Shown here: positions 1 to 64,000 of the stretch, piece after piece
How positions within the stretch are numbered: position 1 is the first letter of the stretch
Layout of the letters: the number at the start of each line of letters is the position of its first letter
DNA from: Escherichia coli
GTDB lineage: Bacteria > Pseudomonadota > Gammaproteobacteria > Enterobacterales > Enterobacteriaceae
Assembly (NCBI RefSeq): GCF_002854065.1
Contig: NZ_CP024147.1
DNA: 64,000 nucleotides
Direction: 5' to 3' (one strand)
The notes under the pieces: model-generated
What the model saw: the letters and a program-made list of their open reading frames with translations, nothing else
Database searches by the model: none
What the model was told of the DNA's origin: nothing
Position numbers and translations under genes: made by a program

Positions 1-10125: not shown

Positions 10126-11988
10126 TTATGCCAGCCAGGCCTTGATTTTGGCTTCCATACCGGCGGCATCGAGGCCGAGTTCGGCGCGCATTTCTTCCTG
10201 AGTTCCTTGCGGAATAAAGAAGTCCGGCAGGCCAATGTTCAGCACGGGTACTGGTTTACGATGGGCCATCAGCACTTCGTTCACTCCGCTGCCTGCACCG
10301 CCCATAATGGCGTTTTCTTCTACGGTAACCAGTGCTTCATGACTGGCGGCCATTTCCAGAATTAACGCTTCATCAAGCGGTTTCACAAAACGCATATCGA
10401 CCAGCGTGGCATTCAGCGATTCGGCGACTTTCGCCGCTTCTGGCATCAGCGTACCAAAGTTAAGGATCGCCAGTTTCTCGCCACGACGCTTCACAATGCC
10501 TTTGCCAATTGGTAGTTTTTCCAGCGGCGTCAGTTCCACGCCGACCGCGTTGCCACGCGGGTAGCGCACCGCTGACGGGCCATCGTTATAGTGATAGCCG
10601 GTATAGAGCATCTGGCGACATTCATTTTCATCGCTCGGGGTCATAATGACCATTTCCGGTATGCAGCGCAGGTAAGAGAGATCAAAAGCGCCCTGGTGGG
10701 TTTGACCGTCAGCACCAACAATGCCCGCGCGGTCGATGGCGAACAGGACCGGGAGTTTTTGAATCGCCACATCATGCAGCACCTGATCATAGGCGCGTTG
10801 CAGGAAAGTGGAGTAAATCGCGACAATGGGTTTGTACCCACCAATCGCCAGACCCGCAGCAAAGGTCACCGCGTGTTGCTCGGCAATTGCCACGTCAAAG
10901 TAGCGATCCGGGAATTTACGTGAAAACTCGACCATGCCGGAACCTTCACGCATTGCCGGAGTAATCGCCATCAGCTTGTTGTCTTTCGCTGCCGTTTCGC
11001 ACAACCAGTCGCCAAAGATTTTTGAATAGCTTGGCAAACCGCCGCTACTTTTCGGCAAACAACCGCTGGAGGGATCAAATCTAGGCACGGCGTGGAAAGT
11101 GATTGGGTCTTTTTCTGCCGGTTCATAACCACGACCTTTTTTAGTCATGATATGCAGGAACTGCGGGCCTTTCAGGTCGCGCATGTTCTTAAGCGTGGTG
11201 ATAAGCCCCAGCACATCGTGACCGTCAACCGGGCCGATGTAGTTAAAGCCCAGCTCTTCAAACAACGTGCCAGGCACTACCATGCCTTTAATATGTTCTT
11301 CGGTACGTTTGAGCAGCTCTTTAATGGGTGGCACGCCAGAGAAAACTTTTTTCCCGCCTTCGCGCAGTGAAGAGTAAAGCTTACCTGAAAGCAGCTGCGC
11401 CAGATGGTTGTTGAGCGCGCCGACATTTTCGGAAATCGACATTTCGTTGTCGTTGAGGACCACCAGCATATCAGGACGGATATCGCCCGCGTGATTCATC
11501 GCTTCAAACGCCATGCCTGCGGTAATCGCACCATCGCCGATTACACAGACGGTGCGGCGATTTTTGCCTTCTTTCTCGGCAGCAACCGCAATACCAATTC
11601 CGGCACTGATGGAGGTTGATGAATGCCCGACGCTTAATACGTCATATTCGCTTTCGCCGCGCCACGGGAACGGGTGCAGACCGCCTTTCTGACGGATGGT
11701 GCCGATTTTGTCGCGGCGTCCGGTCAAAATTTTATGCGGATAAGCCTGATGCCCCACATCCCAAATCAATTGGTCAAACGGGGTGTTATAGACGTAGTGC
11801 AGCGCCACGGTCAGCTCGACCGTGCCCAGCCCGGAGGCGAAGTGCCCGCTGGAACGGCTCACGCTGTCGAGTAAATAGCGGCGCAGTTCGTCGCAGAGTT
11901 TCGGTAAACTCTCTTTCGGCAACAGTCGTAACTCCTGGGTGGAGTCGACCAGTGCCAGGGTCGGGTATTTGGCAATATCAAAACTCAT
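10126..11988 (-). CDS. dxs: 1-deoxy-D-xylulose-5-phosphate synthase
   Basis: 620-aa ORF starting [39 protein letters not shown]-binding GDG motif. Confidence 0.97.
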
Positions 11989-12012
11989 CAGGGGCCTATT
12001 AATACTTATTGT

Positions 12013-12912
12013 TTATTTATTACGCTGGATGATGTAGTCCGCTAGCGCTTCCAGTGCCGAGGTATCGAGTGACTGTTCAGCCAGTTTTTTCAGCGACTGA
12101 CGGGCATCCTCGATCAGATCCCGGGCTTTCTTCCGGGCTTGCTCAAGACCCAGAAGTGCAGGGTAGGTACTTTTACCAAGTTGCTGGTCGGCACCCTGGC
12201 GTTTTCCCAACGTTGCAGTATCTCCCACCACATCCAGGATGTCATCCTGAACCTGGAAGGCAAGGCCGATGCTCTCTGCGTACTTGTCGAGTACTGGCAG
12301 AGCACGACGCCCTTTATCTCCGGCGCTTAATGCACCAAGGCGAACGGCGGCGCGAATCAATGCGCCAGTTTTATGACGATGTATACGCTCAAGCGCGTCC
12401 AGAGGTACGTGTTTGCCTTCCGCGTCTAAATCTAATGCCTGACCACCGCACATTCCGGCAATACCGCTGGCGCTCGCCAGTTCAGAAATCATCGAAATTC
12501 TGTCGCGATCCGACACTTCCGGCATATCAGCATCGCTTAAAATCGAGAACGCCAGCGTTTGTAAAGCGTCGCCAGCGAGAATCGCGTTTGCTTCGCCAAA
12601 CTTCACATGGCAGGTCGGCAAACCGCGACGCAGATCGTCATCATCCATCGCCGGTAAATCATCATGAATTAATGAGTAAGCGTGGATACACTCTACGGCG
12701 GCAGCGGGTGCGTCCAGCGTGTTTGTGCTAACGCCAAACATATGACCGGTGGCATAAACCAGGAAAGGTCGCAGACGCTTACCACCTAATAATGCGCCAT
12801 ACTGCATGGTTTCGACCACGGGAGTGTTCTGAAAGGGCAGTGGGGCGATAAAACGGCTCAGCGCCTGGTTGGCCTGCTTAACGCAGGCTTCGAGTTGCTG
12901 CGGAAAGTCCAT
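12013..12912 (-). CDS. ispA: Farnesyl diphosphate synthase
   Basis: 299 aa with two aspartate-rich motifs (DDLPAMDDDD, DDILD). Confidence 0.95.
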   Translation of the reverse strand: MDFPQQLEACVKQANQALSRFIAPLPFQNTPVVETMQYGALLGGKRLRPFLVYATGHMFGVSTNTLDAPAAAVECIHAYSLIHDDLPAMDDDDLRRGLPTCHVKFGEANAILAGDALQTLAFSILSDADMPEVSDRDRISMISELASASGIAGMCGGQALDLDAEGKHVPLDALERIHRHKTGALIRAAVRLGALSAGDKGRRALPVLDKYAESIGLAFQVQDDILDVVGDTATLGKRQGADQQLGKSTYPALLGLEQARKKARDLIEDARQSLKKLAEQSLDTSALEALADYIIQRNK

Positions 12913-13154
12913 TACTCATTGTCCGGTGTAAAAGGGGTTAGAGAGGCGTCTTCATTGTCAGACAGCAGAATTTGTACGCGCTGTTCGGCTTGTTGTAATT
13001 TGGCCTGCCCCTGACGTGCCAGCTGCACGCCGCGTTCGAACTCGTTCAGCGCCTCTTCCAGCGGCAGGTCGCCACTTTCCAGACGGGTTACAATCTGTTC
13101 CAGCTCGCTCAGCGCCTTTTCAAAGCTGGCGGGCGCCTCATTTTTCTTCGGCAT
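12912..13154 (-). CDS. xseB: Exodeoxyribonuclease VII small subunit
   Basis: 80-aa ORF, 1-bp overlap with ispA start, xseB-ispA-dxs operon order. Confidence 0.93.
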
Positions 13155-13359
13155 AATGAATGTCTGACTCTCAATATTTTTCGCCCCGTCATGGTAACGG
13201 ACTCAGGGCAAATAGCAAATAACGCGCAATGGTAAGGTGATGTGCGCAGCAAAGCGATGTTAGTGGTATACTTCCGCGCCTGGATGCAGCCGCAGGTGTG
13301 GGCTGCTGTATTTTTCCCTATACAAGTCGCTTAAGGCTTGCCAACGAACCATTGCCGCC

Positions 13360-14808
13360 ATGAAGTTTATCATTAAATTGTTCCCGGAAATCACCATCAA
13401 AAGCCAATCTGTGCGCTTGCGCTTTATAAAAATCCTTACCGGGAACATTCGTAACGTTTTAAAGCACTATGATGAGACGCTCGCTGTCGTCCGCCACTGG
13501 GATAACATCGAAGTTCGCGCGAAAGATGAAAACCAGCGTCTGACTATTCGCGACGCCCTGACCCGTATTCCGGGTATCCACCATATTCTCGAAGTCGAAG
13601 ACGTGCCGTTTACCGACATGCACGATATTTTCGAGAAAGCGTTGGTTCAGTATCGCGATCAGCTCGAAGGGAAAACCTTCTGCGTACGCGTGAAGCGCCG
13701 TGGCAAACATGATTTTAGCTCGATTGATGTGGAACGTTACGTCGGCGGCGGTTTAAATCAGCATATTGAATCCGCGCGCGTGAAGCTGACCAATCCGGAT
13801 GTGACTGTCCATCTGGAAGTGGAAGACGATCGTCTCCTGCTGATTAAAGGCCGCTACGAAGGTATTGGCGGTTTCCCGATCGGCACCCAGGAAGATGTGC
13901 TGTCGCTCATTTCCGGTGGTTTCGACTCCGGTGTTTCCAGTTATATGTTGATGCGTCGCGGCTGCCGCGTGCATTACTGCTTCTTTAACCTCGGCGGCGC
14001 GGCGCATGAAATTGGCGTACGTCAGGTGGCGCATTATCTGTGGAACCGCTTTGGCAGCTCCCACCGCGTGCGTTTTGTCGCTATTAATTTCGAGCCGGTC
14101 GTCGGGGAAATTCTCGAGAAAATCGACGACGGTCAGATGGGCGTTATCCTCAAACGTATGATGGTGCGTGCCGCGTCTAAAGTGGCTGAACGTTACGGCG
14201 TACAGGCGCTGGTCACCGGCGAAGCGCTCGGCCAGGTGTCCAGTCAGACGCTGACCAACCTGCGCCTGATTGATAACGTCTCTGATACGCTGATCCTGCG
14301 TCCGCTGATCTCTTACGACAAAGAGCACATCATCAACCTGGCTCGCCAGATTGGCACCGAAGACTTTGCTCGCACGATGCCGGAATACTGCGGTGTGATC
14401 TCCAAAAGCCCGACGGTGAAAGCGGTTAAATCGAAGATTGAAGCGGAAGAAGAGAAGTTCGACTTCAGCATTCTCGATAAAGTGGTTGAGGAAGCGAATA
14501 ACGTTGATATCCGCGAAATCGCCCAGCAGACCGAGCAGGAAGTGGTGGAAGTGGAAACTGTCAATGGCTTCGGCCCGAATGACGTCATCCTCGATATCCG
14601 TTCTATCGATGAACAAGAAGATAAGCCACTGAAAGTCGAAGGGGTTGATGTGGTTTCTCTGCCGTTCTATAAACTGAGCACCAAATTTGGCGATCTCGAC
14701 CAGAGTAAAACCTGGCTGTTGTGGTGTGAGCGCGGGGTGATGAGCCGTCTGCAGGCGCTCTATCTGCGCGAGCAGGGCTTTAACAATGTGAAGGTATATC
14801 GCCCGTAA
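13360..14808 (+). CDS. thiI: tRNA 4-thiouridine synthase ThiI
   Basis: 482 aa with PP-loop SGGFDS and C-terminal rhodanese-like domain. Confidence 0.95.
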
Positions 14809-14820
14809 TTTGTGGTTGTA

Positions 14821-14860
14821 ACGTCGCATCTGGTCAGATGCGACGCTTACCGCATCCGAC
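14821..14860. repeat. REP-like palindromic element between convergent thiI and yajL
   Basis: GTCGCATCTG / CAGATGCGAC inverted repeat followed by GCTTACCGCATCCGAC, resembling REP consensus. Confidence 0.45.
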
Positions 14861-14861
14861 A

Positions 14862-16326
<1,465 letters not shown>

Positions 16327-16493
16327 TGTTCCTCCTCACCCGCAACCACTCCGGGTGTTCAATAAGGCTATCCCTTAATTGTGCATGCTGTTGCGACTAT
16401 GCACAATTAAGGGATACGTCCTGGTGCAGGACTGTTGGTTATTTAACTTTGCAGGTATTATGCTTCGCATCAAAAATGAAGGGAGAGGAAAAG

Positions 16494-16985
16494 ATGCCAT
16501 CTTTCGATATTGTCTCTGAAGTTGATCTTCAGGAAGCACGTAACGCGGTCGATAACGCGAGCCGCGAAGTGGAGTCCCGTTTTGACTTCCGTAACGTTGA
16601 AGCCTCATTTGAGCTGAACGACGCCAGCAAAACCATCAAAGTGTTGAGCGAGTCCGACTTCCAGGTCAATCAGTTGCTGGATATTCTGCGTGCCAAGCTG
16701 CTGAAGCGCGGCATTGAAGGCAGTTCACTGGATGTACCGGAAAATATCGTTCATAGCGGTAAAACCTGGTTTGTGGAAGCGAAACTGAAACAGGGCATTG
16801 AGAGCGCCACTCAGAAAAAAATCGTCAAGATGATCAAAGACAGCAAACTGAAAGTGCAGGCGCAAATTCAGGGCGATGAGATCCGCGTGACTGGCAAATC
16901 TCGTGATGATTTGCAGGCTGTCATGGCGATGGTGCGCGGTGGCGATCTGGGTCAGCCGTTCCAGTTCAAAAACTTCCGCGATTAA
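16494..16985 (+). CDS. yajQ: Nucleotide-binding protein YajQ
   Basis: ORF 16326..16985 trimmed to ATG 16494 ([22 protein letters not shown]...), 163 aa. Confidence 0.9.
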
Positions 16986-16989
16986 TCGC

Positions 16990-17105
16990 GACAACCTGCG
17001 CTTTGTTCATGTCAGATGCGGCATGAACGCTTGGTTCGGCCTACAAAGGTTTGTAAATCAGGAGCTTAGTAGGCCTGATAAGCGTAGCGCAGCAGGCAAT
17101 TTCGC
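16990..17105. repeat. REP/BIME-like element between convergent yajQ and yajR
   Basis: Contains GATGCGGCATGAACGC...CGGCCTAC and inverted GTAGGCCTGATAAGCGTAGCGC REP-type sequences. Confidence 0.5.
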
Positions 17106-17112
17106 CTCGCTT

Positions 17113-18477
17113 TTATGCCTGGCGAATTGCCTGTTCAACATCAAAGCGATTCGTCACTTTGCTGTCGATTTTCACATAAGCTGAATGTTCTTCTTCTGCA
17201 ATCAACACTTCTTTGATGCCTTCAGTTTCTAGCAAACGCACTTTTAACGCCTCGTTTGCGGCAATGTTCGCCGGGATTTCAATGCGCAAGCTGCTGACAT
17301 ACGGCGGTTCTTTCATGGTACTGGCGACTGCCAGCCACACTGCGGCCAGCATTGCGCCAGCGAGAAATACGCCCTGACCGTCAAACATGCCGTCAATCCA
17401 GCCGCCCAGTGAACCGCCAATCGCCACGCCAAGAAACTGGCTGGTGGAGTAAACACCCATCGCCGTACCTTTGTAACCTGCTGGCGACTCTTTACTGATA
17501 AGTGAGGGCAGGAGGGCTTCCATCAAATTAAACGCCACAAAGAAAAGCTGCACGCCGACCACCAGTTGCCAGAACTGCGTTTGCGCGTTCCACAACACAA
17601 TTTCCGCAACCACGATCAACCCGACGCAGAAGACAAAGACTTGCTTCATTTTGCGCTTAACTTCAGCGTAGATAATGAAAGGCACGACCGAGCCAAAGGC
17701 GATTAGCATTGTCGCCAGATAGACCTTCCAGTGTTCAGCCGCCGGGAACCCCGCATCAGCCAGTTGTCCGGGCAGGGCAACAAACGTCGACATCAGCAAA
17801 ATATGCAGACACATAATGCCAAAGTTGAGTTTCAGCAGCCGCGGTTCCGCCAGCACTTTACTGAAACTGCCTTTCACCATTCCGGACTCACGATTAAGTA
17901 CGTGAGTGCTACTGTTGGGCACAACCCAAATGGTCAACGCAATGCCGGTCGTTGCCAGAATAGCGATCATCCAGAACAGCGCGTGCAGCCCAAGTTTGTG
18001 AGTGATGATCGGGCCAAGCACCATCGCAATGGCAAAGGTAATGCCAAAGCTCACGCCGATAAACGCCATTGCTTTGGTGCGGTTTTGTTCGCGCGTGAGA
18101 TCGGAAAGCAGCGCCATAACGGCAGCGGCAATCGCACCGGAGCCTTGTAGCGCCCGACCCAGAATAATTCCCCAGATGGAGTCAGAGAGCGCAGCGATAA
18201 CGCTACCGGCGGCAAACACTGCCAGCCCACCGACAATTAATGGTTTGCGACCAATGCGGTCGGAAAGCAGGCCAAACGGAATCTGAAAAACGGCCTGAGT
18301 CAGACCATAAATACCAATGGCAATACCGATTAATGCTTCGCTGGCACCTTGCAGAGCCATGCCGTACGTGGTCAGAACCGGCAGAACCATGAACATGCCC
18401 AGCATGCGCAACGAGAATACGGTCCCTAAACCCCAGGTCGCGCGCCGCTCACCTGGTGTCATTTTATAATCGTTCAT
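17113..18477 (-). CDS. yajR: MFS transporter YajR
   Basis: ORF 17113..18483 begins with GTG; ATG at 18477 gives 454 aa MNDYKMTPGERRATWGLG..., 12-TM MFS topology plus C-terminal cytosolic domain. Confidence 0.9.
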   Translation of the reverse strand: MNDYKMTPGERRATWGLGTVFSLRMLGMFMVLPVLTTYGMALQGASEALIGIAIGIYGLTQAVFQIPFGLLSDRIGRKPLIVGGLAVFAAGSVIAALSDSIWGIILGRALQGSGAIAAAVMALLSDLTREQNRTKAMAFIGVSFGITFAIAMVLGPIITHKLGLHALFWMIAILATTGIALTIWVVPNSSTHVLNRESGMVKGSFSKVLAEPRLLKLNFGIMCLHILLMSTFVALPGQLADAGFPAAEHWKVYLATMLIAFGSVVPFIIYAEVKRKMKQVFVFCVGLIVVAEIVLWNAQTQFWQLVVGVQLFFVAFNLMEALLPSLISKESPAGYKGTAMGVYSTSQFLGVAIGGSLGGWIDGMFDGQGVFLAGAMLAAVWLAVASTMKEPPYVSSLRIEIPANIAANEALKVRLLETEGIKEVLIAEEEHSAYVKIDSKVTNRFDVEQAIRQA

Positions 18478-18883
18478 TACCACCTCTTAAAAAAATGCCC
18501 ACATAGTGTAGTGCGGAGCGCATGTTGGGTAAACAGAGTGTTAATGAGAAAATATTACAGAGGAGAATAATTTGTGTGTCAGGTATGTTTTTTGCATTCA
18601 TAAAATGAATGCTCTATATGTTGAAAAAATGAATTTTAAAGCTAAATAGTTTTACATCAAAAAAATAATAATATCATTTCTTGATTACCATGTGCATTTT
18701 TTATCTTACGAATATGCTAGTTTTATCTTACTAAATAAACGATTTGGTGACATGGATGATAATGTTTCAGGCTAAATGTGTGCTTATTACTTGGGCCTTT
18801 ATGGCACTGTATTTATTCATTAAATGGATGTTTGGTGGTTAATTATTATGGAAGTATATGACAGTGAGGACATAAAGGTATAC

Positions 18884-19819
18884 ATGTTAACTAAAAGAAT
18901 ATTATTTTCTTTAATGCTAATAGTTTCACCAGGCGTGGTGGCAAGCGAGAAAGCGCATGAATTGTATGACAGCATATACGGTGGTCAACCTGCGCCCGAT
19001 GTTATAAATACACTGCATAAAATGGCTGAATTGGGAGATGTCGACGCGCAGAGCCTGTTAGGCTGGGAATATTATCAGCCTCGCTATGATACCAAACCTG
19101 ATGTTCAGGAAGCGATTAAATGGTTCGAGTTAGCCGCTAAACAAGGTGACAGAGAAGCTCCGTTAGCGCTGGGGAGTATCTACTACATCGGTGAGCTGGT
19201 GCGGGTGGATTATGCCAAAGCGTATGCACTATTTAATCAGGCCGCGCAATACGGTGTGAATTTAGCATGGTCCAGGTTGGGCATGATGTACGCCAATGGT
19301 CAGTATGTTGAGGTAGATTGTAAGAAAGCGAAGGAATATCTTGATAAAGGTGTCCACATTTATGGTGGTCCGGAAGACTTTCTGGCTACATGTCGAAAAG
19401 ACATGATTGACAGAAAAACGGTTGACGATACGTTACCCGTGATCACGGTTACCCGTTCTGGGATGCGGGATAATTTTTTAGATAAAGATTTTTCCTGCAT
19501 GGATAGCCTCTTCGCCACCACCAATAAATTAGGCGAAGTGGCCAATCTTCGCGTGACATTCAGCATTCGTAGCCCATCCGGTAAGGAGATTAACCAAACG
19601 GTTGGCTTCGCGCCTTTCGGTTTAAACCGGCTGAATATTAGCTTTACTGATTACATATTTGATTCATTTACCAGTAATTCGTCTCTAATTCTTTATAAAC
19701 CGGAATTTGAGCGAAAATCTTGTGCAACTGTAAGGACCACAATCGTTGCCGCAACGGCAACCATTAACGGCAAGGATGTGGAGTTGCTGAAAGCGGGGGC
19801 AATTGAACAAAAGTGGTAA
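18884..19819 (+). CDS. Secreted Sel1-repeat (TPR-like) protein with uncharacterised C-terminal domain
   Basis: ORF 18824..19819; likely start ATG 18884 preceded by AAAGG RBS, giving Sec-type signal peptide MLTKRILFSLMLIVSPGVVA-SE; three to four Sel1-like units (GDVDAQSLLGWEYY..., AIKWFELAAKQGDREAPLALGSIYYIGE..., AKAYALFNQAAQYGVNLAWSRLGMMYANG...); AT-rich; not in K-12 yajR-cyoE junction by recalled gene order. Confidence 0.7.
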   Translation: MLTKRILFSLMLIVSPGVVASEKAHELYDSIYGGQPAPDVINTLHKMAELGDVDAQSLLGWEYYQPRYDTKPDVQEAIKWFELAAKQGDREAPLALGSIYYIGELVRVDYAKAYALFNQAAQYGVNLAWSRLGMMYANGQYVEVDCKKAKEYLDKGVHIYGGPEDFLATCRKDMIDRKTVDDTLPVITVTRSGMRDNFLDKDFSCMDSLFATTNKLGEVANLRVTFSIRSPSGKEINQTVGFAPFGLNRLNISFTDYIFDSFTSNSSLILYKPEFERKSCATVRTTIVAATATINGKDVELLKAGAIEQKW

Positions 19820-19874
19820 CGCTGCTCAGCCCCCGGCTAAGGCAAAACTTGCCCTGGCGGGTGGCGATAATAAT

Positions 19875-20417
19875 CTAAGCCGCGAGAATATGCTGAATCG
19901 CCAAAAACATAGGTACAGCACCAAAAGCATTTGGTGTCGCTGAAAGCTGAACAAAGCCGAGACGAGCATAAAAGTTAATGGCGGCAGGGTCAGCATCAAG
20001 ATAAACCCCTTTAATTGGTAATGCCTGGTGAATTATTTTTACATGTTCAAAAAAATCACATAGTAGGTCCTGACCAAAGCCCCGCTTTTGATACTTCCGC
20101 GCCACCCCCAACATGACTAATCTGACAACACCAATCTCTGAAGGCTGTGAACCCTGAAGGACGCCAGAAACGCGTTGTTTTTCCAGCGAATATGCCGTAA
20201 AAGTACAGATGCCAATCAGTTCACCACTTTGTCTGTCAATAAGTGCTTTAGCCGCACAGTCGCTATTACGCACACTTTTCTTTAGCGATGTGCGTACAAA
20301 TTTATCGATAACAGGGTTACCGCAATCAAACTGTTTTTGCCCAGGATAAGTAATATCAGACTGATAATTACAGGAGAGGACTATGGGCAGAGTAATCTCT
20401 TCATGCTTGTCGACCAT
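19875..20417 (-). CDS. GNAT-family acetyltransferase, candidate type II toxin (TacT/AtaT/ItaT-like tRNA acetyltransferase class)
   Basis: 180 aa; N-terminal FDCGNPVIDKFV motif; acetyl-CoA pocket-like RKYQKRGFGQDLL; C-terminal INFYARLGF; start overlaps upstream DUF1778-like ORF by 17 bp; AAGGA RBS. Confidence 0.75.
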   Translation of the reverse strand: MVDKHEEITLPIVLSCNYQSDITYPGQKQFDCGNPVIDKFVRTSLKKSVRNSDCAAKALIDRQSGELIGICTFTAYSLEKQRVSGVLQGSQPSEIGVVRLVMLGVARKYQKRGFGQDLLCDFFEHVKIIHQALPIKGVYLDADPAAINFYARLGFVQLSATPNAFGAVPMFLAIQHILAA

Positions 20418-20712
20418 CGCTGTTTTTCCTTTTCATTAACGCCTTGAGTGCGAGCGTCGGTTGAGCAGGTTCGGCGATGAGTTGGTTCATCAGTTCCCAG
20501 CTTTGATTCGAAAGCTCACGGCGACGTTGGTTATCAAGCACGCTTTCGGCGCGTTCCATAGCAGCGCTCAAAATAAAGGCGCTTAAATCTAACCCAACGG
20601 CTTGCGCAGCTTCACGAAGTCTGTTTTTGGCGTCGGGACTGGTTTTGAGTTCAACCCGCGCATTTTTCAGCGTTTTATCGACATCGGGTAGAGTGGCTGT
20701 TTTTCCAGGCAT
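20401..20712 (-). CDS. DUF1778/ribbon-helix-helix-type antitoxin candidate
   Basis: ORF 20401..20778 trimmed to ATG 20712 (MPGKTATLPDVDKTL...) with AGAGGT RBS 7 nt upstream; 104 aa; pattern VELKTSPDAKNRLREAAQAVGLDLSAFILSA typical of antitoxins paired with GNAT toxins. Confidence 0.65.
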   Translation of the reverse strand: MPGKTATLPDVDKTLKNARVELKTSPDAKNRLREAAQAVGLDLSAFILSAAMERAESVLDNQRRRELSNQSWELMNQLIAEPAQPTLALKALMKRKNSDGRQA

Positions 20713-20765
20713 TGTGACCTCTTTGATTAACTGAATGAAATCGTAGGGAGTCGATCTCATACATA

Positions 20766-20784
20766 ATACGGCTATCAACCGTAT
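20766..20784. promoter_or_regulatory. Palindrome 1 ATACGG-N7-CCGTAT (putative antitoxin operator, overlaps transcription start region)
   Basis: ATACGGCTATCAACCGTAT read directly; lies immediately downstream of the putative -10 on the minus strand. Confidence 0.5.
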
Positions 20785-20788
20785 GATT

Positions 20789-20817
20789 AATTTATGTGCA
20801 TCTGCTCACTCTGTCAA
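20789..20817 (-). promoter_or_regulatory. Putative sigma70 promoter of the antitoxin-toxin operon
   Basis: Minus strand reads TTGACA (20817..20812) - 17 bp - TAAATT (20794..20789); perfect -35, 17-bp spacer. Confidence 0.5.
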
Positions 20818-20820
20818 GAG

Positions 20821-20839
20821 ATACGGTTATTAGCCGTAT
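20821..20839. promoter_or_regulatory. Palindrome 2 ATACGG-N7-CCGTAT (putative operator just upstream of -35)
   Basis: ATACGGTTATTAGCCGTAT; same half-sites as palindrome 1, centre-to-centre 55 bp. Confidence 0.5.
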
Positions 20840-20856
20840 CTCTGATCTCAGACAAT

Positions 20857-20882
20857 AAAAAAGGTGCCGTAGCACCTTTTTA
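20857..20882 (-). terminator. Rho-independent terminator downstream of cyoE (end of cyo operon)
   Basis: AAGGTGC-cgta-GCACCTT stem-loop flanked by A/T runs, immediately 3' of cyoE stop. Confidence 0.65.
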
Positions 20883-20896
20883 ATAGAGAGGTTTTG

Positions 20897-21787
20897 TTAC
20901 CACACAGCAGCCAGCAGCGTATGCGAGTCCGGTACCATAAAATCAACGGACATCATCACCGAGAGGGCAGTGATGGCGATGATAGAGAAGCCGAACAGCT
21001 TGCGCGCCCAGATTCTGTCATCAGCAACCTTATAACCGCGCAGGGCCATACCTAACCACCAGACGCTCACCGCCGCGGCGACCACCAGATATTTATATCC
21101 AGCGTAACCGCCAAGAGAGAGCATCAGCGTGGCAACGGCAAAGGCGATGATATACAGCGTGATGTGATTCTTCGCCACCGAAATGCCTTTTACCACTGGC
21201 AATACCGGAATGTTTGCCGCCTGGTAATCCTTAAAGCGGAAAATGGCGATGGCATAGGAGTGAGGCATCTGCCACAGGCTGAAGATAGCCAGCAGGATCG
21301 CTGCGCCGCTATCGAACTCGCCGGTTACTGCACAGTAGCCAATCACCGGCGGCGCAGCGCCGGAGAGCGAACCAATCAATGTGCCGTAGACTGAGTGGCG
21401 TTTCATGTACAGGCTATAAACGCCGACATAAACCACAAAGCCCATCACCCCCAGCCAGCAGGCCAGCGGATTCGCGCCAAACCACAGCAGCATAAAGCCA
21501 GCAATACCCAGCAAGGTGGCGTACACCAGCGAGACAGCAGGAGAGATCAGGCCTTTAACCAGCACCCGATTCTTCGTCCTTTCCATCTTTCTGTCGATAT
21601 CCCTGTCGATGTAGTTGTTAAACACACAACCCGACGCCACAACCAGTGACACCCCAACCAGCGTGTAGATAAACAGGGGATAATCAATGCTGCCCTTTGA
21701 GGCCAGCAGGAATCCCCCAATCACCGAGATCAGGTTGCCAAAGATGATGCCTGGTTTCGTTACTTGCAGGTATTGCTTAAACATCAT
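20897..21787 (-). CDS. cyoE: Protoheme IX farnesyltransferase (heme O synthase)
   Basis: ORF 20897..21832 trimmed to [18 protein letters not shown]... (296 aa). Confidence 0.93.
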
Positions 21788-21798
21788 AACCGCCGCTC

Positions 21799-24735
<2,937 letters not shown>

Positions 24736-24744
24736 TCAACCCCT

Positions 24745-25695
<951 letters not shown>

Positions 25696-26151
25696 ACGAC
25701 CTCAATTCCACGGGATCTGGTGGCGTTTAAAGTGTGTGGGCATTTTACGGGAAGGTTACATTACTGTAAACATGATTAAATTCCTGTTACTTGGATTTGG
25801 CTGTCAGGTCACATATGTTGCAAAACATATCAGGTTGATTTTAAGAAGCTGTTGCAAAAGGGCGTTATAACAAAAGGGGAGTGCAGAAGGAGTCTGGGCG
25901 GGCAATTGGTATAACCAATGCGAAATAAAACAATTATTTAACAAATAATTATCATTGGAGTGACAACTGGGTGGTGAGAAAATAAAGACTCATTAGCTGA
26001 ATCGTGTAAGAAAAATAGAATTTATAAATGGCGCCAATAATTTCCAAACGCTAAGCCGCACAAAAGAACAAATATTAATAAGCGATGCTGATGTTTATTT
26101 AGCCGTAATAATTACGGCGAGTGATTACTACAGCTAAATAATATTTACAGA

Positions 26152-27627
26152 TTACGTCAGATGCGTTTTTCGTAGCGCCAGATAATCCAGCAAACCACCA
26201 AGCACGACGCCAGAAAGGGCGACTAAAACCCCGACTTCCAGCAGAGCAGGCAGGAAAGAGAAGTGCGTCAAATCCAGCGCGTCCATCGTCAACAGCAGTA
26301 ACCACACGGCCAACAGGCTGACGCCCGCCGCCAGTGTCCACATGGCAAAGGCATAACCTGCCGGATATGCGGTACGGGAGATAAAGTTGTCATTTACTCG
26401 TGTATATTCAAGCGTCTGGCGGCAAACCAGCAGCAAAATAAGCCCTGGTACGGCAGCGGCGACGGAGAATAGATAGAATGTCGACCAGCCGTGTGCTTCA
26501 ACAAACCAACCCGCCACGGGGCCGACATAAACTCGCCCTACAGCAGAAAGCGCTGAGAGCAGGGCAAATTGAGTAGCGGAAAATGACTTATTACATAGCG
26601 TCATTAACAGCGCGACAAAGGCTGATGTGCCCATCCCGCCACAGAGGTTTTCGAAAAAGACGGCTGCGCTCATGCTGTAGAGATGCTTATCAGTAATCGA
26701 CAGCAGCCAGTAACCAGCGTTAGACGCACCTTGTAAAATGCCGAAAATCAGCAGTGCCCGGAACAGTGACAGGCGCTGCATCAAAATCCCACCGTACAAT
26801 GCGCCAACAATGGTCGCTAGTAAGCCAAGCGTTTTGTTTACCACGCCTACTTCACCCGCATCAAACCCGACGCCGCGAATCAAAAACGTGGTTGTCAGGC
26901 TCATGGCGAATGCGTCGCCCAGCTTATACAGCACGATAAGAAGCAAAATAAGCCAGGCATTATTGCGACCAAAGAAATCTCGCAGAGGTGCAACAACCGC
27001 TTGTTCCAGCGTTTTGGGCACAGGAATGGTGTCGGTTGGTTCTGGTGCAAGCAACGTCGCGATAATACAGGGGATCAACAGCGCCGCCATCAACCAGTAC
27101 ATGCCCTGCCAGCCCAGCCATTTATCTGCCAGCCACAGGGCTAGGCCGCCGGAAACCAGCATCCCTAAACGGTAACCCAGCACGCTGATTGCCGCGCCCG
27201 CACCACGTTCTTCTGCCGGGAGCACATCGGTTTTCCACGCATCGAAGACAATATCCTGGGAGGCAGAGCAAAAAGCGATCACCACCGCCAGCGCCGCCAT
27301 CCAGCGGAGTTGGGTGCCTGGTTCGAGAAAACCCATCGCCGCAATGGCGACTAATAACAGGATTTGCGTGGCGAGCAGCCAACCGCGCCGCCGCCCAAAA
27401 AATGGGGGCGTGTAGCGGTCCATCAGCGGTGACCAGAGGAATTTAAAAACGTAAGCCTGGCCTACCAGAGAGAAGAAACCAATGGTTTTGAGATCGATAT
27501 TCTCGACCGTCATCCAGGCCTGTAAGGTGCCGGATGTCAGGGCGAGCGGTAGCCCGGAAGCAAAACCCAGGATCAGCAATATGGCTGAACGCGGCTGTTG
27601 AAAAATACGTAAATATTGACTGGACAT
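26152..27627 (-). CDS. ampG: Muropeptide permease AmpG
   Basis: 491-aa MFS transporter starting MSSQYLRIFQQPRSAILLILGFASGLPLAL. Confidence 0.95.
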   Translation of the reverse strand: MSSQYLRIFQQPRSAILLILGFASGLPLALTSGTLQAWMTVENIDLKTIGFFSLVGQAYVFKFLWSPLMDRYTPPFFGRRRGWLLATQILLLVAIAAMGFLEPGTQLRWMAALAVVIAFCSASQDIVFDAWKTDVLPAEERGAGAAISVLGYRLGMLVSGGLALWLADKWLGWQGMYWLMAALLIPCIIATLLAPEPTDTIPVPKTLEQAVVAPLRDFFGRNNAWLILLLIVLYKLGDAFAMSLTTTFLIRGVGFDAGEVGVVNKTLGLLATIVGALYGGILMQRLSLFRALLIFGILQGASNAGYWLLSITDKHLYSMSAAVFFENLCGGMGTSAFVALLMTLCNKSFSATQFALLSALSAVGRVYVGPVAGWFVEAHGWSTFYLFSVAAAVPGLILLLVCRQTLEYTRVNDNFISRTAYPAGYAFAMWTLAAGVSLLAVWLLLLTMDALDLTHFSFLPALLEVGVLVALSGVVLGGLLDYLALRKTHLT

Positions 27628-27670
27628 GGGCGTCTACAGGCCCGGCTTGCACCGGGCCAGAGGGCAGAAA

Positions 27671-28249
27671 TTAACGCGCGTTCTGCTTGATGAATTCGTG
27701 AATGCTGGTGTCCTGAGACATATCAGCGATGGTATCGGTCAGCACACTGTTAACCGCATCGGCGATATTTTTGTTGGAGGCCTGGAACGCACCTTCAACG
27801 TTGTAGCTGGCACGATAGTTTTTGGTCATTTTGTTGCCATTCTGCGCGGTAGCGATGATGGCGATATCCGCTTTGGTAGCGATGTTGTAGCGCACGTTGC
27901 CCTGGGACACGTCAGCATACAGTTGGCTAACGATGATTTGCAGATTAACCGGGCCATTCGGACCAACCATGTAACCACGCGCGGTCATCTGTTTTTCCAG
28001 CACTTCTTGCAGCAGGAAACGCAGATCGCGGGAGGCGGTCAGGGTAACGATTTGATTATCGCGGGTGACTTTTGCCAGCGCCTGATCGGTACGCTGATCG
28101 GCACCATTAATGCTTACGGTGACGCCCATCAGGCTTGGATCCTGCTGTGGCAGTGTAATCGTCGGGGAAACTTCAATAGTTGTTGGCGGTTTTGCGCATC
28201 CTGCAAGCATAAACAGAGCAACTAACGGGAAGAGGATTTTTTTGAACAT
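27671..28249 (-). CDS. yajG: Lipoprotein YajG
   Basis: ORF 27671..28408 trimmed to MFKKILFPLVALFMLAGC lipobox start (192 aa). Confidence 0.88.
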   Translation of the reverse strand: MFKKILFPLVALFMLAGCAKPPTTIEVSPTITLPQQDPSLMGVTVSINGADQRTDQALAKVTRDNQIVTLTASRDLRFLLQEVLEKQMTARGYMVGPNGPVNLQIIVSQLYADVSQGNVRYNIATKADIAIIATAQNGNKMTKNYRASYNVEGAFQASNKNIADAVNSVLTDTIADMSQDTSIHEFIKQNAR

Positions 28250-28553
28250 GTTCGGGCTCTCAGAGACTCTTAAGCGTGTTTGGTAAAAATTCCCGCCATC
28301 ATAACATTGCCAACGGCGAGGGGAAGTAGGTAAGGCATGTAAATTCATCATGTTGACGAAATAATCGCCCCTGGTAAAAGAAACGCTGATGCGAGGCCTG
28401 TGTTTCAATCTTTAAATCAGTAAACTTCATACGCTTGACGGAAAAACCAGGACGAAACCTAAATATTTGTTGTTAAGCTGCAATGGAAACGGTAAAAGCG
28501 GCTAGTATTTAAAGGGATGGATGACATCTCAGCGTTGTCGGAGGAGATATTTC

Positions 28554-28871
28554 ATGATGATACGTGAGCGGATAGAAGAAAAATTAAGGGCGGCGTTCCA
28601 ACCCGTATTCCTCGAAGTAGTGGATGAAAGCTATCGTCACAATGTCCCAGCCGGCTCTGAAAGCCATTTTAAAGTTGTGCTGGTCAGCGATCGTTTTACG
28701 GGTGAACGTTTTCTGAATCGTCATCGAATGATTTACAGTACTTTAGCGGAGGAACTCTCTACTACCGTTCATGCGCTGGCTCTGCATACTTACACTATTA
28801 AGGAGTGGGAAGGGTTGCAGGACACCGTCTTTGCCTCTCCTCCCTGTCGTGGAGCAGGAAGCATCGCGTAA
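28554..28871 (+). CDS. bolA: Transcriptional regulator BolA
   Basis: ORF trimmed to ATG 28554 ([17 protein letters not shown]...), 105 aa, GGAGGA RBS. Confidence 0.9.
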
Positions 28872-29205
28872 AAACGCATTTGCAACTGTCGGCGCTTTTC
28901 CAGTATGTTGCTAAAGATTTTATGAAAAACGGCCTGCGGGCCGTTTTGTTTTGTCTGGATTTTGCGCTTTTTGCCCAGCATTCAGACGAAAATTGCCCGG
29001 GAATTGTGAAAAAATACGCGACAGCGCGCAATAACCGTTCTCGACTCATAAAAGTGATGCCGCTATAATGCTGCGTCCTATTTGAATGCTTTCGGGATGA
29101 TTCTGGTAACAGGGAATGTGATTGGTTATAAGAACATCCCGGTTCCGCGAAGCCAACAACCTGTGCTTGCGGGGTAAGAGTTGACCGAGCACTGTGATTT
29201 TTTGA

Positions 29206-30513
<1,308 letters not shown>

Positions 30514-30546
30514 TTTACGCAGCATAACGCGCTAAATTCGCACAAA

Positions 30547-30580
30547 GGCCCGTCACCGCCAGGTGGTGGGCTTTTTTTTG
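30547..30580 (+). terminator. Terminator after tig
   Basis: GC-rich imperfect stem (CCCGTCACC / GGTGGTGGG) followed by T8. Confidence 0.55.
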
Positions 30581-30758
30581 TCATGAATTTTGCATGGAAC
30601 CGTGCGAAAAGCCTCTTTCGGTGTTAGCGTAACAACAAAAGATTGTTATGCTTGAAATATGGTGATGCCGTACCCATAACACAGGGACTAGCTGATAATC
30701 CGTCCATAAGGTTACAATCGGTACAGCAGGTTTTTTCAATTTTATCCAGGAGACGGAA

Positions 30759-31382
30759 ATGTCATACAGCGGCGAACGAGATAACTTTGCACCCCATATG
30801 GCGCTGGTGCCGATGGTCATTGAACAGACCTCACGTGGTGAGCGCTCTTTTGATATCTATTCTCGTCTACTTAAGGAACGCGTCATTTTTCTGACTGGCC
30901 AGGTTGAAGACCACATGGCTAACCTGATTGTGGCGCAGATGCTGTTCCTGGAAGCAGAAAACCCAGAAAAAGATATCTATCTGTACATTAACTCCCCAGG
31001 CGGGGTGATCACTGCCGGGATGTCTATCTATGACACCATGCAGTTTATCAAGCCTGATGTCAGCACCATCTGTATGGGCCAGGCGGCCTCGATGGGCGCT
31101 TTCTTGCTGACCGCAGGGGCAAAAGGTAAACGTTTTTGCCTGCCGAATTCGCGCGTGATGATTCACCAACCGTTGGGCGGCTACCAGGGCCAGGCGACCG
31201 ATATCGAAATTCATGCCCGTGAAATTCTGAAAGTTAAAGGGCGTATGAATGAACTTATGGCGCTTCATACGGGTCAATCATTAGAACAGATTGAACGTGA
31301 TACCGAGCGCGATCGCTTCCTTTCCGCCCCTGAAGCGGTGGAATACGGTCTGGTCGATTCGATTCTGACCCATCGTAATTGA
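30759..31382 (+). CDS. clpP: ATP-dependent Clp protease proteolytic subunit
   Basis: 207 aa with catalytic Ser motif GQAASMGA. Confidence 0.97.
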
Positions 31383-31507
31383 TGCCAGAGGCGCAACTGT
31401 GCCGCTATACTTATCCAGGGCGGCACAACGCTGTAAGCGGCTTGCGCCTGAGAATGGCATTTGCGTCGTCGTGTGCGGCACAAAGAACAAAGAAGAGGTT
31501 TTGACCC

Positions 31508-32782
31508 ATGACAGATAAACGCAAAGATGGCTCAGGCAAATTGCTGTATTGCTCTTTTTGCGGCAAAAGCCAGCATGAAGTGCGCAAGCTGATTGCCGGT
31601 CCATCCGTGTATATCTGCGACGAATGTGTTGATTTATGTAACGACATCATTCGCGAAGAGATTAAAGAAGTTGCACCGCATCGTGAACGCAGTGCGCTAC
31701 CGACGCCGCATGAAATTCGTAACCACTTGGACGATTACGTTATCGGCCAGGAACAGGCGAAAAAAGTGCTGGCGGTCGCGGTATACAACCATTACAAACG
31801 TCTGCGCAACGGCGATACCAGCAATGGTGTCGAGTTGGGCAAAAGTAACATTCTACTGATCGGTCCGACCGGTTCCGGTAAAACGCTGTTGGCTGAAACG
31901 CTGGCGCGCCTGCTGGACGTCCCGTTCACCATGGCCGACGCAACCACGCTGACCGAAGCCGGTTATGTGGGCGAAGACGTTGAAAACATCATTCAGAAGC
32001 TGTTGCAAAAGTGCGATTACGACGTACAGAAAGCGCAGCGCGGGATTGTCTACATCGATGAAATCGACAAGATTTCTCGTAAGTCAGACAACCCGTCTAT
32101 TACCCGTGACGTTTCCGGTGAAGGCGTACAGCAGGCACTGTTGAAACTGATCGAAGGTACGGTAGCTGCTGTTCCACCGCAAGGTGGGCGTAAACATCCG
32201 CAGCAGGAATTCTTGCAGGTTGATACCTCTAAGATCCTGTTTATTTGTGGCGGTGCGTTTGCCGGTCTGGATAAAGTGATTTCCCATCGTGTAGAAACCG
32301 GCTCCGGCATTGGTTTTGGCGCGACGGTAAAAGCGAAGTCCGACAAAGCAAGCGAAGGCGAGCTGCTGGCGCAGGTTGAACCGGAAGATCTGATCAAGTT
32401 TGGTCTTATCCCTGAGTTTATTGGTCGTCTGCCGGTTGTCGCAACGTTGAATGAACTGAGCGAAGAAGCTCTGATTCAGATCCTCAAAGAGCCGAAAAAC
32501 GCCCTGACCAAGCAGTATCAGGCGCTGTTTAATCTGGAAGGCGTGGATCTGGAATTCCGTGACGAGGCGCTGGATGCTATCGCTAAGAAAGCGATGGCGC
32601 GTAAAACCGGTGCCCGTGGCCTGCGTTCCATCGTAGAAGCCGCACTGCTCGATACCATGTACGATCTGCCGTCCATGGAAGATGTCGAAAAAGTGGTTAT
32701 CGACGAGTCGGTAATTGATGGTCAAAGCAAACCGTTGCTGATTTATGGCAAGCCGGAAGCGCAACAGGCATCTGGTGAATAA
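31508..32782 (+). CDS. clpX: ATP-dependent Clp protease ATP-binding subunit ClpX
   Basis: 424 aa, N-terminal zinc-binding CSFCGK...CDEC, Walker A GPTGSGKT. Confidence 0.97.
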
Positions 32783-32811
32783 TTAACCATTCCCATACAA
32801 TTAGTTAACCA

Positions 32812-32847
32812 AAAAGGGGGGATTTTATCTCCCCTTTAATTTTTCCT
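32812..32847 (+). terminator. Terminator after clpX
   Basis: AGGGGGGA-ttttatc-TCCCCT stem followed by T-rich run. Confidence 0.55.
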
Positions 32848-32969
32848 CTATTCTCGGCGTTGAATGTGGGGGAAACATCCCCATATACTGACGTACATGT
32901 TAATAGATGGCGTGAAGCACAGTCGTGTCATCTGATTACCTGGCGGAAATTAAACTAAGAGAGAGCTCT

Positions 32970-35324
32970 ATGAATCCTGAGCGTTCTGAACGCATTGAAA
33001 TCCCCGTATTGCCGCTGCGCGATGTGGTGGTTTATCCGCACATGGTCATCCCCTTATTTGTCGGGCGGGAAAAATCTATCCGTTGTCTGGAAGCGGCGAT
33101 GGACCATGATAAAAAAATTATGCTGGTCGCGCAGAAAGAAGCTTCAACGGATGAGCCGGGTGTAAACGATCTTTTCACCGTCGGGACCGTGGCCTCTATA
33201 TTGCAGATGCTGAAACTGCCTGACGGCACCGTCAAAGTGCTGGTCGAGGGGTTACAGCGCGCGCGTATTTCTGCGCTCTCTGACAATGGCGAACACTTTT
33301 CTGCGAAGGCGGAGTATCTGGAGTCGCCGACCATTGATGAGCGAGAACAGGAAGTGCTGGTGCGTACTGCAATCAGCCAGTTCGAAGGCTACATCAAGCT
33401 GAACAAAAAAATCCCACCAGAAGTGCTGACGTCGCTGAATAGCATCGACGATCCGGCGCGTCTGGCGGATACCATTGCTGCACATATGCCGCTGAAACTG
33501 GCTGACAAACAGTCCGTTCTGGAGATGTCCGACGTTAACGAACGTCTGGAATATCTGATGGCAATGATGGAATCGGAAATCGATCTGCTGCAGGTTGAGA
33601 AACGCATTCGCAACCGCGTTAAAAAGCAGATGGAGAAATCCCAGCGTGAGTACTATCTGAACGAGCAAATGAAAGCTATTCAGAAAGAACTCGGTGAAAT
33701 GGACGACGCGCCGGACGAAAACGAAGCCCTGAAGCGCAAAATCGACGCGGCGAAAATGCCGAAAGAGGCAAAAGAGAAAGCGGAAGCAGAGCTGCAGAAG
33801 CTGAAAATGATGTCTCCGATGTCGGCAGAAGCGACCGTAGTGCGTGGTTATATCGACTGGATGGTACAGGTACCGTGGAATGCGCGCAGCAAGGTCAAAA
33901 AAGACCTGCGTCAGGCGCAGGAAATCCTTGATACCGACCATTATGGTCTGGAGCGCGTGAAAGATCGAATCCTTGAGTATCTTGCGGTTCAAAGCCGTGT
34001 CAACAAAATCAAGGGACCGATCCTCTGCCTGGTAGGGCCGCCGGGGGTAGGTAAAACGTCCCTGGGTCAGTCCATCGCCAAAGCCACTGGGCGTAAATAT
34101 GTCCGTATGGCGCTGGGCGGCGTGCGTGATGAAGCGGAAATCCGTGGTCACCGCCGTACTTACATCGGTTCTATGCCGGGTAAACTGATCCAGAAAATGG
34201 CGAAAGTGGGCGTGAAAAACCCGCTGTTTCTGCTCGATGAGATCGACAAAATGTCTTCTGACATGCGAGGCGATCCGGCCTCTGCACTGCTTGAAGTGCT
34301 GGATCCAGAGCAGAACGTAGCGTTCAGCGACCACTACCTGGAAGTGGATTACGATCTCAGCGACGTGATGTTTGTCGCGACGTCGAACTCCATGAACATT
34401 CCGGCACCGCTGCTGGATCGTATGGAAGTGATTCGCCTCTCCGGTTATACCGAAGATGAAAAACTGAACATCGCCAAACGTCACCTGCTGCCGAAGCAGA
34501 TTGAACGTAATGCACTGAAAAAAGGTGAGCTGACCGTCGACGATAGCGCCATTATCGGCATTATTCGTTACTACACCCGTGAGGCGGGCGTGCGTGGTCT
34601 GGAGCGTGAAATCTCCAAGCTGTGCCGTAAAGCGGTTAAGCAGTTACTGCTCGATAAGTCATTAAAACATATCGAAATTAACGGCGACAACCTGCATGAC
34701 TACCTTGGTGTTCAGCGTTTCGACTATGGTCGCGCTGATAACGAAAACCGTGTCGGTCAGGTAACCGGTCTGGCGTGGACTGAAGTGGGCGGTGACTTGC
34801 TGACCATTGAAACCGCATGTGTTCCGGGGAAAGGCAAACTGACCTATACCGGTTCGCTCGGCGAAGTGATGCAGGAGTCCATTCAGGCGGCGTTAACGGT
34901 GGTTCGTGCGCGTGCGGAAAAACTGGGGATCAACCCTGATTTTTACGAAAAACGCGACATCCACGTCCACGTACCGGAAGGTGCGACGCCGAAAGATGGT
35001 CCGAGTGCTGGTATTGCTATGTGCACCGCGCTGGTTTCTTGCCTGACCGGTAACCCGGTTCGTGCCGATGTGGCAATGACCGGTGAGATCACTCTGCGTG
35101 GGCAGGTACTGCCGATCGGTGGTTTGAAAGAAAAACTACTGGCAGCGCATCGCGGCGGGATTAAAACAGTGTTAATTCCGTTCGAAAATAAACGCGATCT
35201 GGAAGAGATTCCTGACAACGTAATTGCCGATCTGGACATTCATCCTGTGAAGCGCATTGAGGAAGTTCTGACTCTGGCGCTGCAAAATGAACCGTCTGGC
35301 ATGCAGGTTGTGACTGCAAAATAG
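32970..35324 (+). CDS. lon: Lon protease
   Basis: ORF 32925..35324 trimmed to ATG 32970 ([25 protein letters not shown]...), 784 aa; Walker [10 protein letters not shown]; catalytic Ser in DGPSAG. Confidence 0.97.
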
Positions 35325-35356
35325 TGACCTCGCGCAAAATGCACTAATAAAAACAG

Positions 35357-35393
35357 GGCTGGCAGGCTAATTCGGGCTTGCCAGCCTTTTTTT
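35357..35393 (+). terminator. Terminator after lon
   Basis: GGCTGGCAGGC-taattcggg-CTTGCCAGCC followed by T7. Confidence 0.7.
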
Positions 35394-35532
35394 GTCTCGC
35401 TAAGTTAGATGGCGGATCGGGCTTGCCCTTATTAAGGGGTGTTGTAAGGGGATGGCTGGCCTGATATAACTGCTGCGCGTTCGTACCTTGAAGGATTCAA
35501 GTGCGATATAAATTATAAAGAGGAAGAGAAGA

Positions 35533-35805
35533 GTGAATAAATCTCAATTGATCGACAAGATTGCTGCAGGGGCTGATATCTCTAAAGCTGCGGCTGGCCG
35601 TGCGTTAGATGCTATTATTGCTTCCGTAACTGAATCTCTGAAAGAAGGGGATGATGTAGCACTGGTAGGTTTTGGTACTTTTGCCGTTAAAGAGCGTGCT
35701 GCCCGTACTGGCCGCAACCCGCAGACCGGTAAAGAGATCACCATCGCTGCCGCTAAAGTACCGAGCTTCCGTGCAGGTAAAGCACTGAAAGACGCGGTAA
35801 ACTAA
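35533..35805 (+). CDS. hupB: DNA-binding protein HU-beta
   Basis: 90-aa [32 protein letters not shown]... Confidence 0.97.
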
Positions 35806-35996
35806 GCGTTGTCCCCAGTGGGGATGTGACGAAGTTCAAGGGCGCATCTACTGATGTGCCTTTTTTATTTGTATTCGGTGACTTTCTGTGTCTTGTGGGC
35901 TGACAATTGCCCCCGTTTCTTGTCACAATAGGCCTTTGCGCGCATCGATACGTTGCGTGAGGTACACAGTCATCTACAGCGGAGTGTTGTTACACC

Positions 35997-38442
<2,446 letters not shown>

Positions 38443-38495
38443 TGACCTCTGTACTTATAACAGTTTTTATAAAAACAACGTAAGGTTATTGCGCT

Positions 38496-38894
38496 ATGCA
38501 AACACAAATCAAAGTTCGTGGATATCATCTCGACGTTTACCAGCACGTAAACAACGCCCGCTACCTTGAATTTCTCGAAGAAGCCCGCTGGGATGGGTTG
38601 GAAAATAGCGACAGTTTTCACTGGATGACGGCCCATAACATCGCTTTCGTGGTGGTGAATATCAATATTAACTATCGTCGCCCGGCGGTATTAAGCGACT
38701 TGTTAACCATTACGAGCCAGTTACAGCAATTAAACGGTAAAAGCGGCATCTTAAGCCAGGTCATTACACTGGAGCCGGAAGGGCAGGTAGTAGCGGATGC
38801 GCTTATTACGTTTGTTTGTATTGATCTTAAAACGCAGAAAGCATTAGCTCTGGAAGGGGAATTGCGCGAAAAGCTGGAGCAGATGGTTAAGTAA
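38496..38894 (+). CDS. fadM: Long-chain acyl-CoA thioesterase III
   Basis: 132-aa hotdog-fold ORF MQTQIKVRGYHLDVYQHVNNARYLEF... Confidence 0.9.
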   Translation: MQTQIKVRGYHLDVYQHVNNARYLEFLEEARWDGLENSDSFHWMTAHNIAFVVVNININYRRPAVLSDLLTITSQLQQLNGKSGILSQVITLEPEGQVVADALITFVCIDLKTQKALALEGELREKLEQMVK

Positions 38895-38902
38895 ACGTTT
38901 TG

Positions 38903-38933
38903 TGTTGCCGGATGCTCAAGCCGCATCCGGCAA
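38903..38933. repeat. REP-like hairpin between convergent fadM and queC
   Basis: GTTGCCGGATGC-tcaagcc-GCATCCGGCAAC inverted repeat. Confidence 0.5.
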
Positions 38934-38945
38934 CACTTGGAATAA

Positions 38946-39641
38946 TTACTTCAACCCGGTTTTCTGCTTCATCGCTGCCATCACCGTCGGTTTATCGGCC
39001 AGATAATGATTCAAACCGTTGGCGCGTAAATTACATGCCGCACAATGACCGCAACCGTCGCCTTTAATGCCGTTATAGCAGGTCAACGTTTCGTTACGGA
39101 CTAAATCCAGTTTGCCGTAATAATCTGCCAGCGCCCAGGTTTCCGCTTTATCAATCCACATCAGCGGCGTTTCAAAACGAATATCTTTCGCCATGCCCAA
39201 ACTGACGGCATGGTTTAGTGCTTTCACAAACTCATCGCGGCAATCCGGGTAGCCAGAGAAATCCGTTTCGCAGACGCCGGTAATTACGGCTTCTGCTTTT
39301 ACCTGATACGCATATATTGCCGCCAACGTCAGGAACAAAATATTACGCCCTGGGACAAACGTATTCGGGATGCCATCAGCTTCAGGTTCATAATCAGGCA
39401 CCGGAATGCTGTCACGCGTCAGGCTGCTGACCGCCAGCTCGTTGAGCAGCGTTACATCAAGAACCTTATGCGCGCGTGCCCCCAGTTTCAGCGCCAGTTC
39501 GCGTGCCACGTCGATTTCTGCGCGATGGCGCTGACCGTAATCGAACGTCACGCAATGGACTTCATCATATTGTTGTAATGCCTGCACCAGACAGGTGGTG
39601 GAATCCTGGCCTCCACTGAACACAACGACAGCACGTTTCAT
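38946..39641 (-). CDS. queC: 7-cyano-7-deazaguanine synthase
   Basis: 231 aa, PP-loop SGGQDS near N-terminus, C-terminal Cys cluster. Confidence 0.95.
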
Positions 39642-39705
39642 AGATAATCCTGCTTGAACAATAAAAGCGTTATGGTAACGCCTGCGATTAACCCGGACCA
39701 GCTAT

Positions 39706-41406
39706 TCATTGCGACGGCGCGGGAAGCCAGGCTTCGGTAAATTCAAACCAGCCGCGCGGTGTCAGTCGCACACCGTTCACGCCGGGAGGGGCACTAATGC
39801 GATAGTGATAGTTGAATAGCGGCGTCAGCGTCGCGTCTGCCATTAACTGGCTAAAAACCGCTTTCAGGGCATTAAATCGGTTTTCCTCATCAGGCATTAC
39901 TTGCACCGCGTCCAGTGTCGATTGCAAATGGGCATATGCTGGAGCGTCGAAAACATGTGGCCACAGTGGATCGCAACGTAGCCATTGCTCCAGAGTATAT
40001 TCCGGTGCTTCGCCAATTAATCTGTCGCCCATCATGAGGTCTGCGTGTGCCAGTAGGGTCGTGTCGTCCCAGTTTTTTGCGTTATGAAAAATAATTGTGA
40101 GTTCACAGCCTTCCGCTGCCAGTGTCGCCTGTAGGCGTTCTGCCATGGTATGAAGTTCTATCGGTAGGTGATAAACCAGCGTCAAGGTTTTCGGTAGTTT
40201 GACTTCATCCGGTACGTGCCAATGCGGAATAGTCCAGCCTGGCAGTAATGCATGACTGGCGGTGATCAGGTTTTCTCCGACTTCTAACGTTTGTAATAAA
40301 CCGGATTGATGAATAATGGAGATCACTTTTCGCGCCTGCCAGAGGGACAGTCGGGGACTTTTGCGCAACGTTAAATAGCAAAAACCTAAACTGATGCCAC
40401 TACTGACCTGGCTGACCCGTTGCAGCTCCTCCGGTTTGCCGATGGTGATTTGCACGGGATGCCGACAACTGGTTCCCAAATCTTTTTCGAAAAGCGGCGG
40501 AGTTATCCAGTACTCAACCGCTTTAAGCAGCGGATGACGTAAATGGTAATAATCATGGCTTTCCAGGCGCACCAGCTCCGCTGTGAATTGTGTTAAGCGA
40601 AAAGGACCCGTGCCGATCAGTGGGAATTGCGGATGCGCCAGATGACTGCAATAGCTCGCCAGCCGGTGCGCAAGCCAGTAATCAGGGCGATGTAAAAAGA
40701 AGGTCAGACACTGCGGATGGGTGACCTCAATACGCTTCACGCTAATAAATAATTGATCCAGTGCTGGCAGTTGTAACAGCATCAATAATCGCTGGTGTAA
40801 GTGTGAGGCTTTTACTGCATCGCCGTTATGCCAGTGTAGGGTTGAACGAAGATAAAAGTCCCAGCGTAACCCGTCAGCAGAGTTTTCCCAGTGATGCGCT
40901 AAATCGCCAATCGGGCGCTGGGTATTATTATCGAAGCGGGTCAGGCCGGAAAATATCTGTCCGGCGAGATGCTGCTCGGCACGGCCGGGCAAAAAGCCCG
41001 GTTGTAGCGGTTCGAGCGGGCGATAGTAGGGAATACGCAACGTGGGTGTATCGTTTTGCCATTGTCCGCCCATAAACGGCTGTAACAGAGTGCGCAGCTC
41101 ACCTGGGGCCAGTTGCGCCAGCTCCAGCACATCTTGCTGCTTTCCGGTTTCCAGTGCCTTTTCCATCATCGCATTGCGTAGCGATTCTGGCGTGACCAGA
41201 AAGCGTAATTGTCCGCGCTTTCCGCGTCCTGACTGCGCCTGCCACTCCAGCCATCCCGCCTCCTGTGCCTGACGCAACAGCGTACGAACATGGCGTTCGC
41301 TGCAAAAACAGCGTTCGGCCAGTTCGCTGACGGTGACGGTTTGCGGCTTTCCGGCGGAAGGTTGCCACAGACGTTGATACTGGTTAAGACGGTTGAGCAG
41401 TCGCAT
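39706..41406 (-). CDS. ybaE: Solute-binding-like protein YbaE
   Basis: ORF 39706..41421 trimmed to ATG 41406 (566 aa). Confidence 0.85.
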   Translation of the reverse strand: MRLLNRLNQYQRLWQPSAGKPQTVTVSELAERCFCSERHVRTLLRQAQEAGWLEWQAQSGRGKRGQLRFLVTPESLRNAMMEKALETGKQQDVLELAQLAPGELRTLLQPFMGGQWQNDTPTLRIPYYRPLEPLQPGFLPGRAEQHLAGQIFSGLTRFDNNTQRPIGDLAHHWENSADGLRWDFYLRSTLHWHNGDAVKASHLHQRLLMLLQLPALDQLFISVKRIEVTHPQCLTFFLHRPDYWLAHRLASYCSHLAHPQFPLIGTGPFRLTQFTAELVRLESHDYYHLRHPLLKAVEYWITPPLFEKDLGTSCRHPVQITIGKPEELQRVSQVSSGISLGFCYLTLRKSPRLSLWQARKVISIIHQSGLLQTLEVGENLITASHALLPGWTIPHWHVPDEVKLPKTLTLVYHLPIELHTMAERLQATLAAEGCELTIIFHNAKNWDDTTLLAHADLMMGDRLIGEAPEYTLEQWLRCDPLWPHVFDAPAYAHLQSTLDAVQVMPDEENRFNALKAVFSQLMADATLTPLFNYHYRISAPPGVNGVRLTPRGWFEFTEAWLPAPSQ

Positions 41407-41505
41407 ATAAACCCGGAACAATATTATTTAACTATTCACTATTACTTCCGTATATATCAGGTGATACTCAATCACCATTAACCGTGTCACAGAGTGGAGA
41501 AAGAA

Positions 41506-42324
41506 ATGGCTCGTCTGGCAGCATTTGATATGGATGGCACTTTATTGATGCCTGACCATCATTTAGGTGAGAAAACCCTCTCTACTTTGGCGCGACTGCG
41601 TGAACGCGACATTACCCTCACTTTTGCCACGGGGCGTCATGCGCTGGAGATGCAGCATATTCTCGGGGCGATATCGCTGGATGCGTATTTGATTACCGGC
41701 AACGGAACGCGCGTGCATTCTCTGGAAGGTGAACTTTTACATCGTGATGATTTACCTGCGGATGTCGCGGAGCTGGTGCTGTATCAGCAATGGGATACCC
41801 GAGCCAGCATGCATATTTTCAATGACGACGGTTGGTTTACCGGGAAAGAGATCCCTGCGTTGTTGCAGGCATTTGTCTATAGCGGTTTTCGTTATCAAAT
41901 AATCGATGTCAAAAAAATGCCACTCGGCAGCGTCACCAAGATCTGCTTCTGTGGCGATCACGACGATCTTACACGCTTGCAGATCCAGCTACACGAAGCA
42001 TTATCCGAGCGTGCACATTTGTGTTTTTCCGCCACGGATTGCCTCGAAGTGCTGCCGGTGGGCTGCAATAAAGGCGCTGCACTGACGGTGCTGACCCAAC
42101 ATTTAGGTTTATCGTTGCGCGATTGCATGGCCTTTGGTGATGCGATGAACGATCGCGAAATGTTAGGCAGCGTCGGTAGCGGATTTATTATGGGCAATGC
42201 GATGCCGCAACTGCGCGCGGAGCTCCCGCATTTACCGGTGATTGGACATTGCCGAAATCAGGCTGTCTCTCACTATTTGACGCACTGGCTGGACTATCCA
42301 CATCTACCTTATTCCCCCGAATAA
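41506..42324 (+). CDS. cof: HAD-family HMP-PP phosphatase Cof
   Basis: ORF begins with GTG at 41494; ATG 41506 gives [14 protein letters not shown]... (272 aa) with HAD DxDGT motif. Confidence 0.9.
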
Positions 42325-42340
42325 CGAGATCCCTTCCAGC

Positions 42341-42366
42341 ACCGGGCAATTGCCCGGTTTTTTTTG
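42341..42366 (+). terminator. Terminator after cof
   Basis: Perfect palindrome ACCGGGCAATTGCCCGGT followed by T8. Confidence 0.7.
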
Positions 42367-42476
42367 CGTTGAATTTGTCATTTTGTGCCGTGGTGTTTAA
42401 ACCGCACAGAATAAATTGTCGTGATTTCACCTTTAAAATAAAATTAAAAGAGAAAAAAATTCTCTGTGGAAGGGCT

Positions 42477-42935
42477 ATGTTAGATAAAATTGACCGTAAG
42501 CTGCTGGCCTTACTGCAGCAGGATTGCACCCTCTCTTTGCAGGCACTGGCTGAAGCCGTTAATCTGACAACCACCCCTTGCTGGAAGCGCCTGAAACGGC
42601 TGGAGGACGACGGTATCCTTATCGGCAAAGTCGCCCTGCTGGATCCGGAAAAAATAGGCCTCGGTCTGACCGCCTTTGTGCTGATAAAAACGCAACATCA
42701 CAGCAGCGAATGGTATTGCCGCTTTGTCACGGTGGTTACCGAAATGCCAGAAGTGCTGGGGTTCTGGCGCATGGCTGGTGAATACGATTATCTGATGCGC
42801 GTCCAGGTTGCCGACATGAAACGCTACGACGAGTTTTATAAGCGTCTGGTAAACAGCGTGCCGGGGCTGTCGGACGTCACTTCCAGCTTCGCGATGGAAC
42901 AGATTAAATACACCACTTCTTTACCCATCGAATAA
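42477..42935 (+). CDS. decR: Lrp/AsnC-family transcriptional regulator DecR (YbaO)
   Basis: ORF 42249..42935 trimmed to ATG 42477 ([31 protein letters not shown]...), 152 aa. Confidence 0.9.
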
Positions 42936-42964
42936 ATATCCAGAATCAGGTCAGGACACAACGC

Positions 42965-46511
<3,547 letters not shown>

Positions 46512-46623
46512 ATAGCGCAATATTTCATCGTTGGTGCAAAAATGTAACGCACTGTGCACTGTCATAGTGCGTTTTCATTTTCAAACTTCTTAACTTCCTG
46601 CTCTCTTTCTCATTTTTCATTTC

Positions 46624-46639
46624 TGGCACACCGCTTGCA
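46624..46639 (+). promoter_or_regulatory. Sigma54 promoter (-24/-12) of glnK-amtB
   Basis: TGGCAC-accgc-TTGCA, exact GG-N10-GC spacing, about 55 bp upstream of glnK ATG. Confidence 0.65.
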
Positions 46640-46691
46640 ATATCTTCTTCGTGTAGCAGAACCATTACCGAATTCTGACCGGAGGGGATCT

Positions 46692-47030
46692 ATGAAGCTG
46701 GTGACCGTGATAATCAAACCATTCAAGCTGGAAGACGTTCGTGAAGCGTTATCTTCCATTGGTATTCAGGGCCTGACCGTCACCGAAGTGAAAGGTTTCG
46801 GGCGTCAGAAAGGGCATGCCGAGCTGTACCGGGGGGCGGAATACAGCGTCAACTTCCTGCCAAAAGTAAAAATTGATGTGGCGATTGCTGATGACCAACT
46901 CGATGAAGTGATCGATATCGTCAGTAAGGCGGCTTACACCGGAAAAATTGGCGACGGCAAAATCTTTGTCGCTGAATTGCAACGCGTCATTCGTATTCGT
47001 ACCGGCGAAGCCGACGAAGCGGCGCTGTAA
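46692..47030 (+). CDS. glnK: Nitrogen regulatory protein PII-2
   Basis: ORF 46554..47030 trimmed to ATG 46692 (MKLVTVIIKPFKLEDVREAL...), 112 aa. Confidence 0.97.
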   Translation: MKLVTVIIKPFKLEDVREALSSIGIQGLTVTEVKGFGRQKGHAELYRGAEYSVNFLPKVKIDVAIADDQLDEVIDIVSKAAYTGKIGDGKIFVAELQRVIRIRTGEADEAAL

Positions 47031-47059
47031 TCTCTGGCACACAGCAACAGGAACGAAAA

Positions 47060-48346
47060 ATGAAGATAGCGACGATAAAAACTGGGCTTGCTTCACTGGC
47101 GATGCTGCCGGGACTGGTAATGGCTGCACCTGCGGTGGCCGATAAAGCCGACAATGCGTTTATGATGATCTGTACTGCGCTAGTGCTGTTTATGACTATT
47201 CCGGGGATTGCCCTGTTTTACGGTGGGTTGATTCGCGGCAAAAACGTGCTGTCGATGCTGACGCAGGTGACGGTGACATTTGCACTGGTCTGTATTCTCT
47301 GGGTGGTTTACGGTTACTCGCTGGCGTTTGGTGAGGGCAACAACTTCTTCGGCAACATTAACTGGTTGATGCTGAAAAACATCGAACTGACGGCGGTGAT
47401 GGGCAGCATTTATCAGTATATCCACGTGGCGTTTCAGGGATCGTTTGCCTGCATTACCGTAGGCTTGATAGTTGGGGCGCTGGCGGAACGAATCCGCTTC
47501 TCAGCTGTGTTGATTTTCGTGGTGGTATGGCTGACGCTCTCTTACATTCCGATTGCGCATATGGTCTGGGGCGGTGGTTTGCTGGCTTCTCACGGTGCGC
47601 TGGATTTCGCGGGTGGCACCGTGGTGCACATTAACGCCGCAATCGCCGGTCTGGTGGGCGCGTATCTGATAGGCAAACGCGTGGGCTTCGGCAAAGAGGC
47701 GTTTAAACCGCACAACCTGCCGATGGTCTTCACCGGGACTGCCATTCTCTATATCGGTTGGTTTGGCTTTAACGCCGGGTCAGCGGGCACGGCGAATGAA
47801 ATCGCGGCACTGGCATTTGTGAATACTGTGGTCGCAACGGCGGCGGCAATTCTTGGCTGGATCTTCGGTGAATGGGCGCTGCGTGGTAAGCCTTCACTGC
47901 TGGGGGCGTGTTCTGGCGCGATTGCCGGTCTGGTCGGCGTGACGCCAGCGTGTGGCTACATTGGTGTTGGCGGCGCGTTGATTATCGGCGTGGTAGCTGG
48001 TCTGGCGGGCTTGTGGGGCGTTACCATGCTCAAACGCTTGCTGCGGGTGGATGATCCCTGCGATGTCTTCGGTGTGCACGGCGTTTGTGGCATTGTCGGC
48101 TGTATCATGACCGGGATTTTTGCCGCCAGCTCGCTGGGCGGCGTGGGCTTCGCTGAAGGTGTGACGATGGGCCATCAGTTGCTGGTACAGTTGGAAAGCA
48201 TTGCCATTACGATCGTCTGGTCCGGTGTGGTGGCATTTATTGGCTACAAACTGGCGGATCTGACGGTTGGCCTGCGTGTGCCGGAAGAACAAGAGCGAGA
48301 AGGGCTGGACGTCAACAGTCACGGCGAGAATGCCTATAACGCGTAA
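47060..48346 (+). CDS. amtB: Ammonium transporter AmtB
   Basis: 428 aa with signal peptide MKIATIKTGLASLAMLPGLVMA and 11-TM Amt fold. Confidence 0.97.
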   Translation: MKIATIKTGLASLAMLPGLVMAAPAVADKADNAFMMICTALVLFMTIPGIALFYGGLIRGKNVLSMLTQVTVTFALVCILWVVYGYSLAFGEGNNFFGNINWLMLKNIELTAVMGSIYQYIHVAFQGSFACITVGLIVGALAERIRFSAVLIFVVVWLTLSYIPIAHMVWGGGLLASHGALDFAGGTVVHINAAIAGLVGAYLIGKRVGFGKEAFKPHNLPMVFTGTAILYIGWFGFNAGSAGTANEIAALAFVNTVVATAAAILGWIFGEWALRGKPSLLGACSGAIAGLVGVTPACGYIGVGGALIIGVVAGLAGLWGVTMLKRLLRVDDPCDVFGVHGVCGIVGCIMTGIFAASSLGGVGFAEGVTMGHQLLVQLESIAITIVWSGVVAFIGYKLADLTVGLRVPEEQEREGLDVNSHGENAYNA

Positions 48347-48363
48347 CAAGCACTGCAAAAAAC

Positions 48364-48397
48364 AGCCGGACGGTTTTCACCTCCGGCTATTTTTTTA
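48364..48397. terminator. Bidirectional terminator between convergent amtB and tesB
   Basis: GCCGGA ... TCCGGC stem flanked by A6 upstream and T7 downstream. Confidence 0.55.
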
Positions 48398-49255
48398 ATT
48401 GTGATTACGCATCACCCCTTCCTGAACGGTCGAGGCAACCAGTACGCCGTCCTGGGTATAAAACTCACCGCGCACAAAGCCACGTGCGCTGGACGCCGAG
48501 GTGCTCTCCACGCTATACAGCAGCCATTCATTCAAATTAAACGGGCGATGGAACCACATGGAATGGTCAATGGTGGCAATCTGAATCCCCGGTTCGAGAA
48601 AACCGATGCCGTGCGGCTGTAGAGCTACCGGCAGGAAGTTAAGATCAGAAGCGTAACCGAGCAGATACTGATGAACGCGCAGGTCATCCGGCACGCTACC
48701 ATTTGCGCGGATCCACACCTGACGATGTGGTTCTGCGACGTGACCTTTCAGTGGGTTATGAAACTCCACCGGACGGACTTCCAGCGGACGATCGCAGATG
48801 AATTTATCTTTCAGCACTGGCGGCAGCAGGTGCGCCAGCGACTGGGCGATTTGCGTTTCCGAAGGCAGGCCATCAGGCGCTGGCGCGGACGGCATTGTTT
48901 TTTGATGTTCGAAACCCGCTTCTGGTGCCTGGAAAGAGGCCGTCATATAAAAAATCGGTTTGCCGTTTTGAATAGCAGCAACCCGGCGGGCGCTGAAGCT
49001 GTTACCGTCACGCAGCGTTTCGACATCATAAATAATCGGCTTCTTACTATCGCCAGGGCGAAGAAAGTAGCTGTGAAACGAATGTACCAGCCGCTCTTCA
49101 GGGACGGTCTCTTTTGCAGCATACAAGGCCTGACCCACGACCTGGCCGCCAAACACCTGGCGTAAACCTAAATCTTCACTCTGGCCGCGAAAGAGTCCTT
49201 CCTCAATTTTTTCCAGATTTAACAATGTCAGTAAATTTTTTAGCGCCTGACTCAT
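48395..49255 (-). CDS. tesB: Acyl-CoA thioesterase II
   Basis: ORF 48395..49273 trimmed to ATG 49255 ([24 protein letters not shown]...), 286 aa. Confidence 0.93.
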
Positions 49256-49472
49256 ATAACTCTCCAGTAACAAAGCTGCCGCAGCAAGCCAAAGTGAGTT
49301 GAGTATAACGCAAATTTGCTACTGGTCCGATGGGTGCAATGGTCTGAATTACGGGCTAATTACAGGCAGAAATGCGTGATGTGTGCCACACTTGTTGACG
49401 TTACTATTTTGTTAACCACTCTTCCGGCGAGGAAAGTTAGCCCGCTGGTGCATTGATAATAAGGAGAAATGA

Positions 49473-50045
49473 ATGAAACTCGTGCACATGGCCAGTGGTT
49501 TAGCGGTTGCGATTGCGTTGGCGGCTTGCGCAGATAAAAGCGCGGATATTCAGACGCCAGCCCCGGCTGCAAATACGTCTATTTCAGCAACACAACAACC
49601 TGCTATCCAGCAACCGAATGTCTTCGGTACCGTCTGGATCCGTCAGAAAGTCGCACTGCCGCCTGATGCTGTGCTGACCGTGACACTTTCTGACGCGTCG
49701 TTAGCCGATGCACCGTCAAAAGTGCTGGCGCAGAAAGCGGTGCGTACTGAAGGTAAACAGTCACCATTCAGCTTTGTTCTGCCATTTAACCCGGCAGATG
49801 TTCAGCCGAACGCGCGTATTCTGTTGAGTGCGGCGATTACCGTGAATGACAAACTGGTATTTATCACCGATACCGTTCAGCCGGTGATCAACCAGGGCGG
49901 AACTAAAGCCGACCTGACATTGGTGCCGGTACAGCAAACCGCCGTGCCGGTTCAGGCCAGCGGTGGCGCAACGACTACCGTACCTTCGACTTCACCAACT
50001 CAGGTGAATCCGTCTTCGGCAGTTCCAGCTCCTACGCAATATTAA
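49473..50045 (+). CDS. ybaY: Lipoprotein YbaY
   Basis: 190 aa with lipobox LAAC. Confidence 0.88.
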   Translation: MKLVHMASGLAVAIALAACADKSADIQTPAPAANTSISATQQPAIQQPNVFGTVWIRQKVALPPDAVLTVTLSDASLADAPSKVLAQKAVRTEGKQSPFSFVLPFNPADVQPNARILLSAAITVNDKLVFITDTVQPVINQGGTKADLTLVPVQQTAVPVQASGGATTTVPSTSPTQVNPSSAVPAPTQY

Positions 50046-50053
50046 GCGACGTT

Positions 50054-50077
50054 AACCCTCTCCGCCCGGAGAGGGTT
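50054..50077. terminator. Hairpin between convergent ybaY and atl
   Basis: AACCCTCTCC-gccc-GGAGAGGGTT perfect inverted repeat. Confidence 0.55.
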
Positions 50078-50465
50078 AGTAGTTCCAGCGATAACGCTGC
50101 AAGTCGATTTGCCCGCTTCCCGATACCATCACACCTTCTGCCAGTAATGCCTGTCGCTGACGCTGTAAATCCGGTCCGGTTAGCGAAATTGTGCCGTGGC
50201 GATTAACCACCCGGTGCCAGGGTAAGGTGCTGCCTTCAGGGAGACGCTTTAACACACCGCCCACCTGGCGCGCGGCGCGGGGCGATCCCGCCAGTTTCGC
50301 CACATCACCGTAAGTGGTTACATAGCCTTCGGGAATAGCGGCGACGATTTGCCAGACGCGTTGGGGAAATGAATCTTCTTTTTCCATCTTTTCTTCCTGA
50401 GTTAATTTTTCAGCATAATCTGGAAAAACGCCCGAGTGAAGCCGCATTGCGCAAGAAACCAGCAT
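50076..50465 (-). CDS. atl: DNA base-flipping alkyltransferase-like protein Atl (YbaZ)
   Basis: ORF 50076..50486; likely ATG at 50465 (129 aa); O6-alkylguanine-DNA-alkyltransferase-like fold lacking catalytic Cys (PWHRVVN). Confidence 0.8.
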   Translation of the reverse strand: MLVSCAMRLHSGVFPDYAEKLTQEEKMEKEDSFPQRVWQIVAAIPEGYVTTYGDVAKLAGSPRAARQVGGVLKRLPEGSTLPWHRVVNRHGTISLTGPDLQRQRQALLAEGVMVSGSGQIDLQRYRWNY

Positions 50466-50541
50466 CTGGCACGCAATGGGTTGCAATTAGCCGGGGCAGC
50501 AGTGATAATGCGCCTGCGCGTTGGTTCTCAACGCTCTCAAT

Positions 50542-50655
50542 GGGGGCTCTGTTGGTTCTCCCGCAACGCTACTCTGTTTACCAGGTCAGGTCCGGAAGGA
50601 AGCAGCCAAGGCAGATGACGCGTGTGCCGGGATGTAGCTGGCAGGGCCCCCACCC
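50542..50655 (+). ncRNA. ffs: 4.5S RNA (signal recognition particle RNA)
   Basis: 114-nt stretch GGGGGCTCTGTTGGTTCTCCCGCAACGC...GGCAGGGCCCCCACCC matches remembered 4.5S RNA; located between atl and ybaA as in K-12. Confidence 0.92.
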
Positions 50656-50765
50656 ATTTCTGCCTCCCACCGTTTCGTCAAAAAATCCCAACATGGCTAA
50701 ACTTTAACCACAACTGACGTCGCAAGAATTGTCTGGCTGCGCAGTACGCTTCGGAGGTATGTCTG

Positions 50766-51119
50766 ATGAAGTATGTTGATGGTTTTGTGGTTGCCGTTCC
50801 TGCCGATAAAAAGGATGCCTATCGGGAAATGGCCGCTAAGGCCGCGCCATTGTTTAAAGAGTTTGGCGCGCTTCGTATTGTCGAATGCTGGGCCAGCGAT
50901 GTACCGGATGGCAAAGTGACCGATTTTCGTATGGCGGTGAAAGCGGAAGAGAATGAAGAGGTTGTCTTTAGCTGGATTGAATACCCTTCAAAAGAGGTCC
51001 GCGACGCAGCTAATCAAAAGATGATGTCGGACCCACGGATGAAAGAGTTCGGCGAGTCCATGCCGTTTGACGGCAAGCGAATGATCTATGGCGGATTCGA
51101 GTCAATCATCGACGAATAG
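50766..51119 (+). CDS. ybaA: DUF1428 family protein YbaA
   Basis: 117-aa ORF MKYVDGFVVAVPADKKDAYREMAAK... Confidence 0.88.
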   Translation: MKYVDGFVVAVPADKKDAYREMAAKAAPLFKEFGALRIVECWASDVPDGKVTDFRMAVKAEENEEVVFSWIEYPSKEVRDAANQKMMSDPRMKEFGESMPFDGKRMIYGGFESIIDE

Positions 51120-51160
51120 GTAGCGTGACGGGCTGTGCGGCGTGCCGTCAGCCCAAAAAT

Positions 51161-52216
51161 TCACAAATGTTGCTCGGCCCAGCGTAAGAAATCTTCTTTC
51201 GGTAATGCCTTGCTGTAGAGCCAGCCCTGACCGTAGTGCACGCCATGCTGGCGTAGCCACTCTTCTTGTTTACTGGTTTCGATTCCCTCCGCTACTATTT
51301 TCAGTTTCAGTGTTTTTGCCATTTCGATGATATGCGGCGTGACATTTTTATATTCCAGCGCATCAACGAAAGATTTATCGATCTTCAGAATGTCGACATC
51401 CAGATCCTGTAAATAACTTAAACTTGAATACCCCGTACCAAAATCATCAAGATAAATTTCATGGCCCGCCTCCCGGTAGCGAGAAATTATCGGGGCGCTG
51501 GTTTTCGGATCGGCAAACTCGCGTTCAGTGAGTTCAAGCGCGATCTGTCTGGGATTAACCTGATAGTGATTGATCATTTCACGCAGCAATTGCGGGATTT
51601 TTTCCGAGGTGAGCACGGTGGATTCAAGATTGATCGAAATATGCTGCTGTGGATGCTGACGCAGCCAGTCGCCCATATCTTCAAAGACGCTTCTTATAAT
51701 CAGTAGCGTCAATGGCTCAGAAAGGCCCGTTTGCTGTGCCAGCGGAATAAAACTATCTGGTGACAACCAACTACCGTCTGTCTGCGGCCAGCGCGCCAGT
51801 GCCTCAGCACCGACAATTTTGCCATTGGCTAAGGAGACAATCGGCTGATAGTGCACGCAAATATCACGATTTTCGATAGCATCCTGCAGCCGATGATGCG
51901 GTGACTGGATGCGGCGCAAAATGCGCAGCACAAACATCGCTGCCAGCAGGCCAATCACCAACCCGAGCGGTAACCAAATAAAGACTTGCCGATGCCAGCC
52001 TTTCTGCAACATTTTCGATGAAGCCCAGGTGATAATTGAAATATTCATCTCCGGGAAGGGCAGGATATCGTAAATGATTCCATTATTTTCGATATGCTCA
52101 CCGGGTGTTTTTTGTAGCCTGGTAATAATTCCCTGACCAATTTCATCGCTGCTGGTTATGACAACGTTATGGGCATTGCCAATAATGGCGGCATCAATTT
52201 GCCATGAGCTATAGGG
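51161..52216 (-). pseudogene. pdeB: pdeB (ylaB) c-di-GMP phosphodiesterase, C-terminal fragment (EAL domain) truncated by IS1
   Basis: EAL-domain ORF 51161..52048; hand translation shows the frame stays open upstream to the IS1 junction at 52216 (…PYSSWQIDAAIIGNAHNVV…). Confidence 0.8.
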
Positions 52217-52271
52217 GGTGATGCTGCCAACTTACTGATTTAGTGTATGATGGTGTTTTTGAGGTGCTCCA

Positions 52272-52547
52272 GTGGCTTCTGTTTCTATCAGCTGTCCCTC
52301 CTGTTCAGCTACTGACGGGGTGGTGCGTAACGGCAAAAGCACTGCCGGACATCAGCGCTATCTCTGCTCTCACTGCCGTAAAACATGGCAACTGCAGTTC
52401 ACTTACACCGCTTCTCAACCCGGTACGCACCAGAAAATCATTGATATGGCCATGAATGGCGTTGGATGCCGGGCAACCGCCCGCATTATGGGCGTTGGCC
52501 TCAACACGATTTTCCGCCATTTAAAAAACTCAGGCCGCAGTCGGTAA
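52272..52547 (+). CDS. insA: IS1 protein InsA
   Basis: GTG-initiated 91-aa [38 protein letters not shown]... Confidence 0.93.
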
Positions 52548-52969
52548 CCTCGCGCATACAGCCGGGCAGTGACGTCATCGTCTGCGCGGAAATGGACGAA
52601 CAGTGGGGATACGTCGGGGCTAAATCGCGCCAGCGCTGGCTGTTTTACGCGTATGACAGGCTCCGGAAGACGGTTGTTGCGCACGTATTCGGTGAACGCA
52701 CTATGGCGACGCTGGGGCGTCTTATGAGCCTGCTGTCACCCTTTGACGTGGTGATATGGATGACGGATGGCTGGCCGCTGTATGAATCCCGCCTGAAGGG
52801 AAAGCTGCACGTAATCAGCAAGCGATATACGCAGCGAATTGAGCGGCATAACCTGAATCTGAGGCAGCACCTGGCACGGCTGGGACGGAAGTCGCTGTCG
52901 TTCTCAAAATCGGTGGAGCTGCATGACAAAGTCATCGGGCATTATCTGAACATAAAACACTATCAATAA
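52466..52969 (+). CDS. insB: IS1 InsB' frame (expressed as InsAB' transposase by -1 frameshift)
   Basis: 167-aa ORF in the -1 frame relative to insA; A6C slippery motif at 52523..52529. Confidence 0.9.
52523..52529 (+). promoter_or_regulatory. IS1 programmed -1 ribosomal frameshift motif (A6C)
   Basis: AAAAAAC within TTTAAAAAACTC in insA/insB' overlap. Confidence 0.7.
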
Positions 52970-52984
52970 GTTGGAGTCATTACC

Positions 52985-53495
52985 AGCTATAGGGAATGAC
53001 ATCAATAAAGGAAGCGGGGTCGATCATGACGACATAATGTGCCGTTCCCATGGCGACCATGTAACGGATAATGCCTAAATCGTTATGTGATGTTAACCAG
53101 ACACGATAACCATCTTTCGAAATTTTACCTGGCTCGGGGAAGGTATCGGGCGGACTTTCATGCTCCAGAGACGAACACTGGGGAACGTTGTTATCGATAT
53201 AAACCACTTCCTGAATATAGCGATAACTGTAAGATACCCGACGCATTTCCATGAGATGGGCTTCGCTACAGGCAGCGCCTTGCCATCTTTCCAGCTCTTG
53301 CATCGCATCTTTCCCTTGTGTCGCCACCTTATTGGCCCGAATAGCGACGCGGGAGGAATAGGTATCCAGCTCTTCAATAAACGATGTTTCTACCTGCTGA
53401 TGGGCCAGCCAGATGCTTAAGCCGACAGGCAGCAATACTGAAAGAATCAGTACTCCCGAAATAAGGCCGACCAGATGTCGTGTTCTCACCAGCAT
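52985..53495 (-). pseudogene. pdeB: pdeB (ylaB) N-terminal fragment (periplasmic CSS-motif sensor domain) truncated by IS1
   Basis: ORF 52980..53495 (MLVRTRHLVGLISGVLILSVLLPVG...), runs into IS1 right end; last codons before junction encode PYS, duplicated at the other junction. Confidence 0.8.
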
Positions 53496-53652
53496 ATCCT
53501 TATTAACACAGTGTAGGGAAAGTATATCTGATTGTGGAAAAAGGCTGGCAGGAGATAAGGAGGTAGAGCTGGTATTTCATGAAGTGATGGGTGGAAACGA
53601 TCGTTGTCATTTGACCAGGCGCAGAGCTTTACGCCTGGTATGTAATCCTAAC

Positions 53653-64000: not shown

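Follow-up and report, generated by a model that had tools for sequence, protein, structure and literature searches.

The stretch of E. coli DNA considered here (64,000 nucleotides of contig NZ_CP024147.1, referred to below as the window) carries 2,419 bp between yajR and cyoE where K-12 MG1655 has a spacer of 148 bp, and the question raised by this locus is whether the extra DNA arrived recently from elsewhere or has long been resident there. We conclude that the interval is very probably a long-resident accessory cassette of two modules at a variable site and not a recent insertion. AT-rich DNA that is missing from K-12 and has no mobility genes should not automatically be taken for a recent arrival.

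The yajR–cyoE interval in the window and in other E. coli strains

According to the RefSeq annotation yajR starts at 18477 and the stop codon of cyoE is at 20897, which makes the spacer (18478–20896) the entire intergenic interval; its core flanks, both on the minus strand, are yajR on the left (17113–18477; MFS transporter) and cyoE on the right (20897–21787; heme o synthase). Alignable but diverged DNA runs on past the yajR start to 18563 in the comparison with K-12, and homology restarts at 20854 with the cyoE terminator, so the net difference is approximately 18564–20853 (2,290 bp). On the right, the variable region is bounded by the intrinsic terminator hairpin of cyoE (20858–20881, minus strand), which is common to K-12 and is also kept in the Pseudocitrobacter orthologs with another stem sequence.

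A first-pass annotation had described the spacer as about 2.4 kb of AT-rich accessory DNA holding genes for a Sel1-repeat protein, an antitoxin and a GNAT toxin, and our analysis supports this description. All three genes are present (sel311 on the plus strand, itaT and itaR on the minus strand), and the GC content is 42.8% for the net insert and approximately 43% over the complete spacer, compared with 50.5% for the whole window. The Sel1 gene leader is poorer still (30.5% for 18478–18883 and 27.8% for 18564–18883), and the codon usage check proposed earlier likewise separates the three genes, with GC3 values of 0.38–0.46, from yajR and cyoCDE (0.60–0.70). The convergent genes sel311 and itaT are separated by 55 bp of 60% GC (19820–19874); a hairpin considered here was rejected as a real structure because its energy is no better than that of shuffled sequence (z = -1.2). 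An Rfam scan of 18300–21100 at E ≤ 1 found no family, and an NCBIfam search with the three proteins returned sub-threshold matches only.

The accessory status of this DNA was also upheld, as at least 80% of the spacer is found in 1367 of 5426 complete E. coli genomes while the spacer is short in K-12, O157:H7 and CFT073. The empty (K-12-type) allele occurs in about 75% of E. coli genomes, and the population has in essence two alleles which share one common junction. The form of the islet found in the window is the rarer one, with 18 genomes at least 99% identical to it and most carriers at approximately 97.6%. Over 1300 genomes have all three genes annotated in RefSeq, and Sel311 is found in laboratory B strains (BL21 derivatives) and in many B1 pathogens; a literature search found no description of the yajR–cyoE locus with a Sel1 gene.

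The yajR upstream segment and the Sel1 gene leader

The yajR-proximal segment of the spacer (18478–18563, minus strand; approximately 85 bp) is present in every allele and is highly conserved across genera among those occupied by Sel1 genes. The K-12 and window sequences share only 57% identity over approximately 80 bp, despite a dS to K-12 of approximately 0.05 in the adjoining genes (0.056 for yajR). Both alleles retain two blocks, TAGTGTA and GGGTAAAC, which may be elements of the yajR promoter. It had been suggested that the insert replaces or displaces the native yajR upstream region, and here the result is divided: the segment and its two blocks are retained, and between the blocks K-12 does differ by about 40%. 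When the segment is clustered by allele type, which uses 16 informative columns only, K-12 sides with the empty alleles of Salmonella and C. farmeri at ten columns and with the Sel1-type at four, and the occupied allele of Salmonella Cerro sides with the Sel1-type by 9:5.

The AT-rich leader upstream of sel311 (18564–18883, plus strand) is absent from K-12. Its most conserved block (18755–18846, plus strand) shares 84–96% identity with E. albertii and Escherichia sp. E4385, which is well above the conservation seen at synonymous sites, and probably serves the Sel1 gene or genes as promoter or 5' UTR. Two other candidates were rejected, a structured RNA in this block because the RNAalifold covariation term was unfavourable with one compensated pair only, and small ORFs in the leader because inspection of the alignments indicated that their reading frames are not conserved. 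The same leader in E4385 and Shigella boydii precedes a second Sel1 paralog of 499 aa (Sel499), which is missing from the window and from all 5426 complete E. coli genomes. The last 37 bp of the leader (18847–18883) have no counterpart in this two-gene form, and the one- and two-gene forms are therefore not separated by a clean deletion. Silencing of the AT-rich DNA by H-NS, as had been proposed, is plausible from its composition; a motif scan found no enrichment in the leader, and the window has one exact copy only of the H-NS high-affinity 10-mer (TCGATAAATT), which is inside itaT and not in the leader.

A Sel1-repeat protein with a predicted export signal

The gene sel311 (18884–19819, plus strand) encodes a Sel1-repeat protein of 311 aa. 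It had been recognised in the first-pass annotation with a start at 18824, and while the gene stands, the annotated start, which is also the one conserved across species, is 18884. Three Pfam Sel1 repeats (PF08238) are found at residues 54–155, and in the AlphaFold model (pLDDT 84.8, pTM 0.82) a helical solenoid of approximately residues 20–180 is followed by a C-terminal beta-sandwich (187–310) with conserved cysteines, which we consider from the model to be of an IrmA-like Ig/FnIII-type. Read by eye, the N-terminus (MLTKRILFSLMLIVSPGVVA followed by SEK) has signal-peptide-like n-, h- and c-regions which are kept across the family, and Sel311 is predicted to be exported. Bacterial SLR proteins are mostly periplasmic or secreted, and we infer that Sel311 acts as a periplasmic or surface protein–protein adaptor.

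The same combination of C-terminal domain and Sel1 repeats in one protein is also seen in Salmonella, Pectobacterium, E. fergusonii, Morganella and Proteus, and among the matches listed the full-length family is found in Escherichia and a few Enterobacterales. Few full-length relatives, with E. albertii not among them, appear among the matches listed in a search of genome contigs, a list taken up by generic Sel1 repeats.

The toxin–antitoxin pair is ItaR–ItaT

The spacer had been assigned a GNAT toxin and its antitoxin, and this pair can be further identified as the experimentally characterised ItaR–ItaT (itaRT). The toxin gene itaT (19875–20417, minus strand) encodes a GNAT aminoacyl-tRNA N-acetyltransferase of 180 aa with Pfam GNAT domains, which is identical at 178 of 180 residues to PDB 7BYY (ItaT(G115D) from E. 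coli HS; phmmer E = 1.6e-117). One of the two mismatches is the engineered G115D substitution, so the identity with natural ItaT is 179/180. The acetyl-CoA loop (Q/RxxGxG/A) reads KYQKRGFGQD with G115 present, as is Tyr150 (see PMC7367177 for the roles of the loop and Y150). The antitoxin gene itaR (20401–20712, minus strand) encodes an RHH/TacA (DUF1778) protein of 103 aa which matches Pfam TacA1 (E = 2.8e-17) and the KacA and AtaR structures, and its stop overlaps the start of itaT by 17 nt.

In the HS strain ItaT acetylates Ile-tRNA in an acetyl-CoA-dependent manner and blocks translation, with the toxin arresting growth and the antitoxin neutralising it (PMC6125619, PMC7367177, PMC9177977), and by analogy with these proteins, one residue apart, the window pair would have the same activities. 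ItaT would thus transfer an acetyl group from acetyl-CoA to the alpha-amino group of charged elongator tRNAs, in vivo mainly Ile-tRNA(GAU), and so stall elongation, and ItaR would bind and neutralise ItaT.

The control region of the operon (20766–20839, minus strand) has two palindromes, ATACGG-N7-CCGTAT at 20821–20839 and 20766–20784, around a sigma-70-like promoter with a -35 of TTGACA (20817–20812) and a -10 of TAAATT (20794–20789). Both palindromes and the -35 are kept in the Pseudocitrobacter-type orthologs and the DNA between them has diverged. The upstream region of HS itaRT has promoter activity which is repressed by ItaR–ItaT (PMC6125619), and the palindromes are most likely the operators for this repression, with the complex expected to act on its own promoter through both of them.

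Divergence of the cassette and its core flanks

The leader and Sel1 gene are collinear in E. albertii with 89% identity, and the full set of Sel1 gene, itaT and itaR lies between yajR and cyoE in E4385, in S. boydii and in an enterobacterial contig related to a Pseudocitrobacter MAG, while in the MAG itself it adjoins cyoE. At the same site E. albertii and Escherichia MOD1-EC7003 have Sel311 without the toxin–antitoxin pair. The non-coding junction of cyoE terminator, operator and promoter is orthologous across genera.

The cassette genes match yajR and the cyo genes in synonymous divergence (NG86) at each depth. Against E. albertii, dS is 0.39 for sel311, 0.27 for yajR and 0.26 for cyoE, and against the Pseudocitrobacter-type loci it is 0.47–0.64 for itaR and from 1.2 to saturated for itaT, with the flanks at 0.69–0.83 (cyoE) and 1.4 (yajR). 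The dN/dS values of 0.05–0.28 indicate purifying selection on sel311, itaT and itaR. It had been supposed that this DNA is an insert for which a mechanism of acquisition is needed, and the orthologous cassettes in relatives, the matching divergence of the flanks and the orthologous junction run counter to this. Since cassettes are shared at this site and their dS matches that of the flanks, it appears more likely that K-12-type strains lost the cassette or had their allele replaced, with a handful of outgroup loci providing the polarity.

The course of events we propose is one in which the cassette would have been at yajR–cyoE before Escherichia split from its Pseudocitrobacter-like relatives, initially with the 499-aa Sel1 paralog that the window lineage later lost. 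Module 1 (18564–19819) would consist of an AT-rich regulatory leader and sel311, encoding a Sec-exported Sel1-like solenoid fused to an IrmA-like beta-sandwich, and module 2 (19875–20853) would be the type II toxin–antitoxin operon itaRT. The presence/absence polymorphism would move by homologous recombination in the core flanks, and the lack of mobility genes and repeats would follow from this. The cassette appears to have diverged in step with its core flanks from a time before the genus arose, and K-12 to have the odd allele.

The site also appears to receive other cargo. Both occupied and empty alleles are found in Salmonella and C. farmeri, Citrobacter has DUF1493/STM2901-family cargo, and a 325-aa E. 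albertii-type cargo, with no Pfam or NCBIfam family, is found in one of the 5426 complete E. coli genomes. Across the Enterobacteriaceae the spacer behaves as a variable-cargo site, with recombination as the inferred route of exchange.

Competing explanations

The most obvious competing explanation is that a foreign islet of 2.3 kb was recently inserted into an ancestrally empty spacer and silenced by H-NS. Related toxin–antitoxin pairs on plasmids and the absence of the islet from K-12, O157:H7, CFT073 and about 75% of genomes favour this, as does the composition of the DNA, for the GC3 is clearly foreign-looking and would normally point to a fairly late acquisition; for an ancient resident, some force would be needed to keep the AT-richness in place. 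However, orthologous cassettes are found at the same junction in E. albertii, cryptic clades, S. boydii and Pseudocitrobacter-type genomes, and they have diverged with the flanks at all depths. As had been reported, the borders show no integrase, tRNA or IS: there is no integrase or IS ORF in the spacer, no tRNA within 10 kb either side, and nothing above chance in the search for flanking direct or inverted repeats and target duplications. The entire cassette was found on no plasmid or phage either, as the true plasmids hold distant toxin–antitoxin homologs only, and three whole-cassette plasmid matches were rejected as chromosome-sized records labelled as plasmids. Synteny and co-divergence have already largely refuted a recent insertion, which we regard as highly improbable. 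IS copies are seen in two other strains, where they entered the Sel1 gene secondarily. Two variations on the history can be added: an early gain followed by spread between genera via flanking homology is conceivable, many Salmonella and Citrobacter genomes being empty, and the toxin–antitoxin module could have been added to the Sel1 module in a separate event, as itaRT-like pairs travel alone on Citrobacter plasmids.

A long-resident cassette can be reconciled with a further possibility, to which we give somewhat less than an even chance and which refines rather than contradicts it. Here the occupied and empty haplotypes both predate the split of Escherichia, Salmonella and Citrobacter and have coexisted or been exchanged between genera by homologous recombination in the flanks, and the K-12 allele would be a separate old lineage and not a deletion derivative, possibly under balancing selection. 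The low identity of K-12 and window near yajR, the grouping of K-12 with empty alleles and of Cerro with the Sel1-type, and the polymorphism of both Salmonella and C. farmeri are in keeping with this; on the other hand, the segment is very short with few informative sites, and the pattern could also stem from regulatory constraint that depends on the presence of a divergent Sel1 promoter, with parallel change afterwards. That itaRT is an addiction or anti-phage module guarding or regulating the Sel1 gene, or that the islet is a defence island, seems quite unlikely to us. Although the two modules lie side by side and face each other in E. coli, E4385, S. boydii and Pseudocitrobacter-type genomes, and TA modules in general are reported to stabilise unstable loci and abort phage infection (PMC6125619), each module also occurs without the other: Sel311 has no partner in E. 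albertii and MOD1-EC7003, the Citrobacter plasmid pairs (72% nucleotide identity) have no Sel1 genes, and in S. boydii and one Pseudocitrobacter-type locus itaT has decayed while the Sel1 gene is intact. Furthermore, the PADLOC models gave no match at a meaningful score for any of the three proteins. Only a little less unlikely is a joint interpretation in which a very old cross-genus presence/absence polymorphism, with each haplotype having its own yajR-upstream sequence, would be combined with a role for a secreted Sel311 (EsiB-like solenoid and IrmA-like Ig domain) in interactions with the host or the envelope, kept by balancing selection, with itaRT as its addiction module and AT-richness kept for H-NS-dependent regulation.

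Comparison with known systems

The cassette is like classical genomic islands and integrative elements in being strain-variable AT-rich DNA between core genes, and differs from them in having no integrase, tRNA target, IS, direct repeats or plasmid and phage counterpart, and in co-diverging with its flanks. There is no new system to report, as the toxin–antitoxin pair is the published ItaRT and the genes are already annotated by RefSeq. Sel311 represents a conserved Sel1 and Ig-like family with predicted export.

All of the top Foldseek matches to Sel311 are SLR structures (E = 2e-7 to 7e-6), and its N-terminal half shares an SLR alpha-solenoid with EsiB (c5321; PDB 4BWR, 36% identity over 115 columns), HcpC, LpnE, LceB and AlgK. 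In contrast to these proteins, Sel311 has approximately four repeats only, plus a C-terminal beta-sandwich which they do not have. This domain appears to resemble the interleukin receptor mimic protein A (IrmA) of uropathogenic E. coli (PDB 5EK5) in fold only, being 17% identical with no detectable sequence-family link, and is fused where IrmA stands alone.

The closest known counterpart of the second module is ItaRT of E. coli HS (Wilcox et al. 2018, PMC6125619; Zhang et al. 2020, PMC7367177), whose genes correspond to this locus in another strain. The two have the same operon order, overlapping 103-aa antitoxin gene (11.4 kDa class) and upstream promoter region, and differ in ItaT by one natural substitution, T43 in the window and A43 in HS. 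TacAT of Salmonella, AtaRT of E. coli O157:H7 and KacAT of Klebsiella (PDB matches to structures of this type: 5FVJ, 6AJM and 5XUN/5ZGN) share the fold, antitoxin family and aminoacyl-tRNA N-acetylation chemistry, with remote sequence similarity to the window pair (E = 1e-5 to 1e-9). The toxins are distinguished by their preferred tRNA, which is Gly for TacT, Met or a broad range for AtaT, and Ile for ItaT (PMC9177977).

Gene content, borders and composition of the yajR–cyoE interval

The interval at 18478–20896 runs exactly from the yajR start codon to the cyoE stop, with both flanking genes on the minus strand (yajR at 17113–18477 to the left and cyoE at 20897–21787 to the right). It contains the gene for a 311-aa Sel1-repeat protein (sel311, 18884–19819, plus strand) followed on the minus strand by genes for a 180-aa GNAT acetyltransferase (itaT, 19875–20417) and a 103-aa DUF1778/TacA antitoxin (itaR, 20401–20712), which overlap by 17 nt. 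These three genes are extra to Escherichia coli K-12 MG1655, as the first-pass annotation had claimed, where the yajR–cyoE spacer is 148 bp. The longer sel311 ORF starting at 18824 implied by that annotation was rejected, as conservation does not extend to this start: the E. albertii sequence is interrupted by stop codons at this point, and it is at 18884 that the signal-peptide-like N-terminus starts.

Identity with K-12 is ~98% up to 18486, after which the sequence is strongly diverged yet alignable to 18563, and returns abruptly at 20854, the right homology edge, in the A-tract of the cyoE terminator hairpin (20858–20881); the net change is ~2290 bp in place of ~17 bp. No direct or inverted repeats above chance flank the interval, no tRNA was found within 10 kb of it, and no integrase or IS ORF lies within it, which agrees with the bare borders described earlier. 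There was also no Rfam match over the interval, including the AT-rich leader upstream of sel311.

The interval is AT-rich compared to its flanks, as had been proposed, with 30.5% GC in the leader (18478–18883), 44.4% in sel311, 43.8% in itaT and 50.3% in itaR, and a GC3 of 0.38–0.46 in the three genes versus 0.60–0.70 in yajR and cyoCDE. Putative H-NS binding at the leader is plausible from a GC content of 28%. The exact high-affinity H-NS motif TCGATAAATT has a single copy in the 64-kb window (~0.1 expected by chance) at 20299–20308 on the minus strand inside itaT, and our motif scan of the window found none in the leader.

A second and more extreme AT-rich stretch (7201–9200, 29–41% GC) lies between pgpA (6578–7093) and yajO (9097–10071), and includes a 531-aa ORF (7271–8866, minus strand) which has pentapeptide repeats in its middle part and weakly resembles the type III effectors PipB2/PipB, far below threshold (E = 5e-7; 29 bits, cutoff 354). 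As pgpA and yajO are presumably adjacent in K-12, this ORF may be another accessory gene.

Distribution of the cassette

At least 80% of the interval is present in 1367 of 5426 complete E. coli genomes, including BL21 derivatives, SE11, O104:H4 and O111:H8, and the remainder, which include K-12, O157:H7 and CFT073, have one common short junction. The interval is accessory, as first suggested, and E. coli proper has essentially two alleles at this site. DNA encoding Sel499, a 499-aa Sel1 paralog of Sel311, was found in none of the complete E. coli genomes, and E. albertii-type cargo DNA in one complete ‘E. coli’ genome (NZ_CP074749). Three whole-cassette matches in the plasmid collection (CP061270.1, NZ_OL790696.1 and CP099174.1) are chromosome-sized sequences of 1.2–4.8 Mb bearing a plasmid label, and true plasmids from Citrobacter freundii, Serratia and Rahnella have only distant itaRT-like pairs (65–72% nucleotide identity). 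We note that sel311 and itaT have decayed repeatedly in other E. coli and Shigella genomes (e.g. NZ_CM128593, NZ_CM169499, NZ_CP081881 (L003) and loci L097/L098), with IS1 and ISVsa5 insertions within or beside the Sel1 gene, a 91-bp deletion plus frameshift of sel311 common to several strains, and partial Sel1 proteins in S. sonnei.

Synteny and age of the cassette

The first-pass annotation regarded the interval as an insertion of unclear origin, a view which could not be sustained when related loci were compared. Between yajR and cyoE, E. albertii has Sel311 followed by a putatively secreted 325-aa ORF and no toxin–antitoxin (TA) genes, and this locus is collinear with window positions 17000–19803 at 89% identity, AT-rich leader included. 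Escherichia sp. E4385 has Sel499, Sel311, itaT and itaR at the same site; Shigella boydii shares this arrangement with Sel499 frameshifted, itaT decayed to a fragment and itaR intact, and Escherichia sp. MOD1-EC7003 has Sel311, remnants and a truncated M20 amidohydrolase. Further out, a Pseudocitrobacter MAG has Sel499-like, Sel311-like (59%), ItaT (91% amino acid identity) and ItaR (91%) genes adjoining cyoE (CyoE 93%), and a related metagenome contig has Sel478, Sel308, truncated itaT and itaR between yajR and cyoE. Sel499 is missing from the window form; the window leader is the same as that upstream of Sel499 in E4385 and S. boydii, and its joint with Sel311 is a 37-bp stretch (18847–18883) common to E. 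albertii and MOD1-EC7003.

Nei-Gojobori estimates of dS against E. albertii were 0.39 for sel311, 0.27 for yajR, 0.26 for cyoE and 0.58 for panE, and against the Pseudocitrobacter-type loci 0.47–0.64 for itaR, 1.2 or saturated for itaT, 0.69–0.83 for cyoE and 1.41 for yajR. These values show that the cassette genes diverge in step with their flanks. Together with dN/dS values of 0.05–0.20 for itaT, 0.10–0.28 for itaR, and 0.12–0.27 between species for sel311 (0.53 within E. coli, where there are few changes), they indicate that the cassette is long-resident and under purifying selection rather than a recent arrival.

Two of the alternative cargo genes deserve mention. The E. albertii ORF (L004 6048–7025, also in L005) takes the place of itaRT (equivalent to window 19820–20896) and has a signal-peptide-like N-terminus and no Pfam or NCBIfam family. 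The MOD1-EC7003 amidohydrolase ORF (L010 4812–5759) is 5'-truncated and lies at the TA position; an M20 ORF beside the Sel1 gene may be behind the ‘zinc-dependent hydrolase’ naming of the Sel1 neighbour in some UniProt entries.

The empty allele and the yajR-proximal segment

Alleles from other genera, found starting from YajR homologs (L090–L095), indicate that the yajR–cyoE site is a variable-cargo spot across the Enterobacteriaceae. The occupied allele of Salmonella enterica has two Sel1 genes of ~490–500 aa and no TA, and its empty allele is a 220-bp spacer with REP-like repeats. In Citrobacter farmeri one allele is empty and another has DUF1493 and an STM2901-family/DUF8209 gene, and C. 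freundii-complex genomes have two DUF1493 genes.

Among occupied alleles of the Sel1 type, the ~85 bp beside yajR (18478–18563) are nearly invariant from E. coli and the cryptic clades to E. albertii and the Pseudocitrobacter-type contig. In the K-12 empty allele (L001 1679–1766) ~40% of these positions differ, with the blocks TAGTGTA and GGGTAAAC kept; on the minus strand these would form a weak promoter-like pair (TTTACC-N17-TACACT) below the promoter-scan threshold. The earlier proposal that the yajR upstream region had been replaced or displaced was therefore only partly right: a possible difference in yajR regulation is a reasonable idea, but the proximal region is diverged, not displaced.

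Of 16 informative columns, 10 place K-12 with the empty alleles of Salmonella and C. farmeri and four place it with the Sel1-type; for the occupied Salmonella allele the count is 9:5 in favour of the Sel1-type. As the adjoining genes of K-12 and the window differ by a dS of only ~0.05, this affinity suggests that the K-12 empty allele did not arise simply by recent deletion from the occupied allele of E. coli. We tentatively consider, with somewhat less than even confidence and from a small sample, that it could represent an old haplotype of its own, which homologous recombination in yajR/cyoE has spread. Polarity (occupied versus empty as ancestral) is based on ~10 outgroup loci.

Leader conservation peaks at both ends, in the yajR-proximal 100 bp and in a ~90-nt block (18755–18846) with 84–96% identity even to E4385, whose mid-leader has diverged. 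Its conservation exceeds that of synonymous sites, so the block probably serves the Sel1 gene(s) as promoter or 5' UTR; no covariation was detected in it by RNAalifold.

Comparison with known systems

Sel311 has three Sel1 repeats (residues 54–155) and no Pfam match in its C-terminal 150 residues. Full-length relatives are few among the matches listed, where identity is 85–95% for E. coli alleles, 82–87% for cryptic Escherichia clades, 82% for E. albertii, ~60% for Pseudocitrobacter-type proteins and ~40% for Pectobacterium and Affinibrenneria; Sel499 is ~32% identical across the C-terminal 260 residues. An AlphaFold model (29 sequences; pLDDT 84.8, pTM 0.82) starts with a disordered signal-like segment at the N-terminus, continues as a helical solenoid (~20–180) and ends in a beta-sandwich (187–310). 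Foldseek matched the N-terminal half to SLR proteins in the PDB (Oxalobacter Sel1 proteins, LpnE, SEL1L, LceB, EsiB/c5321, HcpC and AlgK) and the C-terminal half to IrmA and ApaG; the EsiB and IrmA fold matches may serve as leads on function but not as tests. Conserved cysteines (C146, C170, C205 and C280) are consistent with an exported protein, and our working inference is that Sel311 acts as an adaptor that binds other proteins in the periplasm or at the cell surface.

Over its full 180 residues the toxin differs from PDB 7BYY at two positions. This structure is E. coli HS ItaT(G115D), an engineered mutant inactivated for crystallisation (PMC7367177), so the window toxin has the wild-type G115 and residue 43 is its only difference from HS ItaT; the catalytic Y150 is present. 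The antitoxin is a Pfam TacA1 member resembling KacA and AtaR. ItaT is toxic and is neutralised by ItaR in a tight complex, and the ItaR–ItaT complex, unlike ItaR alone, represses a promoter located in the 172 bp that precede itaR (PMC6125619). The main in vivo target of ItaT is Ile-tRNA(GAU), with ribosome pausing at AUU/AUC codons; Pth works against the toxin (PMC9177977). The 184-bp itaR–cyoE spacer of the window has –35 (TTGACA, 20817–20812) and –10 (TAAATT, 20794–20789) elements on the minus strand, bracketed by two ATACGG-N7-CCGTAT palindromes (20821–20839 and 20766–20784). In orthologous Pseudocitrobacter-type spacers the two palindromes and the –35 are kept, as is the terminator hairpin (with an altered stem sequence but preserved pairing), while the DNA between has diverged; such a phylogenetic footprint favours the palindromes as candidate ItaR–ItaT operators.

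The whole islet is an ancient cassette, probably exchanged by recombination, and what interest remains lies in Sel311 and the possible trans-species allele classes. Its functional core, the TA pair, is the already published ItaRT system, and the sel311 product, itself uncharacterised, belongs to a known class of proteins.

Follow-up and report, generated by a model that had tools for sequence, protein, structure and literature searches.

A probably exported Sel1-repeat protein with a probable IrmA-like C-terminal domain in the variable segment between yajR and cyoE of Escherichia coli

The variable segment between yajR and cyoE

The window analysed here is a stretch of 64,000 nucleotides of an Escherichia coli chromosome, in which the gene order thiI-yajL-panE-yajQ-yajR is followed by a variable segment and then by cyoEDCBA. 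A gene encoding a Sel1-repeat protein (the Sel1 gene) lies between yajR, which encodes an MFS transporter, and cyoE, which encodes haem O synthase (Table 1). Alignment of a K-12-type empty site to the window by blastn showed that the homology stops at 18563 and restarts at 20854, with 17 bp in the empty site against 2.29 kb here; on the right, the flank matches K-12 at 99.3% identity. The terminator hairpin of cyoE at the right edge of the segment is kept in genomes that lack the insert; in ~1800 insert-free E. coli genomes it is the sole 40-bp match, and more than 2,200 further insert-free genomes gave no match above threshold. The G+C content is 30% in the 400 bp upstream of the Sel1 gene, 44% in the gene itself, 53% in yajR and cyoE and 50.5% over the whole window. 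No Rfam families were found between positions 16000 and 22000.

Table 1. Features of the yajR–cyoE region, with positions in the window and the basis of each assignment
Feature	Positions	Strand	Basis
AT-rich upstream region (30% G+C), probable promoter region of the Sel1 gene	18484–18883	+	G+C content; alignment to the other haplotype
Variable segment yajR–cyoE, 2.29 kb	18564–20853	.	blastn of K-12-type empty site against the window
Gene for the Sel1/probably IrmA-like protein, 311 aa plus stop	18884–19819	+	ORF; RefSeq CDS; dN/dS 0.21–0.28
Predicted signal peptide, residues 1–20, predicted signal peptidase I cleavage VVA↓SE	18884–18943	+	Charge, hydrophobicity, -3/-1 rule
Sel1-like solenoid, residues 21–178: N-terminal capping helix pair, three Sel1 repeats, linking helix	18944–19417	+	
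Predicted FNIII/Ig-type beta-sandwich domain, probably IrmA-like, residues 179–311	19418–19816	+	
G+C-rich hairpin between the convergent stop codons of the Sel1 gene and itaT	19829–19865	.	RNA fold
itaT, GNAT-family toxin acetylating aminoacyl-tRNA	19875–20417	-	PDB 7byy, E 1.6e-117, all 180 residues
itaR, DUF1778/TacA-type RHH antitoxin	20401–20712	-	RefSeq; weak RelB/MobA RHH matches; PMC6125619
cyoE terminator hairpin, right edge of the variable segment	20858–20881	-	10 pairs plus T tract

The start codon of the Sel1 gene, the ATG at 18884, is preceded by AAGG 6 nt upstream and is used by the orthologues and by RefSeq, where a CDS with exactly the same coordinates is annotated on an identical E. 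coli chromosome (WP_032280441.1, 'tetratricopeptide repeat protein'). An alternative, longer in-frame ORF from 18824 would encode 331 aa. The sequence-only reading of a 311-aa ORF stands, and the leader of its own, orthologues of equal length (308–313 aa) and the dN/dS ratio show that the gene is no pseudogene fragment. Upstream of the gene, sigma-70-like hexamers are present at 18544–18571 and 18621–18650 as matches to the consensus alone.

The leader of the protein reads MLTKR-ILFSLMLIVSPGVV-A↓SE. In a rule-based check, it displayed an n-region with a charge of +2, a 10-aa hydrophobic window with a mean Kyte-Doolittle value of 2.77 and a V-x-A motif at -3/-1, and the n/h/c layout is kept, with differing residues, in 13 of the 14 full-length relatives. 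The AlphaFold2 model leaves residues 1–19 disordered (pLDDT <50). These properties agree with the Sec signal peptide that had been recognized at first sight, and the protein is probably exported via Sec and signal peptidase I. The four conserved cysteines described below fit with an oxidizing compartment, and the mature protein has a mass of 32.6 kDa.

The convergent toxin-antitoxin cassette noticed from the letters alone does share the segment with the Sel1 gene, and consists of a GNAT toxin and a DUF1778 antitoxin (ItaT/ItaR) encoded by genes that overlap by 17 nt. The stop codons of the Sel1 gene and itaT face each other 55 nt apart, and the hairpin between them could conceivably be a bidirectional terminator; the 74 nt that contain it (window 19812–19885) fold with -27.2 kcal/mol, at a z value of -1.08 against shuffles, and are without a U tract. 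E. coli HS carries the same 2.4-kb block with 97.6% identity, and ItaRT has been characterized in this strain (PMC6125619).

Domain architecture and the relation to IrmA

Three matches to Pfam PF08238 (residues 54–89, E 4e-7; residues 95–122, E 0.019; residues 131–155, E 0.0021) bear out the Sel1 repeats proposed earlier for the N-terminal half of the protein, and in a phmmer search against the PDB, solved Sel1 proteins matched residues ~32–157 with E values ranging from 7e-41 (c5321/EsiB) to 1e-11. The Sel1 part has the alpha/alpha superhelical fold, modelled by AlphaFold2 as a helical solenoid over residues 21–178, and harbours two conserved cysteines, C146 (19319–19321) and C170 (19391–19393). 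EsiB/c5321 (PDB 4BWR) is a much longer protein, with a PDB chain of 467 residues, whereas three repeats with their caps are here combined with a probable IrmA-like domain, and the identity between the two proteins (~24%) is confined to the repeat consensus. c5321 consists of Sel1 repeats throughout and is not known to have a beta-sandwich. Other exported Sel1-like repeat proteins that were counted as close are HcpB/HcpC, LpnE and YbeQ-type proteins.

The C-terminal half had been described as having no recognizable motif, which proved correct for routine motif scans, as these do not see this domain of ~130 aa. Its own sequence gave no significant match in Pfam, NCBIfam or the PDB sequences, and PDB searches with both the single sequence and a profile returned chance matches alone (protein A repeats, hemocyanin). 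However, the domain does not appear to be an orphan fold. The AlphaFold2 model of the full-length protein, based on a family alignment of 21 sequences (pLDDT 86.7, pTM 0.83), is helical as far as residue 178 and continues as a beta-sandwich over residues 187–310, and modelling of the C-terminal domain alone gave the same sandwich (pLDDT 84.9). The domain is thus predicted to be an FNIII-like beta-sandwich, probably of the IrmA-like type, while the disulfides and the interdomain packing come from a model on just 20–21 sequences.

Searched exhaustively with HMMER, 1.84 billion representative proteins yielded 23 matches to residues 150–311, and wherever the matches are full length, the C-domain stands behind Sel1 repeats. 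The HMMER matches P0049 and P0055, which are repetitive and eukaryote-like, were judged spurious. Nearly invariant positions are C170, L184-P185, C205, T213, N221-L222-R223, G233, F242, F245-G246, N248, S261, C280, A290 and A292, and N295-G296 is nearly invariant in the alignment of C-domains only (A3). The domain is thereby marked by the motifs NLR (221–223), FxxFGxN (242–248) and AxA (290–292), and by the cysteines C205 (19496–19498) and C280 (19721–19723). Cysteines and motifs are kept down to 30% identity. Among relatives, the C-domains differ greatly in net charge, with pI values of 4.7–10, and no single conserved binding surface is therefore evident.

Several comparisons connect the domain with IrmA (C1275/C3665 of E. 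coli CFT073; Pfam family PF18673; PDB entry 5EK5). When 20 C-domains were scanned against Pfam, two matched PF18673 at E<=1e-3 (best 6e-5) and six at E<=0.1, and no other family was found at E<=1e-3; two others were matched by one member each (E 0.015 and 0.067). The window's own C-domain scored below the family threshold for PF18673 (E 1.6, 9.1 bits). An hhalign comparison of the C-domain family (A3) with the IrmA family (A5) gave an E value of 0.0031, and 0.0015 in a rerun, with a probability of 10–17%, and its score was 25.9 where column-shuffled alignments scored 12.5 +/- 2.4, none of the 300 shuffles being as good. A home-made narrow IrmA HMM matched the C-domains weakly (<8 bits), and the broader Pfam HMM performed better.

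The hhalign alignment pairs C46 and C105 of IrmA (precursor numbering) with two almost invariant positions of the C-domain family, C205 and C280. In IrmA, the disulfide Cys21–Cys80 (mature numbering) was singled out by the authors as unlike other FNIII domains (PMC4807369). IrmA and the C-domain further have in common an FG motif after strand C' and an A-T-x-x-x-N-G hairpin, and the modelled beta-sandwich is superimposable on IrmA 5EK5. Taken together, the PF18673 matches, the hhalign score relative to shuffles, the aligned cysteine pair and the common FG and hairpin motifs argue for distant homology, and we consider the C-domain a probable member of the IrmA superfamily; in light of the hhalign probability, the relation is called probable and not established.

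IrmA is a stand-alone 13-kDa protein encoded after agn43-yeeR, whereas the C-domain here is fused to Sel1 repeats at yajR–cyoE. A gene pair near irmA in CFT073, encoding a 'SEL1-like repeat protein' and a 180-aa hypothetical protein, was considered as a split version of the fusion and rejected, as the 180-aa protein is unlike either profile. In the searchable literature, no mention was found of the gene or of a fusion of Sel1 repeats with an IrmA-like domain. The novelty is modest and lies in the architecture, where a fusion is formed from known parts according to a principle that is not new. What the comparison provides is a predicted fold and a probable family (IrmA-like, disulfide-bonded FNIII) for a domain that has been left blank or mislabelled in databases.

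Relatives and proposed role of the protein

The family comes in two forms, a long one of ~480–500 aa and a short one of ~310 aa, and the leader and the four cysteines are found in both. Short-form orthologues of 308–313 aa are encoded by E. albertii, cryptic Escherichia and Pseudocitrobacter. The long-form paralogues of Salmonella, Pectobacterium, Pseudocitrobacter and E. fergusonii resemble the protein studied here in the leader, the final three Sel1 repeats, the C-terminal domain and all four cysteines, but are extended at the N-terminus by ~180 residues that hold further Sel1 repeats. The long form is encoded directly upstream of the short form in some genomes of Escherichia and Pseudocitrobacter, whereas it is missing in the window. 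In a Foldseek search of AFDB50, the C-domain was retrieved at ~30% identity, following longer Sel1 arrays, from Salmonella (~500 aa, 'putative periplasmic protein'), Pectobacterium, E. fergusonii, Morganella, Proteus and Achromobacter. Among GTDB species, a pattern scan detected it in Escherichia, Pseudocitrobacter, Pectobacterium and Affinibrenneria, a list that is a lower bound, as the scan was limited to patterns from a six-sequence alignment. A homologue search based on profile A3 yielded fragments for the most part and added no Salmonella members. In Escherichia, Salmonella, Pectobacterium and other genera, the IrmA fold would thus appear as a module fused to the end of Sel1 repeats. Some of the copies in UniProt are labelled 'zinc-dependent hydrolase'.

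We propose, with a probability of roughly 60%, that the Sel1 protein is an exported binding protein of two domains, which has no enzymatic activity and functions independently of ItaRT. Profile scans, including Pfam and NCBIfam, matched no catalytic family to either the solenoid or the C-terminal domain. In the proposed mechanism, the precursor would be exported via Sec, with signal peptidase I cleaving it after VVA20, and the profile matches and the confident model suggest that in the mature protein the Sel1 solenoid (residues 21–178) packs against the FNIII-like sandwich (residues 179–311). In the oxidizing periplasm, the four conserved cysteines may form two disulfides. One of these, C205–C280, would lie inside the sandwich and, by analogy, be equivalent to Cys21–Cys80 of IrmA, and the other, C146–C170, is expected from conservation and helix positions to anchor the linking helix to the last Sel1 repeat. 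Similar to characterized Sel1 and FNIII modules, the solenoid groove and a face of the sandwich may together bind a partner, which would be a protein or peptide, in the envelope or after release. This partner may be an envelope component or a molecule of the host or the environment. The gene would be transcribed from its own AT-rich upstream region, convergent to itaRT, and is probably the short gene left over from an old tandem pair of long and short forms at yajR–cyoE. Its carriage in E. coli HS, B and C allows a cheap and tractable test of what both modules bind.

The nearest solved relatives, IrmA and EsiB/c5321, are both ExPEC vaccine antigens (EsiB/c5321 by its PDB title) reported to bind immune molecules, and the protein described here combines both module types. 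EsiB/c5321 of ExPEC reportedly binds secretory IgA. This invites the idea of a secreted host-factor decoy, EsiB-like in its Sel1 part and IrmA-like in its C-domain, which dampens mucosal immunity. IrmA binds IL-2, IL-4 and IL-10 in ELISA (PMC4807369). We nevertheless regard a host decoy as unlikely, since the family is also present in the plant pathogens Pectobacterium and Affinibrenneria, as well as in Pseudocitrobacter, Morganella and Achromobacter, and since the E. coli carriers include the commensal and laboratory lineages HS, B and C, while the ExPEC strain CFT073, from which the work on IrmA comes, is without the gene. Moreover, the acidic surface of IrmA (pI 4.7) is not conserved among the C-domains over their wide pI range, and IrmA acts as a dimer by strand swapping of a long C-terminal tail of 23 residues; the alignment ends before this tail, which has no counterpart in the Sel1 protein. 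A bolder version, in which EsiB-like immunoglobulin-binding and IrmA-like cytokine-binding modules make up a bipartite secreted trap in one polypeptide carried by one quarter of E. coli, is distinctly unlikely. If true, IrmA-type receptor mimicry would be widespread and modular in the Enterobacterales, and not a speciality of uropathogens.

The Sel1-type Tli5 proteins PA5086–5088 neutralize a type VI phospholipase, and the arrangement of the family in tandem arrays at a variable locus could be read as that of a Tli5-like, orphan periplasmic immunity protein directed against an antibacterial effector. An immunity-like role had also been listed in the sequence-only reading, and found no support here. 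In the ~11 contexts examined, no effector or secretion-system gene (T6SS or contact-dependent inhibition) adjoins the Sel1 gene, and the flanks are instead housekeeping genes, regulators or a toxin-antitoxin pair. The match to PA5086 is no better than those to many TPR proteins and, to our knowledge, the Sel1 immunity proteins known so far are without a beta-sandwich domain. Such a role is, in our view, decidedly improbable.

Selection, history of the locus and the link with ItaRT

Compared with three Escherichia orthologues, the dN/dS ratio of the Sel1 gene is 0.21–0.28 at a dS of 0.34–0.40, with similar values for the Sel1 and C-terminal parts, indicating that both halves are under purifying selection. 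For YajR and CyoE, omega is 0.02–0.06 at comparable dS, and the Sel1 protein changes 5–10 times faster. By these comparisons, the gene is functional but evolving quickly. That it might instead be a decaying remnant without present function is a notion that draws on this elevated omega, on the loss of the long paralogue in this haplotype, on an AT-rich promoter region that is likely silenced, and on IS1-disrupted and truncated alleles, which exist notably in Shigella sonnei. It is very improbable, given that the reading frame is intact in ~1363 E. coli genomes with 95–100% identity, that both domains have dN/dS ratios far below 1, and that cysteines and motifs persist down to 30% identity.

The 376 bp upstream of the Sel1 gene align with 73% identity (389 columns) to positions 2104–2490 of locus L023, upstream of a 499-aa long paralogue in the four-gene haplotype, suggesting that the haplotype in the window lacks the long gene, and that the short gene abuts the former upstream region of the pair. 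The dS of the Sel1 gene relative to the E. albertii and cryptic-clade orthologues (0.34–0.39) is little above that of the adjacent yajR (0.27–0.29), the E. albertii comparison giving 0.39 and 0.27, respectively. With such values, the gene looks old at its position between yajR and cyoE in Escherichia, and the K-12-type empty sites may be deletions and not the ancestral state. The idea of an acquired insert, put forward in the sequence-only reading, thus survives in part: the low G+C content (30–44%) points to DNA of originally foreign origin, whereas the closeness in dS to yajR suggests a gene long resident at the locus. 'Plasmid' copies of the gene were rejected as evidence of mobility, as these megabase records are mislabelled chromosomes.

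In complete E. coli genomes, the association of the Sel1 gene with ItaRT is all or nothing. Of the 5426 genomes, 1369 have the Sel1 gene, 1368 the toxin-antitoxin pair and 1367 the whole block, which leaves some room for a functional link in this species. Long form, short form, ItaT and ItaR are found together in a divergent 'E. coli' lineage and in Pseudocitrobacter. The question raised at first reading, whether the three genes travel together, can hence be answered positively within E. coli (1363–1369 genomes per part) and Pseudocitrobacter, but the co-occurrence breaks elsewhere. At the same locus, two metagenome contigs (L003 and L006) encode, in one case, the long form, the short form and ItaR only and, in the other, the long form only, next to cyoE. 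In E. albertii, the short gene is followed by a 325-aa ORF of unknown kind with no toxin-antitoxin genes, and in Escherichia sp. MOD1-EC7003 by a LysR remnant and a truncated M20 hydrolase, with no ItaT. Pectobacterium and Affinibrenneria have the long form at another locus, after an AraC/DJ-1 regulator and with no toxin-antitoxin genes, and a Citrobacter phage-plasmid carries an ItaRT-like pair (toxin 78% identical) among tail genes, without a Sel1 gene.

A third component of ItaRT, such as an envelope sensor or an accessory protein that modulates the toxin-antitoxin pair, would account for the strict co-occurrence in complete E. coli and for the same arrangement in Pseudocitrobacter. We find this extremely improbable. 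Being on opposite strands, the Sel1 gene and the toxin-antitoxin genes are not arranged for operon-type co-transcription, and a probably exported protein is set against a cytoplasmic, tRNA-acetylating toxin. The species that have the Sel1 gene without ItaT, and the ItaRT-like pair that stands alone on the phage-plasmid, further demonstrate that the two are separable. Cloned in K-12, a host without the Sel1 gene, ItaRT also functions as a system of two genes (PMC6125619). PADLOC found no defence-system match, with one sub-threshold score in the Sel1 region. The broken linkage outside E. coli, the convergent orientation and the different compartments suggest that the linkage is historical and not functional, which argues for shared residence in a variable intergenic spot and against a three-gene module. 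For those working on ItaRT (E. coli HS/BL21; PDB 7BYY), a cytoplasmic two-gene system unrelated to the Sel1 gene, this would mean that the gene next door lies outside the system.

A periplasmic role in helping the biogenesis of cytochrome bo3 oxidase, by analogy with the mitochondrial Sel1-repeat protein COA7 and in keeping with the family adjoining cyoE in several genera, is hardly credible. The gene is lacking in 75% of E. coli genomes, K-12 among them, which make a functional bo3 oxidase; it is convergent to cyoE with unrelated cargo between, belongs to a family found at other loci in Pectobacterium and Affinibrenneria, and matches COA7 by generic Sel1 similarity. The spot between yajR and cyoE appears as a variable locus of long standing, in which at least five combinations of cargo occur.

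A characterised toxin-antitoxin pair beside the Sel1 gene

The cassette convergent to the Sel1 gene is ItaT/ItaR, a GNAT toxin with its RHH antitoxin that belongs to E. coli HS and BL21 and has been characterised experimentally, and the toxin matched PDB 7BYY with an E-value of 1.6e-117. A similar pair, with a toxin 78% identical, lies among structural genes of a Citrobacter freundii phage-plasmid, and the toxin-antitoxin module is therefore mobile on its own. On one enterobacterial metagenome contig, ItaR is kept and only ~300 bp remain at the place expected for ItaT; this ItaR is an orphan antitoxin adjoining the Sel1 pair.

Features in the window and at compared loci
Feature	Location	Coordinates	Strand or context
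ItaT/ItaR cassette	window	19875-20712	-
ItaRT-like pair	L028, C. freundii plasmid NZ_CP145667.1	2706-3546	97-kb phage-plasmid; flanked by baseplate and tail genes
Orphan ItaR	L003, metagenome contig	6927-7544	
AT-rich segment	window	18484-18859	5' of Sel1 gene
Region of the 499-aa long paralogue	L023, four-gene Escherichia haplotype	2104-3990	
Sel1-repeat protein and hypothetical	L018, CFT073 PAI-serX	34724-36438	few kb upstream of agn43-yeeR-irmA
325-aa ORF	L024 and L025, E. albertii	5048-6025 in both	same strand as Sel1 gene
LysR-type remnant and M20 amidohydrolase	L009, Escherichia sp. MOD1-EC7003	4194-5759	
Left flank of insert	window	18386-18563	yajR 5' end and promoter
Right flank of insert	window	20854-20996	
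In-frame upstream ATG extension	window	18824-18883	

Gene loss, flanks and alternative cargo

The AT-rich segment is 73% identical to the region ahead of the 499-aa long paralogue, and of the tandem pair that once stood here the window haplotype lacks the long member. The two sides of the insert differ in recombination history, the left flank being only 83% identical to K-12 and the right flank 99.3%.

The yajR-cyoE spot also holds other cargo. In E. albertii the place of ItaRT is taken by a 325-aa ORF, broken into two ORFs in one strain, for which searches of Pfam, NCBIfam and PADLOC gave nothing significant (one sub-threshold NCBIfam match, E 0.012). In MOD1-EC7003 the spot carries a LysR-type remnant and an M20 amidohydrolase truncated at its N-terminus; such cargo might be the origin of the label ‘zinc-dependent hydrolase’ given to the Sel1 protein in some UniProt entries.

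Near irmA, CFT073 encodes a Sel1-repeat protein of 378 aa together with a hypothetical protein of 180 aa. The latter, when compared with IrmA and with the C-domain family, showed similarity to neither.

Disrupted alleles and start codon

The Sel1 gene is split by an IS1B insertion in one strain (disrupted alleles: database match H2, NZ_CM128593.1, and the homologues P0012, P0014, P0015 and P0038), and Shigella sonnei frequently has truncated forms of the protein (377 member sequences). Were translation to begin at the in-frame ATG upstream, the product would have 331 aa. Upstream starts are used in some database entries, such as the IAI39 copy and the homologue P0001 (323 aa), where the signal peptide would be buried; these starts are probably mis-annotated.

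Follow-up and report, generated by a model that had tools for sequence, protein, structure and literature searches.

Which system occupies the junction between yajR and cyoE in this Escherichia coli genome, and is it a new one? The window, by which we mean the whole 64-kb stretch of DNA that was analysed, holds at 19875-20860, on the minus strand, two co-oriented open reading frames (ORFs), itaR and then itaT, located between these two core genes. The original prediction took the pair for a type II toxin-antitoxin (TA) operon consisting of a DUF1778/ribbon-helix-helix (RHH) antitoxin and a GNAT toxin, placed the toxin in the tRNA-acetylating TacT/AtaT/ItaT/KacT class, left the target aminoacyl-tRNA open, and implied that the module was novel. 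Both the type and the class turn out to be right, and only the implied novelty falls away: the itaRT module is already known, and this is not a new system. As judged from sequence comparison, the locus is, with a probability of about 95%, the chromosomal itaR-itaT type II TA operon of E. coli, represented here by a rare allele.

Gene boundaries and identity of the pair

The antitoxin gene comes first, and its 3' end overlaps the start of the toxin gene by exactly 17 nt, as had been proposed; the two genes and the motifs quoted for their products (ELKTSPDAKNRLREAAQAVGLDLSAFILSA, FDCG, RKYQKRGFGQ, and FYARLGF) were recovered from the ORFs and the sequence (Table 1). The antitoxin length needs correcting, from 104 to 103 amino acids, because the count of 104 codons includes the stop. 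The calculated masses of ItaT and ItaR, 19.83 and 11.40 kDa, equal the published values of 19.8 and 11.4 kDa (PMC6125619). Two other starts were tried and rejected. A 125-aa form of ItaR initiated from TTG at 20778 is unlikely, given that its start codon lacks a Shine-Dalgarno sequence and would lie only about 4 nt from the predicted 5' end of the transcript; the agreement of the 103-aa product with the published mass and with the RefSeq annotation also speaks against it. An out-of-frame ATG at 20404, which overlaps the itaR stop codon as ATGA, opens a frame that ends after 7 codons.

Table 1. Coordinates of the features of the itaRT locus in the window
Feature	Position	Strand	Description
Sel1-repeat gene	18884..19819	+	ORF, 311 aa; Pfam Sel1 repeats; convergent with itaT; 'tetratricopeptide repeat protein' in RefSeq
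itaT/Sel1-repeat gene spacer	19820..19874		55 bp; GC-rich hairpin, core ~19839-19855, no U-tract
itaT	19875..20417	-	180 aa + stop; ATG at 20417, TAG at 19875; GNAT acetyltransferase toxin, 19.8 kDa
itaR	20401..20712	-	103 aa + stop; ATG at 20712, TGA at 20401-20403; RHH (TacA1/DUF1778) antitoxin, 11.4 kDa
Shine-Dalgarno sequence of itaR	20718..20724	-	AAAGAGG; its end lies 5 nt upstream of the ATG; seen in the sequence itself
Palindrome 2	20766..20784		ATACGG-N7-CCGTAT; candidate ItaR operator; immediately follows the -10 hexamer and covers the predicted transcription start
Predicted sigma-70 promoter of itaRT	20789..20817	-	TTGACA, 17-nt spacer, TAAATT; 10/12 matches
Palindrome 1	20821..20839		ATACGG-N7-CCGTAT; abuts the -35 hexamer; arms extendable to 9 nt (20818-20842); candidate ItaR operator
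cyoE intrinsic terminator hairpin	20858..20881	-	Right-hand boundary of the insertion

The domain assignments can be stated with precision. ItaT matches the Pfam family Acetyltransf_7 (E = 1.6e-7), as well as Acetyltransf_10 and Acetyltransf_1, and ItaR matches TacA1 (PF08681, the former DUF1778; E = 2.8e-17), such that both domains expected by the original prediction were found. Among protein structures, ItaT aligns over all 180 residues with chain A of 7BYY (E = 1.6e-117), and to judge by these three values, the domain and structure matches of the pair are not a chance pattern. The next-best toxin structures are far weaker, namely, 9ILR (3.8e-9), 6GTS and 6AJM (approximately 2e-6 to 3e-6), KacT (2.8e-6), and TacT (5FVJ; 6e-4). 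For ItaR, the best structural matches are KacA (5ZGN_A; E = 3.5e-11) and the DUF1778 chains 6AJM_C, 6GTO, and 6GTS (E = 8.4e-9). We take the toxin chains of 6AJM and 6GTS to be AtaT, and the antitoxin chains of 6AJM_C, 6GTO, and 6GTS to be AtaR, of E. coli O157:H7. Searches against two further collections were negative: among the NCBIfam models, ItaT had no match and ItaR only a sub-threshold one to MobA (RHH), and none of the protein models of PADLOC-DB v2 matched ItaT, ItaR, or the neighbouring Sel1-repeat protein at E <= 1e-3.

The two differences between the window toxin and 7BYY are T43A and G115D. The structure is that of ItaT(G115D) from E. coli HS, in which G115D was engineered to abolish acetyl-CoA binding (Zhang et al. 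2020, PMC7367177), and therefore, the sole natural difference is at position 43. Comparison with the HS genome (NC_009800) yields the same picture for both proteins. ItaT shares 179 of its 180 residues with ECHS_RS02480 (99%; T43 here, A43 in HS), and 101 of the 103 residues of ItaR are those of ECHS_RS02485 (98%; R31 and L41 here, K31 and V41 in HS), which, for practical purposes, makes the pair identical to a characterised TA module. The gene order in HS, yajR - TPR - GNAT - DUF1778 - cyoE, and the 17-nt overlap are likewise the same, whereas at the nucleotide level, 18 differences separate the two genomes in the 1026 bp that lie between the stop codons of cyoE and itaT. Because the near-identity, the locus, the overlap, and the masses all agree with those in HS, it appears very likely that the module in the window is allelic to the published itaRT and not just another member of the family.

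The functionally important residues are retained as well. Structure-guided mutagenesis of ItaT has defined a hydrophobic pocket for the aminoacyl group (V36, I37, F40, and M102) and a basic tRNA-binding face (K39, R42, K46, K47, R50, K80, and R82), and has assigned G115 to the acetyl-CoA loop with the consensus Q/RxxGxG/A, Y150 as the general acid, and L133 to the dimer interface (PMC7367177). In the window ItaT, the loop reads Q110-K-R-G113-F-G115, in agreement with this consensus, and all the residues that mutagenesis has shown to be required for activity (V36/I37, F40, K46/K47, K80, M102, G115, L133, and Y150), along with the remainder of the tRNA face, are present.

The insertion, its third gene, and the spread of the module

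The absence of the pair from the yajR-cyoE junction of K-12, which the original prediction had asserted, is borne out by the K-12-type strain C600, where the two genes are separated by a spacer of only 148 bp. The window contains approximately 2.3 kb of additional DNA, from roughly 18.56-18.60 kb to 20,856. The insertion extends beyond the TA pair, as this segment also encompasses the Sel1-repeat gene, which had been missed. On the right, K-12-type strains become homologous to the window again from about position 20857, directly after the cyoE terminator hairpin; on the left, a diverged yet alignable stretch reaches to roughly 18.56-18.60 kb, with no clean breakpoint. We found nothing convincing at the edges of the insertion among direct or inverted repeats, target duplications, and mobile-element ends. 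The stretch between yajR and the Sel1-repeat gene (18450-18900) has a GC content of 27-30% and includes a number of short direct repeats, among them three copies of TTCATAAAATGAAT; this AT-rich region looks horizontally acquired and might be silenced by H-NS. In the spacer between itaT and the Sel1-repeat gene, a hairpin with a folding energy of -29.4 kcal/mol is modestly more stable than shuffled sequences (z = -2.2); with a z-score of only this size and no U-tract, we do not call it a terminator.

Among 5426 complete E. coli genomes, 1369 (about 25%) carry itaRT, nearly always as a single chromosomal copy; the region of the Sel1-repeat gene likewise matches 1369 genomes. Altogether, itaRT occurs in 1370 places, one of them on a plasmid record, with one genome holding two, and all others being single chromosomal copies. 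The itaRT module is therefore an accessory trait, present at a fixed site together with the Sel1-repeat gene in about a quarter of the complete genomes of the species.

The coexistence of the two in the same number of genomes, and within one yajR-cyoE insertion, brings up the possibility of a three-gene system in which the Sel1-repeat protein, secreted from the cell, works with itaRT in a role such as sensor or effector partner. The N-terminus of this protein resembles a signal peptide (MLTKRILFSLMLIVSPGVVASE...). However, the gene runs toward itaT from an AT-rich upstream region of its own and accordingly forms a separate transcription unit; it is frameshifted or contains an internal stop in some divergent strains that keep itaRT intact, and this coexistence of a pseudogene with an intact TA pair argues against an obligatory three-gene unit. 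Furthermore, itaRT by itself reproduces toxicity, neutralisation, and autoregulation (PMC6125619), and no defence model in PADLOC matches any of the three proteins. We consider a three-gene system to be extremely unlikely, and the two-gene operon, flanked by a separately transcribed neighbour, remains by far the preferred reading.

The form of the module found here is uncommon. The itaRT of the window is a minority haplotype, distinguished by T43 in ItaT and by R31 and L41 in ItaR; of the five haplotypes compared, only that of the window has these residues, with A43 found in ItaT of HS and of the three other haplotypes. Modules that share at least 99% identity with that in the window are present in 26 genomes, and the other carriers show 95-99% identity, most of them about 98%. 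The itaRT region of strain PapRG-06-5 matches that of the window at 100%.

This rarity (26 of the 5426 genomes) and the private residues are compatible with an allele that has decayed or shifted in function, with A43T weakening the toxin or altering the choice of aminoacyl-tRNA, and K31R and V41L altering the reading of the operator. The location of the substitutions lends some substance to this scenario, as position 43 of ItaT lies on helix alpha1, between F40 of the pocket and R42 and K46 of the tRNA face, and both R31 and L41 of ItaR fall within the RHH domain. Nevertheless, all three substitutions are conservative, every residue defined by mutagenesis is unchanged, both frames are intact, as are the promoter, overlap, and Shine-Dalgarno sequence, and the structural paper does not discuss position 43, with neither A43 nor T43 appearing in it (PMC7367177). 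A decayed or shifted allele is, in our estimation, very improbable. Taken jointly, the two departures from the preferred reading, that is, either a rare haplotype that functionally differs from the HS allele in aminoacyl-tRNA preference or operator affinity, or a three-part system that includes the Sel1-repeat gene, amount to a slim chance.

Another accessory gene lies elsewhere in the window, where a gene for a 531-aa pentapeptide-repeat protein is inserted between pgpA and yajO (7271-8866, minus strand). In PapRG-06-5 and the best-matching genomes, RefSeq names this protein T3SS effector EspY3. The gene so annotated is present in 936 of the 5426 complete E. coli genomes and is absent from the pgpA-yajO junction of HS; short tandem repeats of KDPN and IDFG occur in its product, and the lengths of the matches differ by about 12-24 nt between strains. 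The window also contains two RNAs that match Rfam families at the gathering threshold, the sraA sRNA (32803-32898, minus strand; 106.7 bits) and ffs, the bacterial small SRP RNA (50550-50646, plus strand; 68.1 bits), both of which are ordinary RNAs of the core genome.

The promoter and two candidate operators

Between 19700 and 21000, the sequence TTGACA-17-TAAATT is the only sigma-70-like promoter, and transcription of itaRT would start from it (20817-20789). It falls within the upstream fragment for which ItaRT-repressible activity has been reported in HS, and the promoter region as a whole is closely similar in the two strains, which differ at 3 positions within the 144 bp that separate the start codon of itaR from the cyoE terminator. 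In the HS system, a reporter driven by the region upstream of itaRT is repressed by the ItaR-ItaT complex but not by ItaR alone; repression proceeds without a need for catalysis by ItaT, and ItaR is not acetylated (PMC6125619).

The predicted promoter is flanked by two 19-bp palindromes whose starts are 55 bp apart. The pattern ATACGG-N7-CCGTAT occurs at these two sites exactly and, even with one mismatch allowed, nowhere else in the 64 kb, against an expectation of 0.07, and two matches were reached in none of 100 shuffles. In the five haplotypes, the cores of the palindromes show no greater conservation than the surrounding promoter DNA: one of the 9 variable columns of the promoter region falls among the 24 core positions, compared to about 1.5 expected, numbers that are too small to be informative. 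The paper that originally described ItaRT makes no mention of a palindrome or inverted repeat, and its reporter fragment, '-183 to -11', is ambiguously defined, such that the downstream palindrome might or might not be inside it (PMC6125619).

[quoted passage not shown] In the alignment of ItaR with KacA, which extends over residues 14-96 (E = 3.5e-11), the DNA-reading positions are kept: R8 of KacA corresponds to R19 of ItaR, and R12 to K23. Because the palindromes are paired and more frequent than expected by chance, and because of the parallel with the KacAT operator and the reading residues of KacA, we infer that both are candidate ItaR operators. The repressing complex would then bind the two sites, one abutting the -35 hexamer and the other over the start site. 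This operator prediction is testable and goes beyond the original ItaRT paper.

Proposed mechanism and relationship to known systems

The identification as itaRT makes the target tRNA and the mechanism transferable from the literature. The steps outlined here were demonstrated for the HS allele and are carried over to the window by virtue of the 98-99% identity. Expressed alone, itaT of HS arrests the growth of E. coli MG1655, and co-expression of itaR prevents the arrest (Wilcox et al. 2018, PMC6125619); within minutes of expression of the HS toxin, methionine incorporation drops by 80%, toxicity is lost in the Y150A mutant, and ItaR and ItaT co-purify stoichiometrically (PMC6125619). By the same token, the window toxin would be expected to arrest growth and the window antitoxin to neutralise it. 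The acetylation target, the point on which the original prediction took no position, has been established with the near-identical allele of HS: Ile-tRNAIle, the primary target, was reported first, and later, Val- and Met-tRNA were added (PMC7367177). In vivo, ribosome profiling reveals pauses at the Ile codons AUU and AUC, and overproduction of peptidyl-tRNA hydrolase (Pth) relieves the toxicity; this combination of pausing and rescue implies that elongation is the step that is blocked (PMC9177977).

In the window, then, ItaT would be a dimeric GNAT acetyltransferase that modifies the alpha-amino group of Ile-tRNAIle in the first place and of Val- and Met-tRNA in the second, causing ribosomes to stall at Ile codons and growth to stop, with Pth counteracting the toxicity. 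ItaR would bind ItaT tightly and neutralise it, and the ItaR-ItaT complex, but not ItaR alone, would repress the itaRT promoter. The 17-nt overlap presumably couples the translation of itaT to that of itaR.

The value of the locus as a discovery is small, given that ItaRT was described in 2018, the structure of the toxin in 2020, and the profile of its in vivo targets in 2022. What is new here is minor and consists of the candidate operator pair and the rare haplotype.

AtaR-AtaT of E. coli O157:H7 shows weak similarity to the pair (E of about 2e-6 for the toxin and 8.4e-9 for the antitoxin). AtaRT occupies a different locus, and in phylogenetic analysis, AtaT belongs to clade A and ItaT to clade B; AtaT was first reported to act on initiator Met-tRNAfMet in vitro, whereas its activity in vivo is broad, with a bias toward Gly-tRNAGly (PMC9177977). 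TacA-TacT of Salmonella Typhimurium is the founding GNAT/TacA member, and, as is the case for ItaT, Pth detoxifies the product of TacT; TacT has been reported as specific for Gly-tRNAGly, and TacT3 strongly prefers the same substrate in vivo (PMC9177977). The similarity of TacT to ItaT is very weak (E = 6e-4), and, furthermore, TacA is acetylated by TacT, in contrast to ItaR, which ItaT leaves unacetylated.

A further comparison is with KacA-KacT of Klebsiella pneumoniae (5ZGN, 5XUN; PMC6698736), which shares with ItaR-ItaT the combination of a GNAT toxin and an RHH/DUF1778 antitoxin, even though the toxins themselves are only distantly related (30.7 bits; E = 2.8e-6). The two systems differ in that KacA alone binds DNA (PMC6698736), whereas ItaR alone did not repress (PMC6125619). 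They appear to differ also in the architecture of the operator, as KacAT has a single palindrome, which is bound by a T-A2-A2-T heterohexamer, in contrast to the two palindromes 55 bp apart in the window. If the prediction is correct, these would be the first ItaR operators to be defined, and the itaRT promoter would accommodate two repressor complexes, in contrast to KacAT with its one palindrome.

Follow-up and report, generated by a model that had tools for sequence, protein, structure and literature searches.

The described systems most closely comparable with the itaRT toxin–antitoxin module are kacAT of Klebsiella pneumoniae, ataRT of Escherichia coli O157:H7 and tacAT of Salmonella enterica. 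Conditional cooperativity, in which a toxin co-represses its operon at a low toxin:antitoxin ratio and derepresses it at a high one, governs relBE and phd/doc, and in relBE two dimers occupy adjacent sites within one operator. These last two systems show the general logic that the initial annotation invoked for the itaRT promoter, with antitoxin and toxin families that differ from those of ItaRT.

In kacAT (PDB 5ZGN; Qian et al. 2019, PMC6698736), the palindromic operator lies just past the −10 hexamer and is reported to span the transcription start. The bound complex is a KacT–KacA2–KacA2–KacT hexamer in which each RHH dimer reads one arm of the palindrome (PMC6698736). KacA binds weakly by itself and KacT serves as co-repressor; that excess toxin lifts repression has been shown both for KacAT (PMC6698736) and for AtaRT (PMC8138530). 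The ataRT complex (PDB 6GTS), as summarised in PMC8138530 and PMC6698736, is likewise a heterohexamer on a palindromic operator, with a toxin monomer on either side of the two antitoxin dimers; without toxin the antitoxin binds weakly, an excess of toxin frees the complex, and our comparison with ataRT follows these review descriptions. For tacAT, the available part of the report by VanDrisse et al. 2017 (PMC5449658) gives split-probe gel shifts with two sites, from −81 to −46 and from −46 to −6, and describes acetylation of TacA by TacT that alters binding.

Regulation of itaRT itself was studied by Wilcox et al. 2018, who cloned a 172-bp region upstream of the genes before galK and obtained ~40-fold more transcript than from a promoterless control (PMC6125619). 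ItaR together with ItaT, either wild-type or catalytically dead, brought transcription from this fragment almost to background, whereas ItaR alone had no effect; unlike TacT with TacA, ItaT does not acetylate ItaR (PMC6125619). The text of that study nowhere mentions an operator, palindrome, footprint or EMSA, the promoter goes unmentioned in the structural study of ItaT (PMC7367177), and our literature search returned no paper naming or defining an itaRT operator. Here we describe two palindromes, O1 and O2, which are very probably the two operators of the itaRT promoter, each putatively bound by one ItaT–ItaR2–ItaR2–ItaT heterohexamer.

The itaRT module and its island

The window, a 64-kb stretch of E. 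coli DNA, carries the module within an accessory island:

18488–20853, no strand: accessory island of 2.37 kb between yajR and the cyoE terminator, with a Sel1/TPR-repeat gene and itaRT, its promoter and the putative operators
19875–20417, minus strand: itaT, 180-aa GNAT toxin (aminoacyl-tRNA acetyltransferase), with a 17-bp overlap with itaR
20401–20712, minus strand: itaR, 103-aa RHH antitoxin (Pfam TacA1/DUF1778), with its ATG at 20712; RefSeq annotates 103 aa

The genes downstream of the palindromes are the published itaR–itaT module, as they match the E. coli HS proteins and have the same overlapping antitoxin-then-toxin order. The toxin is identical to E. coli ItaT in PDB 7BYY at 178 of 180 residues, and one of the two differences lies at residue 115, which is G here and D in the crystal; this is the position of the inactivating G115D mutation (PMC7367177). 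Residues 14–96 of ItaR match KacA (5ZGN_A, E = 3.5e-11) and AtaR (6AJM_C); in kacAT and itaRT alike, a homologous RHH antitoxin is paired with a toxin that acts as co-repressor. Pfam assigns ItaR to TacA1 (2.8e-17) and finds GNAT domains in ItaT, while NCBIfam gave nothing useful for either protein. A longer reading frame of 125 aa, opening at a TTG within O1, was rejected as an over-extension of itaR, the RefSeq product being 103 aa.

The island stands in place of 95 bp seen in E. coli genomes that lack it and is present in ~1367 of 5426 complete E. coli genomes, or about a quarter. Its Sel1/TPR-repeat gene (18824–19819, plus strand) is convergent with itaRT, and the cyoE–itaRT–Sel1 arrangement is also found in a Pseudocitrobacter genome (locus L003).

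Two palindromes bracket the itaRT promoter

The elements between itaR and cyoE are as follows:

20718–20723, minus strand: Shine–Dalgarno sequence AAGAGG, 5 nt before the itaR ATG; GAGGT is kept in homologous loci
20766–20784, no strand: O1, putative promoter-proximal operator, ATACGGCTATCAACCGTAT on the plus strand and ATACGGTTGATAGCCGTAT in the itaR direction
20779–20784, minus strand: expected transcription start zone, 5–10 nt past the −10 and in the upstream arm of O1, as predicted from promoter geometry
20789–20794, minus strand: −10 hexamer TAAATT, 17-bp spacer; TAnnnT at 16–18 bp in 19 of 19 distinct related promoters
20812–20817, minus strand: −35 hexamer TTGACA; TTGAC invariant in 19 of 19 distinct related promoters
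20821–20839, no strand: O2, putative promoter-distal operator, ATACGGTTATTAGCCGTAT on the plus strand
20858–20881, minus strand: cyoE intrinsic terminator, a 10-pair stem then a U-run (−13.9 kcal/mol, z = −6.2)

The initial annotation had reported two copies of ATACGG-N7-CCGTAT around a consensus promoter, and both copies were confirmed at these positions by reading the window directly. The promoter that it placed on the minus strand between them, TTGACA (20817–20812), a 17-bp spacer and TAAATT (20794–20789), is likewise present and is the sole sigma-70-like match in 19700–21100, agreeing at 10 of 12 positions. The word consensus fits only the perfect −35 hexamer, however, as the −10 agrees at just four of six positions, and the promoter is better described as near-consensus. 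The positions given for the palindromes relative to the hexamers agree with the sequence: the O2 core ends 4 bp before the −35 hexamer and the O1 core begins 5 bp past the −10, so that transcription starting 5–10 nt beyond the −10 would begin within O1, much as the kacAT palindrome is reported to span its start (PMC6698736). Counted from the start codon, the published reporter fragment (−183 to −11) would correspond to ~20723–20895 and contain both palindromes.

Within the 64-kb window O1 and O2 are the only matches to ATACGG-N7-CCGTAT with at most one mismatch, compared with a mean of 0.07 in shuffled sequence, where none of 100 shuffles gave two or more. They are also the sole matches to the TACGG-N7-CCGTA core (10 bases, at most one mismatch), for which 1.18 would be expected; because the core alone is not rare, the significance lies in the two exact copies 55 bp apart. 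O2 is nested in a longer inverted repeat found by a repeat finder, AGAGATACGG-N7-CCGTATCTCT (20817–20843). The outer part of this repeat lacks conservation: most E. coli copies have the allele CCGTATGTCT, which breaks the symmetry, and we rejected the long 10-bp arms as a special feature. Compared with strain GE3 there are three substitutions in the region and none in the cores, a number too small to weigh.

The cyoE terminator, just upstream, shields the itaRT promoter from read-through of the cyo operon. Its stem is symmetric and stands between an A-run and a T-run (ATAAAAAAGGTGC / GCACCTTTTTAAT; 20855–20884), so it could work in both directions. The Pseudocitrobacter locus has a different stem sequence at its cyoE terminator but an identical TTTTTTATTGTCTG after it. 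The whole operator–promoter region is flanked by an 11-bp direct repeat, GATCTCAnACA, present as GATCTCATACA (20753–20763) and GATCTCAGACA (20844–20854). The second copy stops at the right-hand junction of the island, and the repeat may have arisen by chance or be a trace of insertion.

Positions of the putative operators are conserved across ItaR-clade promoters

An alignment-based scan of species-representative genomes yielded 13 loci with ItaR relatives (66–91% identity), from Pseudocitrobacter, Edaphovirga, Rahnella, Buttiauxella, Phytobacter, Trabulsiella, Chimaeribacter, Serratia, Kluyvera and Superficieibacter. In the ~43 kb that these loci comprise, ACGG-N7-CCGT occurs 23 times, and every copy falls in the 300 bp that precede the antitoxin gene. 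Two perfect copies are present in ten loci; in two more, a perfect copy is paired with a degenerate one at the expected place, and the remaining locus has O1 only. Together with eight loci from viral contigs these gave 19 distinct promoters, in which the flanking sequence is unalignable while the order O2, TTGAC, TAnnnT, O1 is kept with the following dimensions:

O2 core end to TTGAC: 4–6 bp
−35 to −10 spacer: 17 bp, with one promoter at 16 and one at 18
−10 hexamer: TAnnnT
−10 end to O1 core: 5–10 bp

A site homologous to O1 is present in 18 of the 19, and a perfect O2 core ending 4–6 bp before TTGAC is also present in 18 of 19. In L007 and L014 O1 is degenerate and O2 intact, and L015 has no O2. 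Across all 35 operators TACGG and CCGTA are invariant. Their clade consensus, RTACGG-CT-NNN-AG-CCGTAY, has 7-bp arms around a 3-bp centre, and O1 and O2 of the window each depart from its inner CT/AG at one position. Outside the core, symmetry is only modestly enriched (0.63, 0.43 and 0.57 for the three positions nearest the core), a further reason not to treat the long O2 arms as special. Since 1368 E. coli genomes carry the region at ~98–100% identity, conservation within the species is uninformative. Only one of 24 related loci checked (L003) lies in a cyoE/Sel1 neighbourhood, which indicates that the sites move with the module and not with its host context.

This conservation bears on whether O1 alone does the work, as in KacAT and AtaRT, with O2 serving as an accessory or low-occupancy site that sharpens repression, or surviving as a decaying duplicate. 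Modules of the KacA/AtaR type do manage with one palindrome at the transcription start: in five from plasmids, native kacAT included, we found one GTACGG-N7-CCGTAC directly past the −10, in the place that O1 holds, and none upstream of the −35. The promoters L007, L014 and L015 show further that either site can decay, and a single operator may suffice. A perfect O2 core held 4–6 bp from the −35 in nearly all promoters is, however, hard to explain without selection, and the tacAT gel shifts show two occupied sites (PMC5449658). We therefore regard a repressor acting at O1 alone as improbable, and favour a role for both sites. The two tacAT sites lie within ~80 bp upstream and match the itaRT layout, although the available text (PMC5449658) gives them without sequence-level definition; the two-site arrangement is accordingly typical of the ItaR clade but has a precedent in the family.

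A fixed helical phase between the two sites was considered and rejected. Their start-to-start spacing runs from 55 to 60 bp, a spread of about half a helical turn, and each site is fixed to its own promoter hexamer. This variation argues against a rigid contact between two bound complexes, so that cooperativity between the sites is conjectural, and we read O1 and O2 as two independently positioned roadblocks and not as a phased, looped pair.

The conservation also speaks to the idea that the palindromes act as nucleic-acid hairpins, with O2 as a back-up terminator or insulator against cyoE read-through, or O1 as a stem that stabilises the 5′ UTR. Folded as RNA with its extended arms, O2 reaches −15.2 kcal/mol (z = −4.9), and a simple scan scores O1 as terminator-like on the plus strand. 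However, no U-run follows O2, a strong cyoE terminator already stands just upstream, O1 forms no more than a weak stem (−7.6 kcal/mol, z = −1.8), and a full O1 stem would not be transcribed from the start predicted inside it. The core is kept as sequence and not through compensatory changes, and the outer arms that stabilise O2 are not conserved. We accordingly rejected assignment to the terminator or structural-hairpin class, and consider this explanation very unlikely.

In a number of the ItaRT-like loci (L004, L005, L012 at about 1290–1500, L021–L026, L029 and L031), the operator–promoter unit lies 190–290 bp upstream of the antitoxin gene, compared with ~70 bp otherwise. The extra ~180 bp holds a short ORF of ~16–22 codons that has a GGAG of its own (examples are MKFTANVFNLNRFRCIF and MKLRANYLKLRKIRHLS) and might encode a leader peptide or represent a third small gene. 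No such short ORF upstream of the antitoxin is present in the window.

The core matches the DNA bound by KacA

A structural comparison can be made with the duplex in the KacA4KacT2 co-crystal (PDB 5ZGN), AAATGTACGGTTATTAACCGTACATGA, set beside O2 on the plus strand, GATACGGTTATTAGCCGTATC. The TACGG-N7-CCGTA core is identical in O1, O2 and the crystal operator, which also share an AT-rich centre, and six of the seven spacer bases are common to the crystal DNA and O2 (TTATTAG against TTATTAA). In the KacA4KacT2–DNA structure R8 contacts the CG step, D10 contacts C8 and the C that pairs with G10, and R12 contacts the G just outside TACGG. These three residues align with R19, E21 and K23 of ItaR; the key arginine is retained and the substitutions are conservative, with the base-reading residues kept. 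The strand in question, K16-N-A-R19-V-E21-L-K23, is invariant or nearly so among 22 ItaR-clade proteins (60–91% identity to ItaR).

The two groups differ at the edges of this core. In all five KacA-type loci the residue corresponding to R12 is Arg and the core is flanked by G on both arms, giving GTACGG, whereas the ItaR clade has Lys at this position and an outer base that is A in 26 of 35 operators (74%) and G in nine. The inner arm bases differ as well, with the ItaR clade preferring TACGGCT...AGCCGTA. Residue 23 of ItaR (window ~20644–20646) covaries with operator position −1, and the pair is a candidate specificity contact.

The paired motif is associated with itaRT-type operons

The initial annotation had proposed that its reading would fall if the palindromes occurred at random frequency, unconnected with this operon. 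We queried IMG/VR for TACGG-N7-CCGTA-N36–45-TACGG-N7-CCGTA with no gene reference and obtained 11 loci, eight of which have ItaR and ItaT homologues adjoining, with the sites upstream of the antitoxin. The paired motif is thus specifically tied to itaRT-type operons.

The other three matches are of different kinds. Two are arrays of another palindrome, CTACGGAGT...CTCCGTAG, on G+C-rich contigs. In these viral contigs (L027 at 6290–6430 and L030 at 915–1010), the palindrome (A)CTACGGAGTnnCTCCGTAG(T) is repeated several times, is unrelated to ItaR genes, and looks like an iteron or a cluster of repressor sites. The third is a coding 15-bp tandem repeat on a high-G+C viral contig (L028 at 8400–8930), where at least eight perfect copies of CCCGTACGGACGAGC, along with scattered CCGTACGG, lie inside apparent coding sequence; the pattern match is accidental.

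That O1 and O2 belong to an unrelated host transcription factor, or are recombination leftovers of the island insertion such as terminal inverted repeats, might be suggested by the position of O2 15 bp from the right-hand island junction (20853/20854) and by the direct repeat that flanks the region, but is scarcely credible given that the site pair occurs beside ItaR homologues in chromosomal and viral settings that are otherwise unrelated, with cyoE nearby in one alone, that the sites always hold fixed positions relative to the promoter hexamers, and that their core equals the DNA bound by a homologous antitoxin in a crystal.

A model for repression by the ItaR–ItaT complex

Autorepression by the antitoxin or by the toxin–antitoxin complex had been put forward for this promoter. 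The published reporter results, the identity of the core with the KacA operator and the conserved positions of the sites all support this reading; the antitoxin alone is not expected to repress, given the lack of effect of ItaR by itself (PMC6125619), and the complex would thus be the repressor.

By analogy with the KacA4KacT2–DNA and AtaR4AtaT2–DNA crystals, one ItaT–ItaR2–ItaR2–ItaT heterohexamer would bind each 19-bp palindrome, its two RHH dimers putting their β-sheets into successive major grooves, one per TACGG half-site, across the AT-rich centre. A hexamer at O1 would cover the transcription start and the DNA just past the −10, while one at O2 would abut the −35, blocking this element and the DNA upstream of it, and the two together would exclude RNA polymerase. 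ItaT would be a required co-repressor that holds two ItaR dimers at the half-site spacing, and such a role in setting the dimer spacing would explain why ItaR alone does not repress. Physical binding at O1 and O2, its stoichiometry and the start site are what we infer from these comparisons.

The initial annotation also invoked conditional cooperativity. For ItaRT the co-repressor half of this behaviour is published (PMC6125619), and derepression when toxin exceeds antitoxin would be expected from the behaviour of KacAT and AtaRT.

The operator pair of itaRT, while unmapped before, is predictable within a known toxin–antitoxin family, and it leaves the picture of how such systems work unchanged. 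It provides base-pair coordinates for the operators of a module whose autoregulation was known only on a 172-bp fragment, and the clade consensus with its fixed promoter geometry can be used for annotation, for the design of binding and reporter experiments, and for questions of cross-regulation. On the last point we offer a tentative and, on balance, unlikely extension: the ItaR clade may use its two operators as a clamp on the start and the −35, tighter or more switch-like than the single operator of the KacA/AtaR clade, and co-resident paralogues (ItaRT, AtaRT and plasmid modules) could cross-regulate one another's promoters since the TACGG-N7-CCGTA core is common to all GNAT–RHH modules. 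If so, only two features would tune specificity: the inner CT/AG bases and the base just beyond the core, which Lys or Arg reads.

NEBExpress, a laboratory expression strain of E. coli from the B lineage, also has the itaRT promoter region, so this acetyltransferase toxin module may be present in hosts commonly used for protein expression.

Follow-up and report, generated by a model that had tools for sequence, protein, structure and literature searches.

Promoters that are read by sigma54 need an enhancer-binding protein, and glnK is reportedly activated only when NtrC-phosphate is high. The promoter of the glnK-amtB operon, glnKp, is already known and well studied in Escherichia coli K-12, where the literature shows that sigma54 and NtrC occupy the spacer between mdlB and glnK and that glnK mRNA depends on NtrC. 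In nitrogen-starved cells, peak 1 of the NtrC ChIP-seq is glnK-amtB; deletion of glnG leaves glnK mRNA not readily detectable, and complementation restores it (PMC4066584). By gSELEX, both the RpoN holoenzyme and NtrC bind to the mdlB-glnK spacer (PMC8743547). The activity of glnKp depends exclusively on activated NtrC, the specific NtrC activity being ~400-fold higher on ammonium starvation, and the proposal that glnK is activated only at high NtrC-phosphate is cited in the same work (PMC3870243). The sigma54 site itself has been placed by ChIP-seq in K-12, in which the 17-mer CTGGCACACCGCTTGCA is site OS03 with a fold-above-threshold score of 18 (PMC4591121). The start of OS03 is predicted 42 nt before glnK and 19 bp downstream of the motif centre, and Bonocora et al. 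give the status of the glnK promoter in EcoCyc as ‘predicted’ (PMC4591121).

The E. coli promoter glnAp2 provides a second point of comparison. It combines a sigma54 −24/−12 core with tandem upstream NtrC sites on the same helical face and is activated by looping, and the same arrangement is predicted for glnK. The NtrC sites of glnAp2 are centred at −140 and −108, 32 bp apart. In comparison, the enhancer of glnK is closer to the start (centred at ~−87 and at ~−107 to −120), and its sites are imperfect, consistent with activation only at high NtrC-phosphate. Unlike glnAp2, glnKp has no overlapping sigma70 promoter, a scan for sigma70 promoters across 46300-47200 finding none, and no governor-type low-affinity sites are seen in its spacer.

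A third described property of glnKp concerns read-through. In synthetic constructs, K-12 glnKp silences the downstream gene in read-through transcripts via a CT-rich anti-Shine-Dalgarno segment (Levy et al., bioRxiv 10.1101/086108).

The mdlB-glnK spacer and its sigma54 core promoter

The window, that is, the whole stretch of 64,000 nucleotides analysed here, contains the complete 180-bp mdlB-glnK intergenic region of the E. coli chromosome at 46512-46691, as delimited by the ORF coordinates. The mdlB gene ends with the stop codon TGA at 46509-46511, and glnK begins with ATG at 46692. According to the ORF list, glnK extends over 46692-47030 and amtB over 47060-48346, both on the + strand; the K-12 annotation names them glnK and amtB, and the controlled operon glnK-amtB spans 46692-48346 (+). 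In the RefSeq annotation of identical DNA, glnK is entered as ‘P-II family nitrogen regulator’. We conclude that 46512-46691 almost certainly carries glnKp, the sigma54-dependent, NtrC-activated promoter of the E. coli glnK-amtB operon. The sequence-only reading had recognised a nitrogen-regulated glnK-amtB operon here, which is borne out by the near-identity to K-12 glnKp, the published sigma54 and NtrC binding, and the dependence on glnG.

The comparison with characterised glnKp, which the same reading had recommended, reveals a nearly unchanged copy. The locus is the same, between mdlB and glnK, and no difference is seen in the UAS, the −24/−12 element, the leader or the Shine-Dalgarno sequence, the 17-mer being that of OS03. 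The only differences from K-12 MG1655 are two SNPs, 46612 A (G in K-12) and 46643 T (C in K-12), neither of which falls in a motif. Both are minority alleles in a small sample, in which six other E. coli strains and E. albertii all carry G and C. Across seven divergent E. coli strains, likewise a small sample, the bases of the UAS and of the −24/−12 element are unchanged. The 180-bp spacer is present at an identity of at least 95%, flanked by annotated mdlB and glnK, in 5423 of 5426 complete E. coli genomes, and a 401-bp segment spanning it also has matches of at least 95% identity in 5423 of the 5426. Spacers at least 99% identical to the version in the window are found in just 211 of the 5423 genomes.

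Two open reading frames overlap the spacer, a GTG-started, 158-aa in-frame upstream extension of glnK (46554-47030) and a 46-aa ORF on the minus strand (46525-46665). Both are taken as mechanical ORFs because conservation of the spacer is limited to short motifs. An Rfam scan of 45500-48500 gives no family match in the intergenic region. Its sole hit is a sub-threshold match to Thr_leader at 48356-48442 on the − strand (28.8 bits against a gathering score of 55, E = 0.012), which begins in the convergent amtB/tesB spacer and runs into the 3' end of tesB. This match is most likely just a terminator hairpin.

The sigma54 core promoter CTGGCACACCGCTTGCA locates at 46623-46639 on the + strand, with the −24 GG at 46625-46626 and the −12 GC at 46637-46638. 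Within it, TGGCACACCGCTTGCA at 46624-46639 (+ strand) agrees with TGGCAC-N5-TTGCA at every specified position, and the GG and GC doublets are exactly 10 bp apart. The sequence-only reading had called this match exact, and it proves to be the sole exact one in the window on both strands, against 0.02 expected from shuffles. When two mismatches to the sigma54 consensus are allowed, the window holds 26 matches compared with 27.7 expected, which is background. The distance of ‘about 55 bp’ to glnK that had been given is a fair one: the ATG lies 52 nt from the last base of 46624-46639 and 68 nt from the first. Following the rule of PMC4591121, the predicted start falls at 46650, which puts the GC at −12 and the GG at −24. 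The finding serves as a positive control, in that an exact −24/−12 element was recognised by eye; in itself it is of little consequence, glnKp being a textbook NtrC/sigma54 promoter.

We scored the window with a sigma54 matrix made from 40 intergenic ChIP-seq sites of Bonocora et al. 2015 (PMC4591121), with two window sites left out. The glnK 17-mer tops the window with 16.8 bits and exceeds the median of the 40 ChIP-defined sites. The same score is attained by 28 of 100 random 64-kb sequences, so the sigma54 matrix score alone is not decisive. The earlier expectation that the motifs score above background therefore holds only marginally: the sigma54 site stands at the top of the window, with 28% of random sequences reaching as high, and the NtrC consensus stays at background. 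What distinguishes the sigma54 element is its exactness, its orientation and its position.

Other K-12 sigma54 ChIP-seq sites in the window are IA04 within yajG (28098-28114, +; TCGGCACCATTAATGCT), OS02 located 154 nt upstream of clpP (30578-30594, +; TTGTCATGAATTTTGCA), and IA05, antisense within acrR (60658-60674, −; TTGGCGCGTTTCTTGCG) (PMC4591121). Meanwhile, we notice the sequence CTGGCATTATTAATGCT in ybaV (38205-38221, −), which scores 16.6 bits, near the score of glnKp, and is not among the tabulated high-stringency ChIP-seq sites; it may be non-functional, or a sigma54 site of low stringency.

We also notice a 10-nt exact direct repeat, TCTGGCACAC, of which one copy (46622-46631) falls on the −24 element of glnKp and the other (47033-47042) lies in the spacer between glnK and amtB, just past the glnK stop codon. 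This latter copy is not followed by a correctly spaced −12 GC. At this copy, YTGGCACACAG is kept in Escherichia, Citrobacter and Superficieibacter. About 0.2% of the 10-mers in the window recur within 500 nt, and the repeat may be a coincidence.

NtrC-type elements and their conservation

Upstream of the core promoter, the string of GCAC/GTGC repeats GCACTGTGCACTGTCATAGTGCG occupies 46549-46571. It contains the main NtrC-type dyad TGCACTGTCATAGTGCG (46555-46571), which is centred ~−87 from the predicted start and is supported by conservation and by the published occupancy of the spacer. The dyad matches TGCACCAnnnTGGTGCA at 10 of the 14 specified positions and departs from TGCACC-N5-GGTGCA by three mismatches; matches as good as this number 31 in the window against 33.6 expected, i.e. 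background. The exact core dyad GCAC-N7-GTGC occurs three times in the window, with 1.7 expected. The consensus scan with up to three mismatches was discarded as evidence, as it shows no enrichment in the window.

Because the consensus match lies at the chance level, the case for NtrC rests on other evidence. A real NtrC site can be separated from the ~30 equal chance matches in the window only by conservation and binding data, and consensus alone therefore cannot call NtrC sites. We judged the sites by consensus together with conservation.

A second NtrC-like element, TGGTGCAAAAATGTAACGCA, extends over 46532-46551 and contains a perfect consensus half-site, TGGTGCA, at 46532-46538. From its sequence, two registers are possible. 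In the first, a candidate weak 17-mer, TGCAAAAATGTAACGCA (46535-46551), would have its centre at ~−107, 20 bp away from that of the main dyad; it agrees with TGCACCAnnnTGGTGCA at 9 of 14 positions, which is a background-level match. In the second, TGGTGCA would act as the right half of a site at 46522-46538, centred at −120 and 33 bp away, a spacing that resembles that of the tandem sites at glnAp2. TGGTGCA and AACGCA (46546-46551) keep a constant spacing to the main dyad in most Enterobacteriaceae, and TGCACy occupies the place of the upstream element in Yersinia, Rahnella and Acerihabitans. Besides the dyad and this element, inspection of the 180-bp spacer reveals no other NtrC-like sequence.

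The sequence-only reading had described the repeats as motifs resembling NtrC half-sites. A better description is a single complete, conserved dyad of 17 bp at 46555-46571, together with a predicted upstream element at 46532-46551. The claim is upheld by conservation, the likeness of the dyad to the consensus being at the background level.

Between the dyad and the core promoter lies a T/C-rich spacer (46572-46622, +), which on direct reading includes the distal CT-rich segment CTTCCTGCTCTCTTTCTC; distal CT-rich segments have been reported for glnKp (bioRxiv 10.1101/086108). In the alignment, 46572-46622 is diverged between genera. By eye, no good match to an IHF site is seen between the UAS and the promoter. 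The NtrC ChIP bin U00096.2 471741-471821 (PMC4066584) corresponds to 46611-46691 of the window, which comprises the core promoter and the leader. The dyads are 40-120 bp further upstream, so that the bin by itself does not localise the binding site.

In order to follow these motifs across species, we compared 79 proteobacterial loci encoding GlnK relatives, with one genome per species. A sigma54 site of at least 14 bits is found no more than 400 nt upstream in 60 of the 79 loci; the corresponding rates are 0.1% for shuffled upstream regions and 2 of 78 for control segments taken downstream. Of these 60 loci, 54 also have a GCAC-N7-GTGC dyad (one mismatch allowed) that precedes the sigma54 site by 30-200 nt, against 7% of shuffled zones. 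Equivalent dyads precede the glnK sigma54 sites in many genera, Pseudomonas among them. The gene upstream of glnK is mdlB in all 15 Enterobacterales compared, and the spacer, 180 to ~400 bp long, is mostly unalignable. Conservation stands out at three islands: the dyad yGCAC-N7-GTGCG, the TGGCA...TTGC element, and the Shine-Dalgarno sequence together with the start codon. Invariant in the 15 are AC at 46558-46559, GTGCG at 46567-46571, and both TGGCA and TTGC. At the level of sequence, this conservation lends strong independent support to the interpretation of the region as glnKp under NtrC control.

The distance between promoter and gene varies among these loci. In most loci of Pseudomonas and Stutzerimonas, the best sigma54 site lies ~160-210 nt before the glnK ATG (312 nt at the maximum, in one locus), not ~50. 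Such a distance implies that pseudomonad glnK probably has either a leader of far greater length or some element in between.

Random sequence can reach the sigma54 matrix score, and NtrC consensus matches are at background, which would fit motifs that are functionless chance matches. We hold the probability of this to be negligible, and conservation and binding data already refute it. An exact sigma54 consensus is expected only 0.02 times per window, the motifs are kept at orthologous positions amid diverged flanks, 60 of 79 loci have a site where shuffled sequences have one in 0.1% of cases, and occupancy has been published from both ChIP-seq and gSELEX (PMC4591121, PMC4066584, PMC8743547). 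The motifs stand out by their exactness, position, conservation and published binding data, not by the NtrC score alone.

For glnKp, we propose the following sequence of events. The sigma54-RNA polymerase would rest on the −24 GG and −12 GC (46623-46639) as a closed complex, unable to open alone. Under nitrogen limitation, phosphorylated NtrC would bind to 46555-46571 and to the adjacent upstream element at 46532-46551 and oligomerise there. It would then reach the polymerase by looping out the ~60-bp T/C-rich spacer, and ATP hydrolysis would open the promoter. Transcription would start near 46650 and produce a 42-nt leader with a strong ribosome-binding site. As both NtrC elements are imperfect, the enhancer would be weak, and glnK would consequently be switched on only at high NtrC-phosphate, that is, in real starvation. 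In this scheme, we infer where exactly NtrC makes contact, where transcription starts and how the DNA loops.

A terminator-like hairpin over the enhancer

Like canonical intrinsic terminators, the glnK spacer has an 11-bp hairpin (5 G-C pairs) and then a U-rich tract soon after a stop codon. The terminator scan identified AACGCACTGTG-CACTGT-CATAGTGCGTT followed by TTCATTTTCA at 46546-46583, overlapping the NtrC dyad. In the RNA, the terminator-like hairpin AACGCACUGUG-CACUGU-CAUAGUGCGUU (46546-46573, +) begins 35 nt past the mdlB stop and has an energy of −14.9 kcal/mol, and the U-rich tract UUCAUUUUCA follows, the whole structure covering 46546-46583. The fold of 101 nt has a z-score of −2.8. 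In contrast to canonical terminators, NtrC half-sites make up the stem and the U-tract (UUUUCAUUUUC) is not continuous; the terminator is putative.

In the 15 Enterobacterales, we scanned for hairpins of −7 kcal/mol or lower that are followed by 8 nt with six T or more. A hairpin with a T-run is found in all nine Enterobacteriaceae species and in none of the six other Enterobacterales. The Enterobacteriaceae hairpins range from −13.5 to −19 kcal/mol and end in GTGCGTT, with the T-run directly after them in 9/9 species. The six Enterobacterales without the hairpin still have the dyad and the synteny with mdlB. The species were retrieved through GlnK, and the sample is thus unbiased for the hairpin.

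Among the nine sequences, one pair is altered on both sides (C-G to U-A). We enlarged the set by a metagenome pattern search to 35 distinct variants, with 94% paired cells. The search pattern itself prescribed the five pairs at the outside of the stem and the four T that open the T-run. Two compensatory pairs are seen in this set (C-G to U-A and U-A to C-G), which may represent only two evolutionary events. None of 500 shuffles attains the observed score, a control known to be exceeded also by related sequences without structure. Moreover, the NtrC 17-mer has a conserved CA in its centre, where the consensus sets no constraint, and this CA pairs with the TG of TGCAC.

The hairpin and T-run are terminator-like, the NtrC 17-mer matches its consensus only at background, and the NtrC ChIP bin does not coincide with the dyads (PMC4066584). 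It could thus be argued that the GCAC/GTGC repeats are the mdlB terminator only, with NtrC acting elsewhere or not here. We consider this very improbable. The dyad yGCAC-N7-GTGCG is kept in Yersinia, Photorhabdus and Acerihabitans, and in Rahnella as an AGCAC variant, all of which are without the T-run or a long hairpin, and dyads recur upstream of glnK sigma54 sites in Pseudomonas and many genera. Furthermore, the 180-bp spacer is devoid of other NtrC-like sequence. A sigma54 promoter requires an enhancer-binding protein and glnK expression requires glnG (PMC4066584).

The reading of the region as glnKp with its NtrC enhancer can be extended, without being excluded, by a second use of the same bases. 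In Enterobacteriaceae, 46546-46583 may be both the NtrC enhancer as DNA and a putative intrinsic terminator of mdlAB as RNA, for which we see close to an even chance, if anything slightly less. The scan hit at its position past the mdlB stop, with its energy and z-score, suggests this double role, as do the presence of hairpin and T-run in 9/9 Enterobacteriaceae and 0/6 other Enterobacterales, the two two-sided stem changes with the high share of paired cells that no shuffle equals, and the conserved CA, which pairs although the NtrC 17-mer leaves its centre unconstrained. However, the hairpin potential is partly automatic, because NtrC half-sites are inverted repeats, and the limits given above on the pattern-fixed positions, the number of events and the shuffle control weigh against the double role as well. 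The T-run might rather help the DNA to bend for looping, and entries for mdlB and glnK are absent from the supplementary tables searched, those of two Term-seq papers.

A literature search for mdlB, glnK and terminator found no paper linking them in the sense of such a double use, and the overlap of terminator and enhancer is the one lead at this locus that might be new. If it is true, a palindromic stretch of 28 bp would serve the activation of glnK as DNA and the termination of mdlAB as an RNA hairpin. The terminator would then form a first layer of insulation against read-through, placed before the published anti-Shine-Dalgarno layer and shielding glnK-amtB. This would be a neat case of dual coding at an operon boundary, and of insulation at the level of transcription for tightly silenced sigma54 genes.

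Leader and anti-Shine-Dalgarno segment

The predicted glnK 5' UTR is 42 nt long (46650-46691, +) and carries the Shine-Dalgarno sequence GGAGGGG at 46681-46687. Among Enterobacteriaceae leaders, GAATTCTGAC-GGAGGGGATCTATG is kept. We notice that CGTGT, around +1, and GAATTCTGAC are both kept across these leaders despite a fully diverged enhancer-promoter spacer.

The proximal CT-rich anti-Shine-Dalgarno segment TATCTTCTTC (46641-46650, +) lies just upstream of the predicted start 46650 and includes it. In modelled read-through RNA, the pairing probability of 46643-46649 with 46682-46688 (GAGGGGA, most of GGAGGGG) is ~1.0; the same figure is ~0.5 in the modelled sigma54-initiated RNA starting at 46650. 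Compared with K-12, the helix between the anti-Shine-Dalgarno and Shine-Dalgarno sequences is predicted to gain one U-A pair from the T at 46643, which is position −7 and falls inside the CT-rich insulator segment as published. The locus thus resembles the insulator of Levy et al. in having a CT-rich segment before the start, and the native glnK Shine-Dalgarno sequence is predicted to be sequestered only in read-through RNA. It differs in being the native mdlB-glnK junction, as Levy et al. worked with synthetic constructs; nor is a terminator mentioned in their study.

Folding across species gives clear sequence-specific sequestration of the Shine-Dalgarno sequence only in Escherichia, one Enterobacter and Photorhabdus, and composition-matched shuffles already show a Shine-Dalgarno pairing of 0.6-0.84. 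The modelled anti-Shine-Dalgarno effect may be largely a feature of Escherichia, or may simply reflect base composition.

On the side of natural variation, a single complete genome, NZ_OZ040756.1 (E. coli isolate 30859_5#287), carries an IS1 (annotated as an IS1 family transposase) in the glnK 5' UTR, with the break at ~46677. The IS1 separates the sigma54 promoter from the Shine-Dalgarno sequence, and the insertion would uncouple glnK-amtB from glnKp in this isolate.

Follow-up and report, generated by a model that had tools for sequence, protein, structure and literature searches.

The 4.5S RNA gene ffs in a 64-kb stretch of Escherichia coli DNA and a candidate island attachment site at its 3' end

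Positions 50542-50655 of the window (the whole 64,000-nucleotide stretch of Escherichia coli DNA analysed here, from contig NZ_CP024147.1) raise the question of whether they hold an RNA gene, part of a protein-coding gene or a decayed fragment, and whether the same sequence also serves as a landing site for mobile DNA. An earlier note on this DNA had read the 114-nt 4.5S RNA gene ffs at these coordinates, between atl and ybaA, and had named an Rfam scan with RF00169 as the check. The sequence GGGGGCTCTG...GGCCCCCACCC occupies exactly 50542-50655 of the plus strand (114 nt; the same plus-strand gene is read there as GGGGGCTCTGTTGGTTCTCCCGCAACGC...GCTGGCAGGGCCCCCACCC), and is identical at 114 of 114 positions to the curated ncRNA ffs of K-12 MG1655 (b0455, NC_000913.3 476448-476561), which bears out the gene, its length and its exact coordinates. 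The Rfam scan places RF00169 at 50550-50646, covering model positions 1-97 of 97 at 68.1 bits, where the gathering score is 40, and with an E value of 5.5e-13; the match is real and far beyond chance, and the score lies above the cut-off for membership of the small SRP RNA family. The divergent neighbour, on the minus strand at 50076-50465, is ybaZ/atl, an alkyltransferase-like DNA base-flipping protein (K-12 annotation; PF01035, 94.4 bits), and the downstream neighbour, on the plus strand at 50766-51119, is ybaA (DUF1428; K-12 annotation; PF07237, 163 bits). The placement between the two genes thus agrees with K-12 annotation, open reading frames (ORFs) and Pfam matches alike; the order atl-ffs-ybaA is that of K-12, and both sequence and synteny identify the locus as the ortholog of the characterised E. 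coli ffs.

The identity with K-12 extends beyond the mature RNA. A 324-nt alignment shows no difference in the 110-nt spacer between ffs and ybaA, or in the 66 nt that immediately precede the mature 5' end and hold the promoter and leader. The two substitutions both lie further upstream, 67 and 100 nt from the mature 5' end, and mark the window as coming from a strain other than K-12. The closest complete genomes around ffs (3 kb; 514 bp), among the matches listed, are CUWW06 and TB06052. On the basis of K-12 identity, the RF00169 match, the fold and covariation, it is virtually certain that 50542-50655 is ffs, the single-copy 4.5S RNA gene, whose product is the RNA component of the bacterial signal recognition particle (SRP). 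Few RNA genes of E. coli are as well known as ffs; the gene for the partner protein, ffh, is absent from the 64-kb window.

The minimum free energy fold of ffs is one long imperfect hairpin of -57 kcal/mol, with a z score of -3.15 against dinucleotide shuffles. A scan with the exact 24-mer of the apical core (GGTCAGGTCCGGAAGGAAGCAGCC), restricted to one genome per species, returned at least 120 loci from Proteobacteria, Actinomycetota, Bacillota, Chloroflexota, Planctomycetota and other phyla; most of these fold as the same type of hairpin although their stem sequences differ greatly. An alignment was built from 15 sequences with the E. coli architecture, comprising members from Enterobacter, Superficieibacter, Citrobacter, Pseudomonas, Stutzerimonas, Rheinheimera, Haemophilus, Vibrio and an uncultured gammaproteobacterium together with two E. 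coli variants. With the E. coli structure imposed, standard pairs make up 93.3% of its cells, a share that drops to 38-50% once partners are displaced by 1-3 columns, and compensatory (both-sided) changes occur in 20 of the 42 pairs; none of 500 column shuffles reached the observed value on any of five measures. RNAalifold independently arrives at this hairpin and counts 18 compensated pairs; ffs therefore shows the hairpin with compensatory changes that characterises small SRP RNAs.

The domain IV core (nt 43-66 of the RNA; 50584-50607, plus strand) is invariant in all 15 aligned sequences and carries the GGAA tetraloop at 50594-50597; the conserved apex of domain IV, a GNRA tetraloop with conserved internal loops, is accordingly present, and we take it to be the Ffh-binding region. 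A second motif, the distal GUGCCG (nt 83-88; 50624-50629, plus strand), occupies alignment columns G83-G88, which are also invariant, and is presumably where the Ffh-FtsY GTPase complex docks. In comparison with the small SRP RNAs of RF00169, ffs shares the GGAA tetraloop and the domain IV loops and matches the full model; the large bacterial SRP RNA (Bacillus-type scRNA) has the same 24-nt apical core, and loci from Bacillus and Paenibacillus were recovered by the scan. The E. coli RNA is known as the minimal hairpin, lacking the Alu domain of Bacillus-type scRNA.

An ORF-based view of this region gives a different picture. The mechanical ORF list does contain frames over ffs, namely a 112-aa ORF (50369-50707, plus strand) that spans both gene and promoter, and overlapping ORFs of 31-60 aa, on which a case could be made that 50542-50655 belongs to a protein-coding gene. 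Pfam gives no family for the 112-aa ORF, K-12 and the PGAP genomes inspected carry no annotation for any of the overlapping ORFs, and substitutions between species pair across the hairpin without a codon-position pattern; a coding function is next to impossible, and the 112-aa frame is considered spurious. The statement in the earlier note that ffs is missing from the ORF track is correct insofar as the RNA gene itself is unlisted, but the region is not blank, as it is covered by this frame. The locus is thus an annotation case in which an essential, highly expressed RNA gene lies where an ORF view gives either nothing or a false 112-aa ORF. Automated RNA annotation also departs from the curated gene: PGAP SRP_RNA features (for example 1709-1805 of locus L001) are 97 nt long, the span of the Rfam model, and since the curated 114-nt E. 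coli RNA exceeds the RF00169 model by 8 nt at the 5' end and by 9 nt at the 3' end, such calls under-call ffs. PGAP also calls atl at 103 aa, compared with 129 aa in K-12.

Copy number and allelic variation were compared across 5426 complete E. coli genomes, using the 514-bp atl-ffs-ybaA segment and the 114 nt alone as queries. The segment was matched in 5424 of the 5426, with the underlying feature annotated as "ffs: signal recognition particle sRNA small type", and the 114-nt gene is present in exactly one copy per genome in the same number (5424/5426), at an identity of at least 99% in 5420 and below 99% in only four. E. coli EC77 and P15-25 have rare alleles, one with a 3-nt CTC duplication after nt 30, which gives a 117-nt gene, and the other with G99A. 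Both are compatible with the structure; G99A turns the U12-G99 wobble into a U-A pair, and the CTC duplication falls inside an internal loop. These counts also bear on the idea that the interval merely resembles an SRP RNA by chance or decay, as a pseudogene or a fragment of a mobile element. Some E. coli genomes do contain pieces of the ffs 3' end, 17-21 nt long, as attachment-site duplicates at island ends. The copy in the window, however, is full length and identical to that of K-12, it has its promoter and the conserved setting between atl and ybaA, its Rfam E value is that given above, and each of 5424 genomes yielded just one full-length copy. A decayed or chance origin is therefore extremely improbable, and the interval is treated below as the functional ffs gene. 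The gene also appears, unannotated, in 12 PLSDB "plasmid" records of 0.1-5.4 Mb, all of them non-mobilizable; given their size and non-mobilizable status, these are most likely mislabelled pieces of chromosome, and plasmid-borne ffs was rejected.

Upstream of ffs, consensus matching and the literature point to a sigma-70-like promoter (50481-50509, plus strand) with a -35 box TTGCAA at 50481-50486, a 17-nt spacer and a -10 box GATAAT at 50504-50509; this is the only promoter-like site within 50200-51000, and the G+C-rich stretch GCGCCTGCG comes right after the -10 box. By RNA-seq, the majority of pre-4.5S 5' ends in K-12 map to -26 (PMC5499578), while earlier reports describe leaders of 22-24 nt (PMC5499578, PMC7049720); the leader is removed by RNase P, and 5'-extended RNA still supports viability (PMC5499578, PMC7049720). 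Position -26 corresponds to 50516 in the window, 7 nt past the -10 box, and because the sequence there equals that of K-12 the same start is inferred, which would place the 5' leader of pre-4.5S RNA (22-26 nt by report) at 50516-50541 on the plus strand. The leader sequence as a whole is that of K-12, where RNase P cleavage is documented, and when 50518-50765 is folded it makes a small hairpin of its own. A search 3' of ffs revealed no canonical intrinsic terminator; the sole terminator-like site, 50533-50547, lies inside the leader and 5' end of the gene, is within chance expectation and was discarded.

The 3' end of 4.5S RNA is trimmed by exoribonucleases, the RNA binds Ffh through its apical domain, and the SRP delivers ribosomes that are making inner-membrane proteins to FtsY. 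In the window, transcription of ffs from the sigma-70 promoter would start some 26 nt upstream and give a short precursor, whose 5' leader would be cut off by RNase P and whose 3' end would be trimmed by exonucleases. Once mature, the 114-nt RNA is predicted to fold into one long imperfect hairpin, whose apex (GGAA and two internal loops) would bind Ffh, and the resulting particle would recognise signal sequences of nascent inner-membrane proteins and hand the ribosome to FtsY. The essentiality of ffs is documented (PMC7049720, PMC5499578).

The 3' end of the gene appears to have an additional role. The last 17-21 nt of ffs, together with 4-5 nt downstream (50635-50660; no strand assigned), form a candidate attB core, as judged from repeats in other genomes; in the window this site is unoccupied, and the normal ffs-ybaA spacer follows directly. 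In 64 of the 5426 genomes the 514-bp segment is not covered to 80% in one piece, and 58 of these have it in two places. Four of the 64 interrupted genomes were inspected; sampling went by the weakest record for each of two query frames, and occurrences across the genomes were then tallied by integrase type. In all four the 114-nt ffs is intact and a tyrosine integrase gene (PF00589) begins approximately 100-220 nt past it; in all three that retain both island ends, direct repeats of 22-29 bp equal to the 3' end of ffs are found. The combination expected of an occupied attB, an adjacent integrase with repeats of the target 3' end at both island ends, is thus seen in genomes other than the window.

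In strain 20220828076 (NZ_CP151161.1) the match to the window stops at 50659, 4 nt past ffs, and is followed by an integrase (PF00589) and about 31 kb of foreign DNA before ybaA; the island carries IS26 and the multidrug resistance genes floR, qnrS2, blaOXA-1, aac(6')-Ib-cr, catB3 and arr, and its 25-bp repeat TAGCTGGCAGGGCCCCCACCCATTT consists of ffs nt 94-114 plus ATTT (50635-50659; family A). Strain PS2Canimalfeces3 (NZ_CP180604.1) has the backbone of the same island without the resistance region, 10.8 kb in length, with a 29-bp repeat from 50635; it encodes an integrase, a HigB toxin, an ImmA/IrrE peptidase and a serine recombinase. A second integrase type, with 44% identity to the first, is found in the other two genomes. 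GF31 (NZ_CP172152.1) contains an intact 12.7-kb island with the 22-bp repeat TGGCAGGGCCCCCACCCATTTC (50639-50660; family B) and a cargo of a serine recombinase, several DUF proteins, an HNH endonuclease, IS3 and a type III restriction subunit; KSC1031 (NZ_CP019560.1) retains a remnant of integrase and IS3 with the far end lost, and ybaA and part of pdeB are deleted.

The first integrase type was found in only two of the 5426 genomes, even with a word-11 search, and the second in 62, which together equal the count of 64 interrupted genomes. A word-11 search with the ffs 3' end returned 113 additional copies of at least about 21 nt in the genome set, a single genome holding as many as three. That the 3' end (50635-50660) also functions as an attachment site for integrase-encoding islands, in addition to rather than instead of its role in 4.5S RNA, is considered likely: the atl-ffs-ybaA locus is interrupted in the genomes counted above, integrases and 3'-end repeats adjoin it, extra 3'-end copies occur, and homologous integrases adjoin the SRP RNA gene in two other species. 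Weighing against this are the scale of the inspection, four of 64 genomes judged from sequence, and the state of the window itself, which has no island, so that attachment is here a potential of the sequence and not something present. Among approximately 120 loci from other species, the two species with an adjoining integrase homologue, Citrobacter werkmanii and Stutzerimonas urumqiensis (NZ_RBZQ01000004.1), both have it about 65 nt past the SRP RNA gene. Stutzerimonas urumqiensis also has a second, nearly full-length SRP RNA copy about 10 kb downstream, in which the first 8 nt or so differ; this arrangement suggests an island with a duplicated attachment segment of about 100 nt. A phage origin of the ffs-targeting elements was considered and found no support: ffs occurs in a single "phage" record, OR845144.1 (UNVERIFIED_ORG), whose sequence is host DNA that runs colinear with positions 41847-50982 of the window, and exact matches to the attachment core were absent from the viral contigs of IMG/VR.

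The E. coli islands resemble those at the 3' ends of tRNA and tmRNA genes (P4 at tRNA-Leu; ssrA elements), which likewise have an adjacent integrase, a short repeat of the RNA 3' end and a regenerated target, but differ from them in that the target is the SRP RNA gene. The gene ffs itself has been reported as a target elsewhere: phage phiEf11 targets it in Enterococcus faecalis, altering the last 17 nt of the RNA, and it is predicted as an island target in Streptococcus pneumoniae (PMC12540744); it is also the homing site of type I-F3b CRISPR-associated Tn7-like transposons (CASTs; PMC11406308). The landing site is shared with phiEf11 and with the CASTs, but the former is a phage of a Gram-positive host that alters the RNA and the latter are RNA-guided transposons, whereas the E. 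coli islands are 11-31 kb in length, use a tyrosine integrase and leave the RNA unchanged. The Islander approach covers tRNA and tmRNA genes only, and no mention of ffs, SRP or 4.5S was found in the TIGER island-mapping paper and the supplements searched; a literature search of partial coverage found no published description of these E. coli ffs islands, which is weak evidence of novelty. It is a tentative and rather doubtful proposition that 50635-50660 is both real and new as an active, so far undescribed E. coli attachment site for a family of small tyrosine-integrase islands present in approximately 1.2% of complete genomes. If true, the SRP RNA gene would join tRNA and tmRNA genes as a stable-RNA island target in enterobacteria. 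As a recurrent landing site of which one example holds resistance genes, the locus is worth checking in island mapping. The island strains further provide a natural experiment on the sequence needed downstream of ffs; with an essential gene and islands that substitute all sequence past +4/+5, 4.5S RNA function evidently does not depend on what lies further downstream.

The earlier note had also recognised no other RNA gene in the window. This holds for tRNA and rRNA, as ARAGORN found no tRNA or tmRNA and Rfam no rRNA within the 64 kb, but not for small RNAs, where Rfam reports sraA (RF02029) above its cut-off at 32803-32898 on the minus strand, in the clpX-lon spacer (106.7 bits against a gathering score of 56). 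The match ends in a hairpin and U-run at 32834-32818; on the opposite strand the hairpin is a terminator-like site after clpX. SraA/psrA/t15 has been listed between clpX and lon (PMC3384567); the K-12 RefSeq record and one PGAP-annotated genome have no sraA feature at that spacer, and the gene status of sraA is therefore uncertain. Two further candidates of a permissive Rfam scan, Thr_leader (28.8 against 55) and SorX (23.8 against 46.6), are below threshold and were taken as chance.

Further downstream in the window, pdeB (a cyclic-di-GMP phosphodiesterase) is split by a 768-bp IS1 at 52217-52984, which has insA and insB ORFs, terminal inverted repeats and the 9-bp target duplication GCTATAGGG at 52208-52216 and 52986-52994. 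In CUWW06, the closest strain around ffs among the matches listed, pdeB is intact, and from this sequence comparison the IS1 insertion looks strain-specific.

Follow-up and report, generated by a model that had tools for sequence, protein, structure and literature searches.

An IS1 element flanked by a 10-bp target-site duplication in the pdeB gene of an Escherichia coli chromosome

The interrupted pdeB gene

The locus occupies positions 51161 to 53495 of the 64-kb window, the whole stretch of E. coli DNA that was analysed, and its bounds correspond to the stop codon of pdeB and the more upstream ATG of this gene. The order of the genes in the region, ybaA, pdeB, ylaC, maa, hha, tomB and acrB, is the same as in K-12, and pdeB is also found between ybaA and ylaC in BL21(DE3) and in the wastewater isolate CUWW06. 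In contrast to the unsplit gene of K-12, the pdeB gene of the window is split after codon 168 by an insertion sequence, IS1, which lies antisense to pdeB. The features identified in this region are as follows.

51161..52216, minus strand: 3′ fragment of pdeB, codons 166–516 plus stop; open and colinear with K-12 PdeB, with 99.97% identity to CUWW06 as far as the junction
51161..52048, minus strand: residual 295-aa open reading frame (ORF), PdeB M222–L516, with the second transmembrane segment (TM2) and the EAL domain (ORF list and frame analysis)
52207..52216, no strand: left copy of the target-site duplication, AGCTATAGGG (exact repeat and empty site of CUWW06)
52217..52984, plus strand: complete IS1 of 768 bp, IS1B-type (ends and sequence comparison)
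52217..52239, plus strand: left inverted repeat of IS1 (IRL), which agrees with the reverse-complemented right end at 18/23 positions
52272..52547, plus strand: insA, 91 aa, GTG start (ORF list)
52272..52969, plus strand: insAB′ transposase frame, 232 aa through a −1 shift at A6C; fusion frame intact, no stops
52523..52529, plus strand: A6C (AAAAAAC), the site of the −1 programmed frameshift, at IS position 307
52962..52984, minus strand: right inverted repeat of IS1 (IRR), which supplies the Trp codon and the TAA that end the truncated PdeB
52980..53489, minus strand: 5′ fragment of pdeB, PdeB residues 1–168 plus Trp and stop (ORF list and frame analysis)
52985..52994, no strand: right copy of the target-site duplication, AGCTATAGGG (exact repeat and empty site of CUWW06)

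When IS1 and one copy of the repeat were removed, the two fragments were colinear with K-12 PdeB, as expected from the first-pass annotation, which had assigned them to a pdeB gene split by IS1. Counted from the RefSeq start, the GTG at 53489, the restored gene comprises 516 codons; the ATG at 53495, two codons upstream, would make it 518. Its product can be aligned without gaps to K-12 PdeB (YlaB, b0457), 516 against 516 residues, of which 508 are identical and 8 are substituted, and 18 of the 1551 nucleotides differ between the two genes. Apart from IS1 itself, no frameshift or stop was found by translation in either pdeB fragment, in line with the earlier reading that both are free of other stops, and a single open frame runs through the gene after excision.

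The restored protein has the architecture in common with K-12 PdeB, namely TM1, a CSS domain, TM2 and an EAL domain, an arrangement that defines the CSS-domain phosphodiesterases (PMC5897775). TM1 begins at residue 6 and TM2 spans residues 243–265 approximately; a Pfam search located the CSS motif (PF12792) at residues 38–242 (E = 2.6e-53), with the conserved cysteines C74 and C105, and the EAL domain (PF00563) at residues 274–501 (E = 9.9e-67). By inspection, the catalytic motifs are kept: EAL at 303, DDFGTG at 422 and EGIE at 475. Three residues before the last of these, the window protein has the substitution M472I, which is absent from K-12 and CUWW06, and position 96 is A in K-12, G in CUWW06 and V in the window. 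The insertion had initially been placed between the periplasmic sensor domain and the EAL domain; this placement is incorrect, and the break after codon 168 falls inside the periplasmic CSS domain (38–242), downstream of both cysteines. The truncated PdeB is 169 aa long from the RefSeq GTG start (171 aa if the ATG at 53495 is used) and retains TM1 along with some two thirds of the CSS domain, in which C74 and C105 both lie.

The IS1 element and its target site

The element was described at first reading as a complete 768-bp IS1 with both inverted repeats, insA, insB′ and the A6C motif, and this description holds in every part. Its canonical ends, GGTGATG... and ...CATTACC, are present; its first bases are GGTGATGCTGCCAACTTACTGAT, the reverse complement of the other end is GGTAATGACTCCAACTTATTGAT, and the two agree at 18 of 23 positions. 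The insB′ frame overlaps insA and ends at 52969, and the 232-aa InsAB′ frame is open and scores 242.7 bits against the NCBIfam model NF033558, “IS1 family transposase” (cut-off, 100 bits), with profile positions 1–199 of 199 covered. The length and imperfect terminal inverted repeats of IS1, as well as the role of A6C in frameshifting, have been described previously (PMC12428005). Length, terminal repeats, the insA/A6C/insB′ layout and the 232-aa InsAB′ are all shared with the IS1B/IS1C type of K-12, to which the window copy is identical at 767 of 768 positions. The single difference lies at IS position 704, which is A in K-12 IS1B/C but T in the window copy and in IS1A, and which places Leu rather than Gln at residue 217 of InsAB′. 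K-12 IS1A is more distant, with 760 of 768 positions identical (8 differences), and the insA product differs from K-12 IS1A InsA by one substitution. Copies 100% identical to the window IS1 were found widely among other E. coli chromosomes and plasmids, where they are named “IS1-like element IS1B family transposase” by PGAP, and in other strains a single chromosome may have them at as many as 40 or more places. No second IS1 or other long internal repeat was detected in the 64-kb window, and with this single copy a composite transposon or a nearby partner element was ruled out.

The direct repeat AGCTATAGGG flanks the element on both sides and is exactly 10 bp long; neither 9 nor 11 bp fits. 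The flanking repeat had already been noticed at first reading, together with the doubling of the codons for P-Y-S, and both are borne out, the junctions reading ...IPYSW followed by a stop and ...TPYSSWQ.... The close genomes CUWW06 and 100416 have an empty site with one copy of the repeat, which identifies it as a genuine target-site duplication. When both window flanks are placed on the CUWW06 locus, their overlap consists of precisely those 10 bases (locus positions 3060–3069). A 9-bp duplication accompanied by a chance base was ruled out, as the canonical ends of IS1 leave 10 bases and the overlap in CUWW06 is also 10. In addition, removal of IS1 with 10 bp restores the single open frame, whereas removal with 8 or 9 bp leaves the gene frameshifted, with 15–24 stops. 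Older reviews give a range of 8–11 bp for IS1 duplications. The 10 bp found here differ from the usual length of 8 or 9 bp (PMC12428005), and this is the sole slightly unusual feature of the insertion.

Related genomes and other IS1 insertions in pdeB

The closest complete genome is that of CUWW06 (NZ_CP182139; wastewater, Thailand), in which pdeB is an intact gene of 1551 nucleotides. Apart from IS1, this genome is colinear with the window over all 64 kb; window positions 36000–52216 and 52985–64000 are each matched in a single piece at 100.0% identity, and positions 1–36648 at 99.95%, where the differences are 5 mismatches and a 12-bp indel. Within pdeB, two nucleotide differences separate the window from CUWW06, and both are non-synonymous (V96G and I472M, from the window to CUWW06). 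In strain 100416 (NZ_CM128593; human stool, Gambia), the right-hand 11 kb is 100.0% identical and the site is uninterrupted. Thus, the two closest complete genomes combine flanks that are 99.9–100% identical with an empty site that carries one copy of the repeat. Since such near-identical genomes keep the empty site, the insertion is recent, and the 516-codon frame agrees with the initial view of a recent insertion into an otherwise intact pdeB.

Of 5,426 complete RefSeq E. coli genomes, a set that does not include the source genome of the window, 5,417 show no interruption within 100 bp on either side of the site. The absence of the source genome from this set raised the question of a Shigella origin, for which there was little reason, as the window contains a single insertion sequence within its 64 kb and is 99.95–100% identical to two E. 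coli strains. Neither junction of the window was found as a contiguous match in any of these 5,426 genomes, BL21(DE3) included. B-lineage genomes had been named as an example of where to look for the same insertion; this suggestion did not stand, and the pdeB gene of BL21(DE3) is intact at 1551 nucleotides. An exact-protein search with the 169-aa product identified contigs of the draft assembly GCA_035821435.1 and of the SRA run ERR10985082, in which pdeB runs into the right end of IS1 at the same base as in the window; the same search with the 171-aa product of the ATG start gave no match. The exact 295-aa ORF was located on another contig of GCA_035821435.1, in which the left end of IS1 runs into pdeB, again at the same base. 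Both junctions are therefore present in the draft assembly, each on a separate contig terminating in IS1, and the right junction alone in ERR10985082.

Counting that of the window, the IS1-associated lesions identified in pdeB lie at different positions and represent at least six independent events. The other five are listed below in plus-strand coordinates of the restored gene, in which the duplication of the window occupies 1047–1056.

1136–1144: IS1 in M172-1 (NZ_CP058714), 9-bp duplication
1159–1167: IS1 in 13P484A (NZ_CP019280) and five other genomes, 9-bp duplication
1215–1222: IS1 in 2017-02-1CC (NZ_AP027759), 8-bp duplication
838/839: lesion in 100416, rearranged junction
690/691: lesion in SEV1/SEV4, rearranged junction

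The insertions in M172-1, 13P484A and 2017-02-1CC share with that of the window the same element, the same orientation and a location in the CSS-domain-coding part of pdeB, and their insertion points lie 89, 112 and 168 bp closer to the 5′ end of the gene. These three alleles are annotated by PGAP as pdeB pseudogene fragments. Insertional inactivation by IS1 is textbook knowledge, and IS1-split pdeB alleles at other positions are already annotated in RefSeq. The local GC content around the six insertion points ranges from 0.37 to 0.62 and is not uniformly AT-rich.

Origin and predicted consequences of the allele

The most probable origin of this arrangement, with a probability of about 94%, is a simple and recent transposition of an IS1B-type element into chromosomal pdeB, which would have created a null allele in a lineage close to CUWW06 and 100416. 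In this process, the IS1 transposase made a staggered cut 10 bp apart at the target, and repair doubled AGCTATAGGG on both sides of the element. Translation from the native start now proceeds through ...I-P-Y-S and one extra Trp to the TAA in the right end of IS1, yielding a 169-aa stub, and the part encoding TM2 and the EAL domain, separated from its promoter and start codon, would most likely not be made. The earlier interpretation of the locus was thus largely right, with an incorrect domain placement, an incorrect guess at the lineage and an over-confident phenotype.

Two other origins can be set against a recent transposition, and both are given almost no weight. The multicopy nature of IS1 often misleads assemblers, and both short-read assemblies that carry a junction break at IS1, so a copy misplaced inside pdeB might be suspected; however, a mis-join would not yield a precise 10-bp target duplication, and mis-assembly is ruled out because the junctions were seen independently, both of them in GCA_035821435.1 and the right one in ERR10985082. 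Equally hard to credit is a long residence of IS1 in a pdeB gene that became a decaying pseudogene long ago. Both nucleotide differences from CUWW06 are non-synonymous, which could hint at relaxed constraint, but two substitutions are too few for relaxed selection to be deduced from them, and position 96 varies in any case. Moreover, neither fragment has acquired frameshifts or stops, the duplication is perfect, the element is 100% identical to widespread copies, and the empty site persists in genomes that are 99.9–100% identical in the flanks.

The effect of the insertion on the remaining gene, and the reason for its presence, also admit other readings. The 3′ fragment could be transcribed, by read-through or from a hybrid promoter at the end of IS1, and translated from M222 into a constitutive phosphodiesterase that lacks the inhibitory, disulfide-forming CSS domain; such a product would be the natural counterpart of the active fragment that DegP/DegQ processing has been described to generate from PdeC and PdeB. 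Consistent with this, the 295-aa ORF at 51161..52048 survives with TM2 and a complete EAL domain, the cloned TM2+EAL portion of the paralogue PdeC shows high activity and processing of PdeB yields comparable fragments (PMC5897775), and IRL read outward holds TTGGCA, a −35-like hexamer. However, a promoter scan detected no minus-strand sigma-70-like site near the junction or leading out of IRL toward the 3′ fragment, its total of 5 sites was at the level of shuffled sequences (4.3 expected), and by inspection the best −10-like hexamer, TATAGC, lies just 11 bp from TTGGCA. Given the negative scan and the lack of a properly spaced −10 element, a hybrid outward promoter at IRL was rejected. Furthermore, the pdeB frame entering from the 3′ side meets a stop 6 codons inside IS1, the next start codon, M222, lies 168 nucleotides downstream, and a GGAG directly abuts its ATG without a spacer, which is poor spacing. 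A deregulated enzyme is therefore highly improbable, and the residual ORF is probably not expressed, as judged from these sequence features. The suggestion that loss of pdeB is positively selected, with IS1 as the commonest route of a convergent inactivation, would complement a recent transposition rather than replace it, and it was considered unlikely, if a little less so. The recurrence of at least six independent lesions at different positions speaks for it. Against this, the 59,329 chromosomal IS1 places counted in the 5,426 complete E. coli genomes (4,970 of which carry IS1), multiplied by 1.55 kb and divided by about 5 Mb, give a rough chance expectation of approximately 18 IS1 places in pdeB, and lesions were detected in 11 genomes, which indicates no enrichment, so that pdeB is not demonstrably a hotspot for IS1 or a target of selection. 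In addition, the site is uninterrupted in the 5,417 genomes mentioned above, and PdeB is reported to rank with the best-conserved phosphodiesterases, being found in more than 90% of 61 strains (PMC5897775).

Under the favoured explanation of a simple, recent transposition, the pdeB gene of the window is predicted to be a null allele, and with the next gene, ybaA, in convergent orientation, no downstream gene would be affected. The strain would lose one of five redundant, redox-controlled CSS-domain c-di-GMP phosphodiesterases. The activity of PdeB is lowered by a disulfide formed by DsbA in the CSS domain, and in K-12 the deletion of all five of these enzymes resulted only in a denser matrix in the deeper layers of macrocolonies (PMC5897775). 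Because even this five-fold deletion changes only the deep-layer matrix, loss of PdeB alone would be expected to have a subtle effect, perhaps a small or condition-specific change in the biofilm matrix, with no large change in motility. The motility and biofilm effects forecast in the first-pass annotation were thus probably overstated. Phenotypes of a ΔpdeB mutant of Shigella flexneri have been reported in a 2026 preprint (PMC13320778).

The allele is a clean lineage marker, present in 0 of the 5,426 complete RefSeq E. coli genomes and yet in at least one draft assembly and one SRA run, and it might serve as a natural pdeB null for studies of redox-controlled c-di-GMP signalling in this lineage. 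Beyond strain bookkeeping it has little significance; pdeB is non-essential, and the event is real but ordinary and raises no new question. The wide distribution of identical copies elsewhere gives indirect support to the view that the IS1 copy of the window is able to transpose, and the insertion adds one more datum for the activity of IS1B-type elements in wild E. coli.

IS1-associated lesions of pdeB in other genomes

Besides the insertion in the window, at least five further independent IS1-associated lesions of pdeB were identified in complete E. coli genomes, using queries that covered one IS1 orientation and the gene short of its 3′-end. The lesions lie in the following records:

equivalent to window about 51850–53170: NZ_CP019280, NZ_AP027759, NZ_CP058714, NZ_CM128593, NZ_CP151548

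IS1 has the same orientation in all of them, the only one within reach of the queries. In three records the insertion is simple, and the duplications measure 9, 9 and 8 bp. In two others, the left flank is foreign: strain 100416 has an integrase there, and SEV1/SEV4 has the sfm fimbrial genes. Such flanks imply a deletion or rearrangement mediated by IS1.

Strain 100416 is a sister of the window's strain, and its sequence is 100% identical to the right flank of the window. In its chromosome (NZ_CM128593.1 3726500–3762000), ybaA and the 3′ 838 nt of pdeB are replaced by an IS1 identical to that of the window, which adjoins a site-specific integrase gene neighboring ffs. A second identical IS1 truncates a SEL1/TPR-repeat gene that is intact in the window (18824..19819), and IS1 occupies 39 places in the 100416 chromosome. 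The element thus seems highly active in this lineage.

A promoter-like candidate (ATGACA, a 17-nt spacer and AATAAT; 10/12 matches) was observed on the + strand at window 52158–52186, antisense inside pdeB, approximately 30 bp upstream of the left end of IS1 and directed into the element; in the promoter scan, the regional total of such sites around pdeB and IS1 was no higher than expected by chance.

Sequence variation in IS1 and pdeB

The IS1 of the window differs from IS1B/IS1C of K-12 at a single base, IS1 position 704 (window 52920), such that residue 217 of the InsAB′ transposase is Leu in this element and in IS1A, whereas it is Gln in K-12 IS1B/C; the other eight “type II” mismatches are common to the window's variant and K-12 IS1B/C. 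The K-12 IS1B/C elements are reported to transpose almost never (PMC12428005). Wild strains, however, carry numerous identical copies of the window's variant, so L217Q alone may account for the poor transposition of K-12 IS1B/C.

The pdeB gene itself differs from that of CUWW06, the closest complete genome, at two nucleotides, both non-synonymous (V96G and I472M); two changes do not suffice to conclude that selection was relaxed once IS1 had inserted. Residue 472 (window about 51293), located three residues ahead of the EGIE motif, is Ile in the window's allele and Met in K-12 and CUWW06.

Relatedness and accessory genes across the window

Relatedness shifts sharply near pdeB: the left 16 kb (36000–52216) shows ≥99% identity to only 15 of 5,424 genomes, as against 3,634 genomes for the right 11 kb (52985–64000). 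Mismatches to BL21(DE3), a comparison genome with intact pdeB, drop from 12–23 per kb at 45–49 kb to 1–7 per kb across most of 53–61 kb; the 57-kb bin is higher, at 12 per kb, and at 62 kb the density jumps to 33 per kb. This shift looks like a recombination mosaic rather than an effect of IS1.

IS1 aside, the only indel relative to CUWW06 over the 64 kb is an in-frame 12-bp tandem duplication (GGGATCTTTATT) at window 8294–8305, inside the first of three features annotated in the CUWW06 record:

7271–8866, minus strand: espY3, T3SS effector pentapeptide-repeat protein EspY3, between pgpA and yajO
18824–19819: TPR/SEL1-repeat protein
19875–20712: TacA-like antitoxin with GNAT toxin, between yajR and cyoE

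None of the three is known as a K-12 gene, which would suggest that the window's background is a non-K-12 phylogroup.
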